In this document: one piece after another, positions 1-64,000 of the stretch
How the letters are laid out: every line of letters begins with the position of its first letter
Numbering within the stretch: position 1 is the stretch's first letter
Assembly (NCBI RefSeq): GCF_002105155.1
Contig: NW_019028979.1
Span: 310,001-374,000 of the forward strand
DNA length: 64,000 nt
DNA from: Lobosporangium transversale
Taxonomy: Eukaryota
Direction: 5' to 3'
Notes under the pieces: generated by a model
The model's input: only the letters and a program-made list of their open reading frames with translations
What the model was told of the DNA's origin: nothing
Databases searched by the model: none
Position numbers and translations under genes: made by a program

Positions 1-636
1 AAGTCAGGAAATACACACCAGTGAACTGAACTGAATAAAAAAAAAAAAGAAAAAAAAAATGTAGGGCACATACAGCTCCCATGAACCCTTTTGTTCATTC
101 ATCCACTCGCAATGGGAACCCAAAAGGGAGCAAGCGCCATGTTGTCTCATCATCCGCCCTCTCTCCTTGTCACGCCCTCCTTTCTCCTTTTTGTTTTTTT
201 TATATAAAATTATACGGCTCCCAACTTTCCTTCTTTTCTTTTTTTTCCACCCTTCCATCCTCCTTCCTCTTCATACGCTCTCCTCTTCTAACATCTCTGT
301 TGCAAAGATCTTGACCGTAGTCTTGATCTATAGCATCCTCTTCCTAGCCTTGCATCCTTTGCAAATTCCTTCCCTTCCATCCCTTTTCAGGGTATAAAGA
401 TTCCCTCCCACCGAAATCCTTACCCACACCTACACACATTCCATACGTCCGACCACCTTTCATCTCCAACCATCGATAACGTACCTCATCATCATTATCG
501 CTCTATCAATTCATCTTCCAATCTCTCTAATCTCTCCTTCCTTTGATAGTTGTACCTTCCTGTCCATCGATCTTGAAAACTAATTAAGGTTTTGATACGA
601 TCTGATTAAAGCGCAACCACATTTATTTACAGCAGA

Positions 637-1059
637 ATGAAATTCACTTCCATCCTCACCCTGACTGCTGCCTTGTGCGCTGTCACTGCAGCTGCTCCAT
701 CCAAAAATGATTCCTGCACATTGATGTCTCAACAGGCCAGCAAACGAGGCGCTTCAATGAGCTATGGAGCCGTGAAGGGTTGCTTTGAGAGCCACCCATA
801 CCGTCCTGACGTTGCTGAAAGGTCTTTGAGATCTGTGGAGAGAATGCTTAGCAACTTTTATGCATTTGTGGAACAAGCCAAACAAGATCCCGTCAAAGTT
901 CCTGGTGGAAGCATCTTCAAATCCAAGCCCGTGGATATCCTCGGCGAGCTGGCCAGGATCCGTAGAAAGAAGGATTGGAAGAGCGACTATGAGTTCCAGA
1001 ACGCGATTGCTTATTTGCTTCTTTCGGTTAACGATGGCCATCTCTCCTACACGAGTAAG

Positions 1060-1109
<50 letters not shown>

Positions 1110-2489
1110 GAAAATCAAACAATCAATAAGAGAGGGATGCTAAATATATCTTTATTTATTATTTTTATTAATTTACATTAGACTACTGCTACAGGACTGC
1201 AGTTTTCCGGCAGCCTATCTCGCTCTACGCACCTGTAGTCAATGGCAAACAATCTGTACGTGTCTTTCACGTCAATACCGAATTCTCGAGCAAAGGTCTT
1301 CCCAAAGATCCAGCCTCCTTGACTGAATGTGAAGTTCTCACTATCAATGGCAAGCCCGCTATGCAATATGTTCAAGAGTTCACTGACCGCACTTCAGGTA
1401 TCTCCAAGGATCCAGGTGTTCGTCTCAATGACGCCTTCGCAAGCACATCCTGGGTTGGTGACCGCTGGGCTATCAGTCCCGGTGGATTCGCATACCGTTG
1501 GGAGCTTCCAGAGAAGTCATCGGTGGATTACACCCTCAAATGTCCAAAGAACCAGACCTTGAAATTGACTGTTCCTTGGGATATCCGTGCTTCAGACATG
1601 TTTGAAATTGATTATTCTAAGAATCAAAAAGCCTATTGGAGATACCAATGTGATGCTAATGGCTATTATGACAATTACAACGACGGAAAGAACAGCAACA
1701 ACAGAGCCAACAGCGCCAAGAGACTTACCTCTCCCCGTTTCATTAATGGGGGCGTGTCTATCAAAGGAGGTGTCTCTGTTACTGTCGCTCCAGCTACGAC
1801 CACCTTTCAGCGGCGTGGTGCCCTTCCAGCGGAGGAAGCTTCTAACACGTATGATGCTCCTCGCAACGGCAAATCTGGTAGCAAGGGACCATCAGTGATT
1901 ACTCAGGCAAAGCTGGTGGATTACACTACCACGACTGCATTCTATAAGATGAATGGTAGCAAGTACTCGGATGTCTGTGTCGCTGTCATCTCAACCCAGA
2001 TGGCCGAGTTCTCTGACGATGACATCTCAGATTACTCTGAGTTTGTTCAAGGCTTCCATAAGCTTCAGAATCAAGGATGCAAGAAGTTGATCTTGGATAT
2101 GACCAACAACGGAGGTGGCTCAGTTGATTTCTCCTACTTCATCAACCATGTGTTCTTCCCTAAGACAGAGCCTTATTTCGTCCAGGACTTGAAGACGAAT
2201 GATCTCGTTCGGGAAGCAGCCAAAAAGGCCATCAAGAGATCACGAAATGCTCCTCCTTCTATCTTTGATGCCCGCTTCTATGTTTCTGCTGCAACTGACA
2301 AGACCTACAAGGACACGTCCATGTTTTTGAAGGATGTAAAACATAAGCGTGCTGGCTCCACGGTCACGTTCTCACAAAAGAACTATTTTGAACACAAGTG
2401 GCCATTCATGAAGAAGATCAAGCCTGTCCAGTTCAAGCCTGAAAACATGGCCATTATCACTAACGGCTTCTGGTAAGACTCTTTAAATG

Positions 2490-2522
<33 letters not shown>

Positions 2523-2961
2523 CAAAAGTATTCTGAACTAACTTCTTTATTTAAAAAAAAAAAAAAAAAAAAAAAAAATCTATAGTGGATCTGCTTGCTC
2601 CATGGTTGCAACTCGCTTCTCGGTAATGCATGGCGTTAAGACCTATGCCATTGGAGGCATCACAAACCGTCCCCTCTCTTACTTCACTTTCCCTGGCGGC
2701 TTTGTCATGGACAGCGGAACACTCCTAATGGACATCAAGGATTTGAAACTCAAGGGTGTCAAGAATATGCCCGTATCCTCACCTGTGGTCGCAGAGACTA
2801 GCATGGCCGTCGGAGAGATCTACACTTTCGAAAACAGCACCATCCCTCTTGAATACGATGCCCAATATTATGCTGCCAATATTCACTTGGACCAGGATCC
2901 TGTCTCTGCTAGGCACCCAGATCAAGTCTGGGTTAAGATTGCCACCCAATTTAAAAAATAA
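637..2961 (+). CDS. Secreted peptidase S41 (tail-specific protease)-like protein, 3 exons (637-1054, 1182-2472, 2586-2961)
   Basis: Signal peptide MKFTSILTLTAALCAVTAAAP. Motifs NDGHLSY and LILDMTNNGGG; splicing builds ITNGFCGSAC around the expected catalytic Ser. GT-AG introns 1055-1181 and 2473-2585 keep the frame. Confidence 0.8.
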
Positions 2962-3481
2962 GCAAAAGGAGCCGAGCCGGCATTCAGTTCAATTGATAAA
3001 ACAGTGCCTACCTATTTAATAAATAATCTGGATTCTCATTTAAACTTTTCCTTTGAAACAAAATTGCCTTTTTTTTTATTGTTTTTGTTATACATGATTA
3101 CTACTTTTACTTTTTTTTGGTGCTTTGTTCTTTTTGTTCTTTTTTTTATATTTTCTTTTTACTATACAGCGCGGCTGGATTCTTTGCTTTGTCCTTGACT
3201 TATTGAAATAAAGCAACAAGGCACGATCCCAAAATCGCGAAGGAACTACAACGAGTTGTACAAGTGAAGTTTAACGAATTAACGCAAAAATAATAATAAT
3301 AATAACCAAGTGTCTTAGGCTAAAGTACAGGAATCTGAGGAAATGAAGAAAAAAAAAAAAAAAAAAAAAAGACGTGTTGTATGTGTGTGGTATGTGCATG
3401 TCGAAGAGTAAACGGAAAGGTTGAGGAAGAAACCAAGAGGCCAAATTGCCTATAGTGCATACACAGAAAGCTAAGAGTTCT

Positions 3482-5834
3482 CTACTGTGTGTGACCAGGA
3501 TGGCCGATCGAAATAAAGTGATGTCTCGTAGAAGTCGAAAGACTTCGAAGATCCGTCTCCGATAAAAGTGTGCATCGGTAGCGAATCATACTAAATTATT
3601 GAATTAAATAAAATAGAGATAAGTCCTGCTGACCATCCTTGCTGATTTGATATGCCATTATATCCATTTTTACATTTGCGCAATGGGAAAACTTACCTAT
3701 CACGCAAATCGTCAATAAGATCGTCTTGATCATACGAGTCATCATCAAAGCGATACTTGTCAAAGGCGTTGATACCATCGTACTGTAAGAACAGATCTTT
3801 GAGATTGTCGTAGTAACCATGTGAGTCCTTGAACATGTTTCTAGGTCTCGTAAACTGGCGGTCAATGTGAATACGACCACCACGGCCGACACGCTTTCTG
3901 AACGACATGTATTTGCCATTGCGTTGCTGAGGCAATATCTTGAAGAATTGCTGCGGGTATGGTACTGTGAATTGTTGATACGGATTCTGTAACGAGCGAA
4001 TATGTGTTTTTTAAATTATAAAAAAAAAAAAAAAAAAAAAAAGAGGCACATGGTTAATGATAAGGATAAAGTACTCCAAACCAGATTTAACAGATATACT
4101 CTTTACATAGTACGTACGTCAGTAAGATCCTCCCAGCCAACATCGTCCTCTCGGCGTTTAGCCAACTCAGATTCAATATTGGAGTGCGAAGAGCGGTCCT
4201 TTCTACCATCCTCTTGAGATGAGGTCGATTCACGGTCTGCGAGGAGGTTATGAGGGATACGAATAGTAGCGCTGGCCTCTCTTCTGTTCTTTTTCTGTAG
4301 TAAATAGGCGAGAAATTTCATTGCAAGTAAGTATAAAAAGATTTCTCATTATCTTCGTAAGTTTCGAACAAGATTTTCTTTTTCTTTTTTACCTTCTGAA
4401 TGTCTTCGTCATCTTCCCTGATACCAAGACTTCTCTTATATTCGCGCACCTTGCAGCGCTGATCGAAGATTGTGTGTTCGAGTACAAGCGATTCTTTCCG
4501 AACCTTCTCGCGCTTTGAGACCATCTCAAGCAGACTGCGTGCACTCTCCATCTCCATACGCAGCTTTCGCAGTTTCTCGATCGATTGCTGGTCAGTACGT
4601 CTGGTTTTGCGAACGGGCTTGCTTTCGCGGCGACGGAAACACAGGTATGGGTCTGCTTCGTTCCTAACAACCTCCTCAAACTATTAAAAGTTCCCCAAAA
4701 GTTAGATTAGTTGACTTGAGTTGAGCACTTTTAGGTAACAAGTCAATCATCATTAAACAAACTTGCCTTCAGTTGAGGGGTAATGACTTTACCACCTCTC
4801 TTGGATCTCCTTTCCTGCCACCATGGATACACAGACGCGGCAATGTTCTTGAGACCCAAGAGCTGTGGACCCGTAAATGTTGCCTTGAGATCTTCAAATG
4901 ACGGGATCTGGCCACTATCCTGTAAGTATCAGCATGAATTGTAAAGTAATAGTGAGTTACTATGCTGAGCACTGAAAACCGTGCCACAGCAGAGAACGAA
5001 GAAAAATGAGATAGAAACTTACCAGCTGCAGATAAGGAACGCGCTCATTAGTGATTTTTTCGAATTGCCACATGATTAGCTCAAAATGGTCTTCATCTAG
5101 TTTTTCCTCATCAGCGGCTCGCTTCTCATTAAATTCCTTGAGCCATTTGTCATCCTCATCATCCATATTATACGGACATCCGATACAATCCTCGACTGTG
5201 GATGAAAATCGGATGAGGGTTGAAGGCTCTGAGAAGGGGCGATTGTAGAAATCACGGTAGTTTTCAATTTTGCGGCTAGCATCGGGTGTAGGGATGTACA
5301 GTGATTTAGCCTCACCAGTTGTCGTCAGCAGATTGGAAGCAGAAATAGCTGCTTGCAAGTGATGTTCCTATTCAAACACGAGATGAAATGCTGTTTAACA
5401 TCTTGTATATATGCAATACATATACATGTCAGAACAGAGACGCGATTCAAGAGAAATCCACAAGAACATTTTATGAAGCGGCGAAGTCCAGCTGTTCAAG
5501 AGAAACTGAGACAGTCGCCCAAACACAACACTTTGAGAAAGCCCCTCCGAAGAAATGAGAAGATAGGATTGATGAAGGACTAATGCCCGTGTTTTTGCAT
5601 CCACTACTGTGGAAACGGAAAGGAAAAAAAATGGCGGGAAAAATAATATGTACAAAAATTTAACACAACGCATACCGCTTCTTCTTCCTTATCGACACCT
5701 GTCTCTGTCTGAGGAATACTCCGTTGCAAACTGACAGACTCATCGAGATCAGGGATATCGACTGCACGATAAACGCGCAGGAGTTGCTTGTTATTGATCT
5801 TGCGGTTCCTGAACCGGGCCCCAACGTTCTTCAT
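3482..5834 (-). CDS. EPL1: Enhancer of polycomb-like protein (NuA4 subunit), multi-exon
   Basis: N-terminus ARFRNRKINNKQLL...ETGVDKEEEA splices to EHHLQAAIS. Also YIPTPDAS, CPYNMDDEDDKWL, FELIMWQFEK, PYLCFRRRESKPVRKTRRTD and FRKRVGRGGRIHIDR, all typical of Epl1/EPC. Last exon 3590-3482. Confidence 0.9.
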
Positions 5835-7437
5835 GGTTGGGCTGGCTCTGGAGGGTGTTGATACTACGGGAGCAGGAATTTTGGCAGGATAGTAAAAAAT
5901 AGTGTTTGTACGTGGGATTTGAGTCACGTGGCTGCTCAGAGTCAATTTTTTTTTTTTTTTTCCTTCCTAGTCAAGTCAGTTTTTTGAAAAGTTGAAAGGA
6001 AAGCACAGCAGAAAGGTTGATTTTTCTATCAGAAATAGTGAATGAAAATGATTATGAAATAGGATGGGGTCATTAGATGAGAATGAAAGATGTGAGTGAG
6101 ATGCAGATGCTCTGATTAATGATTATGGCCAGAATGATGCGTCGCTGGAGAGGGAATTGTCAATGAAAGAAATGAGGGCGAGTCAAATGAAAATTTGTGT
6201 TCGAGGGGGTGCGAATATTCCACCTGTGAATACTGCGTGACAAATTTTTTTTTTTAGTTGTCCTTTGATGTGTGCAGAGACAAAAAAAAAGGTCGGGCGT
6301 AAAAAATGATTTTATTTCGGGAGGGCTGGAGCGGGGTTTATTTTTTTTTTGCGCAATCTGCAGAAAAATCTGCTCTCCATCTGACAACACTAAATTGGCC
6401 TAGCCAATCAGACTAACCCGTGATTTGGACTGCTCACTGTCTATTCACGCGTCCAAGTGCAATATCAGATCATCTATTAGGAGCACCACAACTTCTACAG
6501 GAGGGAGTCGCTACGTAATGCAATCCCAAGCCTTGCAGACCATTTCCCGGGACAATACACGGTAAATGAAGTCTGGTATGTATATTAACCCTCTCTGTGC
6601 ATATACTATTGAAGTTTGCTTGTTGAGAAAAAATGTTTCTCAATTTTGATACGCACCATCTAGTCTTTCTAACTCAAGCAACCCTACTGTTGAAACCAAG
6701 CCTATTGCTAGATTCACTTCTTCCTCCTCTTGCATCCTCGAATCGTACTACTTTATGTAGGGTGCCCGTGCCTTCTTCAATCCCATCATTATTCTCGCTT
6801 CCCTGATGTTTTGTATTTATTACTCCTTTAACGTTTCTCATTGTATTTCAAATCAAATTTTCAGGGGAGGGTCTCAAGAGGATAGATAACAGGGCTTTAC
6901 TTCACGAAAGGGCGTCCTTTCTTATATACTTGCGTTAGTCGGTCTTGAACAAAACTGGGAACATATTTCTCTTCCTCGTTTTCTTCCTCATCCTCGCCTT
7001 CAACCTCGCTCTCATCTTCTTCTCCACTCTTATTCTCTTCTGTATCCCCCTCTTATATCTTATATCTCCTCTTTCCTGTCTTCCTCTTCTCTTCTTCTTA
7101 CTCTTCCTGGTTCTGTCTTTAATTCAGCACAGAGAATATCTTTGTGGCTAGGCGAATAACTATGGTCAGACATTGAGGCTTGCTTTTCTTCTAGAGATGC
7201 CGAACTGCACATGATGCCGTTTCAAGCGTGTTTTGGTCTCTGGAGTCGTGGTCTATGATAGCTCTGCGCGGTAAGACGAAAGCATTGTTGGTTTCGAGGC
7301 CATTGCTGAAACCTGCAGATTTGTGAATGGATCTATAATGCCATTCTGAGTATGATATGACTGTATGAAAGATCGTTCGCTTATTTCTGAATATACATCC
7401 CAGCTATTAGAAGGAGCAACCTCATTGATGCAAGGAG

Positions 7438-8655
7438 TCATCGAACCTTGCAAACTCGCTGACAGGACATCGTTGGGTGGGTGCGACAGTGTGAGTGCGA
7501 CAGTGTGAGTGCTTCCGTATCAATCGTTAGACACGAATCCCCGCTAGATTCTAGGTAGTATATCCGCTCTTCTTGATATCGTTTCAGCTTGAGTTTTGCT
7601 AAACGCTCTTTATCTGCCTCAATAATCTCCCTTGTTGTAGGCACATCAACACCCCTATCAAGGCTATAAACCTGTGCGCCGTCTTCTGAGTGCGAATCAG
7701 GCCTACTAAAGCTCGCATTGATACTGCTACGGATGGTAGTCTTGACATCGACATCTTCCCAATCTCCTTCAACGCCAAGGCTTTGTTTCTCAACTAAACT
7801 ATTTCTATAGCCTCCATGCTTTTGCCTTGTATTCGCCATAGACCCACAGGATCGACTGAGTAAGAATACAACTGCTGGAAACAACCATGGAACCACAGCA
7901 ATTCCGATCCATGGGACATTGCAACACAGTAACCATACACCAAATACAAATCCCTGCATTTCAATACCATACAGAGATATCCATGCTCGTTCTTCCCATT
8001 GTTTAAAACCAACTCGCACAAGATAGGGCTGTAAGAACTCGTACATCAAGAGCTGTTGCAAAGTGAAGATTTGAAGACCCCAAATGAGAAACCGAGGATA
8101 GATGACGAATACTGCGAGGATGACTAGTTTCCAATACACATGCTGGGTGCCCCTGTATCTCAAGCTTAAATCGATAGTCACGAGCGCAAGTCCCTTGCAA
8201 AGTATTGATAGCAATCCACTATAGTCGATGAGTTTACGGAGGATCATGGTCGAGATATAGGCCATGAGGATTCGTCGGTAATATCGTTTTGTTTGAGAGA
8301 AATATTCAAGCGCAGGTTTTGCAGTAATGTCAGGCCGTTCTGAACATCCAAGAAGTTGTACTGTATTGATGAAGATTTTATCCCATAGAAAAGGATAAAG
8401 GTATCGACAGACAAGGATGGAAGGGTAGAAAAACGGGTTATGTACAAAGTAAGGCCCAATGGTGAACGGTATGGATTTGATGACGATATGAATGATACAG
8501 TAGATTGCTGAGCACTGAAAGCTTAGTGCAAGGATAACTCTTTTTGTCTCTGAACCATTTTTGTGCTGAAATACCTCCAAGAGGTGTTGTAAGCCAGACC
8601 CAAACTGTGACACCCATTCTCTAAGGTTAAGTGCCAACTGTTTGATATGAAACAT
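7438..8655 (-). CDS. Hypothetical multi-pass membrane protein (405-aa intronless ORF; possibly C-terminally truncated)
   Basis: Long ORF with several hydrophobic segments in the first ~265 aa and a hydrophilic tail. Coding-like but stop-broken sequence continues downstream. Confidence 0.55.
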   Translation of the reverse strand: MFHIKQLALNLREWVSQFGSGLQHLLEVFQHKNGSETKRVILALSFQCSAIYCIIHIVIKSIPFTIGPYFVHNPFFYPSILVCRYLYPFLWDKIFINTVQLLGCSERPDITAKPALEYFSQTKRYYRRILMAYISTMILRKLIDYSGLLSILCKGLALVTIDLSLRYRGTQHVYWKLVILAVFVIYPRFLIWGLQIFTLQQLLMYEFLQPYLVRVGFKQWEERAWISLYGIEMQGFVFGVWLLCCNVPWIGIAVVPWLFPAVVFLLSRSCGSMANTRQKHGGYRNSLVEKQSLGVEGDWEDVDVKTTIRSSINASFSRPDSHSEDGAQVYSLDRGVDVPTTREIIEADKERLAKLKLKRYQEERIYYLESSGDSCLTIDTEALTLSHSHCRTHPTMSCQRVCKVR

Positions 8656-8771
8656 GTGTGTGAGAAAAAGATGGAGATGAGATGCCGAGATTAATCAGAT
8701 TGGATGAGAATGAGAATCGAAAAGGCGTGAGAACGCCAGAAAGAAGATTCCTTCAATCAAAGTGCAGACCC

Positions 8772-8792
8772 TGACCAATAGGCCATTGGTCA
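8772..8792. promoter_or_regulatory. Inverted pair of CCAAT boxes (TGACCAAT-aggcc-ATTGGTCA) in a short divergent intergenic region
   Basis: 8-bp perfect inverted repeat containing CCAAT on each strand, lying between divergent ATGs at 8655 (-) and 9037 (+). Confidence 0.35.
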
Positions 8793-9036
8793 ATTAGGCC
8801 CCATCGAAACAATAGGAGTATCTTTAGTGCTGCGGTAAATAGGTAAATAAAGAGATGTTGGTATTAGACTTACTCTTAAAATACACGCGCCAGGTAAAAG
8901 ATGCAGTAAGTGTCTCTTGACGAAGAAGTTTAGGGGGAAACAAAAAAGTTATCAGTTGACTTTCATCCATTGCCCCATTATTTTCTCAATTAACACTTTT
9001 GACGATCCCTTTTTTCACAATTATTGCACACCAACC

Positions 9037-9512
9037 ATGGCATCCATCCCAATCCCTCGTTATTACCGAACTCCGATTTACATTCCTTCGAAAAATGACG
9101 GCTGCATGCTTGAAGTCTGTCTGTCCATCCCAACAACAATTTCTTCCCAACCCCGAATCTACACAGGAGTCGTTATCGCTCATCCATATGGTCCCCTTGG
9201 TGGTTCATACCACAATAATGTGGTTGGTAATCTGTTGCAGTGGTTCGAAACCTATCAGCTCCAAGCTGCAATAGATGACAGCAATGATAGCGGCATTACA
9301 GCGACTATGTCCTCTAGCAGTGCATCGCTAGAGACAGGAGCTACGCCCGCAGGCAAGAAGAGCTCAAAAAAGAAGCATTCTGTCCCACTGTCCTGTGTAA
9401 TTTGCGCTTTCAACTTTCGGTAATTAAGCCTTGTTTAATGATTTAAGAATCCTCGTCTTCTGACGTAGCCATTCCTCTCTCTTTCCCTGCCACCCAAGAA
9501 ACCACCATTAAC

Positions 9513-9560
<48 letters not shown>

Positions 9561-10434
9561 GTGCGGCCGATCCAAGGGTAGGACATCATGGTTTGGAGGG
9601 GCAGAACGCGACGACTATCAGACTATCGTTGATTTTCTACAGAGTGGCTCTCACTCCAGAGCAAGTCCCCATTTAGGCCACCAAGATTCTGATATTGGTT
9701 GGTCTGGCAAGGTCTATGATGACACTGGCCGCCAGATTGATTCACCACGATTACCATTTTTCTCGCGGTTTATACTTTGTGTACGTTTTTATTGCGTAAC
9801 AGAGAGTTGACAATTCTCCCTCGCAACCGTGATTGACAATATCCATGATTCAACACATGTCCTGATATTGCGTAATACATAGGGTTATTCATATGGCGGG
9901 ATGGTCGCGTCGACAATTCCGCCCCCTCTCAGAAATCCAGCTGATCCAAGCTTGGGACATTTGCCCACCACATACATCCTTGTCAGCTATCCTGCCGGTG
10001 TATCTTGGTTTCTGACCTGTGGTGCACATCGTTCCTTCGCAAAACGCGCTCGAGAGATTCTTTTTCAAGGAGATCCAAAGCAAGAGACGGCCATGATGGA
10101 AAATGGAGAAAGAGATAATGAAAGTAGAAGTGAAAGTGGGCGAGACAGGAAAAACTCAACAATAAAAGCTTATTTCATTACAGGAGGGCAAGATCAGTTC
10201 ACGAGCCCAAACACCCTTCTAACCTGGCTCAAGACGAATACAGGATTAAGTCCGCCACCAGTACCAACACCCAGACAAGCCAAGGGGGATGGCTCGAACA
10301 TTCCTTTGACTTTAAGACGACCAGATGGGGCCATTCATCTGGATGTGCTTGAGGATGTAGACCACTTTTGGTTAGACCGTGAGCAAGAGTTGTTGGATAA
10401 GCTACAGCGCTGGTGGACCGAAACGCATGTGTAA
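9037..10434 (+). CDS. Alpha/beta hydrolase fold protein, 3 exons (9037-9419, 9558-9780, 9883-10434)
   Basis: HPYGPLGGSYHNNVV, spliced FNFRGCGRSKGRTSW, nucleophile elbow GYSYGG, GGQDQF (Asp) and VDHFW (His) give a complete catalytic triad. Confidence 0.85.
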
Positions 10435-10716
10435 AAAAAGGTAACCCCAAGACTACACATTAATATGCAAATATGCATAAATCGCCTTCGAAAACGTATG
10501 AATAAATAAACTATTGGGCGTTTCTCATGTCGCGTCGCTTTACGTGGACAATGGCGTCATTAAATTAATGAAAGCCAAACTTCTATATATTCATGACCAC
10601 AAATAGCCAGTGGATCACAAATAGACAGCCCATCAGTCTCTCAATGGAGTGTATTTATATGTATTCTGTATTCATTTTTTGCATGAATTTAGACTATGGT
10701 GTCTTAAAGCCCAGTA

Positions 10717-10949
10717 CAGTCTGCCTTCAAGAAGTGGGCCATTTTGACCCACTTGCTAATGGAATTTGGCGCCTATTTAATTCAATCGAATAAATAAAAA
10801 AACTAGCATTTAATATCAGCCCCTTAATAATGCAGAAATTATTAAGGGACGTATCCGTTAGCTAGTTTGCAACCGATTTCATTAGGCTCTACAAACTCAC
10901 TGGCAAGTGGGCCATTTTGACCATTTTGACCCACTTCTTGAGTAGACTG
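10717..10949. mobile_element. Non-autonomous TIR element (MITE), Tc1/mariner-pogo-like, TA-flanked
   Basis: Left end TA|CAGTCTGCCTTCAAGAAGTGGGCC matches the reverse complement of the right end, TA|CAGTCTACTCAAGAAGTGGGTC. The motif AAGTGGGCCATTTTGACC occurs near both ends. No coding capacity. Confidence 0.75.
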
Positions 10950-12922
10950 TAGATGAAAAAGGTAACTCATGGCTGTGGCGAGGACTCTTTCACCTTATTA
11001 GTTGTACAAACAAAACGACAGAAGAAAGAGGTTGATGTTAGACTAGCCGTGCTTTTTTTTTTTTGACACTCGTGACAGAGAGTGCGCTTTTGTTTGTGTG
11101 TTTGTGAGTTTTTGTACTTTCGGTCAACGGAAAAAGCCAAATGAGAGACAAGGGGGCGTCGCTTTAGTGGATATTCATCATAACCCCTATTTCAAGCGAA
11201 AATGATTGTTTCTGTGAATGTGGAATGTTTGTAAAGCAAAATAGCAAAAACAGCTTAAACAGCATAACTCGCATTATTCATTCTTTAAAAAAGCAAAGAT
11301 GTGGTTGCACAAGTTCTCTTCTTTCACCCCTTGACTTCTCAACGCAGCAAAGGCGGCGGAAGCATTGCCAGAATCAGTAAAAAAAGGTGCTGTTGTGCCT
11401 TGATTCTTCTCTGCGTGTACATTAATAAAAACAAACAGGAAAGGAAAATAAACGAACAAAATCCTGTTCCCGCTGGCTGGGAAAAGGCTCTTTTTTTCTT
11501 TTTTGTTTTTTGCAAAGGAAATGACAGGTCGTTTGTTTGTGCACGAATCCACTTTTTCTCTCATTACTGGTCTGCAGAGCACCTTCCAACATGCAGGCCA
11601 GCAAGTAGCAGGAGTAGGGGTAAGGACGGGGAGTGGAAGAGGAGGGTACAGTCCCTGTAGTGAATCAAAATACCCTGTATGGAAAAAGTTTCTCAAAACA
11701 TTCGTGGTTGGAAACGGATCAAGGCAGGAAACAGCAAGAAAAAGATGTCCATGTGGATCATTTGAGACCCATATTGTTCTTTACGTTTCTTATTTTGTCC
11801 AATCGATCCACCCACATCGTTTTTCTTCTTTTTTGTTTTCAACTCTAAACAATACTTACAGTCTGCTAGATATTTTTGTGTGCGTGAGCGTATGTGGATG
11901 TATGGATTTAATAGTTGGACAGTTAGGAATGCATGCTCAAGCATGGGATAGCATGGGAATATCCGTACTCTGCAAAGGCTACGTGGCATAGAGCACCAAT
12001 GACAAAACGCTCATTCTTTCTCTCTCTATTCCTTTTTTTCTTTTTTTTTTTTTTTTTTCTATTAGGCACTCGACCATCATAACCATATATTCCATGTTGC
12101 AAGGGCGCAAAAGGAAGAGATCAATGGATGTTAGGATGCAGGATTATCGCAAATTAACCCAAGGATGATCAATACAGTATGAACGAGAGTGGTGTTCAAG
12201 GAGAAGAGGAAGGGGTAGGAAGAAGAAAATAGAAAAAGAAGAAGGAAGATCCAGTCAGGATATGGGGTCCTCACGATTCAAATGTAAGCCATACATCACT
12301 TCAGCCTAGACCAAGAGAGCTCACTCCTACATTCATCTGGACACATTGAGTGGTTGATGAATAAAAAGGGTCATGACCATGGCTCTAGCCCTCAGAGACT
12401 GCAAGGTTTCCCTTGCAGAAAGTAGAAGGAACCAAGGATTGCATTGTGTTGATGGTCTAGTTTTTTTGTTTTTTGTTTTTTAGTTTGAAATAAAAAAAGA
12501 ACAACGCACAGTTACAATCACTGAACCCACACCTGCACTTTGTCACTCCTCCGATCTTTTTTTTATCTTTCTGTTTCTTTCTCTCCCTCTCTCTCCTTTT
12601 GCTCTTAGCATTCAACTCGTTCAATTCTCTCATTCATCCACAGTACATTCACTCTCTCACTCTCATTCTCATCGTCATACTTATCCTCATTCCCATCTCT
12701 TTTACTGCTTCCATCCTTTTTTTTTTAATAGTTTTACCGTCTCTTTTTATCCTCTTACTCGCTTCTATCTTCCCCACTCTGACGCAGGCACGGAAGAAGA
12801 GAGAGTCTGAGTGAGTGAGTGAAATTGTATGCAAGGAGAGCAACGATAATAGTAGCAATCTTATCGCACTAAAAAAAATTTTCTGCTTGCTCAACCGTTC
12901 AACTGTCTACATTTTGTGCTCA

Positions 12923-14506
12923 ATGCTCCGTCAGAGTCGCCCTCATACTCCCCCCACTTCTACTAATATCAATGTTGGCCCGAGAAATCCCTCCCCAGGT
13001 CAACAAGCAACTCCCCATCCTTTCCTTCAGTCACCTACACATGCACGCTCCAACTCCGGCACTATGATATATCCCCCATTTTCGCCTTCATCACAGCCAC
13101 GCTCTTCGCACACAATCTCAAAAGACGCGTCCTCTTTCAGGAAGGACCCTTCAGCTCTATTAACATCGGCTGAAACGGCAACAGCAGCACAACCTTTGTC
13201 ATCAGAACCAGAGAGATCAAGTATGCTTTCATTTGCAGCTGGATACAGTTTACATTTACAAGCAATAGTGTCGCCTACCATTGCCAAGCCTATAGCTGTC
13301 TATCCTCAGGAACACCCACAACGTAAACGGTTTTCACCACGCTTTAGTGGCTCTTCAGTGTCCTATACAACATATTCGTCTGCGCTTGCTTTAACATTCC
13401 ACCAGCAGCAGCAACTATTGCAGCAGCATCAACAACAACAGCAGCAGCAACGCAAGTGTCACCATCCATTGGTTGACCGTTTAGATAAACATAGTGACAA
13501 CAGCCTACCAAGTTGTGACCCGCACCAACACTATGTTTATAATCTCGACAACCGAGCACAACATCGTCATACCTACACTTCTCCACCTTCGCCTTGTACT
13601 GCTCTTGACGCGTCGTCATGTCACTGTTCGCGACCAAGTCGATGCTCCCACTCACACTCATACCCCCATCCTCCGTCTCAATCCTCAATCCCTTCAGGCA
13701 ACAGTGCCAGTCATGTCAGCATATCGTCCTCTTTAAGCGTTGCATCTGCCTCAACAGAGACAAACTCCGTTGCATCAGCCACTACGGGCATGGATCAATG
13801 CTCCCCCATCCTTTCTCATGCTATTACGGCTGCATTATCAGACGTGATCCTCTTGGGAAAGCCGGCAGCAGCGACAGCGCTAGTTGCGGATCACCATGCA
13901 GTGTCCCTTAATTCACAAATGCTTGATTTTAATTCGCCTGTGGAGAACGGACTTGTCTCTGTGCCCTCCTCACCCCATAGTAGTACCAGGACACCGTCTC
14001 CTATGCGAAGTAGAAGGACGTCTTCGTCATTGGCTTCACCGTCTTCATCTGCTACATCCGCTTTATCTGTTGAGGATAACGAACGGGACTATGAATGTTG
14101 CTACAACGACTCTGTATTGTCGTACTCTTCCTCAGCTTCCCTGCCACTTAAACCGTACCTGAAAGGGCCCGATACTTTGTTGATGCAAACACAACAAACA
14201 CAGCATCAGCAGGCACGTCAACAAAGACCCAGCAAACAAGCACGTTGTCATAATCATCATCTCCAAAGACGTCATGCACAGCAAGCGCTAGCAGCACAGA
14301 GTCAGGGACAACAATACGTATCTTCAAAAATGGTTCCTTCAGGCACCTATAAGCGTTCCTGTCCCTCACCAAACTCACCACAGGCGATTGCCCAAAATTC
14401 TACTCGTTACATCCGGTTCCTGTGGCTACCCTTGTTGCCACTGCTAATCCTTGCATTAGGCCCAACTTCAACCAAATTTGAGACCCCTACCAGATATGCT
14501 GTATAG
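12923..14506 (+). CDS. Hypothetical Ser/Pro/Gln/His-rich low-complexity protein with a hydrophobic C-terminal segment
   Basis: Uninterrupted ORF of about 527 codons from ATG 12923, with a polyQ tract and FLWLPLLPLLILALG near the end. No recognisable domain. Confidence 0.55.
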   Translation: MLRQSRPHTPPTSTNINVGPRNPSPGQQATPHPFLQSPTHARSNSGTMIYPPFSPSSQPRSSHTISKDASSFRKDPSALLTSAETATAAQPLSSEPERSSMLSFAAGYSLHLQAIVSPTIAKPIAVYPQEHPQRKRFSPRFSGSSVSYTTYSSALALTFHQQQQLLQQHQQQQQQQRKCHHPLVDRLDKHSDNSLPSCDPHQHYVYNLDNRAQHRHTYTSPPSPCTALDASSCHCSRPSRCSHSHSYPHPPSQSSIPSGNSASHVSISSSLSVASASTETNSVASATTGMDQCSPILSHAITAALSDVILLGKPAAATALVADHHAVSLNSQMLDFNSPVENGLVSVPSSPHSSTRTPSPMRSRRTSSSLASPSSSATSALSVEDNERDYECCYNDSVLSYSSSASLPLKPYLKGPDTLLMQTQQTQHQQARQQRPSKQARCHNHHLQRRHAQQALAAQSQGQQYVSSKMVPSGTYKRSCPSPNSPQAIAQNSTRYIRFLWLPLLPLLILALGPTSTKFETPTRYAV

Positions 14507-14869
14507 TTTTTCTTATTCCCTACTCTCTTCTTCTCTACCTTCACATTGCATCTACTAATCCTTTTTGATTTAATCCCATAACCACTGTATAATCTCTTCA
14601 ATTTTACACTCGGAAAAAAAAATACCCTCTTTATATTTTCTCCCTGCATTACACCTTTATATTATTGCTCGTGATTTACTTTACTACTATTCCTATTGTC
14701 TATGAAATAATTAAAAATGATAATAAAAAAAAAAGTAAACGTTCTATGATCAAAATGAATCAATGTTAAACATGATGTAATGGAAACACGCCAACAAAAA
14801 AAAAAAGTTATGACTTGAGTTGAGAAACATGACAGAGATAAGAAACAATCAAAACTTAAATCCATGCTC

Positions 14870-15030
14870 TGTCCAGGGACCTGAATTGGTTTCCTTTTTT
14901 GAATAGACGCGATTCAATTATCTGTTGATCTGTACGGTTTTTAAAGTTAGTCCAGAAATTCAGGGGCAAAAGATTAGAGAGGATACAGGAGACAGAACTT
15001 ACAAATTTTTTGTGGGTGTGCCGGCACCCA
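14870..15030 (-). ncRNA. Putative omegaRNA scaffold / right end of the Fanzor element
   Basis: Lies at and just beyond the 3' end of the Fanzor reading frame. Stems: TGGGTG/CACCCA (15013-15030), CCTGAATT/AATTCAGG (14880-14887 with 14957-14964) and TTGAAT/ATTCAA (14899-14917). The functional call is inferred from position only. Confidence 0.35.
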
Positions 15031-15470
15031 AATACTTGTGTCTAGCATCGTGCGCTCTGCAGCCGGAGCAGGCGACTCTTCCGTGGGCTTGTACTTTGCA
15101 GGCCTCTCTTGCCTCTCAATTTGAGCAAGACCGATTCTTGCGATGTTTTCCGCCCCTACTGCGTCACGGTCGAAGAATACCTTACATGTCCGGCAATATT
15201 TAGAGCGAGGGTACACCGTCTCTAAAAAGCTATCGCAGAGGGGTCAGGGACAGCGGGCGCTGGTGTAAAATTCGTGCGCTCCTACAGCGAAGTGTCCTCG
15301 TGCTTTGACCTAAGCGTTTCAAATGGCAGTCGTTTATTAGCAAGGGTTCTATAGCTTTCCAGCTTTTCTTACTTTTTTTAAAAAAAGCCATACCTGTGTG
15401 ACAAGGTGTCTCGTTATAGCAGTGTGCTTGCTGGGAACTCCTACTACTTTCAAAGGACCCTCCATATACA
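14974..15470 (-). pseudogene. Fanzor (eukaryotic TnpB-like RNA-guided nuclease) C-terminal remnant with a spliceosomal intron at 15310-15393
   Basis: Spliced translation: GVPSKHTAITRHLVTQ|VKARGHFAVGAHEFYTSARCP*PLCDSFLETVYPRSKYCRTCKVFFDRDAVGAENIARIGLAQIERQERPAKYKP. This contains RuvC-II E-x-x-TS-x-x-C, Zn-finger cysteines and RuvC-III DRD-x-x-x-A-x-NI. In-frame TGA at 15244-15246. Confidence 0.85.
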
Positions 15471-18193
15471 GCATACAGTGTCGATGTCGATCCTTTGTTA
15501 CACAATTTTGTTTTTTTTCAGTTTCTTTTGCACTGGCCCTTGCTTTGTGCTTTGTGAGGAATTTAATGAATAGAAGAAGATTTATAATTTTGAACAGGGG
15601 TAATAAATGCATTGACAGATATGACTTGGTGATTATATCCTTGTCAAAGGTAACAACTAAAGAAAAAAAAAAAAAAGCCTTTTTTATCAGAGAATGCCTT
15701 CATATGATGCTCTTTGCTCCAACAGCCCCAGTACTATTGCGTTAAAGCAGAGATATTCGTTGACTATCAGATTCCGGCATCAATGGCGGAGATAGGAGTG
15801 ATGTAGTTGCATGCGCTTATTGCTTGGAGTAAAAGCTATCTAAGCACCCTTTCTTACTGGACGATACCTTGTTAATGGTGATATTGCGCAGCGCCTTGTG
15901 GATGGAGGGAGAGCAGAAGCGAGAGTGGTGGTTTTTGGCGGTCGTTTGGTGTGTGTATGTGTGAATTTGATAGTTAATACCAATCGCCAAAACATATGCA
16001 TCTAGAAATACAGAAGCGAGATTGATACCGACGCGTCTGATCCTTTCCTAGGGATTGTTACAACCATGGTATGATTGTGGAGTGGCCACCAAAATAAAGT
16101 TTGTTTGGAGGCACCAATGGAAAACGCTTGTGTTTTGAACAAAAAAAGACGCCACGATGTAAAATGTGTTTATACATGTACAGAAACCAAAGAGATGCTT
16201 CAGCTGCTTATTCGTGCACACAGTGATTGACGAACAAAAAAGGAAACAAGATTTGCGAAACAATAAAAAAAAAGCCCGCGATGAAAGAAGGCATGTGCAG
16301 ACAACAAATAAACACAGCAACTGTTTGCTCACATACATTTTTTTCACCGTTGTGTCTGTATCTCTTCTAAGCTTTCTGTCTGGCCGTTTAACACAAGGAA
16401 CCCTCAGAAAAAGAAATACCTCGCATGATTGGTGCCAGGTCTGAAAACAACAATAATGCAATGCTGTACGTGGAAGATAGGGTCTAGAAACTATACCATT
16501 GATCACAACTGCTACTCATGCTCTCTTGCCAAGGACTTGAACAGGCATACCAACCCTTTCTTCCTTGCTCTCATAACCGCTCACATCCTTTCGATGCATT
16601 CTTTCGCCGTTTATGTCCACTACATCTGAACCACACAAGTTCACCACTCACTCCAACAGAGATATTTGTATCACCTTGGGTATGATATGTTGCTGTGGTT
16701 TCCTCTGGTTTCAACAGGCCCAACAAACTCTATTAGCAATGTTTACCAACCCAGATATATCAAGGGAACACAAGAAGACGAGGAAGCAAATGATGTGACA
16801 AATCAAGTCTTGCCGAACAAGCTCCATGGTGCGGTAGAATGAATCAACTCAGATTGCCTTCCTTTCAAGTCGAGACTACGGCGGCGAATATTACCACTGC
16901 TATTACACTAGTCAATAAATAAACGATACAATGGACTCCCAAGCGGATGCTAGGATCATGCGAAAATCTTCATAAGTTTTTTATTTGCACAAATAAAGAA
17001 GCCAGGATAGCTCCATGACAATTTAGTTTTCGGTCATTTATTTCGACATCGAAATAAAATTTCAAGACAATGCCCATGGATTGCTGGATTTTAAGCCCAT
17101 TTATAATGGCAAATTTGCCCTTGTTACGGACGAAGGGATAAGGTTCGATATCATCTTAGGTTGAAAATTGACTGCAAGCCAGCCTAGCTTCTCAGGTTTG
17201 TACCAGGTCACTACATTTCAGTTGCTAGATTTTAAAAAGGAAGTTTGAAGGCTTAAATACGTACGGCCAACGCAACTCATTTCAGAAGAAGCACAGAAGA
17301 AGCATAGAAACAGGAAAAGGGAACACCTCGACAACTGTTTTATTGCTGTAATCCTTATCTTCCATCAACATTTTGGAGCTACTTTTTGGCTACCTTTTTT
17401 TTTTGTTATCTACTTTTTGGCTACCGTGGACCACTCCACTCTGAATCAGTAACATGATACTATTCTTTAGCGAGGTTATCCAGCTGCCTGGGATCATCGA
17501 TCAAAAGACCGGTTCACTCAGATCTATTACCAAAGCCTTTTTTTTTTTTTTTTTTTTTTTTTTTCTTTCTTTTACTGACGTCGCGACTTAATTGATTAGT
17601 CATGTTCGAAAAAGAGCGTAATCAAGCCCGATCAACCTTGATTTCATCTTCATCCACCTTAAACCGCTCTTTTTGTGCAGTGATGCAAGCTAGTCGCCAT
17701 TTTTTGGTTAAACTGATTCAATAGTCACCAAAAAATTGTGGAATGAATATGCTAAACCTTGCTGTACGTAGCATTCTTTTTCTATAAGCACTGAAAAACA
17801 CTAAGCAAAAAATGAATGTCATATTTTAAAAGACAAATAACCAATTCTATTTGACATTACACTGCTCTTGATAAACAAATTTGTTCGAGATAAAAAAAAT
17901 TGATCGAATGAGATGGAAGTGGACCACAAGATATTACAAATGTAAACATCATTTGTATATCATGGATGTGAATAGATATATTTATACCATCTCAAACAAT
18001 ATGTAGTAGTGTGGGGAAACAAACTCTATCCAAACTGTTCATTAGCGACATTCTTCATGCGAACAGACTCGATATTCCTTATTTTATATGACAAATAAAA
18101 TGGTTCGCCGATTAATATAACTTGATTGTCCCACAAAGAGTCTTAAAGTTCATATGCATTCAGCGCCATGTTAATTAATAACGCGATATTTAG

Positions 18194-18380
18194 TATCCTC
18201 CAACTCGTTTGGTCAGTGATTCATATATTTTCTATTCAAAAACGATGATTGAATTGATTTGGTGGCTGATTTTGACATTTCACCCTCCGTGACGAACTGG
18301 TGCCAAGGAATATAATTGGCTCCCAATTCAATCAAGACTATTCAAAAATATATGAATCACTGACCAAATGGGACGGAGTA
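18194..18380. mobile_element. MITE copy 1 (Stowaway-like end ...TGGGACGGAG|TA)
   Basis: 24-bp perfect inverted repeat TTTGGTCAGTGATTCATATATTTT (18208-18231 / 18345-18368). The right end reads TACTCCGTCCCA on the opposite strand. Confidence 0.75.
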
Positions 18381-18560
18381 TAAATATATTTGTGGCCAAG
18401 TGGCATGAATAAAAAAAGCGATAGTGCTCGTTAACTTCTACATGTGTTAAGTACTGGAACACATTACACATGTATATTTATATATATATATATAGATACA
18501 GGGTGAGATTCCTAATTAAATATATCGCTCATTATTTCGGGTTTCGCGTCATGTGAAGAT

Positions 18561-18591
<31 letters not shown>

Positions 18592-18777
18592 CGTTGGAAC
18601 AACGACTCAGCGTACATGTGTAACATCAAAAGCAAATAACTCCAATGTGTACAAAAAAAAGTTTATCATAGACAATCATTCCACCTACAGCTTCAACCTC
18701 CATATTATCCTTCTACCCTGTTCAAATCTCTTGATAAAATAAGTTATACTACATTTTTATACAAAATAATATATGTA

Positions 18778-18952
18778 TAGTCCGTTTCATTTGGTCACGA
18801 TCCCTTATATTTTTTAAATACTCTCAAGGATATTGACAGCCAATTAACTCGCTTGTTCCAAGTTCATCAGGCAGTGAGACGCCACTAAGACCAATTTAAT
18901 CATCGTTTTTTGGATTAAAGTTATATGGGATCGCGACCAAATGAAATGGGTG
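18778..18952. mobile_element. MITE copy 2, same family as 18194-18380, opposite orientation
   Basis: Imperfect ~28-bp TIR CCGTTTCATTTGGTCACGATCCCTTATA versus CCATTTCATTTGGTCGCGATCCCATATA. The internal segment AAAAACGATGATT(G/A)AATTG...GTGGC is shared with copy 1 on the opposite strand. Confidence 0.7.
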
Positions 18953-19265
18953 ATATATAAATATATCAGTATTGGTACACGGTACACGTAAAGCATTGGT
19001 GGCGCAAACTAAATCAAGAAGATATAGTAAATTTATACATATGAATGTATATATATTTCAGCGAAACTTATTTTCCAGATAAGACATCTCTTACCATATT
19101 TTGTTGATTCAATAAGGATGTTGAAAATAAATGAATATGGATGTAAATTCTCTGCCTTTCTGGTTTACGTTCATTTCCATGGTTCATCGACAAAACATTA
19201 TTTCAATGGAATTTATCTTTTTGTTTACTGCTGTGTCAATTATTTTTTTTTTTTTTTATTTTTTG

Positions 19266-19297
<32 letters not shown>

Positions 19298-19703
19298 ATG
19301 CATGCATGCATGCGCGTACAGCAACTGAGTATGGAATTTGTATCCTCTAAAATATGCAATGCACAATCATTCGGGAAGCAGATTGAAATGAAATAACTGT
19401 GAAGGCAACAGGCATAAACATAGACAAAGCTTTGTCTATCAGCCGTACCCGGCTCCGATTGAAAGGTAGATATACAACGGGACAAGGCGGATACCGTTTG
19501 TATATAGCTCATATTTTGAAGTGAAGGGCTCACTGTATCCAGTTTTCCTCAATGTTGTACACACAGCACTTGTAATCAATGATTTTAATCCAATGGATGC
19601 ATGTGTCTATCTATTGAACCATACTGAAGACGACCAACACACTCGCTAGCTTCATCCTTCACAAAGATGATTAAAGATTGATAATATTTTATGCTCTACT
19701 TGA

Positions 19704-21178
19704 TTAAAACCCATCTAGTCGACAGATAGGGAGATAGTACTTGTCTAAGGTCCAGTATGCACGCTTAACACCATTCCATTCCTCTTCTTTCAAGCCGATA
19801 TCCATTTCTTCGTACTCAACTGTAAAGCCCATTTCGCTTAGTTCCAATTCAGAAATCCGATTATACACAGCATGGAAGAATTCGTTTGTGGCACCAAGTC
19901 CATTAAAGTATGAATACACTCCTCCTTCTTCAAGATGGTTTGGCACAACCTCATGGAATGCTCTCAGGTCCTCATAATATTCACCAAAGGTATCAAAGAA
20001 GATCCCATCATAGACTTCCAATTGATCCACTACATCTTGCCATCGTCCAAAGAGGATCTTAACACCTGGTTTCTTATCCCACCCTTCCTTGATCATATAT
20101 GCGTATACATCTGGGTGAGCTTCAATAATTGTGTGCTGTACAGGCGATCGCCTCTGGAGTTCTTTGTCAATCAAGCCTAGCCCAAACCCTACATTCAGTA
20201 CTCTTAGTCCTTCTTCGGGGCAAATCACTTCGGCATGACGAACCATTAAGGGTAATTCCCAACCCATCATCACACCATTCCTTTCAGCATCCAGTAGCCG
20301 GTCACCGTCGTCAGTGTAGTGGAGTGGTTGTGACAAATATGACGCGTTGGGTACTTCTGAGGCTGATTCTACCTTTTGCTTCTTTGATGCAGGTTCTGTT
20401 GATGGTTTGTCCTTTTCAGATAACGAAGAATTGGATGGTTCAACATCCTCAGATGTAACATTGACTAATGCCTCAACCTCTTTCTGATCGACGTGCTTTT
20501 CCTCCTCTTTCTCTTCCTTCTCTTCTCCTTCTTGTTCTTCTTGTTTTTCCTTCAATAGCTCCGCCTTGAGTTTTCTCTGCATGAGTCCCATCAAGAGTTC
20601 TGTGCGGACCCCTTCTTCTAGCAGAAAATCGTAAATCTCAGGTTGATTGAAAGATTTTGCATAATCGCCTACGGATTTGTAATCATCATCTACTAAATTC
20701 CACGGATGACCATAGCTCAATAATAGCTTGACAATCGGTAGGCTCCCAACCATAGTCGCAAAGTGAAGCATGGTCCTTCCGTGAGCCGCGCGGGCGCTAA
20801 AAAAAAAAAAAAGAGGGATGATGATAATGTCAGCCGATATGCCGATATGTGCCTCTGCTTTGAAGATTATGCTAATGATGTATATTTTCTCGACCCTGTC
20901 CTTGCTCCAATTGCTCTTGCTCTTGCTCCCTGCGCCCCACCTCCCCCACTATTTTCCGTTTCCCGTTTGCCCTGCGCAATCTTTTTTTTCTTTTTTTTTT
21001 TTTTGTACCTGTGGTTAGCGCCTTCTTTGAGCAGCTGTTCCACCTTGTTAACCTTGCCTTCAGCCACAGCCTGCATCAATTCCTGGCTCTTGGCAACCTC
21101 CTCACTTGTGGCCTCAATGACTTGCTCTGTTCGGACCAAGTTACTCTCGGGCACAGGATTGCGTTGTGATTCTTCCAT
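19704..21178 (-). CDS. RMT2: Protein arginine N-methyltransferase 2 (ankyrin repeats plus type IV PRMT), 2 exons (21178-21009, 20796-19704)
   Basis: Ankyrin-like LHFATMVGSLPIVKLLLSYGHPWN; GVMMGWELPLM, VLNVGFGLGLID, HTIIEAHPDV, YDGIFFDTFGEYYEDL, YSYFNGLGA. The intron preserves the frame. Confidence 0.92.
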
Positions 21179-22968
21179 GAACGATGTGTAGGCAATGGGT
21201 TGATTAAAGAAGTTTTGAAATTGTTAGAACGAAATAAAAAATCTAAGTGTGTGACGTAATCATTTTTTTTTTTGTCTAGATCTCAAGATCCAAATGATTA
21301 TTCTGTATCGATTCAGAACATCTACATTGAGTGTTGTTGTTGACAATAAACAAATAAACAAACAAACAAGAAAGAAAGAAAGAAAAAAAAACGTACTTAA
21401 TCTACAATGCGCCACGCCTGCTCCCGTACATGTAAGCATGTCGCGTTGAAAGCTACTTTGCATAAAAAAAGGAGATGCGGAGCCATAGCCCTTTGTTCTT
21501 TAAAGTTATTCAAAAAGTCCTTCATGACAAATACAATGTAGTACAAAGCCAAATATTTTCATGTTCAAGGGGAGAGAGGAAAAACAGTTGAGGGGGTGAA
21601 GGAAAGGGGGGCGCGAACTTGACCAAACAAACAGGGAGAAAGTTTGCGCATGCGCAATGAAGACAGCGTATTTCCCCACTATGGCATGGGCATGATTCAT
21701 CAGACATCAGATGGTTGTAATGTATTTTTTTTTTTTAGAAAAAAAAGAGAGGCTTGATAAAAATAAAAAAAGCGTTGGGCATGACCACGAGGGAATAGGG
21801 GCAACAAAAATGCAATCGTGCAAGGCAAGAGTGTAGTGCTAGTGTGGTGAGTTTGTTCAAAAGTAGCTACATCCAATTATGGACGCGTTAGTAAGGAAAC
21901 AGACTTGGGTCTAAATCCCTAACCAAAGTGCTCTCTTTGTTCTCTTGTTGCTCTCTTTTTTGTTGTTGTTACTGCGGCCAGCTTATTGCTTCTGTTTGCC
22001 AAACATCACAAGAGCTGATTCGCAATGAATGTGCGGACCATCTGGCTCATCATTTGCTCATGACATTGCTCTTTTGCTGTTCATCTGTTCTTTAGTGACA
22101 ACAAAGGTCTCCTATTTAGTTTCTAGTCTACAACTGCATCTCTTTTTTGGGGAAACTTATAGGGAAATATGTATAAAATATATACGTGATCTGAGATGTA
22201 CATATAATCATTGTGCAGTTAGTAAACTAATGTAGTAAACATGTAAAGTTCAGGTACGAGAAAGCGATGCATCCATCCACAGGTCCATACTAACGGTGAT
22301 CCAGGGATAGGAAAGATATATATAAATATATATGTATATGTATATAATATATCAATATACAAATTATATATCTATATCATACCTATACAAATGGCGCACT
22401 TGGTTCGTCAACAAGCTTGGTAGATGTCGTTATGCATGCGTCTGCAACCAATAGTAAGCATCTCCTACCTGTTTCCCGATCTCCAACCCTCCTTCTTCCC
22501 CCCCTCCTTTCCTGGTCAGCCCAATGGCCGTAATGTGCTTGACTGCGATAAATAAGAATGTCTATGGTCAAACCTTGCTTCGCACTTCTGCGCTTTTTGG
22601 CTTTGTACATGTACACAAAGTTAATGTCCATAATTGCGAAAAAAGTGTAAAGTAGAAAGAGTAGAATAAAAGGTAACACAAAAAAACGTTGTTTTATGGA
22701 GTGCAAGCTTTCACCCCCTCTACCTTAAAAAAAAGATGATGGGCAAAAAATAGTCGCAAACTATAGTCTGCAGTTGTGCAGTTCTTTTAGACTGAACTGG
22801 GTACATGTATACCAACGAGGTTGTTAACGGGAAAGAGAACTCGAATTAGGTCTGGTCGGTTGCTGCTGGAGAGAGATAGCCGGATAGGATGCTCAGCTAA
22901 AGTTTATTAAACCTATGCTCTAGAGACATGGACATAAATATATTATATATATATACAATTTATTTATG

Positions 22969-22971
<3 letters not shown>

Positions 22972-23007
<36 letters not shown>
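22972..23007. repeat. (TA)n microsatellite
   Basis: Run of TA dinucleotides seen directly. Confidence 0.9.
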
Positions 23008-23010
<3 letters not shown>

Positions 23011-24551
23011 TAGACTTTGTTTGCCGAAATGCATCGGCATTAACTTGCCGGGATATAGCCAATGGAGTCTCAATATATTAAAGGAAAAAGCGGAGAAGAA
23101 TGAATATGATTATTGAATTGGGACGGGAAAAAATAAAGCATGAAAAGTGGCGTAGCGGATTGGCTTGGGTTGTTCTTTGTTCCTAACGATGGGGACTCTT
23201 TATTTTATTTTAATAGTATATAATGTATTATTCTATATATTCAGATATTTCCATGAAAATATAGTTTTCTCTACTGCACCCTATTTATTTGCGATAAACA
23301 TTCCTTTCCATTTCTTGACATCTCAACTCTATAGCCCGTGATGTATTTTCTTGATGATAAATGTAAATATACTATATGTGCGTTTGCGCATTAGGGTAAC
23401 ACTCTTGCGGAGGAATTTACTTTTTTATAATTTTATAATTTTTTTTTATAGAACCGAGGCAAAGAGAAGGCGGGATATGGATTATCGTTTAGGTGACCTC
23501 TTCTCCTTCCCCCTTTTTTATGAACTACTGTGGTGCAAACGATGTAAGGAAAGGCTATTAACGTTGTTTTTAACAAAAAAAGAGATGCGGAACTCATTGG
23601 TGTTGTGGATATACTCTTTTTTTTTTTGTTAGTTTACTCATGCATGGCGTGCATTTATACATCAACTGCGATAAAGAGTTACACATCTATTTTCCAGCTA
23701 CTCAATAGAAAAAAAAAAAAAAAAAAAAAAAAAACTGGATAGAATTGAATGAATGTATTCAAAATGTATATTCTATCAAGGCATACAACCTGGGGAAAGT
23801 CTAGTCAAGTCTATCTGAACGTTAAACGAAAAAAGTGTACATGTAGATGTATCCCTATTTGGAATGCATATATTTTTGTAATAGTCATTTGTATTCTTTT
23901 TCTAGCCTGACTAAATAACACCCTCTTTCATCCTTTCATCGATCATTGACTGAGAGCATTACCCTTCGGCTCTACTTCTTCTTCTGCTCCCATGCTTCTC
24001 TTTCTCCCCCTCGATTTTCTCGTGTTTAGTATACATGTATATCTGTCTCATGCCTGCGATTGATAGGAGGATCTTGTCTTATATCTGACTCGGTTTTTTT
24101 CAATAAAGTATGTGGACTCAGTCAAACTTCCTTCAACCGTTTCATTTCTATCGTCCACCATTAATGATCGGAGATCTACTTAAATACAGGCCTTCTTTCG
24201 ACGACTTTTTTTTCTTTTCTTTTCATTTTTCTTTCTTTCTTTCATCATCACCCTCTTTTTGTTTTCTTCACCGTTTTACTTCGCCCTTCATTTACACCAG
24301 CAAACAGTGTCTGTGCTGCACACGCGTTTTAAAACATCCAACGTCCTCCCCTTTCTCTTCCCATCATCATCCACTTCATTTCTTCTCCAATAGTCGTGCA
24401 ACAGTAGACAATCCTCCCTCCTTGCACTCACACTCATACATACATACGAGTCCTCAGTCATTCACAAGAAGACGAAAAGAAGAAGAAAAAACCTTTTCTC
24501 CCCAACCTTTTTCTTGTACACACTCACACATAAACAAAAAAAAAAAAAAAA

Positions 24552-26406
24552 ATGTCGTGCCCAGCAGGATATACTTTTGATTATGCCCAACGTCCCAAAC
24601 GTTTGCATGAAGCAGAAATCCCACTAGAGCGACAACGTTATTTAGGTCGACAGATTGCCTGGACCAAGAACCATGTCTCCGCAAGTCGCTTAGACGATCT
24701 TCGTTATATTGGTGATGATCTCGGTGATGAGGCATATATAGCTCTCAAATTGAAGCCAGGCGAGGATGCACTGCAAAAGTTGCTCGAATACACATCCCGC
24801 CCAGAGAGTGAACAAGAAAGTTCTGCGCCCCGTCGGCTATTGCAGCAATGTATGGAGGTGCCTGAATGGGTCGACTGGGAAAAAATGAAACGTGGTCAAG
24901 AGGTCGTCATGTAAGTTATAGAGAATTAAATCTAATTTTATTTGTTCATAAACATGCTCTTCCTTTCTCCCAGCACATGTCTGCAAAAGAATGAAGTTGG
25001 TGCTCTTTTATTATTCCCTTCAATCGATCCCACGCTTCCTTCGACCATTCACTGATTTGATTATCAATGATGGATGAGGCTCTTCATTCCTACTTCTACA
25101 CCTGGCTCACTTTTCTTGGAAAAAAAAATCAGAACATTTTAATCTAATGATTTTGTGCACAAGGAACACAAGCACAATGAGCACAGAATTTTATTTGGTT
25201 TTTCACGCTGAAGTTTTACATGGTTGTTGGATACTCATTTTATTTTTTCCGTCAATCTTGTCTATCTCGAATTTGTCATATAGGCGTTACTTCTTGTATA
25301 TGGCTCATATCATGGTCCACTTCTCGTTGACGTATAGTTTTACAGCACCCAAAACTAGCAAGGTCTTAGTTTCAACCGGATATCTATCCGGTGCAAAGAC
25401 ACGCATTCGCGTTTTCGAGACCGCTATTTTTGTCTTGGAATCAATCACTTCACTCGAGAATCTTCAACCAGGTACTGGTTGTGCCTGGAAATCCTATATC
25501 CAAGTCCGCTTCTTGCATTCCGCTGTTCGAACCCGTCTCGTACGAATGAGCAAGGCCCACTCCAAGTTCTATAATGTAGAGGAATGTGGTGTGCCTATCA
25601 ACCAAGAGGATTACCTGGCCACCTTGATGTCGCTCTCGGTCTCAATTTGGCAGGTCATGGAGACCCGCATGGGTGTTCATATGAACCAGGAAGAGAAGTC
25701 TGATTTACTGCATCTCTGGCGATACATTGGCCATTATGTCGGTGTTGAGGATGTCCTCAACGCGACCGCGGACCCTGTAGTGGCAGATGCGGTTTCAGAG
25801 TCTATTGCGATGCATTTGCTCGAACCAAATCCCGAGGGCGGCAAAGTCGTGGATTCCTTATTCAAAAACATGTCCACAACCTTCATTGGCCCCCGAACCG
25901 TCTCAAAATCGTATCGTCCTTCCCGCTATAGGATGCACATGGCATTGGCAGAACAACTGTTAGGCTCTGAAGTTTGGGATCTCTGTGAACTTCCTCGTAT
26001 CACACCTCTCTATAAATTTGTTCGCTTGTCGGTCTCATACTACATGAGGCTAGATCTTTGGATGGCTAGGAAATCAGACTGGTACTTCCGTACTCGAAGT
26101 GCCCTTGTGCATTACAAGGTCATACAGCGAATCTCGGGTCGTCTCGGCCATTCCCCCGATAACTATCGTCTGAAGGAACTGCCAGTTGATGGTGGAAACT
26201 ACACAGTCGCCTCTCACAGAGGATTCTTCGCTTCCTTGTTGCCATCCTCTATCACATCTACACCTGTTGTAACATCTATTGTGACCTCTGTTGGAAACCT
26301 ACAGTTTAAACAAAGCACCAGCAGTAGCAAAATCATGTCCATGTTCTTGACTACCGTCGCTTCCGCGGCTGTGTGTGTCGGCATTGCCATGGCCAAACGT
26401 TCATGA
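24552..26406 (+). CDS. ER-bound oxygenase MpaB/rubber-oxygenase (Lcp)-like protein (DUF2236 type), 2 exons (24552-24910, 25284-26406)
   Basis: VPEWVDWEKMKRGQ, KVLVSTGYL, RVFETA, VRFLHSAVR (expected heme-ligand His), GVPINQED, HLWRYIGHYVG, and a C-terminal hydrophobic anchor. Confidence 0.82.
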
Positions 26407-27071
26407 TTTGTTTCAAAGAAATAATCATCATAATAGTAATAACATTAATGGGAAAAAGGGCACGCCAGAGTGCCTAATAGACATCTCATTGTAAATATAA
26501 TTCATACATTAAAACAGTTTTGTACATTACATACATTACATTCATTAAACATTAAAAAAAAGAAAAAAAGAAAAAAAAAAACTTTTATCCATTCATTGCT
26601 GTGCTGAACATTCAATGATAGTCTTTGGGGCACTGTCGGGTAAGTACATGGTCATGGAGCGGAGAAAGAAAGTTAAACATTTAATACCACATCTAACCTG
26701 CCTAGCTTTGTTTCGTCTATTTTTTTTTCTGTATGCATGCATCATATAAAAATAACATGGGGGGTAGAGGGAGTTATTTCAGATCCCTATTTGACTTTAT
26801 TGATGATCCTGATTCACCCCTCTCCCTTCATGCAGGTGCAGGTAAATTTACAGAAAATACATGAATAGCATAAAAAGAGTTCAGAGGAACTTTATTTTAT
26901 TTTTCAGGCAATTATCAAAAGAAAAAAAAAGTAAGGCGATCAAAAAAGATAATGGGACAGAATTAGAACACATCCTCATCGCTTATCAGGCACAAACATA
27001 AATAAAAAAAAAAAATAAAAAAAAAAAAAAAGAGGGATGCCCTTCATTTTCAAATCCTATTTTTTTTTTTC

Positions 27072-29680
27072 TTATGCAGATGGAGGTGTAGGTGATGGTG
27101 AAGGTGGTGGCGTATCCATCGTAGGGGCTGATGATGATCCAGGGATATGCTCCTCATCTTGACCGGCAGCTTCTGTACCCAATAGTTCATGCAATTTGTC
27201 CTGGAAAGGCCGCTTACCCAACAAACGCTCCATATCTGCACGACTTAACACCTCCTTCTCCATCAACAGCTTGGCCACTTTCTCAACATCATCACGTTTC
27301 TCCGTCAACAGGTCTGTGGTCTTGCGGAATGCCCGATTGATCAGCGAACGGACCTGGTTATCAATCAACTGACCTGTCTGTTCACTATAGGGCTTAGTGA
27401 ACTGGTTCTCTTTGTCAGGGTTGCCGTATGATAATGGCCCAAGCTCGGGATCCATACCATATGTTGCAACTACAAGAAAGCAAAAAAATAAAAAATAAAA
27501 TAAAATAAAAAAAACCAGCGAAAGAAAGTGAACACATCTATGAGTAACCAACTCTATTCAGAGGAAAACAATAAGTGAAAATGCCCTCTGCAAACTTTAC
27601 CTTGAGCATATGCCATCTTAGTAACCTTCTGTAAATCGTCCTGTGCACCAGTAGTAATAATACCAAAGAAGATGTGCTCCGAGACGCGTCCTCCGAGGGT
27701 CATACACATGCGGTCCATCAGCTGGTTTGTCGAATACAGGTATTGATCCTTTGGCAAGTACTGAGCATATCCCAATGCTCCTACGCCACGCGGAATAATC
27801 GATACCTTCAACAATGGATCAGCATGCTCCAGATACCATCCTGCAACCGCATGTCCAGCTTCATGATATGCCACTGTCTTCTTTTCTTCTGGCGAAAGTA
27901 CCTTAGACTTCTTTTCCAGTCCCACAATAACACGCTCAATCGCTGCCTCGAAGTCTGCTTCCACGACCGTGTCCTTATTATGCCTTGCAGCAATCAACGC
28001 AGCCTCATTACAGACATTATGAATATCTGCTCCTGAGAATCCGGGTGTCAAGGCAGCGAGTTTCTGTGAGAGCTTATTGAGATCTTCGTCTGTCTTGATG
28101 GGCCTCAAATGGACCCTGAAGATATCCTGTCGACCCTTGATGTCAGGCCGATCAATGGCAATGTGGCGATCAAAACGACCAGGCCTCATCAATGCTTCAT
28201 CTAATACGTCTGGCCGGTTAGTTCCTGCTAAAACAACCACATGCTCATCCGACCCAAATCCATCCATTTCCACCAAAAGCTGGTTCAATGTACTCTCACG
28301 TTCATCATTGCCGCCAAAATGGCCTCCTTTACCTCGAGCCTTTCCGATAGCATCAATTTCATCTATAAAGATAATACAAGGTGCATGCTTCTTGGCGCTC
28401 GCAAACAAATCACGAACGCGTGAGGCTCCCACACCAACAAACATCTCCACAAATTCTGATCCAGAGACACTCAAGAAGGGTACTCCTGCTTCACCTGCCG
28501 TCGCCTTTGCCAATAGGGTCTTTCCAGTTCCAGGTGGCCCACTCAAAATAGCGCCCTTGGGGATCTTGGCTCCCAATTTTCTGTAGGCTTCAGGATTCTT
28601 GAGAAATTTTACAAACTCCATAATCTCAACCTTAGCCTCGTCCATACCTGCAACATCCTTGAACTTGACAGTGATATCCGTCTCCCGGTTGAACATCTTA
28701 GCTTTGGACTTGCCCACCCCAAAGATACCCTGTCCAGCACCTCCACCTCCCTTTTTAGCCATGTAAACAAGCACCCCGACAAGGAGTAGCGTGGGTGCAA
28801 AATGAAGTAAAGTGCCCAACACGTTGACTTCATCTCTGTACGAAACCGGGATCCTCTCTGAGCCAGGGATACCCAGTTCATTCTGAGCCTCCTCCATTTT
28901 ACGTTCAAATGCATCTACTGACCCAATACTAAAGGTATAAGTAGTTCCATAAGGTTGTCCCAACGTTCCAGGGATCTGACCCGGTGCATCAGGTCTTAAA
29001 TAAACCTTGACTCTGTTTCTGTTCAAGACCACAAGACGATCAACGAGACCACGATCTAAAAATGTCGACCTGAATTCTTGCCATGTGATTTCGCGTGTAT
29101 TATCAGAGACAGAGAGAGCCTTGTAGAGAACATAGGTTGTGAAAGCAATTGGCAGGACTGTGTTGGGATTGATGTTCATGCTGTAGAATGGGCCCTCGGG
29201 GGGTGGAGTAGGCTTGCGATTGGATGGACGGTGGTTACCATGGCTCCCACTACTATTACTACCACTTTGATGACCGTCATGATTGCTTTTATTGTTGCTG
29301 TTATTGTTGTTAGTGCTCTTGCTCTGATCTCCGCTGCTGTTAGAGCCCTTATTTCCGCTTGATCCAGACCTAGATGCCTGTTGAGCTTGTTGACCATTAC
29401 TATTTTCGATCTTCTTGGCCGCATCCTTGAAAGCTTTTCCAAAAAAGTTTTCAAAGCCTTTGGGGGTATTCTCAGGTATGTTATTGCCACTGCCATGACC
29501 CTCTCCATGCTGCTTAGGTGGCTGCGGTCTCTCAGCTGCATAGTAGCGCGTCTGGGACTGTATACGACGACTAAGCAAACCAGATCTTGTGGCTGCAGTG
29601 ACAGTAGATGTGAATCGAGACAAAAGACCTCGTCTGTTGGATGCAGACAAGGTGGATCCCCGTGCGATGAAAGCACTCAT
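27072..29680 (-). CDS. Mitochondrial m-AAA metalloprotease (FtsH family, AFG3/YTA12-type), 2 exons (29680-27601, 27469-27072)
   Basis: Arg/Ser-rich presequence, EITWQEF, two TM segments, Walker A GPPGTGKT, Walker [27 protein letters not shown] zinc motif, TTGAQDDL. Confidence 0.95.
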
Positions 29681-29937
29681 GGCGACGAAATTCTTTGCGC
29701 GAGGTGAAGGAGAGGAGCGAAAAGAATGAGATTTAAGAATGTAAGAATGGAGAAATGTATTTCTCGACAATGTTTGCATGCTTAATTTAAAATCGCCTTT
29801 TCCGGACAAAATTTAATGTATCCATTTGATCGGACTGCAAGTTTACCCAGTCCAAATCACGCGCATAAATATTTCATAGAAAGACTATCTCAACTTTTTG
29901 CAGGTTGGAAGAAAATGTTTATTAACTTATAAACTCA

Positions 29938-30756
29938 TCAGCGACTACGTGATGAACGACTGCGGTGACGACGTGCACGAGGACGAGGGCTGCGAGGTCC
30001 AGACGATGAACCTGAGCTCGAATCAGAATCTGAAGAGTCCGAGTCCGAGTCCGAGTCTGAATCTGAAGAGTCCGAGTCCGAATCTGAAGAGTCCGAGTTC
30101 GAATCAGACTCAGAACTATCCTGCTCTTGTGCCATAATGTTCTTGGGGGCGTTCTATTTAATATATTGAGTACAGTTCCAGGCAGTTCATTTAGTGTCAA
30201 ATAAAGAATAATAATGAATAATGGCTCTTCTTTAAGATAAAACTTCACAAAAGACAATTATGTTACCTTCAAATGTTCTCTCAGGTCTGTTGTCAGAGCT
30301 CCCAAACCAATTGATGTAAAAAAATTGATTGCAAAACGCGTGTTCTTGGGGTTATCTTTGGGGAACAATCCTGCAAACCATTCTCCGAACCGAGGATCCT
30401 TAACACGTTCATCCAACTTCTTCAGACCTAGAGACTCGACTAAATCCTGAAACAAGATCTTAATAAAAATACGTGAGCTGCTAGTCGTCTCCTCTTCATT
30501 CAAGTGAATCGAAGACAGTACACTCCAAGACAAGGCATCTGTAGACATGAGATGACCAAAGTACTTGGCCACATTGCGAAGCGGGTTTGTCTCCAGACGA
30601 TGAATCGTTTCATAATTGGTCACAAAGCATTCCTGAAACGCCTCTGCCCAGTCCCGGTTAATCTTTGAGAAACGTTCTCCCACTAGTCCAAAAAACTTTT
30701 CATATGTCCGCTCTTGCGAACAACACTCGATAAGCATGTTTGCGAGTTCGATCTAG

Positions 30757-30791
<35 letters not shown>

Positions 30792-32878
30792 GCGTTTAGT
30801 TCATGTAATCCAAGTTGTACACCTTCGCCAATCTTTGACCAAATCATTACCTGTTGTCCGGGCTCAAGCTTGATCAACAACAACTTGTGACAACACTCCT
30901 CAAAATTGAGCGAACTCTTAATTGTAAGATAGATTGTCTTTCGAAGATTCACCAAATTAGTATTAGTCCTATCCTGGATTTCCATTTTTTTCTGTAATGA
31001 TTCGCGACTCTCCTCCTCTTCTTCATCCTCATCCTCATCTGATTCTTCAGAGCCTTCTTCATCCGACTCTTCCTCTCCCAGAATTTCTGCTTTAATCTGG
31101 GTATATTTCTCTTCATTTGTCAAGTAGTCAGGATCATACTTGAAAACATCTATATTGCAGTAAAGGGTATAGAACATGAATCAATACTTGATCAAAAGAA
31201 GGCAACATCACAAAACAACTTGGACACTCAGAGCATATACTTACTGAGCCCTTCCATAGGGTCCAGATCCTCCTCATCTAGCCTGAGAGTATGTGTAATT
31301 TGTTCATCGTCGTCGACTAAATCTAACTCTGGGGCAATTGGCGGATTTTCCTTATATTTGTCCTTGCGAATCTGGAAAAGAACTTCGACCATGTACTGCG
31401 TACGTTTTTCGATTTTACCCTCGTGTAATATAGTGCGTAGTCGCTCAAAGACATATTCATTTTCTTTAGAGGCTTCTTGTGAAAGAAAAGAGCCAACCTC
31501 CTTCATAAATCCGACTGCAATCTCAATCGAGTCATCTGTAGGCTGACCCAACAATAAGATCAACATTTCAAGCGCCAAGAGAACATGTCCCACCCATTGG
31601 TTAGTCAACTGCGCAATGAATGTCGTAGTCGCAAGACAGGTTGTCTTGTCATTTCTCTTGTATGCTTTCCTGAACTGAATGATAAGACGAGTCAATAACA
31701 GTTCTCCGATCTGTGGAAGCTTTGTGTTAATGACAGCCACAACAGCGGCATATACTGGAGTGAAGGGCATGGAAGCAGCTTGTGCTTTCATAATCGACTT
31801 GCAGAATAAGCCCCGCCCACGAACCAAGTTTTCGCCAAACAATTCTGGCAAGATTGCTTTGATATTGGAAGCTGTCACCTATATGGATATATAATTAGTC
31901 CGTAGTAAATAAAATAAATAAATGGGTCCGCATTGTGCCTGTATCAACGCTTCCTTTTATCTCTATTATGCTCTTGGAAAGAGTAATGTTACCTTATTAA
32001 TCAGACCATTAATGCTCTTCTTTAATGCCTCCCATGCTATCCTCTGGTATTCTTTTGAACTCTTATCCGTGATTTGCTCCTGCATCATACGAAGTCGAGC
32101 CGGGGGAATATATGCCCCTCCAGTACGGGTAGTTGTCAAAAGTTTTTTCATCTCTGCTTCCGGATCTTGTTTAGGTCTTGGTACTACCGGCTCTCTTTCC
32201 ATCATCTGTCTTTGGCGCTCGATACGACGTGCTACAGAAAAGTCGTTTACGAATGGGGTAGTGTGTTCATGCTTACTTCGCTTACGCTCTCCATTTTCAC
32301 GTACTGCTCCAGCGCCACTACGGTCTCTAGAGCGATCTCTAGAGCGATCTCTAGAACGATCTCTAGAACGGTCTCTTGAGCGGTCTCTAGAACGGATTCT
32401 AGGACGATCTCTAGAACGATCTCTATAGCGATCTCTAGATCGGTCTCTGTCATCGTCTTTGCGGCTCCTTCTTGAAGGTGGTGGTGGAGGGGATGAGGCA
32501 TCAATCGAGGCTGCTCTACGTTTATTATTAGACCGATCTGGTGGCGGCGAGGAAGAACGAGAGCGAGAACGAGAACGAGAAGCTGAGCGTATAGTTGATT
32601 GTGAGTGTGTGGGTGACGATGAACGTGATCGCATAGGTGAGCGTGAAACCGATGGTGAAGCTGATGAAGATCTACGTTTTCTTTCCGTTGGCGATGGCGA
32701 TCTACTCATGGATCGAGACATGGACCTAGCAATACGATTTAATAAGGAAGGCCAATAAACAAGATGCAATAATTGATAAGGAATAAGTGGAAATAGATGT
32801 GGGTAAAGAAGTAAAGACGAACCTGCTGGCCCGCTCTGATGTAGTCTGCCCCTTGGTATTGTCGTTCTGGCCTTCCAT
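29938..32878 (-). CDS. CWC22: Pre-mRNA splicing factor CWC22 (MIF4G plus MA3 domains), multi-exon
   Basis: [101 protein letters not shown], with RS/SD-rich termini. A first exon at 32878-32823 splices in frame to 32725. Confidence 0.95.
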
Positions 32879-33443
32879 GAGAGGGACAGTTGATGAATAG
32901 TAATGAGGTGAAAATATGATTAGAGAAAATGCAAAGGCCCAAGAATGCATCAAAGCATCAAAGAGAAGAAATAAAGTCTGTCAGATCTGCCGCGCCTCGG
33001 TGCAGCAAGAGCGATCATATCGCTTACTAATACATCATATTGTATCACATGATATTTTACGACGAATTAAATAACTAAATAGTTAAATAGACGAGTCCAC
33101 AAAGCAACATGGACGTGTTCTCGTTAGTCTTGTGAAGTTGGCGGATCCGTCTCTTGTATCTTTGATCCTGGGTTTATGGAACCCTTGAACAAACTCGGGG
33201 CAGCCTGAGGCAACATCTTCAAAGCATGTAGCCATCTAAGCTGCGATGAAGGTTCAAAGGATCTTTATCATCGTATTGTTAGGTCGGGACAAAGTTCGCA
33301 GCATGAACGTAATGCATTTCATATTTAAAGAGTGACCATGCAAAATAGAGATTTTTTTTTTTTTAGATAGTTTATTGAAGGATGGCTCTCTCTTTTTTTG
33401 TTTCAACACAAATCAGCGCTATTTAAAGGCACCGATGACCACT

Positions 33444-34185
33444 TTACAGGGGCTTAGCAGTCTGGGTGGAGGTAACCTTCTTACCATCCTATGTTTTACA
33501 AAAGTATCGATGATCATTAGCATAATAAAAAAAAGGTTGACATGGGAGACTTGATAACATAGAATACAAAAGTTTTTTATACCTTGAAGCGGAAGCGTGG
33601 TGGAGGAGCACGGTTGCGGCGACCCTCACGGGAGCGAACACGGACAATGTGGGCGTGAACGGCGCAAGAGATGCAGTAATGGATCTTGATGTAGAACTTG
33701 GGGAGAGTGTACTCTGTTGGTTGTAAAAAACGGCATTGTTAGCTCGTGCGAGTGTGTAAAATGCATGATAGTGCTTATTGAAGTAAATGGCAAGTATAAG
33801 CTTATATTCATGTCGTATGATGTTCCCTTTTAGTGCCTTTGCATTACAAAATCATGATGCAAATGTATGCCAAAATGTGAAAAGCTGGCTAACATGATAT
33901 CCTGATCCCGACCTCCACCGCACATTGTCCCGCATAATAGTTATGTCGAAAAAAAAATATCCCTTAGAATTGATAGTGAATTGGTAATGCCTGTTGAGAG
34001 TCCTTACCCTTGTAAACAAGAGCCTCAGTGATGTCACGGACGGCAGCCAACTCGACCATAGGGCGGACAGTGTAGCGCTTGATTGCCTTATCCTTAGGGA
34101 CGCAGCGAGAGCAGTTGGAGCAGCGAACGGGCTTAACGTGGCCGCGACCGTTCTTGTTACGTCCGTGATTTCTTCTCTTGAAGGT
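33444..34185 (-). CDS. RPS26: 40S ribosomal protein eS26; exons 34185-34008, 33713-33583, 33488-33444; ATG-only first exon not located with confidence
   Basis: Spliced translation [38 protein letters not shown]...[48 protein letters not shown]. Not shown in the ORF track. Confidence 0.95.
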
Positions 34186-37100
34186 CTGTAAAGAAAAAAT
34201 AAAAAAATAAAAAAATGGGTAGTGAGGTTAAATAATGTGGTACTGAAAAGTACAGAGTTTGAAAGTGGAGTCTTCCTCTCCCTTTTCCTTCCTTGTCGTT
34301 GACTTTTTGAGTCCATTGTTGTCCTAGAAACTTTATGGATGATCCTTTTGCATAAAGATTGCTCCATCGCTTCATAGCACCTCTGTAGCATCTTAGAATG
34401 GCGTTCCATGTCTGCCTTGTTGCTCAAGCTGATTAAATACTGTATAATGTCACTACTCAAACACTATATTTCAGTAGATCAATCAAGGCTCCTTCCTGAC
34501 TTTGTAGGCTGAGTCATATAAAGTTTTTGTACGAGTGATATTGCTGCTTTTCACCAGCCTAAGCACAAGCCTGATATAAAATGTTCTCCTATTGTTTTAT
34601 TCATCTCAACTCTTTTCTTGTAGAATCAATGGAGCATGCATTGTGCTGCATCTTTCAATGCTCCGCCATGATAAATTGATGTCTCTGATCCCACACTAAA
34701 TAATATGATATAAGTTGATAGCCGCTTCTTTTCAGTAGTGATGATATTGAGAGTGGATCGATGCGTTTGACGGATCCATGGATGCGTTGGATGTGATGGA
34801 TGGGTGTCTAATCTTTTCCTCTGTATTTGGGACTGCAATTCTAATTCTATAGAATACTTTCCATGATGGAAGTGAAAGGAGGAACTTCTGCTTCCACATA
34901 CGTGCCCACATAAAACTCAGCAAGCAATAATAAAATCGATTCTACCCCTTAATATACACCGGTATTTTTTTTGGCCAGATTTCCTTCTCCATATTATTAC
35001 AGCTGAAGCTTTTTTGCATGCGTTTAAATTTTCTGGCCATGTGCGATCACGTTCACAAGCGCGACGACAGTGTCGCTTGTTCTAGCTCACCCGCTATCGC
35101 TGTCATTGTTAATATGTTGTTGCTGCTGTTGTTGTCAGCTTCATCCTAATTGTGGCAATAACTGCCAACAGGCCAAATGAAAAAGAACAGAGAAATAAGA
35201 AAACAAGAAACGTCTCTCCTCCTGTAAGGCGTTCATGTTCAACATGGACTCATGCCAACCAATGCCACATGATAAGTCAAAAAGTGGCAAACTCGACAAA
35301 TATCTTGGCAATTGGTGGCGATGATTGTTGCTTTATAAGGAAACCGTCGCGGAAAGAACCGCTATTCTCATTGCAAATTCTTTGTTTATTGTGTCATTAT
35401 TGATGGTGCTTCCCCTTTTCTTTTTTTCTTTGAATACCATGCTTTTTGTATTGCGGGGGGCTTGGTCGTTAGTTCGTCATCCACAATGGCACATCATGCA
35501 CATCCAAAAATCTTTTTTGTGCACTGTTGCACATCACACGCAACAGATTATTTACACAGTACACGCAACATACACACACATACACAAAAGACATGTTGGG
35601 TGAAAAATCAGTGCTCGCTTTTTTGCATAAAGTTCTACGGCGTGGGTGTGTGAGCTCGTGTTTATCGAGATATCACTGAGATTAGTGAGATAGACAACAG
35701 CAAGGTCGATTCCCGCCATTTCTGAATTCTAAACAATTAACGAGGGAGGAAACATGGTCAGTTGACGACCACAAGGATAGAAAAAATTGACGACGACATT
35801 TGAGTGTAAACAAGCTGTTCTAATATTCATGAAAAAAGGGGCCAAGGAGTAAGCGAGCAAAAGTCTCCTTTGTAGTTGACGAGAATGATGGGCATTCTCT
35901 CTCGCACCGCCCAAGGCCATATTCATGCAAGGAGCCACGGGACGTCCCCCTATGTAAACGGGGCATATCGTATAAAAATGCCAAGTACATATCATATCTC
36001 TCGCTTATTTTTTCCGCAGTCTTTCTAACAAGGAAAAATAAAAGAAATATCACGCTTAAAAAGCGCAACTGAAGACGGATGGTGGATTAAGACGTTTCTT
36101 TGCCTATCACGTTTTCTGTATCGGTATTTGTTTATTGACCCACAGTCGTCGATGTGAGAAATAACCAAATATTGTAGAAACACATGTATGTATCAGGCCA
36201 TGCTTCTTGTGAGAAATTCTACATCAAATGCTGAGCTTTTCAGGATGCACCAAAGTCATTAGAAGCCCGTGTTTGGCTACAATTTATTATTCTTCGATGA
36301 CCATTAAGAGTGCAAATTCTGATGCAACACTCACCACAGGGCCATCTTATAAATCGGGAGCCTTAGTGCTGATACAATGCATCTCTGTTCTGTGGTCTGT
36401 TACGCTATTTGTTAATGCTGATCTGTAGATGTGAAATGTCCCCTCGCTTTTTATGCTACAAACAGAACTTGGTATAAATATACGTGTTGGATCTTGTCGC
36501 TATTTGTAGCCCCTATTCTTTCCCTTAAACCGATGCGAGATATCTTCCTCTACAGAGTATCTTTTCGCATTGACTGCATTACTCTTGGATTCCTCCATAC
36601 TTTATAGCTGCAATTAATCCCTTTATTCATAGTGTTGTTATCGCTCATTTCGATTTGCACAAATTTTTCATTGATGATCGATCAGGACGGAGAACCTAGT
36701 TTGTAATCTTGTTAGTTCAAATGGCGCCCATGTTGTACTGCATACATCTATGCAATACTTCCCCGACGGTAAAGAACATTTTCTTGTTTGTTTATTGTTG
36801 TTGTTGTCGTTGTCGTTGTCGTTGTCGTTTTTTTTTTTTTTTTTTTTTTTTTTAATCACAACTCTGGACCACGCACAAATTAGAGCATTAATGAGGTGAT
36901 TATTGGAAGCATGGACCATGAACTCGAAGCCATTGGTTAGGGTTTCGAGCGTGAATCAAGTAGCTTGCGACTTGAGGCTAAAAAGAGCCATGCGATTGTT
37001 CTAGATATATATGTATATATTATATATCCATTCATTCCTTGATATTGTATTCAGTTGACAGAACATACATGTGTATATATACTTGCGCACAAGCGCGGTC

Positions 37101-39653
37101 CATTGGATGAGAAAGATAGTGCACAATTGGGCTGGTAACATTGATTGCAATGAAGATGCAAGTGTAATATACACGTTTTTTACTTTTTGGTTCGTGTGGA
37201 TATAGGCGCCGCATGATGCTCAGGCACAGCAAATCCGCTTATTTTGTCCAACTTGAACTAATGTCAGCATGCGAGAGACAGAGGGAAAGAACTCGCATGT
37301 CGTAAGACAAACAAGGGATCAACAAAAAAAAAAAAAAAAAAAAAAAAAGGCGCAATGGTGCCCTTTTTACTCGAATATTACAAATATATATACTATAGAC
37401 ATGATGGATATTACATGTGCTGTATAGCATAAATGCTTAAGCATCATAGCAAGGCGACTGAGTTGCAAAAAAAAAAAAAAGAGAGAGAGAGGTGATGAAT
37501 GGTTGATGATATAATATATATGTATAATTATAGTCCGCGCGGTTTTTGTTTTCTTTGGCCCTTGACCCTTTTTGTCCATTAGGGTGATGGGCAAAGGAGT
37601 GACAATCATATGCCAATGCTCATCGGACTGTCCAGGTGCTCTATTTTATGTATTTTATTTGGGTACTATTCAGTCCAATTCAATCCTCAGCCATTGGAAG
37701 GAACAAGCATTTGATATAACCCAACAAGACGTTGTGTCTCTTTTTTAAAATCAGTTCTCTTTCGCATATTATTTTATTTTCAATATTGATTTTCGCTGTT
37801 TTATTCACACTCCGCCTAGTCTTCTTCTATCTCTTAATAAAACCAAAAGACATTCTTCTTCTTTCTCTGCAATTCTTTTTTCTTTCATTTCATTTCATTT
37901 CATTTCATTTCATCCCATCTCATTCTTTTCTTTCCCTTCAACAACTACAATTCTTCTCTCCTAGTTCAAAAAGATATCAATTGACTTAATCAGATCAACG
38001 TATCATTCCTCTTCTCCTCAGGCTCACTCGCTCCCTTTGTAAAGAAGCTGTGCACACTTTCCATTTTATTTATTCAACTTTACATCCTTACTGTTCTCTT
38101 ATTCATTCTTATTTCTTTTTTTTCACTCATCCTCCACCTTGTCTAATCCTTGAATTATCCTTACTACTTACTGCTTTCTCAAGGTGAGTTCAACGGTTGT
38201 TTTCCACTTCGACATTCTCCCCCCTGTTCAATTCTGAAAGGCTTGCACTTTTTTATATATAAGTGAGGACCAACAAATATGCCCGTACGATCTTTTTTTT
38301 TTTTTTTTACGACATGTTCTCACTCAAGCACGACAATATGGAGAGATATCAGATGCTTACTTTAAGCACCCTGATCTTACAGCCATACATATGCTTGCAG
38401 CTTACCGTGCATTCCAACAGGTCACAACCTGCATCTTTTTTTTTTTTCTTTTGTTTGTTTTCCCTTTCTTGGCTTTGTCCCACTTCGTCCCTGCCTTTCC
38501 TTTCGTTCCGCGCGATAAGACGTAGCAACGTGTTGCTTCTCGTGCATACCACGGGTGATTGACACACCGCTCTCCCTCAGCCAATAATTTTCTTCCTTTC
38601 CGTCCCTCTTTCATCATCGACTATTGTTTACTTGCATCCATCTTTGTTTCCTTCTACCCTTTTTATACAGCCCGGTAGTATATTTAGTGTATATACATTT
38701 CTACCACATCTCCCTGTCTGGTTATTTTCGTTTGATAATTCCGCAAAAGGAGGGTAAACAGACATTGACACATGTCAGTGACAAAATTGGCTATTTGGTG
38801 TTGTTGCCCTGAGCACGCCACAATACTGGTACAAAAATTTGCTCTGAGCTAAGCGAAGCTAAGCTAAGCTTGGCTTATCATCGGTAGACAAAACCAGCTG
38901 ATTGTCGGCTTTGTTCATGTGCAAGATAGACACATGAAGGGGGAAGGGGGAATAAGTGCAGAACAGGGTTAATTGCTAACCGCGGTAATTTTCTTTTCTT
39001 TTGTTTCTTGCCTCCGTCTTGGTGCCTGAATTCCTGACGCATCTGATTGGCCACTATAAAAACGTGTATGACACGGGCCATTTTGTTTCATATTTTTCTT
39101 TTCTTTCTTTCACTTTTACGTATCCACTTTTCTCTGATTTATTATTTTCTAGTTAAATGTCTTGAAGGCATTCATACATTTATCCATTTGTAAGCTTGCA
39201 TTTGCATTCTCGCATTCCTTTCGCTTTGTTTCCTATCTTTCCTCAAATACCCTTTAAGAAGCAATAGCGATACGATTTACAGGTATCATTACCTCATCCT
39301 CCCCCCCTTTTTTTTTGGCACTTGTTCATGCTACTATTGTTTTTTCGGATATATCTGTCAGTAACGGCTTCGCTTGTTGCTTGTAACCCGCTTTCAACTA
39401 GTGCACACTGTCTTCGTCTGCCTCCTGAGCAATCTATACTATCATTCCCTTCTTGTCTTCCTAATCATGGGTTGTGATCAATATCATTTTCTTCATGGTC
39501 TTAACCTCATTCTCTTTGCTTTCTTTTTTCTTCTCTTTTCTCAACAAAAAGAATAATAGAACAAATAGCTATTAGAGATCATATCGATCCAATACCCTTT
39601 CCTCACTTCCTCCACTCCTTTGCATATAGAACTTTATACAGACTTCAAATATC

Positions 39654-42600
39654 ATGTCACTACCACAAGAAACCACAACCATGCAGTCCACACCTTCACC
39701 CATCCCCGTCACCATCAGCATACCATCATCAACAATAACTGTGGAATCAGCACCAGCAACGCCACTTTATCAATCATACCACTCACAAATCGAAAATTTG
39801 AAACGGCTTCCTATCCCATATAGTGATATCTACCACGCTCTTTCTTCATATGATACATTCCCTCTCCGGACAATCCACGAACGCTTCCGCAGCGCATCAA
39901 CAAGTTTGACATCATGGCTAGAGAGCGCAGAGATGGCAGTCTTTGCGCTCGAGATGGATGTTGGTCAGGAGGGCGCAGCAGATAAGCGTGACATCGGTGA
40001 GATGGATGTAATCATGAACCGCTTCCAGCCCAACGTCGACATGTTGGTCGAACTCAAAGAAAAAATTGAACAGAGGCTAAAATCATCATCATTCGCAGAG
40101 CAAGAAGAGGTAGCATCTCTTCAGATTGACCAGGATCTCAATCAAACCATTCAAGGCATCAAGTCAAGCTGGGCTGCTCTTAAACAGATGCTTGAGAAGG
40201 TTAAAGGAGATCTTGCAGGCGCAAGGCTACGCGCTGAGCTCATGACACATATGGATAGTGTTCTCGCTGATATTGATGATATCTGTACCAGCATCGACGC
40301 TTACAACAACGAGCGCAGCGCCATGACTTCTGATGATGAGGGTTTGTTGCCAAGCCGCGCGAGCCACAGTGATGTAGACCAACAGGCCAAGCAACGAAGT
40401 CTCGAGACACTCGCCCAAGTTGACTCGCGTATTGAACTTTTGATTTCCAGGATCGACTTTTTGGATAATCGTGTCGGCTCCTTACCCAAGCCCGAGACTG
40501 GACTTGGCAACGAGTCCGAGGATACCCTTCAGAGCAAATACCAGCAGGTACTTTGCCGCTGGGATGATCTCAAGTTCCGCCGCGAACGTGTCAGCGATGA
40601 ACTCAAAGACGACAAGTGGCTGGAAGTCTTTGATCAAGTTGCCGAACAGGTCGAGTCGATGATGGACTCGATTGAAAGGGCTGTGTTACACTGCCAAGGC
40701 CTCCTTGATCACATCAAAACGATGGTCCGTAACAATACTGTTCCTGATGCCCCCATCGACCGTGAACACCTCTACAACATTTTCAAGTCCTTCGAAGCCA
40801 AGCACAAGTACTATACCCCTGCTGTTAACCAGATGCTCGAGATGCTGGAGAATGGCATTGAGAGCCGCACGACTCGAAATATGGATGTCATTTCCAGACA
40901 TCAGGCCATGAATGTCAAATGGGACCGCCTTGAGGATGGACTTGAGCGCGTCGACAGAGAACTTGATGATGTTGAAAGACTACTGGATATCCTTGACAAC
41001 TCAAGGCTCCCTTACTTACCCAAGTTGCCTCTCAAGAAGCCCGAGCCCGCTACAAATGTGAAACGTCAGTCTGCTACACCTACCAAACCTGGTTGGAAGT
41101 CGTCTACGTCTAAGGCACAGACTACAACTGCCAGAGGACAGCCTGCTCAAAAGCAGGCAGCACAACGACAAACACCAGCACAGCGTGGCCGACAGCCTAC
41201 GCCAACATCTACTCAACGCTTCCCAGCAGCCACTCGTGGTCGCTCCAGGTCGCAATCCCCTACGGACGGTTACTATGATTATCGCCCATGGTCGCCTGCC
41301 AACTCGACCAGCGGCTTGTCACAGTCAGGTCTCCTCACAGCCAGTGCCTTGAACAACTATAGATCTCTTAGCCCCAGCCCCACGCGTGGTAACTACCGTT
41401 CTCGCCCATGGTAAGCATCAAACCTGTGCAACGTAATTGTAGTCCATTGTTGAGATTGTATAAAGTTCATTTGGTTAACCTTTTTCTTTTTTTTTCTTTT
41501 CTTTTACTGTATGAACAGGTGTCCATCGGTCTCGTTGTCTTCCCCTGGCATTCCAGGTATTCCTCAGGTCCTCTCTGCAGCTGCAACTTTCATTCCTCGC
41601 CCTGTTAGTGTGAGTCAAAACCGTATTGACTCTCCCGCGCCCACTGGTCGCGCTTCTGCCATGTCAAATGGATCTAGAAGCAACACGAATACCCCATCGA
41701 TGCTCAGGACTCCTGCCCAGATCAAACCTGTTTTCTCGCCCTCTGGAAGCAATAGCAAGCTTTCGAGTGGTGTGCGCTCGACTGTCACATCACCTACACC
41801 CACTGGTAATGGTCGTAAGACAGGATTACCAATGCCCGCATCGAGACAAACCAACCAGCGCACGACTTCACCCCAAGTGCAACGAGGGCAATATAGCCGT
41901 GAGGCCTCTTCCCCCACTCCAGCTAGCTATGGCGCCGGCTCCCGACTTTCAACCTCGTCCATGTCGTCCATGTCGTCCATGTCGTCCATGTCTTCCGCTT
42001 CTGGACGTCAGAGGCAGCTCAGCGCCAACGGTACTCAAGGTTATAATGGCCGCTCATCGCCTGTATCAACCCGTCAAAACTATGGTTACTATGATGATCG
42101 TACCTATGGCTCCCGCCCTGGCTCTCGTCCTGGCTCTGCTGCTGGGTCAATATCGAGTCTAGGGAGAGATCATTACGGATATGATGAGCCTCTTAGCCCC
42201 ACAGTCCCCTCCCGGCAATTTCGCTACGGCCGTGAGCAGGCTCTACCAGAATTGATGGATAGAATGAGCATCCACTTGGATGATGTTGAGCCCTATAGCC
42301 CTATCCGGGGGGACGAACTTGATGAAGAATTTGCCAAGGTGGTAAACGCTAGCCCCATCCAGATGCAGGTCCGACGTTTGGGTGAGGGTAAATACTACTT
42401 TGGCGGACACCTCGATGCGCAGGGTACATCGTTGGTCGGAGGCAAGATGGCCCTCTGCCGACTGATGGAGTACGGTCGCATTGTCCCGGGCGACGGGGAC
42501 GATTCTGGTGTGTCAAGCGCCGGAAGCCACAGTGGAACCGATGACGGTCTCCAACCGACTACCGGTGCATCTTCACGCCGCAATGGCTCACGTCCTCAGG

Positions 42601-42752
42601 GCAGTCTTGCAGCATTACAAGCTGAAGAAGCAGCGCAGAAGAAGAGACCCCGCAAGGTGTTGGTTCGTGTTGGAGGTGGTTGGCAAGATTTGGATATCTT
42701 TTTGTTGGACCACAGCAACTTGGCTACCGACAGTGCCGTCCGCGCATACTAA
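39654..42752 (+). CDS. Coiled-coil cytoskeletal protein with a C-terminal GAS2/GAR-like microtubule-binding motif, 2 exons (39654-41410, 41519-42752)
   Basis: Long helical/coiled-coil N-terminal half (FEAKHKYYTPAV), Ser/Pro/Arg-rich linker, and RRLGEGKYYFG...KVLVRVGGGWQDLDIFL matching the GAR-domain signature. Confidence 0.75.
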
Positions 42753-43097
42753 GACTCGCTGATTGTCAATCATCTTGTGTAAATTACAAATGTAAAAAAA
42801 AAAAAAAAAAAAAAAAATTGCACGCATTCACATCCATATTCATTCCCCCTCACAGCATTGCACATTCTACCCCTTTACTTCTCGATCTTGTATCCTTTCT
42901 CCATCATTTCATGATACCCTTCCCCTCGAAAAATCCAATCTTGTAAATAAAAAAAAATAATAATAATAAAAATAAAAAAACTGAAATCACACACAAAATT
43001 TATGGTTCATAAGTTACTGCAAATGTTACACGTAGTATCTCGAGAGAATGGTGGCAAAAAAAAAAAAAAAAAAAAGGATTTGGTTTCTTTTAAATGT

Positions 43098-44524
43098 TTA
43101 TTTGGTTCTCTTTGGAATTAACTGTTTCAGTTCCAATCCTTGAACATACAACTGTACAACTTGTAGAGGCGACACAAACCAAACCAACTCTTTAGCCAGA
43201 TCATTGATCTCAATCGCGTCCACTTCTGCCTGTAACTTTTCCCATGACAATTCCTCTAGTGCGTCCAATTGAATCTGACGATCCTTGCTTGGAGTAACCC
43301 CTTCTTTCTTGATTCCATTAGAAAGTGTGCTTGATTTGTTAAAGGGCAAACATCCTAAGAATCTCCTAAAGTTAGCACGATAACTGGAGGCCTTGGACAT
43401 GGACAGAGATTCAAGGGTTGAAGGCGCTGAAGATGATGGAGCGCCCGCGGATATAGATGTGGATTTAGATGTGGATGTGAACATGGATTCGTTACTAGAG
43501 ATAGGAGATGAAGGGGTCATATCATGCTGCTGCTGCTGCTGTCGGTGTTGCATTGCTACATCATTATATGGGCAGCTTCCATCCACCCCTGCACTATCGC
43601 ATTCACAACTAGTACGAATATTCACCGATATGCCACCATTGTCGTCTCGAATTTCGTTTGGTAACTGAGAAAGAGAGGGCTTCAGGTCTGATCCGAGGTC
43701 ATGTTGCTGAGGAGTGAGGTCGTGGTGGAGGACATCTGTTAGAGTGTTTTCCAAAGGTCCTTGGGTATGACATAAGGGGCCCGAAGTTTGATGGTTGTGA
43801 CCATGGCTATGATTAACGCTGCTTTGGGAATGTACATTGTTAAGATGAAGCTGAGAGCTGCTTGGCAATTGACCAGGCTGAACTAGCTCTTGAAACAACT
43901 TGCGAAGACCATGAATACAATCAACCGCTACTGAAATACATTCCTCTCTCGAACCACGAGCTCTCCATTTGCTAGTCGAGATCTCGGCCGAAACAGCCTT
44001 GTAAACCGCCTCGCGAATGAGCCACTCACCAGTCGCCGCATCGAGTCGATAGAGGGGAATTAGCAGGTATCCATACTCGGCAACCCATTCCAATGATTTG
44101 ATCACAAATTCAACATCTTTGTCCTTGGTGAAATATGAAAAACTGAATCGGACAAAACCAGGTTTGAGAGCTTTTGAGCATAAGTCCTTCTGATGGATGT
44201 TACTGTTGGTGGTATTGCCTCTTCTTCCCTCAGCTACTCTTCCTCCTTCTATCCCTTGCTCTTCGACAGAGCTGTTGCCCAGTAGCAAGTTCCAGAACTT
44301 GAGTTCTGTTTCTGCATCGAACATGAGCAACTGTGAAGCATATGGGCCTGCACACATACATCCGCCTCTCATCTCTACCCCAAAAAAGTCGTTCATGATC
44401 GTGCTCAATAATGCATAATGAATCTGTAAAGGTCGTTTCTGATCACGACTCCGGAATCTTGGAACTGCGATCGTCAGACTAAAGACTGCTATGCGATTCC
44501 TTTCCAACAACGCGGATGGCGGTA

Positions 44525-44559
<35 letters not shown>

Positions 44560-46447
44560 GATAATGAAGGTGCTTGAAGCCCAAGTACGTGAACGTTCTG
44601 GCGCATGAACCCTGGCGCCGTCAACCTTTTCAAGACCTCTCTAGCTAGCTGGTATTCCTTCTGTAAAATCCATTTTGGGCCCATGATCTCTTGCAACCTG
44701 AATACGAGCCCCGTCCGGATAGTGGCCGGGATGTTGGGCGTCCCAGCTTCTTCACGAGCCACTGCATGGTTCGTATACTTGTGTCTGTTCTGGATCACCA
44801 TATCCACGGTCCCGCCTCCTGGTGCGGTAGGGGTGATGTACTGATGTTGGTATCCGTCTTCTGTACTGTTGTCAAATATGCGCCCATTTTTATGTTTTTC
44901 GGCCCATTCGAAGATCTCAAGACGGGCGACCAAGACTCCCGATGCACCGGGCCCGCCTAGGAACTTGTGTGTAGAAATAAACACACCATCCTTGTAAGCT
45001 AGATTCCTCGAACTGCTCTCTGATCCGTCATTAGAGTGGGTTGTGCTGGAAAAAGAAGACGAGGATGTGAAGGATGTGAAGGATGAGGAAGACGAGGACG
45101 AGGGAGCTGAAGGTGGGGGATTCATGTCAATAGGAGCATAAGGCCCCACGCCTGCAAAATCAAAGAAGGCAAATGCGCCATATTGGTGAAGGAGCTCCGA
45201 GATAGCTACGGTATCATTCTATTTAGAAGGGAAAAAATACTGTCAGTCTTTGATAATATAGATAAAGAATAAATAAATAAATACAATAAAGGCCTTACCA
45301 GAATACCAGTCAAGTTACTTCCGGCCGAGAAAGAGCCTATCTTGAGTGGACGATGTTGATGTTGAATCAACTGCTGCTTCAAAACTTTCAGATCCAATTG
45401 ATGAGTCGTCCTATCCTCAGGAATGACTATAACGTCTGCACAGCTCTCACGCCATGGAAGAAGGTTTGAATGATGCTCTTGGATCGAGAGGAAGACCACT
45501 GGGCGATATTGTGGAGCCAAGCGAGTTGAAAACGAGAAATAGCTCTGTTCGCATAAACACGATCCAGGAAAGGAGGAAGGAGGTAAGGGAGAAGGTAATG
45601 ATGATAAAGTTGATACCATCGGGATAGTAATCGGATCGGTGTTGGCGGTGTTTCTGCATTGAGCATGAGCATGAGAAACAGAGGGCTGTGCAATTGAGAC
45701 AGCGTGTGTGATATTGTGAGGGCAAGTGCACGGGCGATCAGGCACAAATGTGGCTTTGGTATTTGTACAAGCATTGGCCACAGCAGATCGAGTTGTTTGT
45801 GATTCGTTCATCGCTCTACGGATCCAGTACGCCTCGTCTGTTAGGCGAAAGACATTACGGACCTTATTGATGGCAGACGTGGACCCATCCCTATTTTTGA
45901 AAAAGTGTTGTAGTTTAGCACAGAGCAACAAGGGGTGAGGCGCTGATGGAATCACAAGCGGAGAAGGGAATATGAGGTTTATCGAGCCTAAAAATGGCAC
46001 TGCAAATCTTTTGTGTTACAAGTGCCAGCAATGTATACAATAGGGACTAAAAAAAAATAGGACAACTTTAGCTGAGTTGTAACCTTACCCACTAAATATA
46101 ATTGCTGCTTGGTGCTCATGCCCTGGTGTCGTGATCGCATTTGTACATCGAGCAATTGTCTCTCTTGCGAGCTTGACACTCCGTGAAGTAGTTTTGGAAG
46201 TCGATGTGGTTGAGGTGTGAGTATTGGCATAGAACGGTAGCACATTCTCAACCATGATAGACTCAAACTTTCGAAGAGGCTTGGATGATGCAAAGAAATC
46301 GGTATAGATCGACTTCCTGTCTTTCCCAAAGAGTGGATCCGCAATCGTTGGAGAGGCGATGATGTCGCATTGGATCTCTTTGAGTAAGCGCTGAGGATCC
46401 TTTTGACGCATCTGTGCCCAGGCTGCTAGCTGTACTTGAGGATCCAT
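43098..46447 (-). CDS. PLP-dependent aminotransferase class V / cysteine desulfurase-like protein, multi-exon
   Basis: YANTHT, EHHSNLLPWRE, SFSAGSNLTG, FFDFAGVGPY, ISTHKFLGGPG (PLP Lys), GGGTV, EEAGTPNI, RGGCMCAGPY, KPGFVRFSF. Confidence 0.88.
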
Positions 46448-46588
46448 TTCAGTCTTGTTGTTAAATTTTTATCTTGAGGAACTAGCTGTGTAATTAGGGA
46501 TGTTTGCGCGATATGAAGTAGAAGGCGACAGCTACAACGGCAGTAGGAAAAAGTAGTTGAAAGGATAATAGAGAGTGAGAGGAAATGG

Positions 46589-46591
<3 letters not shown>

Positions 46592-46670
<79 letters not shown>
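46592..46670. repeat. (GA)n microsatellite upstream of the class-V PLP gene
   Basis: Long perfect GA dinucleotide run. Confidence 0.95.
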
Positions 46671-46674
<4 letters not shown>

Positions 46675-47343
46675 ACGATGTGTAACAAAGATAAAAGAAG
46701 AAAAAAAAAACGCGGATTGTTGTTCGTTTTCACAAAAAGAAAAAAAGAAAAAGAAAAAGAAAAAAAGAAAGCTTTTAAACTATCGAAAGGGGCTGAAGAA
46801 CTGAAGACGAAACAATGTGGAAGCGCATTTCTTTGGACCGGAGGATAGGAATAGCCAGTACTCGTAACTGATATGTTTACCCATGAGGAGATTTTTAGAC
46901 ATCTTTCCACCCAAAAAGTCGGTTTTTGTCATAATGGAGTACCACGTTGAGATGCATGATTATACATTCTGTAAGGCTCCGCACACGTAATCACGCGTCT
47001 TTTGAATTGCTCTGATACGTTAGATCGGAACCATAAAAGCGTGTGCTACTGCTCTCTCTTTTAAATCAAAGCATGGTCTTTTGGACTTCAGACTTCAAAC
47101 CTCTGCTAAGATAATAAAAAGAAACTATTTGGAGCAACATTAATCCATCTGAATAAAAGAAATAAAAATAAAAATAAAAAAAAAGGTTAATCGCTTTAAA
47201 TTATGCCTTAACACAAAATTCCACAAAAGTCAAGCAACAGGAGGTTATTACTCAATTTAGTAATTTTTGAAATACGGGATGATCGTCGGAGCACTTCGCC
47301 CTTTAGCGATTAAATATATATAAATACCATCAAACAACAATTG

Positions 47344-47603
47344 TACTATCCTCGTCATTTGGTCACGAACATGTTTTAAAAGCATGGATTGTCGCCGTCA
47401 TTTGGTCATGAGCATATTTTAAAAGCATGTAGTTATTGAATTGCTTTGGATGGCTCCAAATTTTGGATAATCCTAAATAGTTGGTGGCCAATTCAACCGC
47501 CGATTCAATACTCAAATCCCATCCATTGCGACGCGCTTTTTCTAGGACCAATTCAATCAACATATTTTTACAATATCTTCGTGACCGAATGACGAGGACA
47601 ATA
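47344..47603. mobile_element. MITE copy 3, related to the 18.2/18.8-kb family
   Basis: TIR TACTATCCTCGTCATTTGGTCACGAACAT versus TATTGTCCTCGTCATTCGGTCACGAAGAT. Shares CATTTGGTCAC and CCAATTCAATCAA with the other copies. A ~34-bp subterminal segment is internally duplicated. Confidence 0.7.
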
Positions 47604-47841
47604 TATAGTAGTAGCAGCGACCAAAACAACAATAACTGCAAAATAATAGTAATAGCAATAGCGAAAACAATTATATTCACAATGCTACATACTTCACATT
47701 ATGCTTGTTTGATGACGACAGAACGCATCCATATTGAAACGTTTATACAATAACAATAAAGTAGATTTTCGATTATGGTCTGTCAGGCAGCTGTAGGAAA
47801 GCATGCTTCTTTAACTTCATTTGATATTCCTCATAGTCACG

Positions 47842-47872
<31 letters not shown>

Positions 47873-47880
47873 ACAATTGG

Positions 47881-47945
47881 AGCAACAACTGACAGCAACA
47901 ACTGACAGCAACAACTGACAGCAACAACTGACAGCAACAACTGAC
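47881..47945. repeat. Minisatellite (AGCAACAACTGAC)x5
   Basis: Five perfect 13-bp tandem units with no spacers. Confidence 0.9.
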
Positions 47946-48136
47946 AAAAGCAAAAGCAAAATCAAAAGCGAAAAAATCATTTATTAAAGTACGGTAGATA
48001 ATACAGGTGTAGAGAACAAGGACGATGAGAAATGTATAATATGTATAAAGGTTGATTGATATGAAATACTTGAAAATGAATGTGTCAACATAGTATGGAA
48101 TAAAAAAATAAAGAAAGAAGTTAAAAAAACACCCAT

Positions 48137-51067
48137 TTAGAATATTCCTTTCTCTTGCATGATTTTGACGTATTCTTGATGCTTTGCCAGCTCCTGTGCC
48201 TCTCGCCTCTTCTCAAACGGACAGAGATGACACGCTTTTGATGGCTTGGGCTTCCCTGCAATACTTCGGATAGTCTTATATTCCTCTGGTCGGTTAATGA
48301 TAGTCAAGATGTAATGCGCCAAATCTTTACGGCTCAAAACCTTGATCTTGTTTTTGTTCTTGGGTAATTCCTCTGTACTCACATGATAGCGATTTGATAG
48401 CTCCCCGTCCTTCAACGTAACCGGCCGAACAATCGTCCAGTCCAAATATTCACTGTCGCGTTGGATAATGTCCTCTTGAAGCACTTTATCCTTGAGAATT
48501 CCTGTCATAAACATGCGAGAGAACAATCGCTTCGTGTTGATCAGATGGCTGCGGAGACCAAGGCATCCATAGGATGTCACCACAATTAGCCGCCTCACAC
48601 CTACAAAAAAAAAAATAAAAAATAAAAATCGAAGTCAGAGAAAGAATCGGAGAATGAAGGACCATTAAAAAAAGAGTCCATTTGAATAGAATACGACTAT
48701 GAGCACAGAACATGAGGATCGGAGTAAATAACAATTGAAAGAAATTATGCTCATAAACATACCATGCTTCTTTAAGGCATTGTTAAGGACAACTTGTGAA
48801 TGTGAACCGATAGTGGTGTCATTGGTCATCAGTCGTGCCTATATTTTAAAAATAAAAATAAAAAAACACATGGCGTCAATGTCAACGTCTATTCGATCAA
48901 ATTGTAGACTAGCGTTTCAAGTTCTATAGACATACCCCAATCACATTAACAACAACATCTTGACCTTCAACACAACGGTCTATATCCGCTTGTGATGTAG
49001 GTGAGCCTCGAACGATGATTAAGTTCTGATTCTTGCGCAGCGAACTGTCCTCCAGCAAAGCCCTATCATCGCGTACGAACGCTGTCACTCGGTAGTTGCG
49101 CTCAAGTCCTTGTTTTACAAGTTCAATTCCTGTCCTTCCATTTGCCCCCAATACTATTATAAATTCACCATCGATTGCAGTTATACATAGACAAAGAATG
49201 AAGAAAAAAAGGTTAGAAGCTGCATGCATTCCCATCATATTCATAATCATTTGAGAGCAAAAATGTAATATGTATCCAATAGGATGGGTATTCTCCATTT
49301 CTTTTTTACAATGGATAAACACAGAGACGAAGCTACAAGTCTTCGTGTGACAATGGATAAATACAGCTCTAAAAGGCTCCAATATTAAAACAGCAAGAGC
49401 CAATATATTAAATGCAGCATGTGTATGCGCGTAAAAGTGCCAATGTGCGATGTTGGGGAACAAAGTTCTATCAATAGTCCTCCACCTCATAGCCATGATA
49501 CAGCATAATACTCTCTCTATACATATTTCAAAAAAAAAAAAAAAAAAATGAAGAGCAGCATCAGCTGGTTGATAGAAGAGAGGGAGAGCCCAATGCTGAT
49601 TTAGGATGTGAAGATTAGATCCCTCTTTGCATTTTTTTTTTTTTTTTTTTTTTTTTTTTCATTGCATTAACACTCAAAAGGGTTTCGGCATAGACCATGG
49701 CAAAATAAAAAAAAAAAAAAAAAAAAAAAAAAACATGCGGGAATGACAACATGCTCGAGAGCCAAGTAACAAAAGTAATAATATATAATAAAAAAAGGGA
49801 AGAATAGGGATTGAAAAAAAAAAAAAAAACCACAAACAATCAATTGTTTCAAAGCGCAAAATACATAATGCGAAATGCGAAATGCAAAATTACCTAACAA
49901 ATATTTGCCATTCCCATTGCCATTGTCGTACTCGTGCGACAACGTGAGCGCGCTCATTGAGTCCAATACGTCAAGATCGGGGTCCTCTTTTGAATCTGAA
50001 CTGATCGTCGTATCGGAAGGCGAGGAAAGTGTGGGTGAATACAATGTATCCATCAATGTGTCCCAGCCATGAGACTTTACACTTGTCGCGTTCTCATCGC
50101 TATCATAGCCTGTATAGTAATACTGATCGTGTGTGGGTGAGTGCTGATTAGCACCACTACCACTACCAAGGTCATTACAACTAGCTTCAGACCATGGCCG
50201 TAAATCATACATAGATTTTGTAGTGCTTTTGAGACTCAGAGACCGCATGCGGTCAGGCGCGTGCCCGTGCCCATGCCCGTGCCCATGCTTATGATGAGAA
50301 GAAGAGCGGGATTTGGTTGAGGAGGATGAAGATGAAAGGTTGTCTTGGTCATGTTGATATTGATGTTGATGCGAGAATGTCTGGTTACTGGCATAGAGTT
50401 GTGCATCCGTCAGATGATGGTGTGAACTGCTGGGCAGCTCGTCAGGGTTGTAGGTTTCAATTGGCAGTGAGAATTGTCGTCTATCTTTGGAGTCCCTCGA
50501 CCTATTGCGTCTGCTGTTCTTGTCCTTACTATTATTATTGTTGTGGTGGTGGTCGGGATTACTGCGATCGTACATTTCTTGATACATTTGCTTATACTCA
50601 TTTCTTTGATGTTTGCGCTCCATTCTAGCTTGCTGCTTCTCCAGTTTTTCTTGTCGTTCCTTCTCTTTGGCATCGATTTGCTGTTGCTGAAGTTTCTGCA
50701 CAATCTGTTCCCGTCTTTGCTGCTGAATAGCCCGTGCTTCCTTCTTTTGTTCAGCTGTCGCAGATGGTGATAGTGAAGAACGATGGAATTGCTGAAGATC
50801 GAAAAAGGAGATTGTAGAGGCATCGAATCGAGGGGCAGAAGATTTAACAGATTGTGGAGACGCTGTTTGTGAGGTAGCAGTTGTTGAATTAGGGATAGGT
50901 AATGAAGAGTAGGCATACTTTTTTGAAGGTGAGGGAAGTGGTGGTGGGAATGCTGTATGTGAGAATTCGGAGGAGATGTAGAACTCATCTCTTGTCCTTC
51001 TTGTCTCTGCAGCTACGCTCGAGGCTCGCTGTGTGCGACAGGATGCTGGGGATCGAGTATTGACCAT
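48137..51067 (-). CDS. NAD(P)-binding Rossmann protein (flavin reductase/BLVRB-like) with a ~390-aa low-complexity N-terminal extension; exons 51067-49894, 49153-48936, 48838-48763, 48600-48137
   Basis: Splicing gives KYLL|VLGANGRTGIELVKQGLERNYRVTAFVRD (GxxGxxG), then GQDVVVNVIG, GVRRLIVVTSYG, LDWTIVRP and SRKDLAHYIL. Confidence 0.8.
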
Positions 51068-52980
51068 TTTTTTTATTATTATTTAATGACAGTGTGGTAC
51101 AAATGCACAAAATGAAGTGTGTATGTGGAGGAGGGAGAGATAATGCAGATGAATGAAATGATGAGGATGTGTTCCTGAAAATTACTGTTACAACAGTTGG
51201 AACAAAAGAGGGAGACAGTTGGAGGAATTGATAGGTGGAAACGTGAGAACCAAAGATGGAAAAGGGAAGGAAGAAGAAAAAAGGAAGAAAAGAAGAGAAG
51301 AAAAGAAAGAGAGACCCAAGTGAAGAAGAAAGAGAGCGAAAAGGCCAGGAAGGAAAAAGGAAAAAGAGGAATAATAAGGAAAATGAGGCTAGAAAACCAT
51401 AAAAAGTAAAATAAGAAAAACTTTTTTGTTGGCTCTCAGCTTATTTATTCTTTTTACATTACAATAGTTCAGACTCTGTCTTTTTGGATCCGTGGAGTGA
51501 TCCTTTTCGTCTTTTTCCTTTTCCATGTCTACCTTTTCGTAAATCTCTATCGCTATTATTTCTTTACTTCCTTACTTCGGCATTCTCTTTATTCAGCAGC
51601 GTTAGTCTTTTCTTTTCTATTCACCTAATGTCAAGTACCATATGGCACCATGTGGCAGTGTGTGTGGCTGCTTATAGTAGGAACTATCCCGACCAAGAGG
51701 GCTTCGGCTAAAGTTTTTTTTTTTTTTTTTTTTTTTGCAAAGTTTGGAGGGAAAGGGCGAATAGTGTATGCATCAATGCAACAATAAATGACGATGATGT
51801 ACATGTTCTAGTTTGTATGTTTGCCGCGCTCCACATGGTAACCCTATAATATATTATTTATGGTTGAATACACTCTAATAAAGAAGTTTTTTTTTTTTTT
51901 TTTTTTTTTTTACATACGCCGCTTTAAAAAAAAAAAAAAAAAAAAAAAAGGCTCCAGTTTGAAAGGATATTCACATTACAACTCTCGTTCCAAACCTTTC
52001 CAAGAAAAACGTGGTCTTTGAAGTAATCAATAAATGACGTTCGCTCATCCAGAATTCTACCTGGTATCACGCCATAGTCATATAAATAAATACACATGTA
52101 TACACTTGTTACTGTTGCATACTATGCCTGTCCAAGCCCGCTCGAAACATGTGTTTCTTGTTCATTCGTTGTCAAGTCAAACGGTTGAAGATTGGAGATC
52201 GGATTAAAATAAAAAGGGTCTCAACTGGTTTGTGCCTTGATTTTTTTTTTTTTTTTTTTTGAATTTTGCTCAAATGTAATAGCAATATATACAATAAACA
52301 AACCATCGATATGATTTGCGTGCTATTTTTTATTACTATTGTTGTATGTTATTGAACCTCCCCTCCCCCCCCTTTTTTTTATATTTTCCTCTAGTGTAAT
52401 TTTTTTTTTTTGGTCAATAGCTGTATACAATGACGATATCTATCAACAATTGTATTTCGGCTGTTACAGAATGGGATAGATCAAAGTTTTCAGTAAATGT
52501 AGTTATTTCTTGGTATTGCCGAGTCTAGAGCCGATGGAGATGTTTCCTAAGCATAAAAGCCACGTTCTGTCGTCGCGTGGCTCAAAATGTACAAATATTA
52601 TACATACATTTAGTGGCAACATTTGTCACGATAAATGCATGTGTATATTGGAAGCACTCTAAATTGTACATTACTTTTAACGATCATTACTCGTCTATCC
52701 ACAAATACTGAGCTTAACTAAATCAAATAGAAATTTACTTGTATTTTTTATTTTTTTTATTTTTATGAGGCTAAATAACTATATACTTTAGTATGCTATG
52801 AGTGAAAACAGAATGGAGAAATGAAAAAAGACATAAATGAAACAAATAAAATAGGATCGATCATTGGTGGGGTACTCATTTGAGTTTTTCGTCCAGCATA
52901 TTGCTGCCGCCTGTGAGATTTTTGGTATTACTCCTGTTCGCCACCCCTTCTCTTACAGAGAATATGACTCTACCAGTACA

Positions 52981-54958
52981 TTAATTATTTCTTGTCCCGG
53001 AATGAGGTGGTGATGGTGATGGTGAGAATACTGCTGTTCCCACTGCAGCGTGCGATAGAGGTCTCGCGTCCTTCTCTTCGGGTTCATCATCATCCACATA
53101 TGGTTCCAACTCTATCTCTTGTCCTTGCTGCTCAAGTGCATTAGCGCTCATCAATGGTACTTGTTGTTGCTGCTGAACAGGTGCATATGGGTTATACGTC
53201 TTTTGCTGATAATGAGGGTTTTGATCATAAACGGTCGATTCACTTGCTCGAGGCAATGCAGAGAGATCTAGTTGGGTTTCATGGGTCCTAGCGCCTCCTC
53301 CAGTTCCTGGAGCCAATGTCATTCCTGAAAGTCGGCTTGCAGCAGTCTCTGCCGAAGGATGTGCGGCTTCGAGTTTGTGAGCAGCGGTAGAAGCCAAAAA
53401 TGGCTTGTTACTACGCTTTCTATTGATGCTGAATCCGCGCGCAGCGCCAGGTCCTGCCTTACTGATACGACTACCTCGTGTGTGTCTTCTCCATAATCGA
53501 GCAGCAACTGAGGCTAGTACAACGATGACAAGGAAGGCTCCGACAGACCCACTGATAATAGCGACAGCATGTCTTTGGAAATATGTTTGGACGATGGTCC
53601 CGAATTGCACGGCCCAAGAGGACGTCTCAAAGTCAAAGATCATGATATAGGCGTTTTGAGCCGCCTTGGTCTTGGACGTTTCAAATTCAAACCCAGAGAA
53701 AGACAATAACTTGTTTTGGTAGTTAATCAACGTGTGCATGGCACGGCCATTCAAAGAGTCAACTCCTTTTGTCCACTGCCAAGTACCCAAGTCGAGGATC
53801 CAAAGATCCTTGGCATAGGATTCTGTCGAGACTGTCTGGGTTGTGTTTCCTCCATGCATGTAGATCTTGTTACCGACTATTTAATAATAAAGACAAATGG
53901 GCGGTTGGACATTTGATCAATTCTCAAATATTTATATCTGTATTGTTTGTTAAGAAAAACAGAAACAATAGCACCGTTATCATCGTCAATGTTTTCACGT
54001 GCTTACCAGCAACAAGCGCGGCGAGGCGTCTAGGTAACGGAAAGTTTCCTCCAGCAGCAGTCTAATTTAGCAGCGCAGCAATGATAAATGTTATTTCATT
54101 AGTGTAAATCATGACCAAACACACAAATAAAGACATTATCTTCATTCTTTTTTTTTTTTTTTTTATAAAAAAAATTCCTTATTTTTACCAAGTTACGGAC
54201 ACTCCACTGGTTCGTTGCAATAGTGTAGACCCAGCACCGATCCATCTTATACCAACCAGACGCGGTATCGACATCATCTCCAGTCAATTTTGTTCCTGCA
54301 GGTTTTCCACCTCCAATGACCAGAATCGTTCCTTCGTGATAGATAGCAGAGCCTGCATCAATAAAAGGCGCCAAGACAACTGCTTGTGGAGGTGGTGCCG
54401 GGATAGTTGTGTTTGTATCGTTATTAGGTGGTGTTATAGGGGGTGGCGTCGTGATAATTGTTGTATTCTTTGCAGATTGTGCGATGTTGCCTGGAAGATG
54501 GTCTGTGGAGAATGACCATAACTGCATGCCCAGTTGTGGATTAAAGACATCATAGACGAATGTATAAACCATATGGTTCTTTGAGTCGACTACCTGGACA
54601 GGAACGGGTTGGTCATCCTTGACTTGACGTGGTCCGAGGATATCATTCGTGGTTGCAGATTGGGTCCAAGCATTGTTCTCCAACTGAAATTGGATAGAGG
54701 CAGAGCTGCGAGTAAAGGTATGTGGGCTGTTTGCATCCTTTGCCAGAAGATCAGGACACAAGGTCTGGCCATAAAACAGAAGAGATTTACCATCCGTTGA
54801 CCCAACAGCCCATGAGGTTGTACCCATTACAGGTGATGATGAGCCTCCCTTGATGTTATTCCATGGTGCATTTGCTGCCACCCACCCGTTTGCAGAGTCG
54901 AGATGAAGGCTGTAGAAGTCAGAATAACAATCTCCGCCTGTTCCTGAGCCTAACAAAG

Positions 54959-55010
<52 letters not shown>

Positions 55011-55220
55011 GATAACGCATGAAGGTTTAGTGAATGACACACTTTTACTTTTGAAGCTTTCTTGCTTTCGGGTCAAGCCATTTTTTACGTTACCTCCATA
55101 GAGAAAGACATCATCTCCGACAAGGGTAATGGCTCTGGTTGAGCGAGGCGGCACTGACTGAGGCTGAGCACAGGCTACGGCGATGATCAAGGATAGCACA
55201 GATGCGTACCAGACGACCAT
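52981..55220 (-). CDS. Signal-peptide, Kelch/galactose-oxidase-like repeat, single-pass membrane protein, multi-exon
   Basis: N-terminal signal peptide. Kelch-like units VFLYGG, ILVIGGG, MHGG...LWILDLGTWQW and LLSFSG. TM segment AIISGSVGAFLVIVVLASVAA followed by RLWRR. Confidence 0.78.
54961..55004. repeat. (AAT)n microsatellite inside the first intron of the Kelch-like gene
   Basis: AAT triplet run. The poly-Ile stretch in the ORF track comes from reading through this intron. Confidence 0.9.
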
Positions 55221-56414
55221 GGCTTATGGATTATCTTTGATGGTATAATTGCAAGAGTTGTTTATGAGCAGCAAAAGAAGGATCTGCAATTTTTTTTATG
55301 GTTCCAATGCTTCTTTGCGTCGTGCTGCACAGATCTTGTGATTGAAAATTTCTTTCCGTTGTCGTATTTGGACCAAGCAAACAACGAAACAAGTGGAATG
55401 AGAAAAAAGAATCTGATTGTTGAAGCGAATTAGAAAAAAAAAAAAAAAAAAAAAAGTGGAAAAAAAAAAAAAAAAAGAAAAAGAAAAAAGAGGAGCGAAT
55501 GGATGGTGGGAGAAAGAGAGAGAAAATATGTGTAGATAGGGATTGATCTTTTTTAGTGTGGAATCGGATTACTACTTTTTTCAACTTGGGAGTGATCTCC
55601 TCCCCACTGTTTTGCATGCATTAATGACACTGCACTGAAGGCCCATGCCACTTTGCGTTTTTAGTTTGCCCTTCTCTCAAAATACAGCCTAGTGTAATTG
55701 TTATTCTCATTCATCATCAATTCTTCTTTGGGGCGGTGCAACAACAAGAAGGACATGGTAGCCCTGTCTTCTTTGTCTCTTCGTGTTTTGCCACTAAACC
55801 ACAATAGGATCATGTTTACTATTGTATATACCATCCTGTATCCCATGTCTGATGGGCAAAAAAAAAAAAAAAAAAAAAAGAATAATCTTTTTGTCATGGG
55901 CAAAAAATACCTCTTTTCCTTCTCTTCTTCTCAATCTCAGCCCTCTCTCTAAGAACTTGTCATCTGTAAACAGTATGGCAGTCTGTGAATAAGGAGGATG
56001 GAGTTTGCTAGTCTGGCAAATAATGATTAGACATATTCATCCAAACGCTCTTTTTTTTTTTTTTATAGCTAAAACCACTCTTTCCTTTTCTGGTACCTCA
56101 TCGCCACCTTTTGCCATTTGTTGAAACAAAGACACAAGTGCACAGCAGCTATTTTTATTCAATAGAGGACAGTAGTAGTCATGAAAGCACGAGATCTCCA
56201 GATAGGAAAATTTAAAAAAAGTTCACGGAGATATTTGTGTATTACATGTGTCAGGAGAAACTAGACAAGTTTAAATTCGTGAAATGCTGGATGGAAAAAA
56301 ATAAGGAGTGAACATCTATTTTCCTGAATGTCTTCTACTTCCTTCACAGCATGAACACGAATGGATGTAGTAAGCAACGCAGCCTAGCTCTATCTGTTTA
56401 CAAAAATAAGCTCT

Positions 56415-57153
56415 TCAAGTCTTCTTGTCTTCTTTCATGATTTTTTGTACTTCATCATCTGCATAATCCATAATGGCACGATCTTGCTCTGGTGTGTTTC
56501 CTTCTCTGGCATATCCTTTCTCCTGTAGGATATCCTATGAACCAACAGATACGAATAACGCGCAAGAAAGAGAAAAATAAAATGTTTAGTTAAATCACTT
56601 TCTTTCTTTCTTTCTTTCTTTCTTCCTTTCTTCCTTTATACTCGCTCTTATTCTCTTTTACCTTGTTGAGTCGACAGCAAAGTTGAAGCGTTTCTTTTGC
56701 TTTCATACACATGGATGCTCGATCCCACCATGTGCCAGATCGACCCATCAAACAATCTGTGAGTTCCATATTTATATCCGCACAGTTATCAAGTGCCGCT
56801 GCATGTATCGCCTTCCTTTGATGAATCGTATGTTCAAGCAGTGAGGGTTCAGTTGATATCTTTGATCCAAGCATTTTTTGTTTTGATGATGTAGATGAAG
56901 AGGAAGATGAAGAAGAAGCTGCTGCTGTTGTTGTTGATGATGGTGTATAAGATTCTTGTTGATTTGCAGGTGCATCATTGGTATCCGTGCTTCTTGTTGA
57001 GGCTGAAGCAGTTTTATGGCTGTTCGGGTCAAAAGTCGGCTGATTCTTTTTCAGGAACGAATCCAGATCTTGTGACTGACTGAGGTCTGACATGTATTCT
57101 GACATGAACCCAGTTGGTTTCTCTGACGATGTTGATCCCTTTGTTGATGTCAT
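56415..57153 (-). CDS. Small twin-CX9C protein (probable mitochondrial intermembrane-space protein), 2 exons (57153-56662, 56534-56415)
   Basis: C-ADINMELTD-C and C-MKAKETLQL-C motifs. The spliced C-terminus reads DILQEKGYAREGNTPEQDRAIMDYADDEVQKIMKEDKKT*. Confidence 0.65.
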
Positions 57154-57197
<44 letters not shown>

Positions 57198-57566
57198 AAG
57201 TTTTTCTTCAACTCTTCTTTTCTGATTCAATGAACTTTCCTGCCAGTCCTGGGAATTGCGTTGGGAGTGAAACAGGAAAAAACAAAAAGTTGCTCCCCCA
57301 CGTTCGTTCTCTCAGTCTCACGCTCTTCCCTGTGGCTTTTCTACTTTCTTGCTCGCAGAATACGCGCATTGACGCGTCTTGAACTTTATACTTTTTTTTT
57401 TTTTTTTTTTTTTTTTAATACGGATGGCCCTTTATAGATTCAACTCCGAGATGCTTCAACGGTTATTTTTTTTATTACACGTATTAAAAAAGAAAAGCTA
57501 TTATATTTTTTCCTGCTTGCTATAAAATAAAGATATTGACACTTTTTCTGTTTTTTCCTCCCCCTA

Positions 57567-58991
57567 TTATTCCTTGGCCAACTGCTCCCATTGGTTAGCT
57601 TGGAGAGGTGTCATTTCCTGAGGACCCTGTTGAGTGGGCATGAAGATCACTCTGGTATTCGATCCCTTTGCCATATTAGTCATGGTTTCCAAATATCGGA
57701 TTTGCATTGCTGCAGGTGTATTTAGGATATCAGCGGCAGCTCGCATCAACTTTGCAGAATCCACTTCGGCTTGTGCTCCAATCACCTTGGATTCTGCCAT
57801 TCGTTTCGCCTGTGCAGCCGACGAAAGAGCTTCCTGCAATTCCCTTGAGAATGTAATATCTTTAATCAACACCGACTCCACCTTCACACCCCAGACTCGT
57901 GCAGGTGTATCGATCACCTCTTGGATCTCTTCACCGATTGCCTCACGGTTCTCGATCAACTCTTGAAGTACACGCATACCCAAGATATGTCGTAGCGTCG
58001 TCTGCGTTCTATTAGATGAAATATATTGTATAACGGTTAGTTTTACTAGTCGCTAAATTTTATATTACTTGTACCTCGCGTTTTATTGTCGTCGTTCTTA
58101 AATATATCTTACCTTTCAATCAGTGCAGATTCAACGTTGGTGACTCCAAAGACCGATTGCGAAGGATTGATGACATGCCAGTACAGGACTGAATCAATGT
58201 GAACATTGACATTATCCTTTGTCATGATCACCTGTCGCGGGATGTCTGCAATCTGGATCTTGATATCAACCTTGATGAGCTTTTCAGTAACTGGGTTAAT
58301 CTTTGTCAAGCCAGGATCTTTTAAAGTAGCAATAAGGAGCGGAAAATAATAATAATAATAATAAATATAGAGTTAAAATTAATTTTTCAATGAATCAAAG
58401 GCCAGGCGATAGCCAAGTAGTATAAAATATAAATGTTCAAGAAGTGAAAAGACATACCAACGATCTTGTAAAACTTTCCAAAGCGTGTAACCAATCCAAC
58501 ATATCCTTGAGAAACCGTCTATTGTTCATGATAAAAGATAAATATTTGTTTTATTTTTCCTCCCATGCTATTATGTTATTTATTTCATCGGATTAAATTG
58601 GGTTACCTTATAAGGGTTAGGACAGCAGACAATACATGGAACAGATCCCAACATTCCCATGATTTCACCCGCTGTGTTCATAAGACTTCCATAGATACCA
58701 TGGTTCTCATCATCAGGTGAGAATTCTAAATTTCATAAAACAAAAAAAAAAAAAAAAAAAAAAAAGAAAGAAAAAAGAGTATTAGGCAAGAATTGAATGA
58801 CCTTCGATTTTTTTTTTTTTTTCTTTTTTATAAATAAATAAATAAAAAAAAAAATAAAAAAAAAAAAAAGGCAAAGAACGTAAGAGAGAGCATTGCCTAG
58901 AGTTATTACCTGTTGCAAAGGACTGTTGCATGGAATGCTGACCAGGCTGTTGTGTGATAAGGTCTGCATTTGAAGTTGAAGTACCAGACAT
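57567..58991 (-). CDS. Stomatin/SPFH (band 7) family protein, multi-exon
   Basis: MTKDNVNVHIDSVLYW, LQELIENREAI, WGVKVESVLIKDI, LSSAAQAKRMAESKVIGAQAE, AMQIRYLETM. Confidence 0.92.
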
Positions 58992-59608
58992 CTTTTTTTT
59001 TTTTTTTTTTTTTTTTTAATTATTATTTCTTTTTTGTGGAGAACTGAAAGTCAAGAGTGTATGGAGGAGAAAGAATAAGTAAGGTGGAATGAAAAAGTGA
59101 TGAGATTAGAACACGTTGGAGAATGACAATGAGCAATACGGGTAAAGAGTAAGAGAAGTGGAAATATGGGTGGAGTATGAGGAGCTAGGGGTAAAATGGA
59201 AAGAGTAAAAGAGGAGAAAGTTATCTTTTTATCTTCTTGGTCGTCGTTTGCATTTGGGGCCAAAGTCGAAAAACTGGTTGCTTTTTTTTGAAATCTGGAA
59301 CTTTAACGCCCTCAAGGTTATTATTTCCTCCATAGTGTGTACTGTACATACATGTGCATCAAGCACATCGCTTCGCCTCACTTTTAAAAAAAGAAAATCG
59401 ACTATTCCATGGAAACCGGGGTGAGCACCGCCCCCATTTTCTTTTCAGAATCTTCCTACCCCTTGTCGACTTTTTTAGAGCAATGACAAAGTGAAGTGCT
59501 AATGCAATATCAAAAAAAAAACGATGTTGTGAGCCATGTAAGTCTCCATCGTGTATCTAGAATTCAGCCATGGCTCCTCTTTTTTAACTTTTGGGCTGTT
59601 GTCACATA

Positions 59609-61026
59609 CAGTCGACTCTGTCTAAGTGCAACGATTTCTGTGGTCCCGAGGCTGGGACTTATTGCAACTTGCAAGTGCAAAATCTGTCTAAGTCCTGAGT
59701 GCAACGACCCCTTCCGCCCACATTTAGGGTTTACCATATAATTTTTGCACTTACAGAGAGAAGACAATACATATATTATACATTATGTATTAATTGAATA
59801 CGATCAAGGGCGAGGAAAAAAAAATGTCAAGTGTGAACTGTTGAAGGCACTTCTGTAAATCCCTTGCAGACTGCAATGCTTTTTTTGTCATCGAGCAGAG
59901 TCCATTTGTGCCGTGATCCTGGAATTGCTAGAGCAGCGCATCATCGATAGTCAATTTTTTGGATTGACTGAGCAACCTGAATACTGAAGACTTTGATACT
60001 CGAACGTTTTCGGTCTCACAGATTTGATCACATGATTGCTGCAAATTCATAATAGGATTTTCTTGGGTGAATCTATTTGACAACCCGGGTTGTCACTCTT
60101 ATTTGACAACCCCCCCTAATTTAGCAGTCACACCGGCTTATTTGGCAACCCAGGTCTTCAATTTTCACTTTTTTGTTATTTGACAACCCGGGTTGTCAAA
60201 AAAAGAAGAAAAATTGTCTTTTTCAACCTGTCACATGACAAGTCTTCACCCTCTTGTACTTATGGAGGGCCTTTCTCAGCTGGATTTCTAAAATGGTGGC
60301 AACACTCCATTATCATGACTGTGGTTATAGCTTCTTCTGTCTCTCTTTTTTTTCCTTTCCGCGTCTTACGCATGCGCCATCAAGCGTCGCATAACCACTC
60401 CGAATTTATGCATGCTTATATATCCAAAAAAACCCCTTAGTGCATGTTACCCGTATAGGCACATTTTCTATAAAAGCAAACCCTTGTTTTAGAAATCAGT
60501 TGTAATAAAAAAACAACACCTCGTAACCAAAAAAAAAAAGTTTGTTATTTGATGGAAGCTTTTAGATTGCTGGAGGGATTTCGTGTTGCTGAGGGATAGC
60601 AATAGAAACGATTTTCACATAATAATCTTGCCAATAAAAAAAGGGTTGTCAAATAATAGTGAGCTTGGGGTTGTCAAATTAGATATTTTACTATTTGGCA
60701 ACCCGGGTTGTCACGCAAAGAAAAAAAATTGAGAAAAATAATTAAGGGGGGGGGTTGTCAAATAAGAGTGACAACCCGGGTTGTCAAATAGATTAATTCG
60801 GCTGGGAACGAGCCTAGCAAACATTAATGATTTGTGCCTTTGTCAAAGCGGCTAGGGTTCTGGGGGCTTGTGAAGCATTGTTGCTTCATGAATACGAGAT
60901 GTGTCTTTAATGATATGCCCCATACAACTCACTTCACGTGATTCTTCATAAGTGCAACCACTGTCTAAGTGCAACGCAAAAGGACCGCCCAAAACGTTAC
61001 ACTTAGAAATTAGAAAGAGTCGACTG
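59609..61026. mobile_element. Non-autonomous Tc1/mariner-pogo-like DNA transposon (~1.4 kb) with TA target duplication
   Basis: Left TA|CAGTCGACTCTGTCTAAGTGCAACG; right (reverse complement) TA|CAGTCGACTCTTTCTAATTTCTAAGTGTAACG. Subterminal copies of TAAGTGCAAC. No transposase ORF. Confidence 0.8.
60070..60794. mobile_element. Nested element with 47-bp perfect terminal inverted repeats and multiple TGACAACCCGGGTTGTCA palindromes
   Basis: 60070-60116 is the exact reverse complement of 60748-60794. The palindrome occurs at 60078, 60181, 60696 (one mismatch) and 60769, plus several half-sites. Confidence 0.8.
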
Positions 61027-61054
61027 TATTCAACTTTTTATACGAAGAGCAGTT

Positions 61055-61097
<43 letters not shown>

Positions 61098-61140
61098 ATA
61101 AAAAAAATAAGAAAAAAAAAAAGGTGAGAGTGAATGCACT

Positions 61141-63180
61141 TTATTTATGTGACACTTTTGAAGGCGATGGCGACGTTGACGATAGGATGATATCTTTGTA
61201 GAGAGGCTTTGACCAAGAAAGCATATCCATATAATCACAGTGGGGAGCTGTATGGGTTTCATCATCACCTTCATCCTCTACACTTCTCCATCCACTACTA
61301 GCATCTGGAGCCCGGTATAGATATTCTGGTTCCGTACTGGTATTCCTATCAGGAACCTTAGAAATAGCCATGGCAGGTGCCTTCTTTGTCATATCCCTCT
61401 CATCTTCGTCCCTGTTCTGGTCCTGGATTTCTATCCTTGCGTCTCCTGCCTCCTGTGTATCATCTTTACAGGCCTCATTATTATCTTTCTGTTTACCCAT
61501 GTTGAGATAAGGCCCCGGTAGCCTCTTGATGACTTTGCCTTCAAAACAAAGTACCGGTCGACTCACCCATTCATTTTCTCCTTGTCCCTTGCTATCGTTA
61601 GCAACCCACCTTGTTCCGACCTGCACTCCATGCATTACCTTCTCCGCCGCTCGGTTCCACATCAACTTTAAACACTCCATCTTCTCTGTATCAATCACTA
61701 CCAATCCCATGGGCCAGAGTGATTTCGCATAGGGCAGCAAGGCTTGCCTCGTAAAATCAGTCGATACCGCCAAGATTGCCATCGTCGGCTGGGTCTCATA
61801 CGATAAGGTCCCTTGTAGTTCCCGAACAAACTTGGGTCCAACCTTGGAACTCACCATCTTGCATTGAACAATCACCTTCAGATGGCGAACCAGATCTCCT
61901 GGTTCAGGCGATGCACTTAAGGGCAAAAACCAAGTGCCTCTCAGGTCCACTCCCAGATCATTATTGCCTGCAGATCGTTGTGTATAAATCCCAAGGTATT
62001 TTCTCAGGACCTCTTGGGTCTGATACTCAAATAATGTTCCACGATAGATCGTGCTTCCTGTGTTGTGGTTAAGGCCTTCAAAACTTGTAAGGTCATTATG
62101 TGAGCCGCTGCCACCGCTTCTATTCTCTTGATCATTTCTGTTCTGAGCACGGCATTGTTGTACATCGCGATTGATGTAGGGCATAGAGGAGTGGATGTCT
62201 CTTGGAAAAGGTGCGGGCTCAAGCTCTGGGGACTCTGTCCCATTGCTGATAGAGGCGTAACTTTGATAGGTCATAGGCAATGAAGTGTCGATGGTTTGTA
62301 GTCCCGACAGAACCAATGACGTTGGAAAGTAGTCTCTTTCATCCAACCTCTTCTTGGTTCTTCGCCTTCTCAGTATGGGTTCTGACGGTAACAGCGATGT
62401 AGCTGCTACTGCTGACAATGGTATCGACGCTTGTTTTTTAGAAGCAGTTTTATTCGTCTGTGTGGCACTCAGGGTTGTTTTCTTTTGTTTATCCGATGGT
62501 TCTGCCGTCGATACGGAGGCATTTAGATTTCCCTCTTCTAGTAATCTCGAGCTTGTTTTCGTCTTTCTAGCTCTTGTTTTCCTCGACAGTGACGGTGATG
62601 GCGACGATGCTGTTGTTGCCGCTGCTGGAGTTGCTAACTCTACAGATGTATTGTTATCACTGCTCACCAGAGTATCTCCCTCCTCTTCTGTTATTTTTGA
62701 CTTTGTCTTCCTGGGTTGCTTTGGCTTTTTAGGACCCGGCGATCCTTCTTCCATAAGCATAGCGGTGCCACTCTCATCTTTGACCTTTTTATTTCGCGTT
62801 ACCGCCTTCTTTTTTCTCTTTGGCTGTTGTTCTAAAAACGGCGTTGCTTCCTCTTCTGCTTCCGTTTCAACTATGGACTCTATTGCTGATATAGGTGTCA
62901 CTAACGGTGTCGGTGATGGTGATGATGATGATGATGATGATGATGACAGCGGTGGTGACGCGTAGATAATTGTAGATAGTTCAAAGTCAACAACGGTAGG
63001 AGCAGAATGTACAGTAGGGGTGTCAGTAGCAATGGAGGAGCGGAATCGGACCTTGTTGTTATTGGATTTCATATAGTAGCTACAGCTACATGGTAGTCTT
63101 AGTCTTTCTGCTCCTCTTGCTCCTGCAAGCTGTTTGCTAGTGATTATTGCTGTTGCTTTCCTGAATGTAGTCTTGATCAT
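61141..63180 (-). CDS. RRG7-like (DUF2034) PD-(D/E)xK restriction-endonuclease-fold protein with a long low-complexity N-terminus, probably mitochondrial
   Basis: GTLFEY...RSAGNNDLGVDLRGTW...IVQCK...KVGPKFVRELQGT pattern, a basic presequence-like N-terminus, and an intronless 679-aa ORF. Confidence 0.72.
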   Translation of the reverse strand: MIKTTFRKATAIITSKQLAGARGAERLRLPCSCSYYMKSNNNKVRFRSSIATDTPTVHSAPTVVDFELSTIIYASPPLSSSSSSSSSPSPTPLVTPISAIESIVETEAEEEATPFLEQQPKRKKKAVTRNKKVKDESGTAMLMEEGSPGPKKPKQPRKTKSKITEEEGDTLVSSDNNTSVELATPAAATTASSPSPSLSRKTRARKTKTSSRLLEEGNLNASVSTAEPSDKQKKTTLSATQTNKTASKKQASIPLSAVAATSLLPSEPILRRRRTKKRLDERDYFPTSLVLSGLQTIDTSLPMTYQSYASISNGTESPELEPAPFPRDIHSSMPYINRDVQQCRAQNRNDQENRSGGSGSHNDLTSFEGLNHNTGSTIYRGTLFEYQTQEVLRKYLGIYTQRSAGNNDLGVDLRGTWFLPLSASPEPGDLVRHLKVIVQCKMVSSKVGPKFVRELQGTLSYETQPTMAILAVSTDFTRQALLPYAKSLWPMGLVVIDTEKMECLKLMWNRAAEKVMHGVQVGTRWVANDSKGQGENEWVSRPVLCFEGKVIKRLPGPYLNMGKQKDNNEACKDDTQEAGDARIEIQDQNRDEDERDMTKKAPAMAISKVPDRNTSTEPEYLYRAPDASSGWRSVEDEGDDETHTAPHCDYMDMLSWSKPLYKDIILSSTSPSPSKVSHK

Positions 63181-63751
63181 CCTTTGTGAATGAGAACAAG
63201 TTCAGGAACGATAGTTATAGACGTTTATACATATTTTAAGCGCACCTTTCCTTTGGGACAATAATAAGCTCCGAGTAATACAACGCACGCAGGTGGTGGC
63301 TTTGCCCATTGTGTCCTACCTGATTCTACTGCCATTGTGGGGGGACAGTATTAATAAAGAGAAGACAAGACAAGTGGGGACTAGCGAAGAGCCCTTATTA
63401 TGCAGATAATAAGGAAAGGAAAGAAGAGAAGGAAGGAAGGATGGAGATAAAGTGTGTTCTTTGGATAGTTAAATATGGACAAAGCATTGCAAAAGCAGTT
63501 TGATCAAAAGATGGGCTTAGTTTGCATCGTTATCAGTTATTGAAATGCCATCCATCGTCCCTCAAGTGCATGGCTGAGTTTTAAAATTTACATGTTTCTT
63601 TAAGTAGCATTTATATATTTATGACACATTGAATGTGTGTATTCTCAGTTACCATTGCTTCTTCAACTCAATTCTTTCCTTCCCATTCCTTCTTTTTGTC
63701 TCTTTTTTTTTTTTTTTTTTTTTTTTTAATCTAGTGTAATAATTCATCACC

Positions 63752-63948
63752 ATGCGTGTAAGCATCAGCCCCATTCATGTGGGAAACCTCAAGTTCTTGA
63801 TCCTTGACTGTCCATCTGACGCTACTTTGCCTGCTTACCTTCCAATTCTGGAAGAGAACCACGTCACCGACTTGGTTCGCATCTGCGAAGGAAGTCCCTA
63901 TGACCCCAAACCACTCAACGATATTGGCATCCGTGTCCATGATGACAT
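63752..63948 (+). CDS. PRL/PTP4A-type protein tyrosine phosphatase, 5' part (continues beyond the window after an intron)
   Basis: KFLILDCPSDATLPAYL...HVTDLVRICE...YD...GIRVHD resembles the PRL N-terminus. A GT donor follows at 63949. Confidence 0.72.
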
Positions 63949-63960
63949 GTAAATAATATA

Positions 63961-63991
<31 letters not shown>

Positions 63992-64000
63992 CTTTTTCTG

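What the first reader, a model, noticed from the sequence alone, without database searches (positions are those of the whole stretch)
14974..15470. Hidden intron-containing Fanzor (TnpB-like RNA-guided nuclease) remnant
Seen in sequence: removing an 84-nt phase-0 intron (CAG|GTATGG...CTAAT...CTTAG|GTC, 15393-15310) joins two unremarkable ORF-track fragments into GVPSKHTAITRHLVTQVKARGHFAVGAHEFYTSARCP*PLCDSFLETVYPRSKYCRTCKVFFDRDAVGAENIARIG...RPAKYKP. Established knowledge: E-x-x-TS-x-x-C...CxxC...DRD-x-x-(A/G)A-x-NI is the RuvC-II / Zn-finger / RuvC-III signature of IS200/IS605 TnpB and eukaryotic Fanzors. The catalytic Glu (codon 15271-15273) and the DRD motif (15163-15171) are intact. Inference: this is a dead copy (TGA at 15244-15246, plausibly from CGA) of a spliced Fanzor family that may have live relatives elsewhere in this genome.
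Basis: partly seen in the sequence, partly recalled or inferred. Interest (0 to 1): 0.9.

Follow-up and report, generated by a model that had tools for sequence, protein, structure and literature searches.

The report
Dead flap-nuclease–Fanzor fusion transposon copy
This is a broken, internally deleted copy of a multi-copy fungal transposon whose sibling copies encode a Fanzor-type DNA cutter, predicted to be RNA-guided, joined to a flap-nuclease-like head that likely helps the element get copied back into the sites it cuts.

Summary
The 84-nt intron, catalytic Glu, zinc finger, DRD and TGA are all there. The intron sits at the same codon boundary in three diverged metagenome relatives. The stretch is the last ~115 codons of a Fanzor1 gene, inside a 2,218-bp TA-flanked element (14921-17138) that has lost the rest of the gene. 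At least 38 sibling gene models exist in Lobosporangium transversale; 14 keep all RuvC and zinc motifs, but none is full length.

(1) The family's gene begins with a FEN1/XPG-type 5' nuclease with intact acidic residues; 13 of 13 relatives of 1,000 aa or more share this head. I found the fusion in no paper text searched, although such proteins sit uncommented in a published hit table. This scan noted the same fusion earlier in smut fungi. (2) A second, 73-nt spliceosomal intron lies in the right end, where the guide RNA should be; one probably-RNA contig lacks exactly that intron.

Verdict: new variant of Fanzor1; this copy is protein-dead; activity is untested.

The parts
14919..14920 (.). 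TA, likely the right target-site duplication
   Evidence: TA follows the end in 4 of 4 right flanks seen (the window and 3 loose ends of run X7); sequence
14921..17138 (-). Internally deleted, non-autonomous DNA transposon copy, 2,218 bp, with weak 14-bp terminal inverted repeats (9 of 14 match)
   Evidence: Summed contig depth rises from 80-170 to 4,000-18,000 (X1) and from 8-13 to as much as about 800 (X2, X4) between these limits; single-copy flank contigs stop at 14945/14946 and 17114. A 9-of-14 match has P about 0.005 among random post-TA 14-mers
14921..15041 (-). 121-nt right end between the family stop codon and the element end; predicted guide-RNA (omegaRNA) scaffold region
   Evidence: Position by analogy with SpuFz1 (PMC10432273 section 7); no Rfam match; folding not better than shuffles, z -0.2 to +0.3
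14930..15002 (-). Second spliceosomal intron, 73 nt (GTAAGT...GACTAAC...TACAG), whose acceptor lies 9 nt inside the element end
   Evidence: The full consensus occurs in 0 of 2,000 dinucleotide shuffles. One X7 contig joins 15003 to the 11 bases 14929-14919 and runs on into another flank (table 7)
15013..15030 (-). 6-bp GC-rich hairpin followed by an A-run and TTT, just before the second donor
   Evidence: MFE structure, z -1.1; similar hairpins with other stem letters follow the stop in L001 (z -2.3) and L002 (z -0.2); weak lead
15042..15309 (-). Last coding exon of the Fanzor1 gene: alternative RuvC-II Glu (15271-15273), C4 zinc finger, DRD (15163-15171) and a basic NLS-like tail; broken by TGA at 15244-15246 and a 2-nt deletion at 15051/15052
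   Evidence: 82 of 83 residues identical to six sibling models
15310..15393 (-). 84-nt phase-0 coding intron
15394..15461 (-). Remnant of the preceding exon (GSFESS / GVPSKHTAITRHLVTQ), with a 2-nt deletion at 15441/15442
   Evidence: table 4
15461..15462 (.). Breakpoint of the internal deletion, which removed the FEN1-like head, REC, WED and RuvC-I (roughly 950 codons, estimated)
   Evidence: Loose ends at 15461 in X2 and X7 continue into the family's GDKGVLVVGL coding sequence (one search read); no sibling or relative protein matches upstream except P0028
15462..17138 (.). Left arm of the element, 1.68 kb, multi-copy; no transposase recognised
   Evidence: No Pfam family at E below 0.05 in six frames read through stops; depth
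16518..16819 (+). Frameshifted copy of a 111-aa ORF of unknown nature (sibling model P0028), pointing to the left end
   Evidence: tblastn 97% and 80% identity; 1 of 1 candidates in the protein search
17139..17140 (.). TA, likely the left target-site duplication and part of the predicted TAM
   Evidence: TA is present in 2 of 3 left flanks seen; the third loose end does not fit cleanly

Best explanation
The stretch is the dead 3' end of a Fanzor1 gene in an internally deleted copy of a TA-flanked fungal DNA transposon; intact copies are predicted to make a roughly 1,100-residue protein that would use a guide RNA from the element's right end to cut the empty site left by excision, with its FEN1/Exo1-like head likely resecting the cut ends so that recombination copies the element back.

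Shown: the remnant, its lesions, the multi-copy element, the Fanzor1-like predicted fold, and the FEN1-like head on the same gene in siblings and relatives.

Inferred from characterised Fanzor1/TnpB: a read-through transcript supplies the scaffold plus about 15 nt of flank as guide; the TAM ends in the left TA; a DDE transposase elsewhere in the genome does the excision.

Inferred by analogy only: the head's job is 5' end resection or flap trimming at the break.

The 73-nt right-end intron likely sets the balance between mRNA and guide RNA, since splicing removes 60% of the scaffold region. The window copy cannot make the protein, but it keeps both ends, so it could still be moved in trans and could still donate a guide RNA, like the ghost loci of Spu-1.
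For: Fanzor1: the model of sibling P0032 (pLDDT 87) has SpuFz1, PpFz1 and GtFz1 as its top 7 Foldseek hits (best E 2e-10); VIA Z 15.4, rmsd 3.3 over 314 residues against 8gkh. Motifs D210-PG, E379 six residues before the first Cys, and D415 are present, as PMC10711439 defines them.

Head: sibling P0197 matches yeast Rad2 (E 1e-5) and keeps D37, D85, E169/D171, D189/D191 and D242. P0196 runs from the same N-terminus through a basic linker into sequence 45 of 48 identical to P0032, and its neighbouring locus tag is the C-terminal piece P0012. 13 of 13 relatives of 1,000 aa or more match a leave-one-out profile of the head (E 7e-18 to 2e-61). Their joint profile hits FEN1 (E 1e-15), XPG, Exo1 and SpuFz1 (E 4e-6). 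The 1,053-aa relative folds as head, disordered linker, then Fanzor1.

Element.

Analogies: vaccinia G5, a FEN1-like nuclease, is needed for double-strand break repair (PMC9415595 passage); restorative homing is shown for TnpB (PMC13565253 passage).
Against: No activity, guide RNA or TAM was measured. No full-length model of this family was found (longest 456 aa of 38), so its fusion is pieced together from P0197, P0196, P0015 and P0032, all of them gene predictions. No transposase was found in the window copy. The inverted repeats are weak. The right end does not fold better than shuffles. The coding intron was not seen spliced in X7. In the whole-protein fold search the FEN1 hits are weak (best E 0.01; that relative lacks the first ~100 residues of the head). 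An intron-containing algal Fanzor1 bound its RNA but did not cut in a published test (PMC10530073 section 10). Nothing here separates resection from other uses of the head.
Confidence: 0.55

Rival explanations
1. Same element and fusion, but the FEN1-like head works on RNA: it trims the long read-through transcript to the mature guide RNA, or removes RNA from the R-loop so the enzyme turns over.
For: X7 contigs run 250 nt or more past the element end into different flanks, so a guide would have to be cut from a longer RNA. FEN1-family enzymes cut RNA flaps and RNA:DNA hybrids (own knowledge).
Against: Headless Fanzor1s make their guide RNA (SpuFz1), and TnpB's RuvC processes its own (bioRxiv 2023.11.20.567912 passage).
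Confidence: 0.15
2. The head serves the element's movement rather than homing: it processes flaps or gaps at insertion or excision, or the fusion protein is part of a transposition route of its own.
For: No transposase was recognised in the 1.68-kb left arm; the inverted repeats are weak; the head is kept across distant relatives.
Against: TA on both sides points to an ordinary DDE transposase acting in trans. The deleted middle could hold one. No whole genome was available to search.
Confidence: 0.15
3. The protein acts mainly against other DNA: guides taken from dozens of flanks direct cutting, and the head degrades the cut DNA, suppressing rival elements or incoming viruses.
For: Many copies give many guides; a 5' nuclease next to a break would favour degradation; the head's nearest atlas clusters are XPG-like proteins, mostly of giant viruses (score 0.95; a lead only).
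Against: Each guide is by construction the element's own flank, so its natural match is the empty allele. No foreign targets were examined.
Confidence: 0.08
4. The fusion is a gene-prediction artefact: a FEN1-like gene and a Fanzor1 gene lie side by side and are merged by predictors; the remnant is an ordinary Fanzor1.
For: All sequences are predictions; this family's models are split into pieces.
Against: 13 of 13 long relatives have the same order, with a conserved linker motif and basic tract. The same architecture is visible in Mortierellaceae rows of the PMC10711439 Table S2.
Confidence: 0.07

Closest known systems
SpuFz1 / Spu-1 element (Spizellomyces punctatus Fanzor1; PDB 8gkh)
   Same: Best structural match (Z 15.4, 314 residues, 20% identity). 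TA-flanked multi-copy fungal element with no transposase between its ends, partial and ghost copies, and a short non-coding right end.
   Different: Spu-1 has one ORF of 633 aa, 30-33-bp inverted repeats and no reported extra nuclease. This family has introns, 9-of-14 repeats, a FEN1-like head and an intron in the right end.
PpFz1 (Parasitella parasitica; PDB 9cf1) and the Mucorales Fanzor1 families ROr, PBl, MCi
   Same: Fanzor1 fold (Z 15.0, rmsd 4.0, 315 residues); early-diverging fungi.
   Different: The passages read give MuDR, Crypton-like or Harbinger-like carriers with 6-12-bp duplications, and no FEN1-like domain.
FEN1/XPG(Rad2)/Exo1 5' nucleases and viral FEN1-like proteins (vaccinia G5)
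   Same: Profile match and conserved acidic residues plus the helix-turn-helix NDY motif.
   Different: Here it is a domain of a transposon protein, fused to an RNA-guided-type nuclease; below Pfam's XPG_I cut-off.
IStrons (IS607/IS605 with a group I intron overlapping the omegaRNA)
   Same: A splice acceptor at the transposon right end overlapping the guide-RNA region; there, splicing and guide formation exclude each other.
   Different: Here the intron is a 73-nt spliceosomal one in a 3' UTR, removes only part of the right end, and its role is untested.
Mortierellaceae Fanzor HMM hits in PMC10711439 Table S2
   Same: Same clade and, in several rows seen, the same XPG-like N-terminus.
   Different: Listed as raw hits; the main text has no PIN, XPG, flap or exonuclease mention. 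The single Lobosporangium row is another family.

Membership tests
Fanzor/TnpB | D-X(125,275)-[TS][TS]-XX-C4-X(5,50)-RD (Bao and Jurka 2013) | tested here: met
   Sibling P0032: D210, T382-S383, C386/391/405/408, R414-D415. The window holds only the part from TS onward.
Fanzor | DPG at RuvC-I | tested here: met
   CDPG in 29 of 38 sibling models; deleted in the window copy
Fanzor | Catalytic Glu six residues before the zinc finger (alternative E) | tested here: met
   HEFYTSARC in the window and siblings
Fanzor1 | Fanzor1 fold with extended REC, WED and RuvC | tested here: met
   Predicted models; the top 7 Foldseek hits are SpuFz1, PpFz1 and GtFz1 for both models; Fanzor2 9b0l ranks 12th and 9th
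Fanzor1 | TDG motif in WED | tested here: inconclusive
   TNG in this family; TDG in relatives P0055 and P0060
Fanzor1 | Carried by a eukaryotic DNA transposon with ends and a target duplication | tested here: met
   Sharp multi-copy limits, TA on both sides, weak inverted repeat
Fanzor1 | omegaRNA from the right end bound by the protein | not testable with these tools
   Only contigs, no small-RNA reads; folding uninformative
Fanzor1 | TAM-dependent RNA-guided DNA cleavage | not testable with these tools
   Needs an assay
Fanzor2 / IS607-like | No terminal repeats and no target duplication | tested here: not met
   TA in 4 of 4 right and 2 of 3 left flanks
Fanzor2 / IS607-like | Serine recombinase TnpA in the element | tested here: inconclusive
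   None in the window copy, whose middle is deleted
FEN1/XPG/Exo1 5' nuclease (head) | Acidic active-site set, helical-arch K/R and H3TH motif | tested here: met
   P0197 motifs; 12 of 13 long relatives have E-x-D and DSD, the thirteenth lacking that stretch; alignment to FEN1
FEN1/XPG/Exo1 5' nuclease (head) | 5' flap or exonuclease activity | not testable with these tools
   Needs an assay
Tc1/mariner carrier | TA target duplication | tested here: met
Tc1/mariner carrier | DDE transposase and clear terminal inverted repeats | tested here: inconclusive
   No transposase in the window copy; repeats 9 of 14; no genome to search

The most novel reading that the evidence does not exclude
A natural one-chain cut-and-resect homing enzyme: an RNA-guided Fanzor1 fused to an active FEN1/Exo1-type nuclease, whose guide RNA is made or destroyed by spliceosomal splicing of the transposon's own right end, a eukaryotic parallel to IStrons.
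Probability: 0.3. Interest if true: 0.85.

Novelty: new variant of a known kind. Interest (0 to 1): 0.62.

Why it matters
Fungal and intron-bearing Fanzor1s are known, and a dead fragment alone would be ordinary. The family behind it matters for two reasons. First, what Fanzors do for eukaryotic transposons is still open. A natural fusion to a 5' nuclease of the end-resection family would point to break-induced recombination, and it makes that directly testable with head-dead and RuvC-dead mutants. It would also be a natural counterpart of engineered nuclease-exonuclease editors (own knowledge). Second, a spliceosomal intron overlapping the predicted guide-RNA scaffold would tie guide biogenesis to host splicing, which I found described only for group I introns in bacteria. 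The many near-identical copies with different flanks give a ready set of natural guides.

Tried and rejected
No whole genome was held, so copies, empty sites and a trans-acting transposase could not be searched. The TAM is undetermined: only 3 left flanks were seen, and the 2 clean ones share nothing beyond TA.

No RNA holder was listed by record; X7 is RNA by guess only. No joint for the coding intron appeared in X7 (one joint row was dropped by the tool, and contigs show presence only). Summed contig depth is not a copy number and is used only for the limits.

The remnant alone against solved structures gave only a weak Fanzor2 hit, E 0.29. Profile A2 against them was swamped by Gly/Ser linkers.

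Left arm: no Pfam family, no match to the head profile; the atlas look-up of P0028 did not complete. No related locus in viral contigs for A2 or P0197 (these find close relatives only). No Rfam match. Right-end folding was no better than shuffles, and the hairpin alignment with three loci was poor.

General CpG decay was rejected: about 6 of 24 listed changes toward A or T are in CpG, and CpG is not depleted.

A Helitron reading (A|TC...|T) was considered; TA on both sides and no CTRR end argue against it. Fanzor2/IS607 and an unrelated zinc-finger family were rejected.

Literature: Fanzor+Lobosporangium 0 papers; Mortierell+TnpB+transposon 0; Fanzor+XPG 0; Fanzor+FEN1 3 listings on engineered tools, not read; two searches gave nothing on the fusion among the papers listed; one search gave IStrons as the only relevant hit. 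No look-alike earlier findings by sequence or in this genome.

Full report
Observation. The exon after the intron matches the Pfam TnpB/Cas12f zinc-finger family (E 4e-6). A protein search gave 27 hits among 40 candidates, 26 of them Lobosporangium transversale gene models, up to 99% identical. The window is therefore likely from that Mortierellaceae fungus or a very close relative (inference). No genome was held.

The coding intron is real by homology. 30 of 38 sibling models splice it. Diverged proteins are colinear across it. In 3 of 4 metagenome loci, an intron of different sequence and length interrupts the same codon boundary. In the one RNA-like run it was seen only unspliced.

The element. 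Contigs of four runs were laid on 14400-17600. Depth jumps some 40- to 200-fold between about 14920 and 17140; summed depth is not a copy number, but the limits are sharp. Single-copy flank contigs match the window with no differences in X1, X2 and X4. The ends fall at TA dinucleotides, 14919-14920 and 17139-17140, giving 2,218 bp. TA is kept in 4 of 4 right flanks and 2 of 3 left flanks seen. The termini match at 9 of 14 bases (P about 0.005). At 15461 sibling contigs leave the window sequence and continue into upstream coding sequence, so this copy has an internal deletion. It also has a TGA where siblings read CGA and two 2-nt deletions. The 1.68-kb left arm shows no known domain, only a frameshifted copy of a 111-aa orphan ORF.

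The family. I counted 38 gene models: 24 of the 27 hits (dropping one Entomortierella protein and two of a sister family) plus 14 more from the cluster; 36 share one locus-tag prefix. 14 of 38 keep DPG, HEFYTS, four cysteines and DRD. None exceeds 456 aa, and 22 start at the same internal Met, which in locus L004 lies just after an intron. Many models dodge frameshifts, some at A-runs; whether these are decay or assembly errors could not be tested.

Class. The model of sibling P0032 (pLDDT 87, pTM 0.84) is closest to the three solved Fanzor1s. The DPG and alternative-Glu signatures of PMC10711439 (passages) and the motif of PMC3627910 (abstract and parts 1, 2 and 4 of 6) are met.

The head. 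A profile search of 1.84 billion representatives gave 708 hits at E 0.001 or better, of which the best 150 were listed. 13 of those are 1,000 aa or longer. All 13 match a leave-one-out profile of a shared N-terminal domain, and 11 of 13 also carry PF07282. An alignment of 19 long relatives hits FEN1, Rad2/XPG, Exo1 and GEN1 with its first 250 positions, and Fanzor/TnpB with its last 250. This family has the head too. P0015, P0196 and P0197 share its N-terminus. P0197 holds the whole domain with its acidic residues. P0196 bridges the head, the basic linker and family-specific sequence (45 of 48 identical), and the next locus tag is the C-terminal piece. A 1,053-aa relative folds as head, disordered linker, Fanzor1 (pLDDT 81); FEN1 hits in that search are weak. 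The atlas places the head nearest XPG-like clusters, mostly viral, a lead and not evidence of transfer. The hosts of the unnamed representatives are unknown.

The second intron. Between the family stop (15042) and the element end lie 121 nt, the place of the guide RNA in SpuFz1 (PMC10432273 section 7 and passages). 73 of them (15002-14930) form a consensus intron, found in 0 of 2,000 shuffles (the pattern was set after seeing the sequence, though it is the standard consensus). One X7 contig joins 15003 directly to the 11 bases 14929-14919 and runs 255 nt or more into another flank. X7 behaves like RNA: it covers the neighbouring gene to 14697 but not the intergenic flanks. Still, its status is a guess, 239 loose-end rows were not shown, and a DNA-level loss of the intron in one copy is not excluded. 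Donor-like sites follow the stop in all four related loci, but only L001 is convincing (exact GTAAGT after a hairpin and A-run); such motifs are common by chance.

Mechanism. Most likely, an intact copy gives a read-through transcript that supplies both the protein and a guide ending in flank sequence. The protein cuts the empty site after excision by a transposase acting in trans, and the head resects or trims the ends so that repair from another copy restores the element. Guide-directed cutting is inferred from Fanzor1; homing from TnpB (PMC13565253 passages); the head's role from FEN1/Exo1 biology and vaccinia G5 (PMC9415595 passages). The right-end intron recalls IStrons (bioRxiv 2023.11.20.567912 passages). 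None of these steps was shown here.

What is known. [quoted passage not shown] Table S2 of PMC10711439 lists 96 Mortierella, 35 Entomortierella and 1 Lobosporangium matches; I saw 26 of the Mortierella rows, 2 of the Entomortierella rows and the Lobosporangium row, with long cells cut. Several begin with the XPG-like head, but the main text does not mention it; nor do term searches of PMC10432273, PMC10530073, PMC13565253 or PMC5499597 (passages). Library searches found no paper on the fusion. Subscription papers, Repbase and the Saito supplements were not seen and may bear on this. Two earlier notes of this scan report the same fusion in smut fungi; I read them after reaching this result and did not test their loci.

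Verdict. A protein-dead copy of a new variant of Fanzor1. The remnant is ordinary; the FEN1-like fusion and the spliced right end are what deserve work. Interest 0.62.

Noticed in passing
window 18194-18962: Cluster of 38-50-nt inverted and direct repeats (arms 18194-18231/18345-18382, 18341-18390/18768-18817, 18769-18814/18917-18962; 76-87% match), possibly a decayed MITE-like element 1 kb from the Fanzor element.
   Followed up: no
window 16518-16819 (+): Orphan 111-aa ORF in the element's left arm, opposite in direction to the Fanzor gene; no relatives found outside one sibling model.
   Followed up: partly
window 14968-15030: A right-end variant replaces 61 nt (hairpin and second donor included) with 12 other bases; single-copy depth in X2 and X4 but depth 214 in the RNA-like X7.
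   Followed up: no
P0018/P0047/P0048 cluster; XP_021883162.1: The same species holds a sister family (9-member cluster, about 40% identical, up to 834 aa) and at least one more distant Fanzor family.
   Followed up: partly
L004 499-596: An intron just before the MSDIEFF exon, which may explain why 22 of 38 sibling models start at that internal Met.
   Followed up: partly
window 14935-15041 and 16968-17181: In X2 and X4 both end regions are about twice as deep as the coding remnant, a weak hint of shorter ghost elements that keep only the ends.
   Followed up: no
window 12815-14503 (+) and 19707-20948 (-): The element sits between a low-complexity ORF with no Pfam match and an ankyrin-containing ORF that looks like an Rmt2-type methyltransferase (label recalled).
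   Followed up: no
window 61144-63201 (-): ORF with RRG7 and Mrr restriction-endonuclease-like matches.
   Followed up: no
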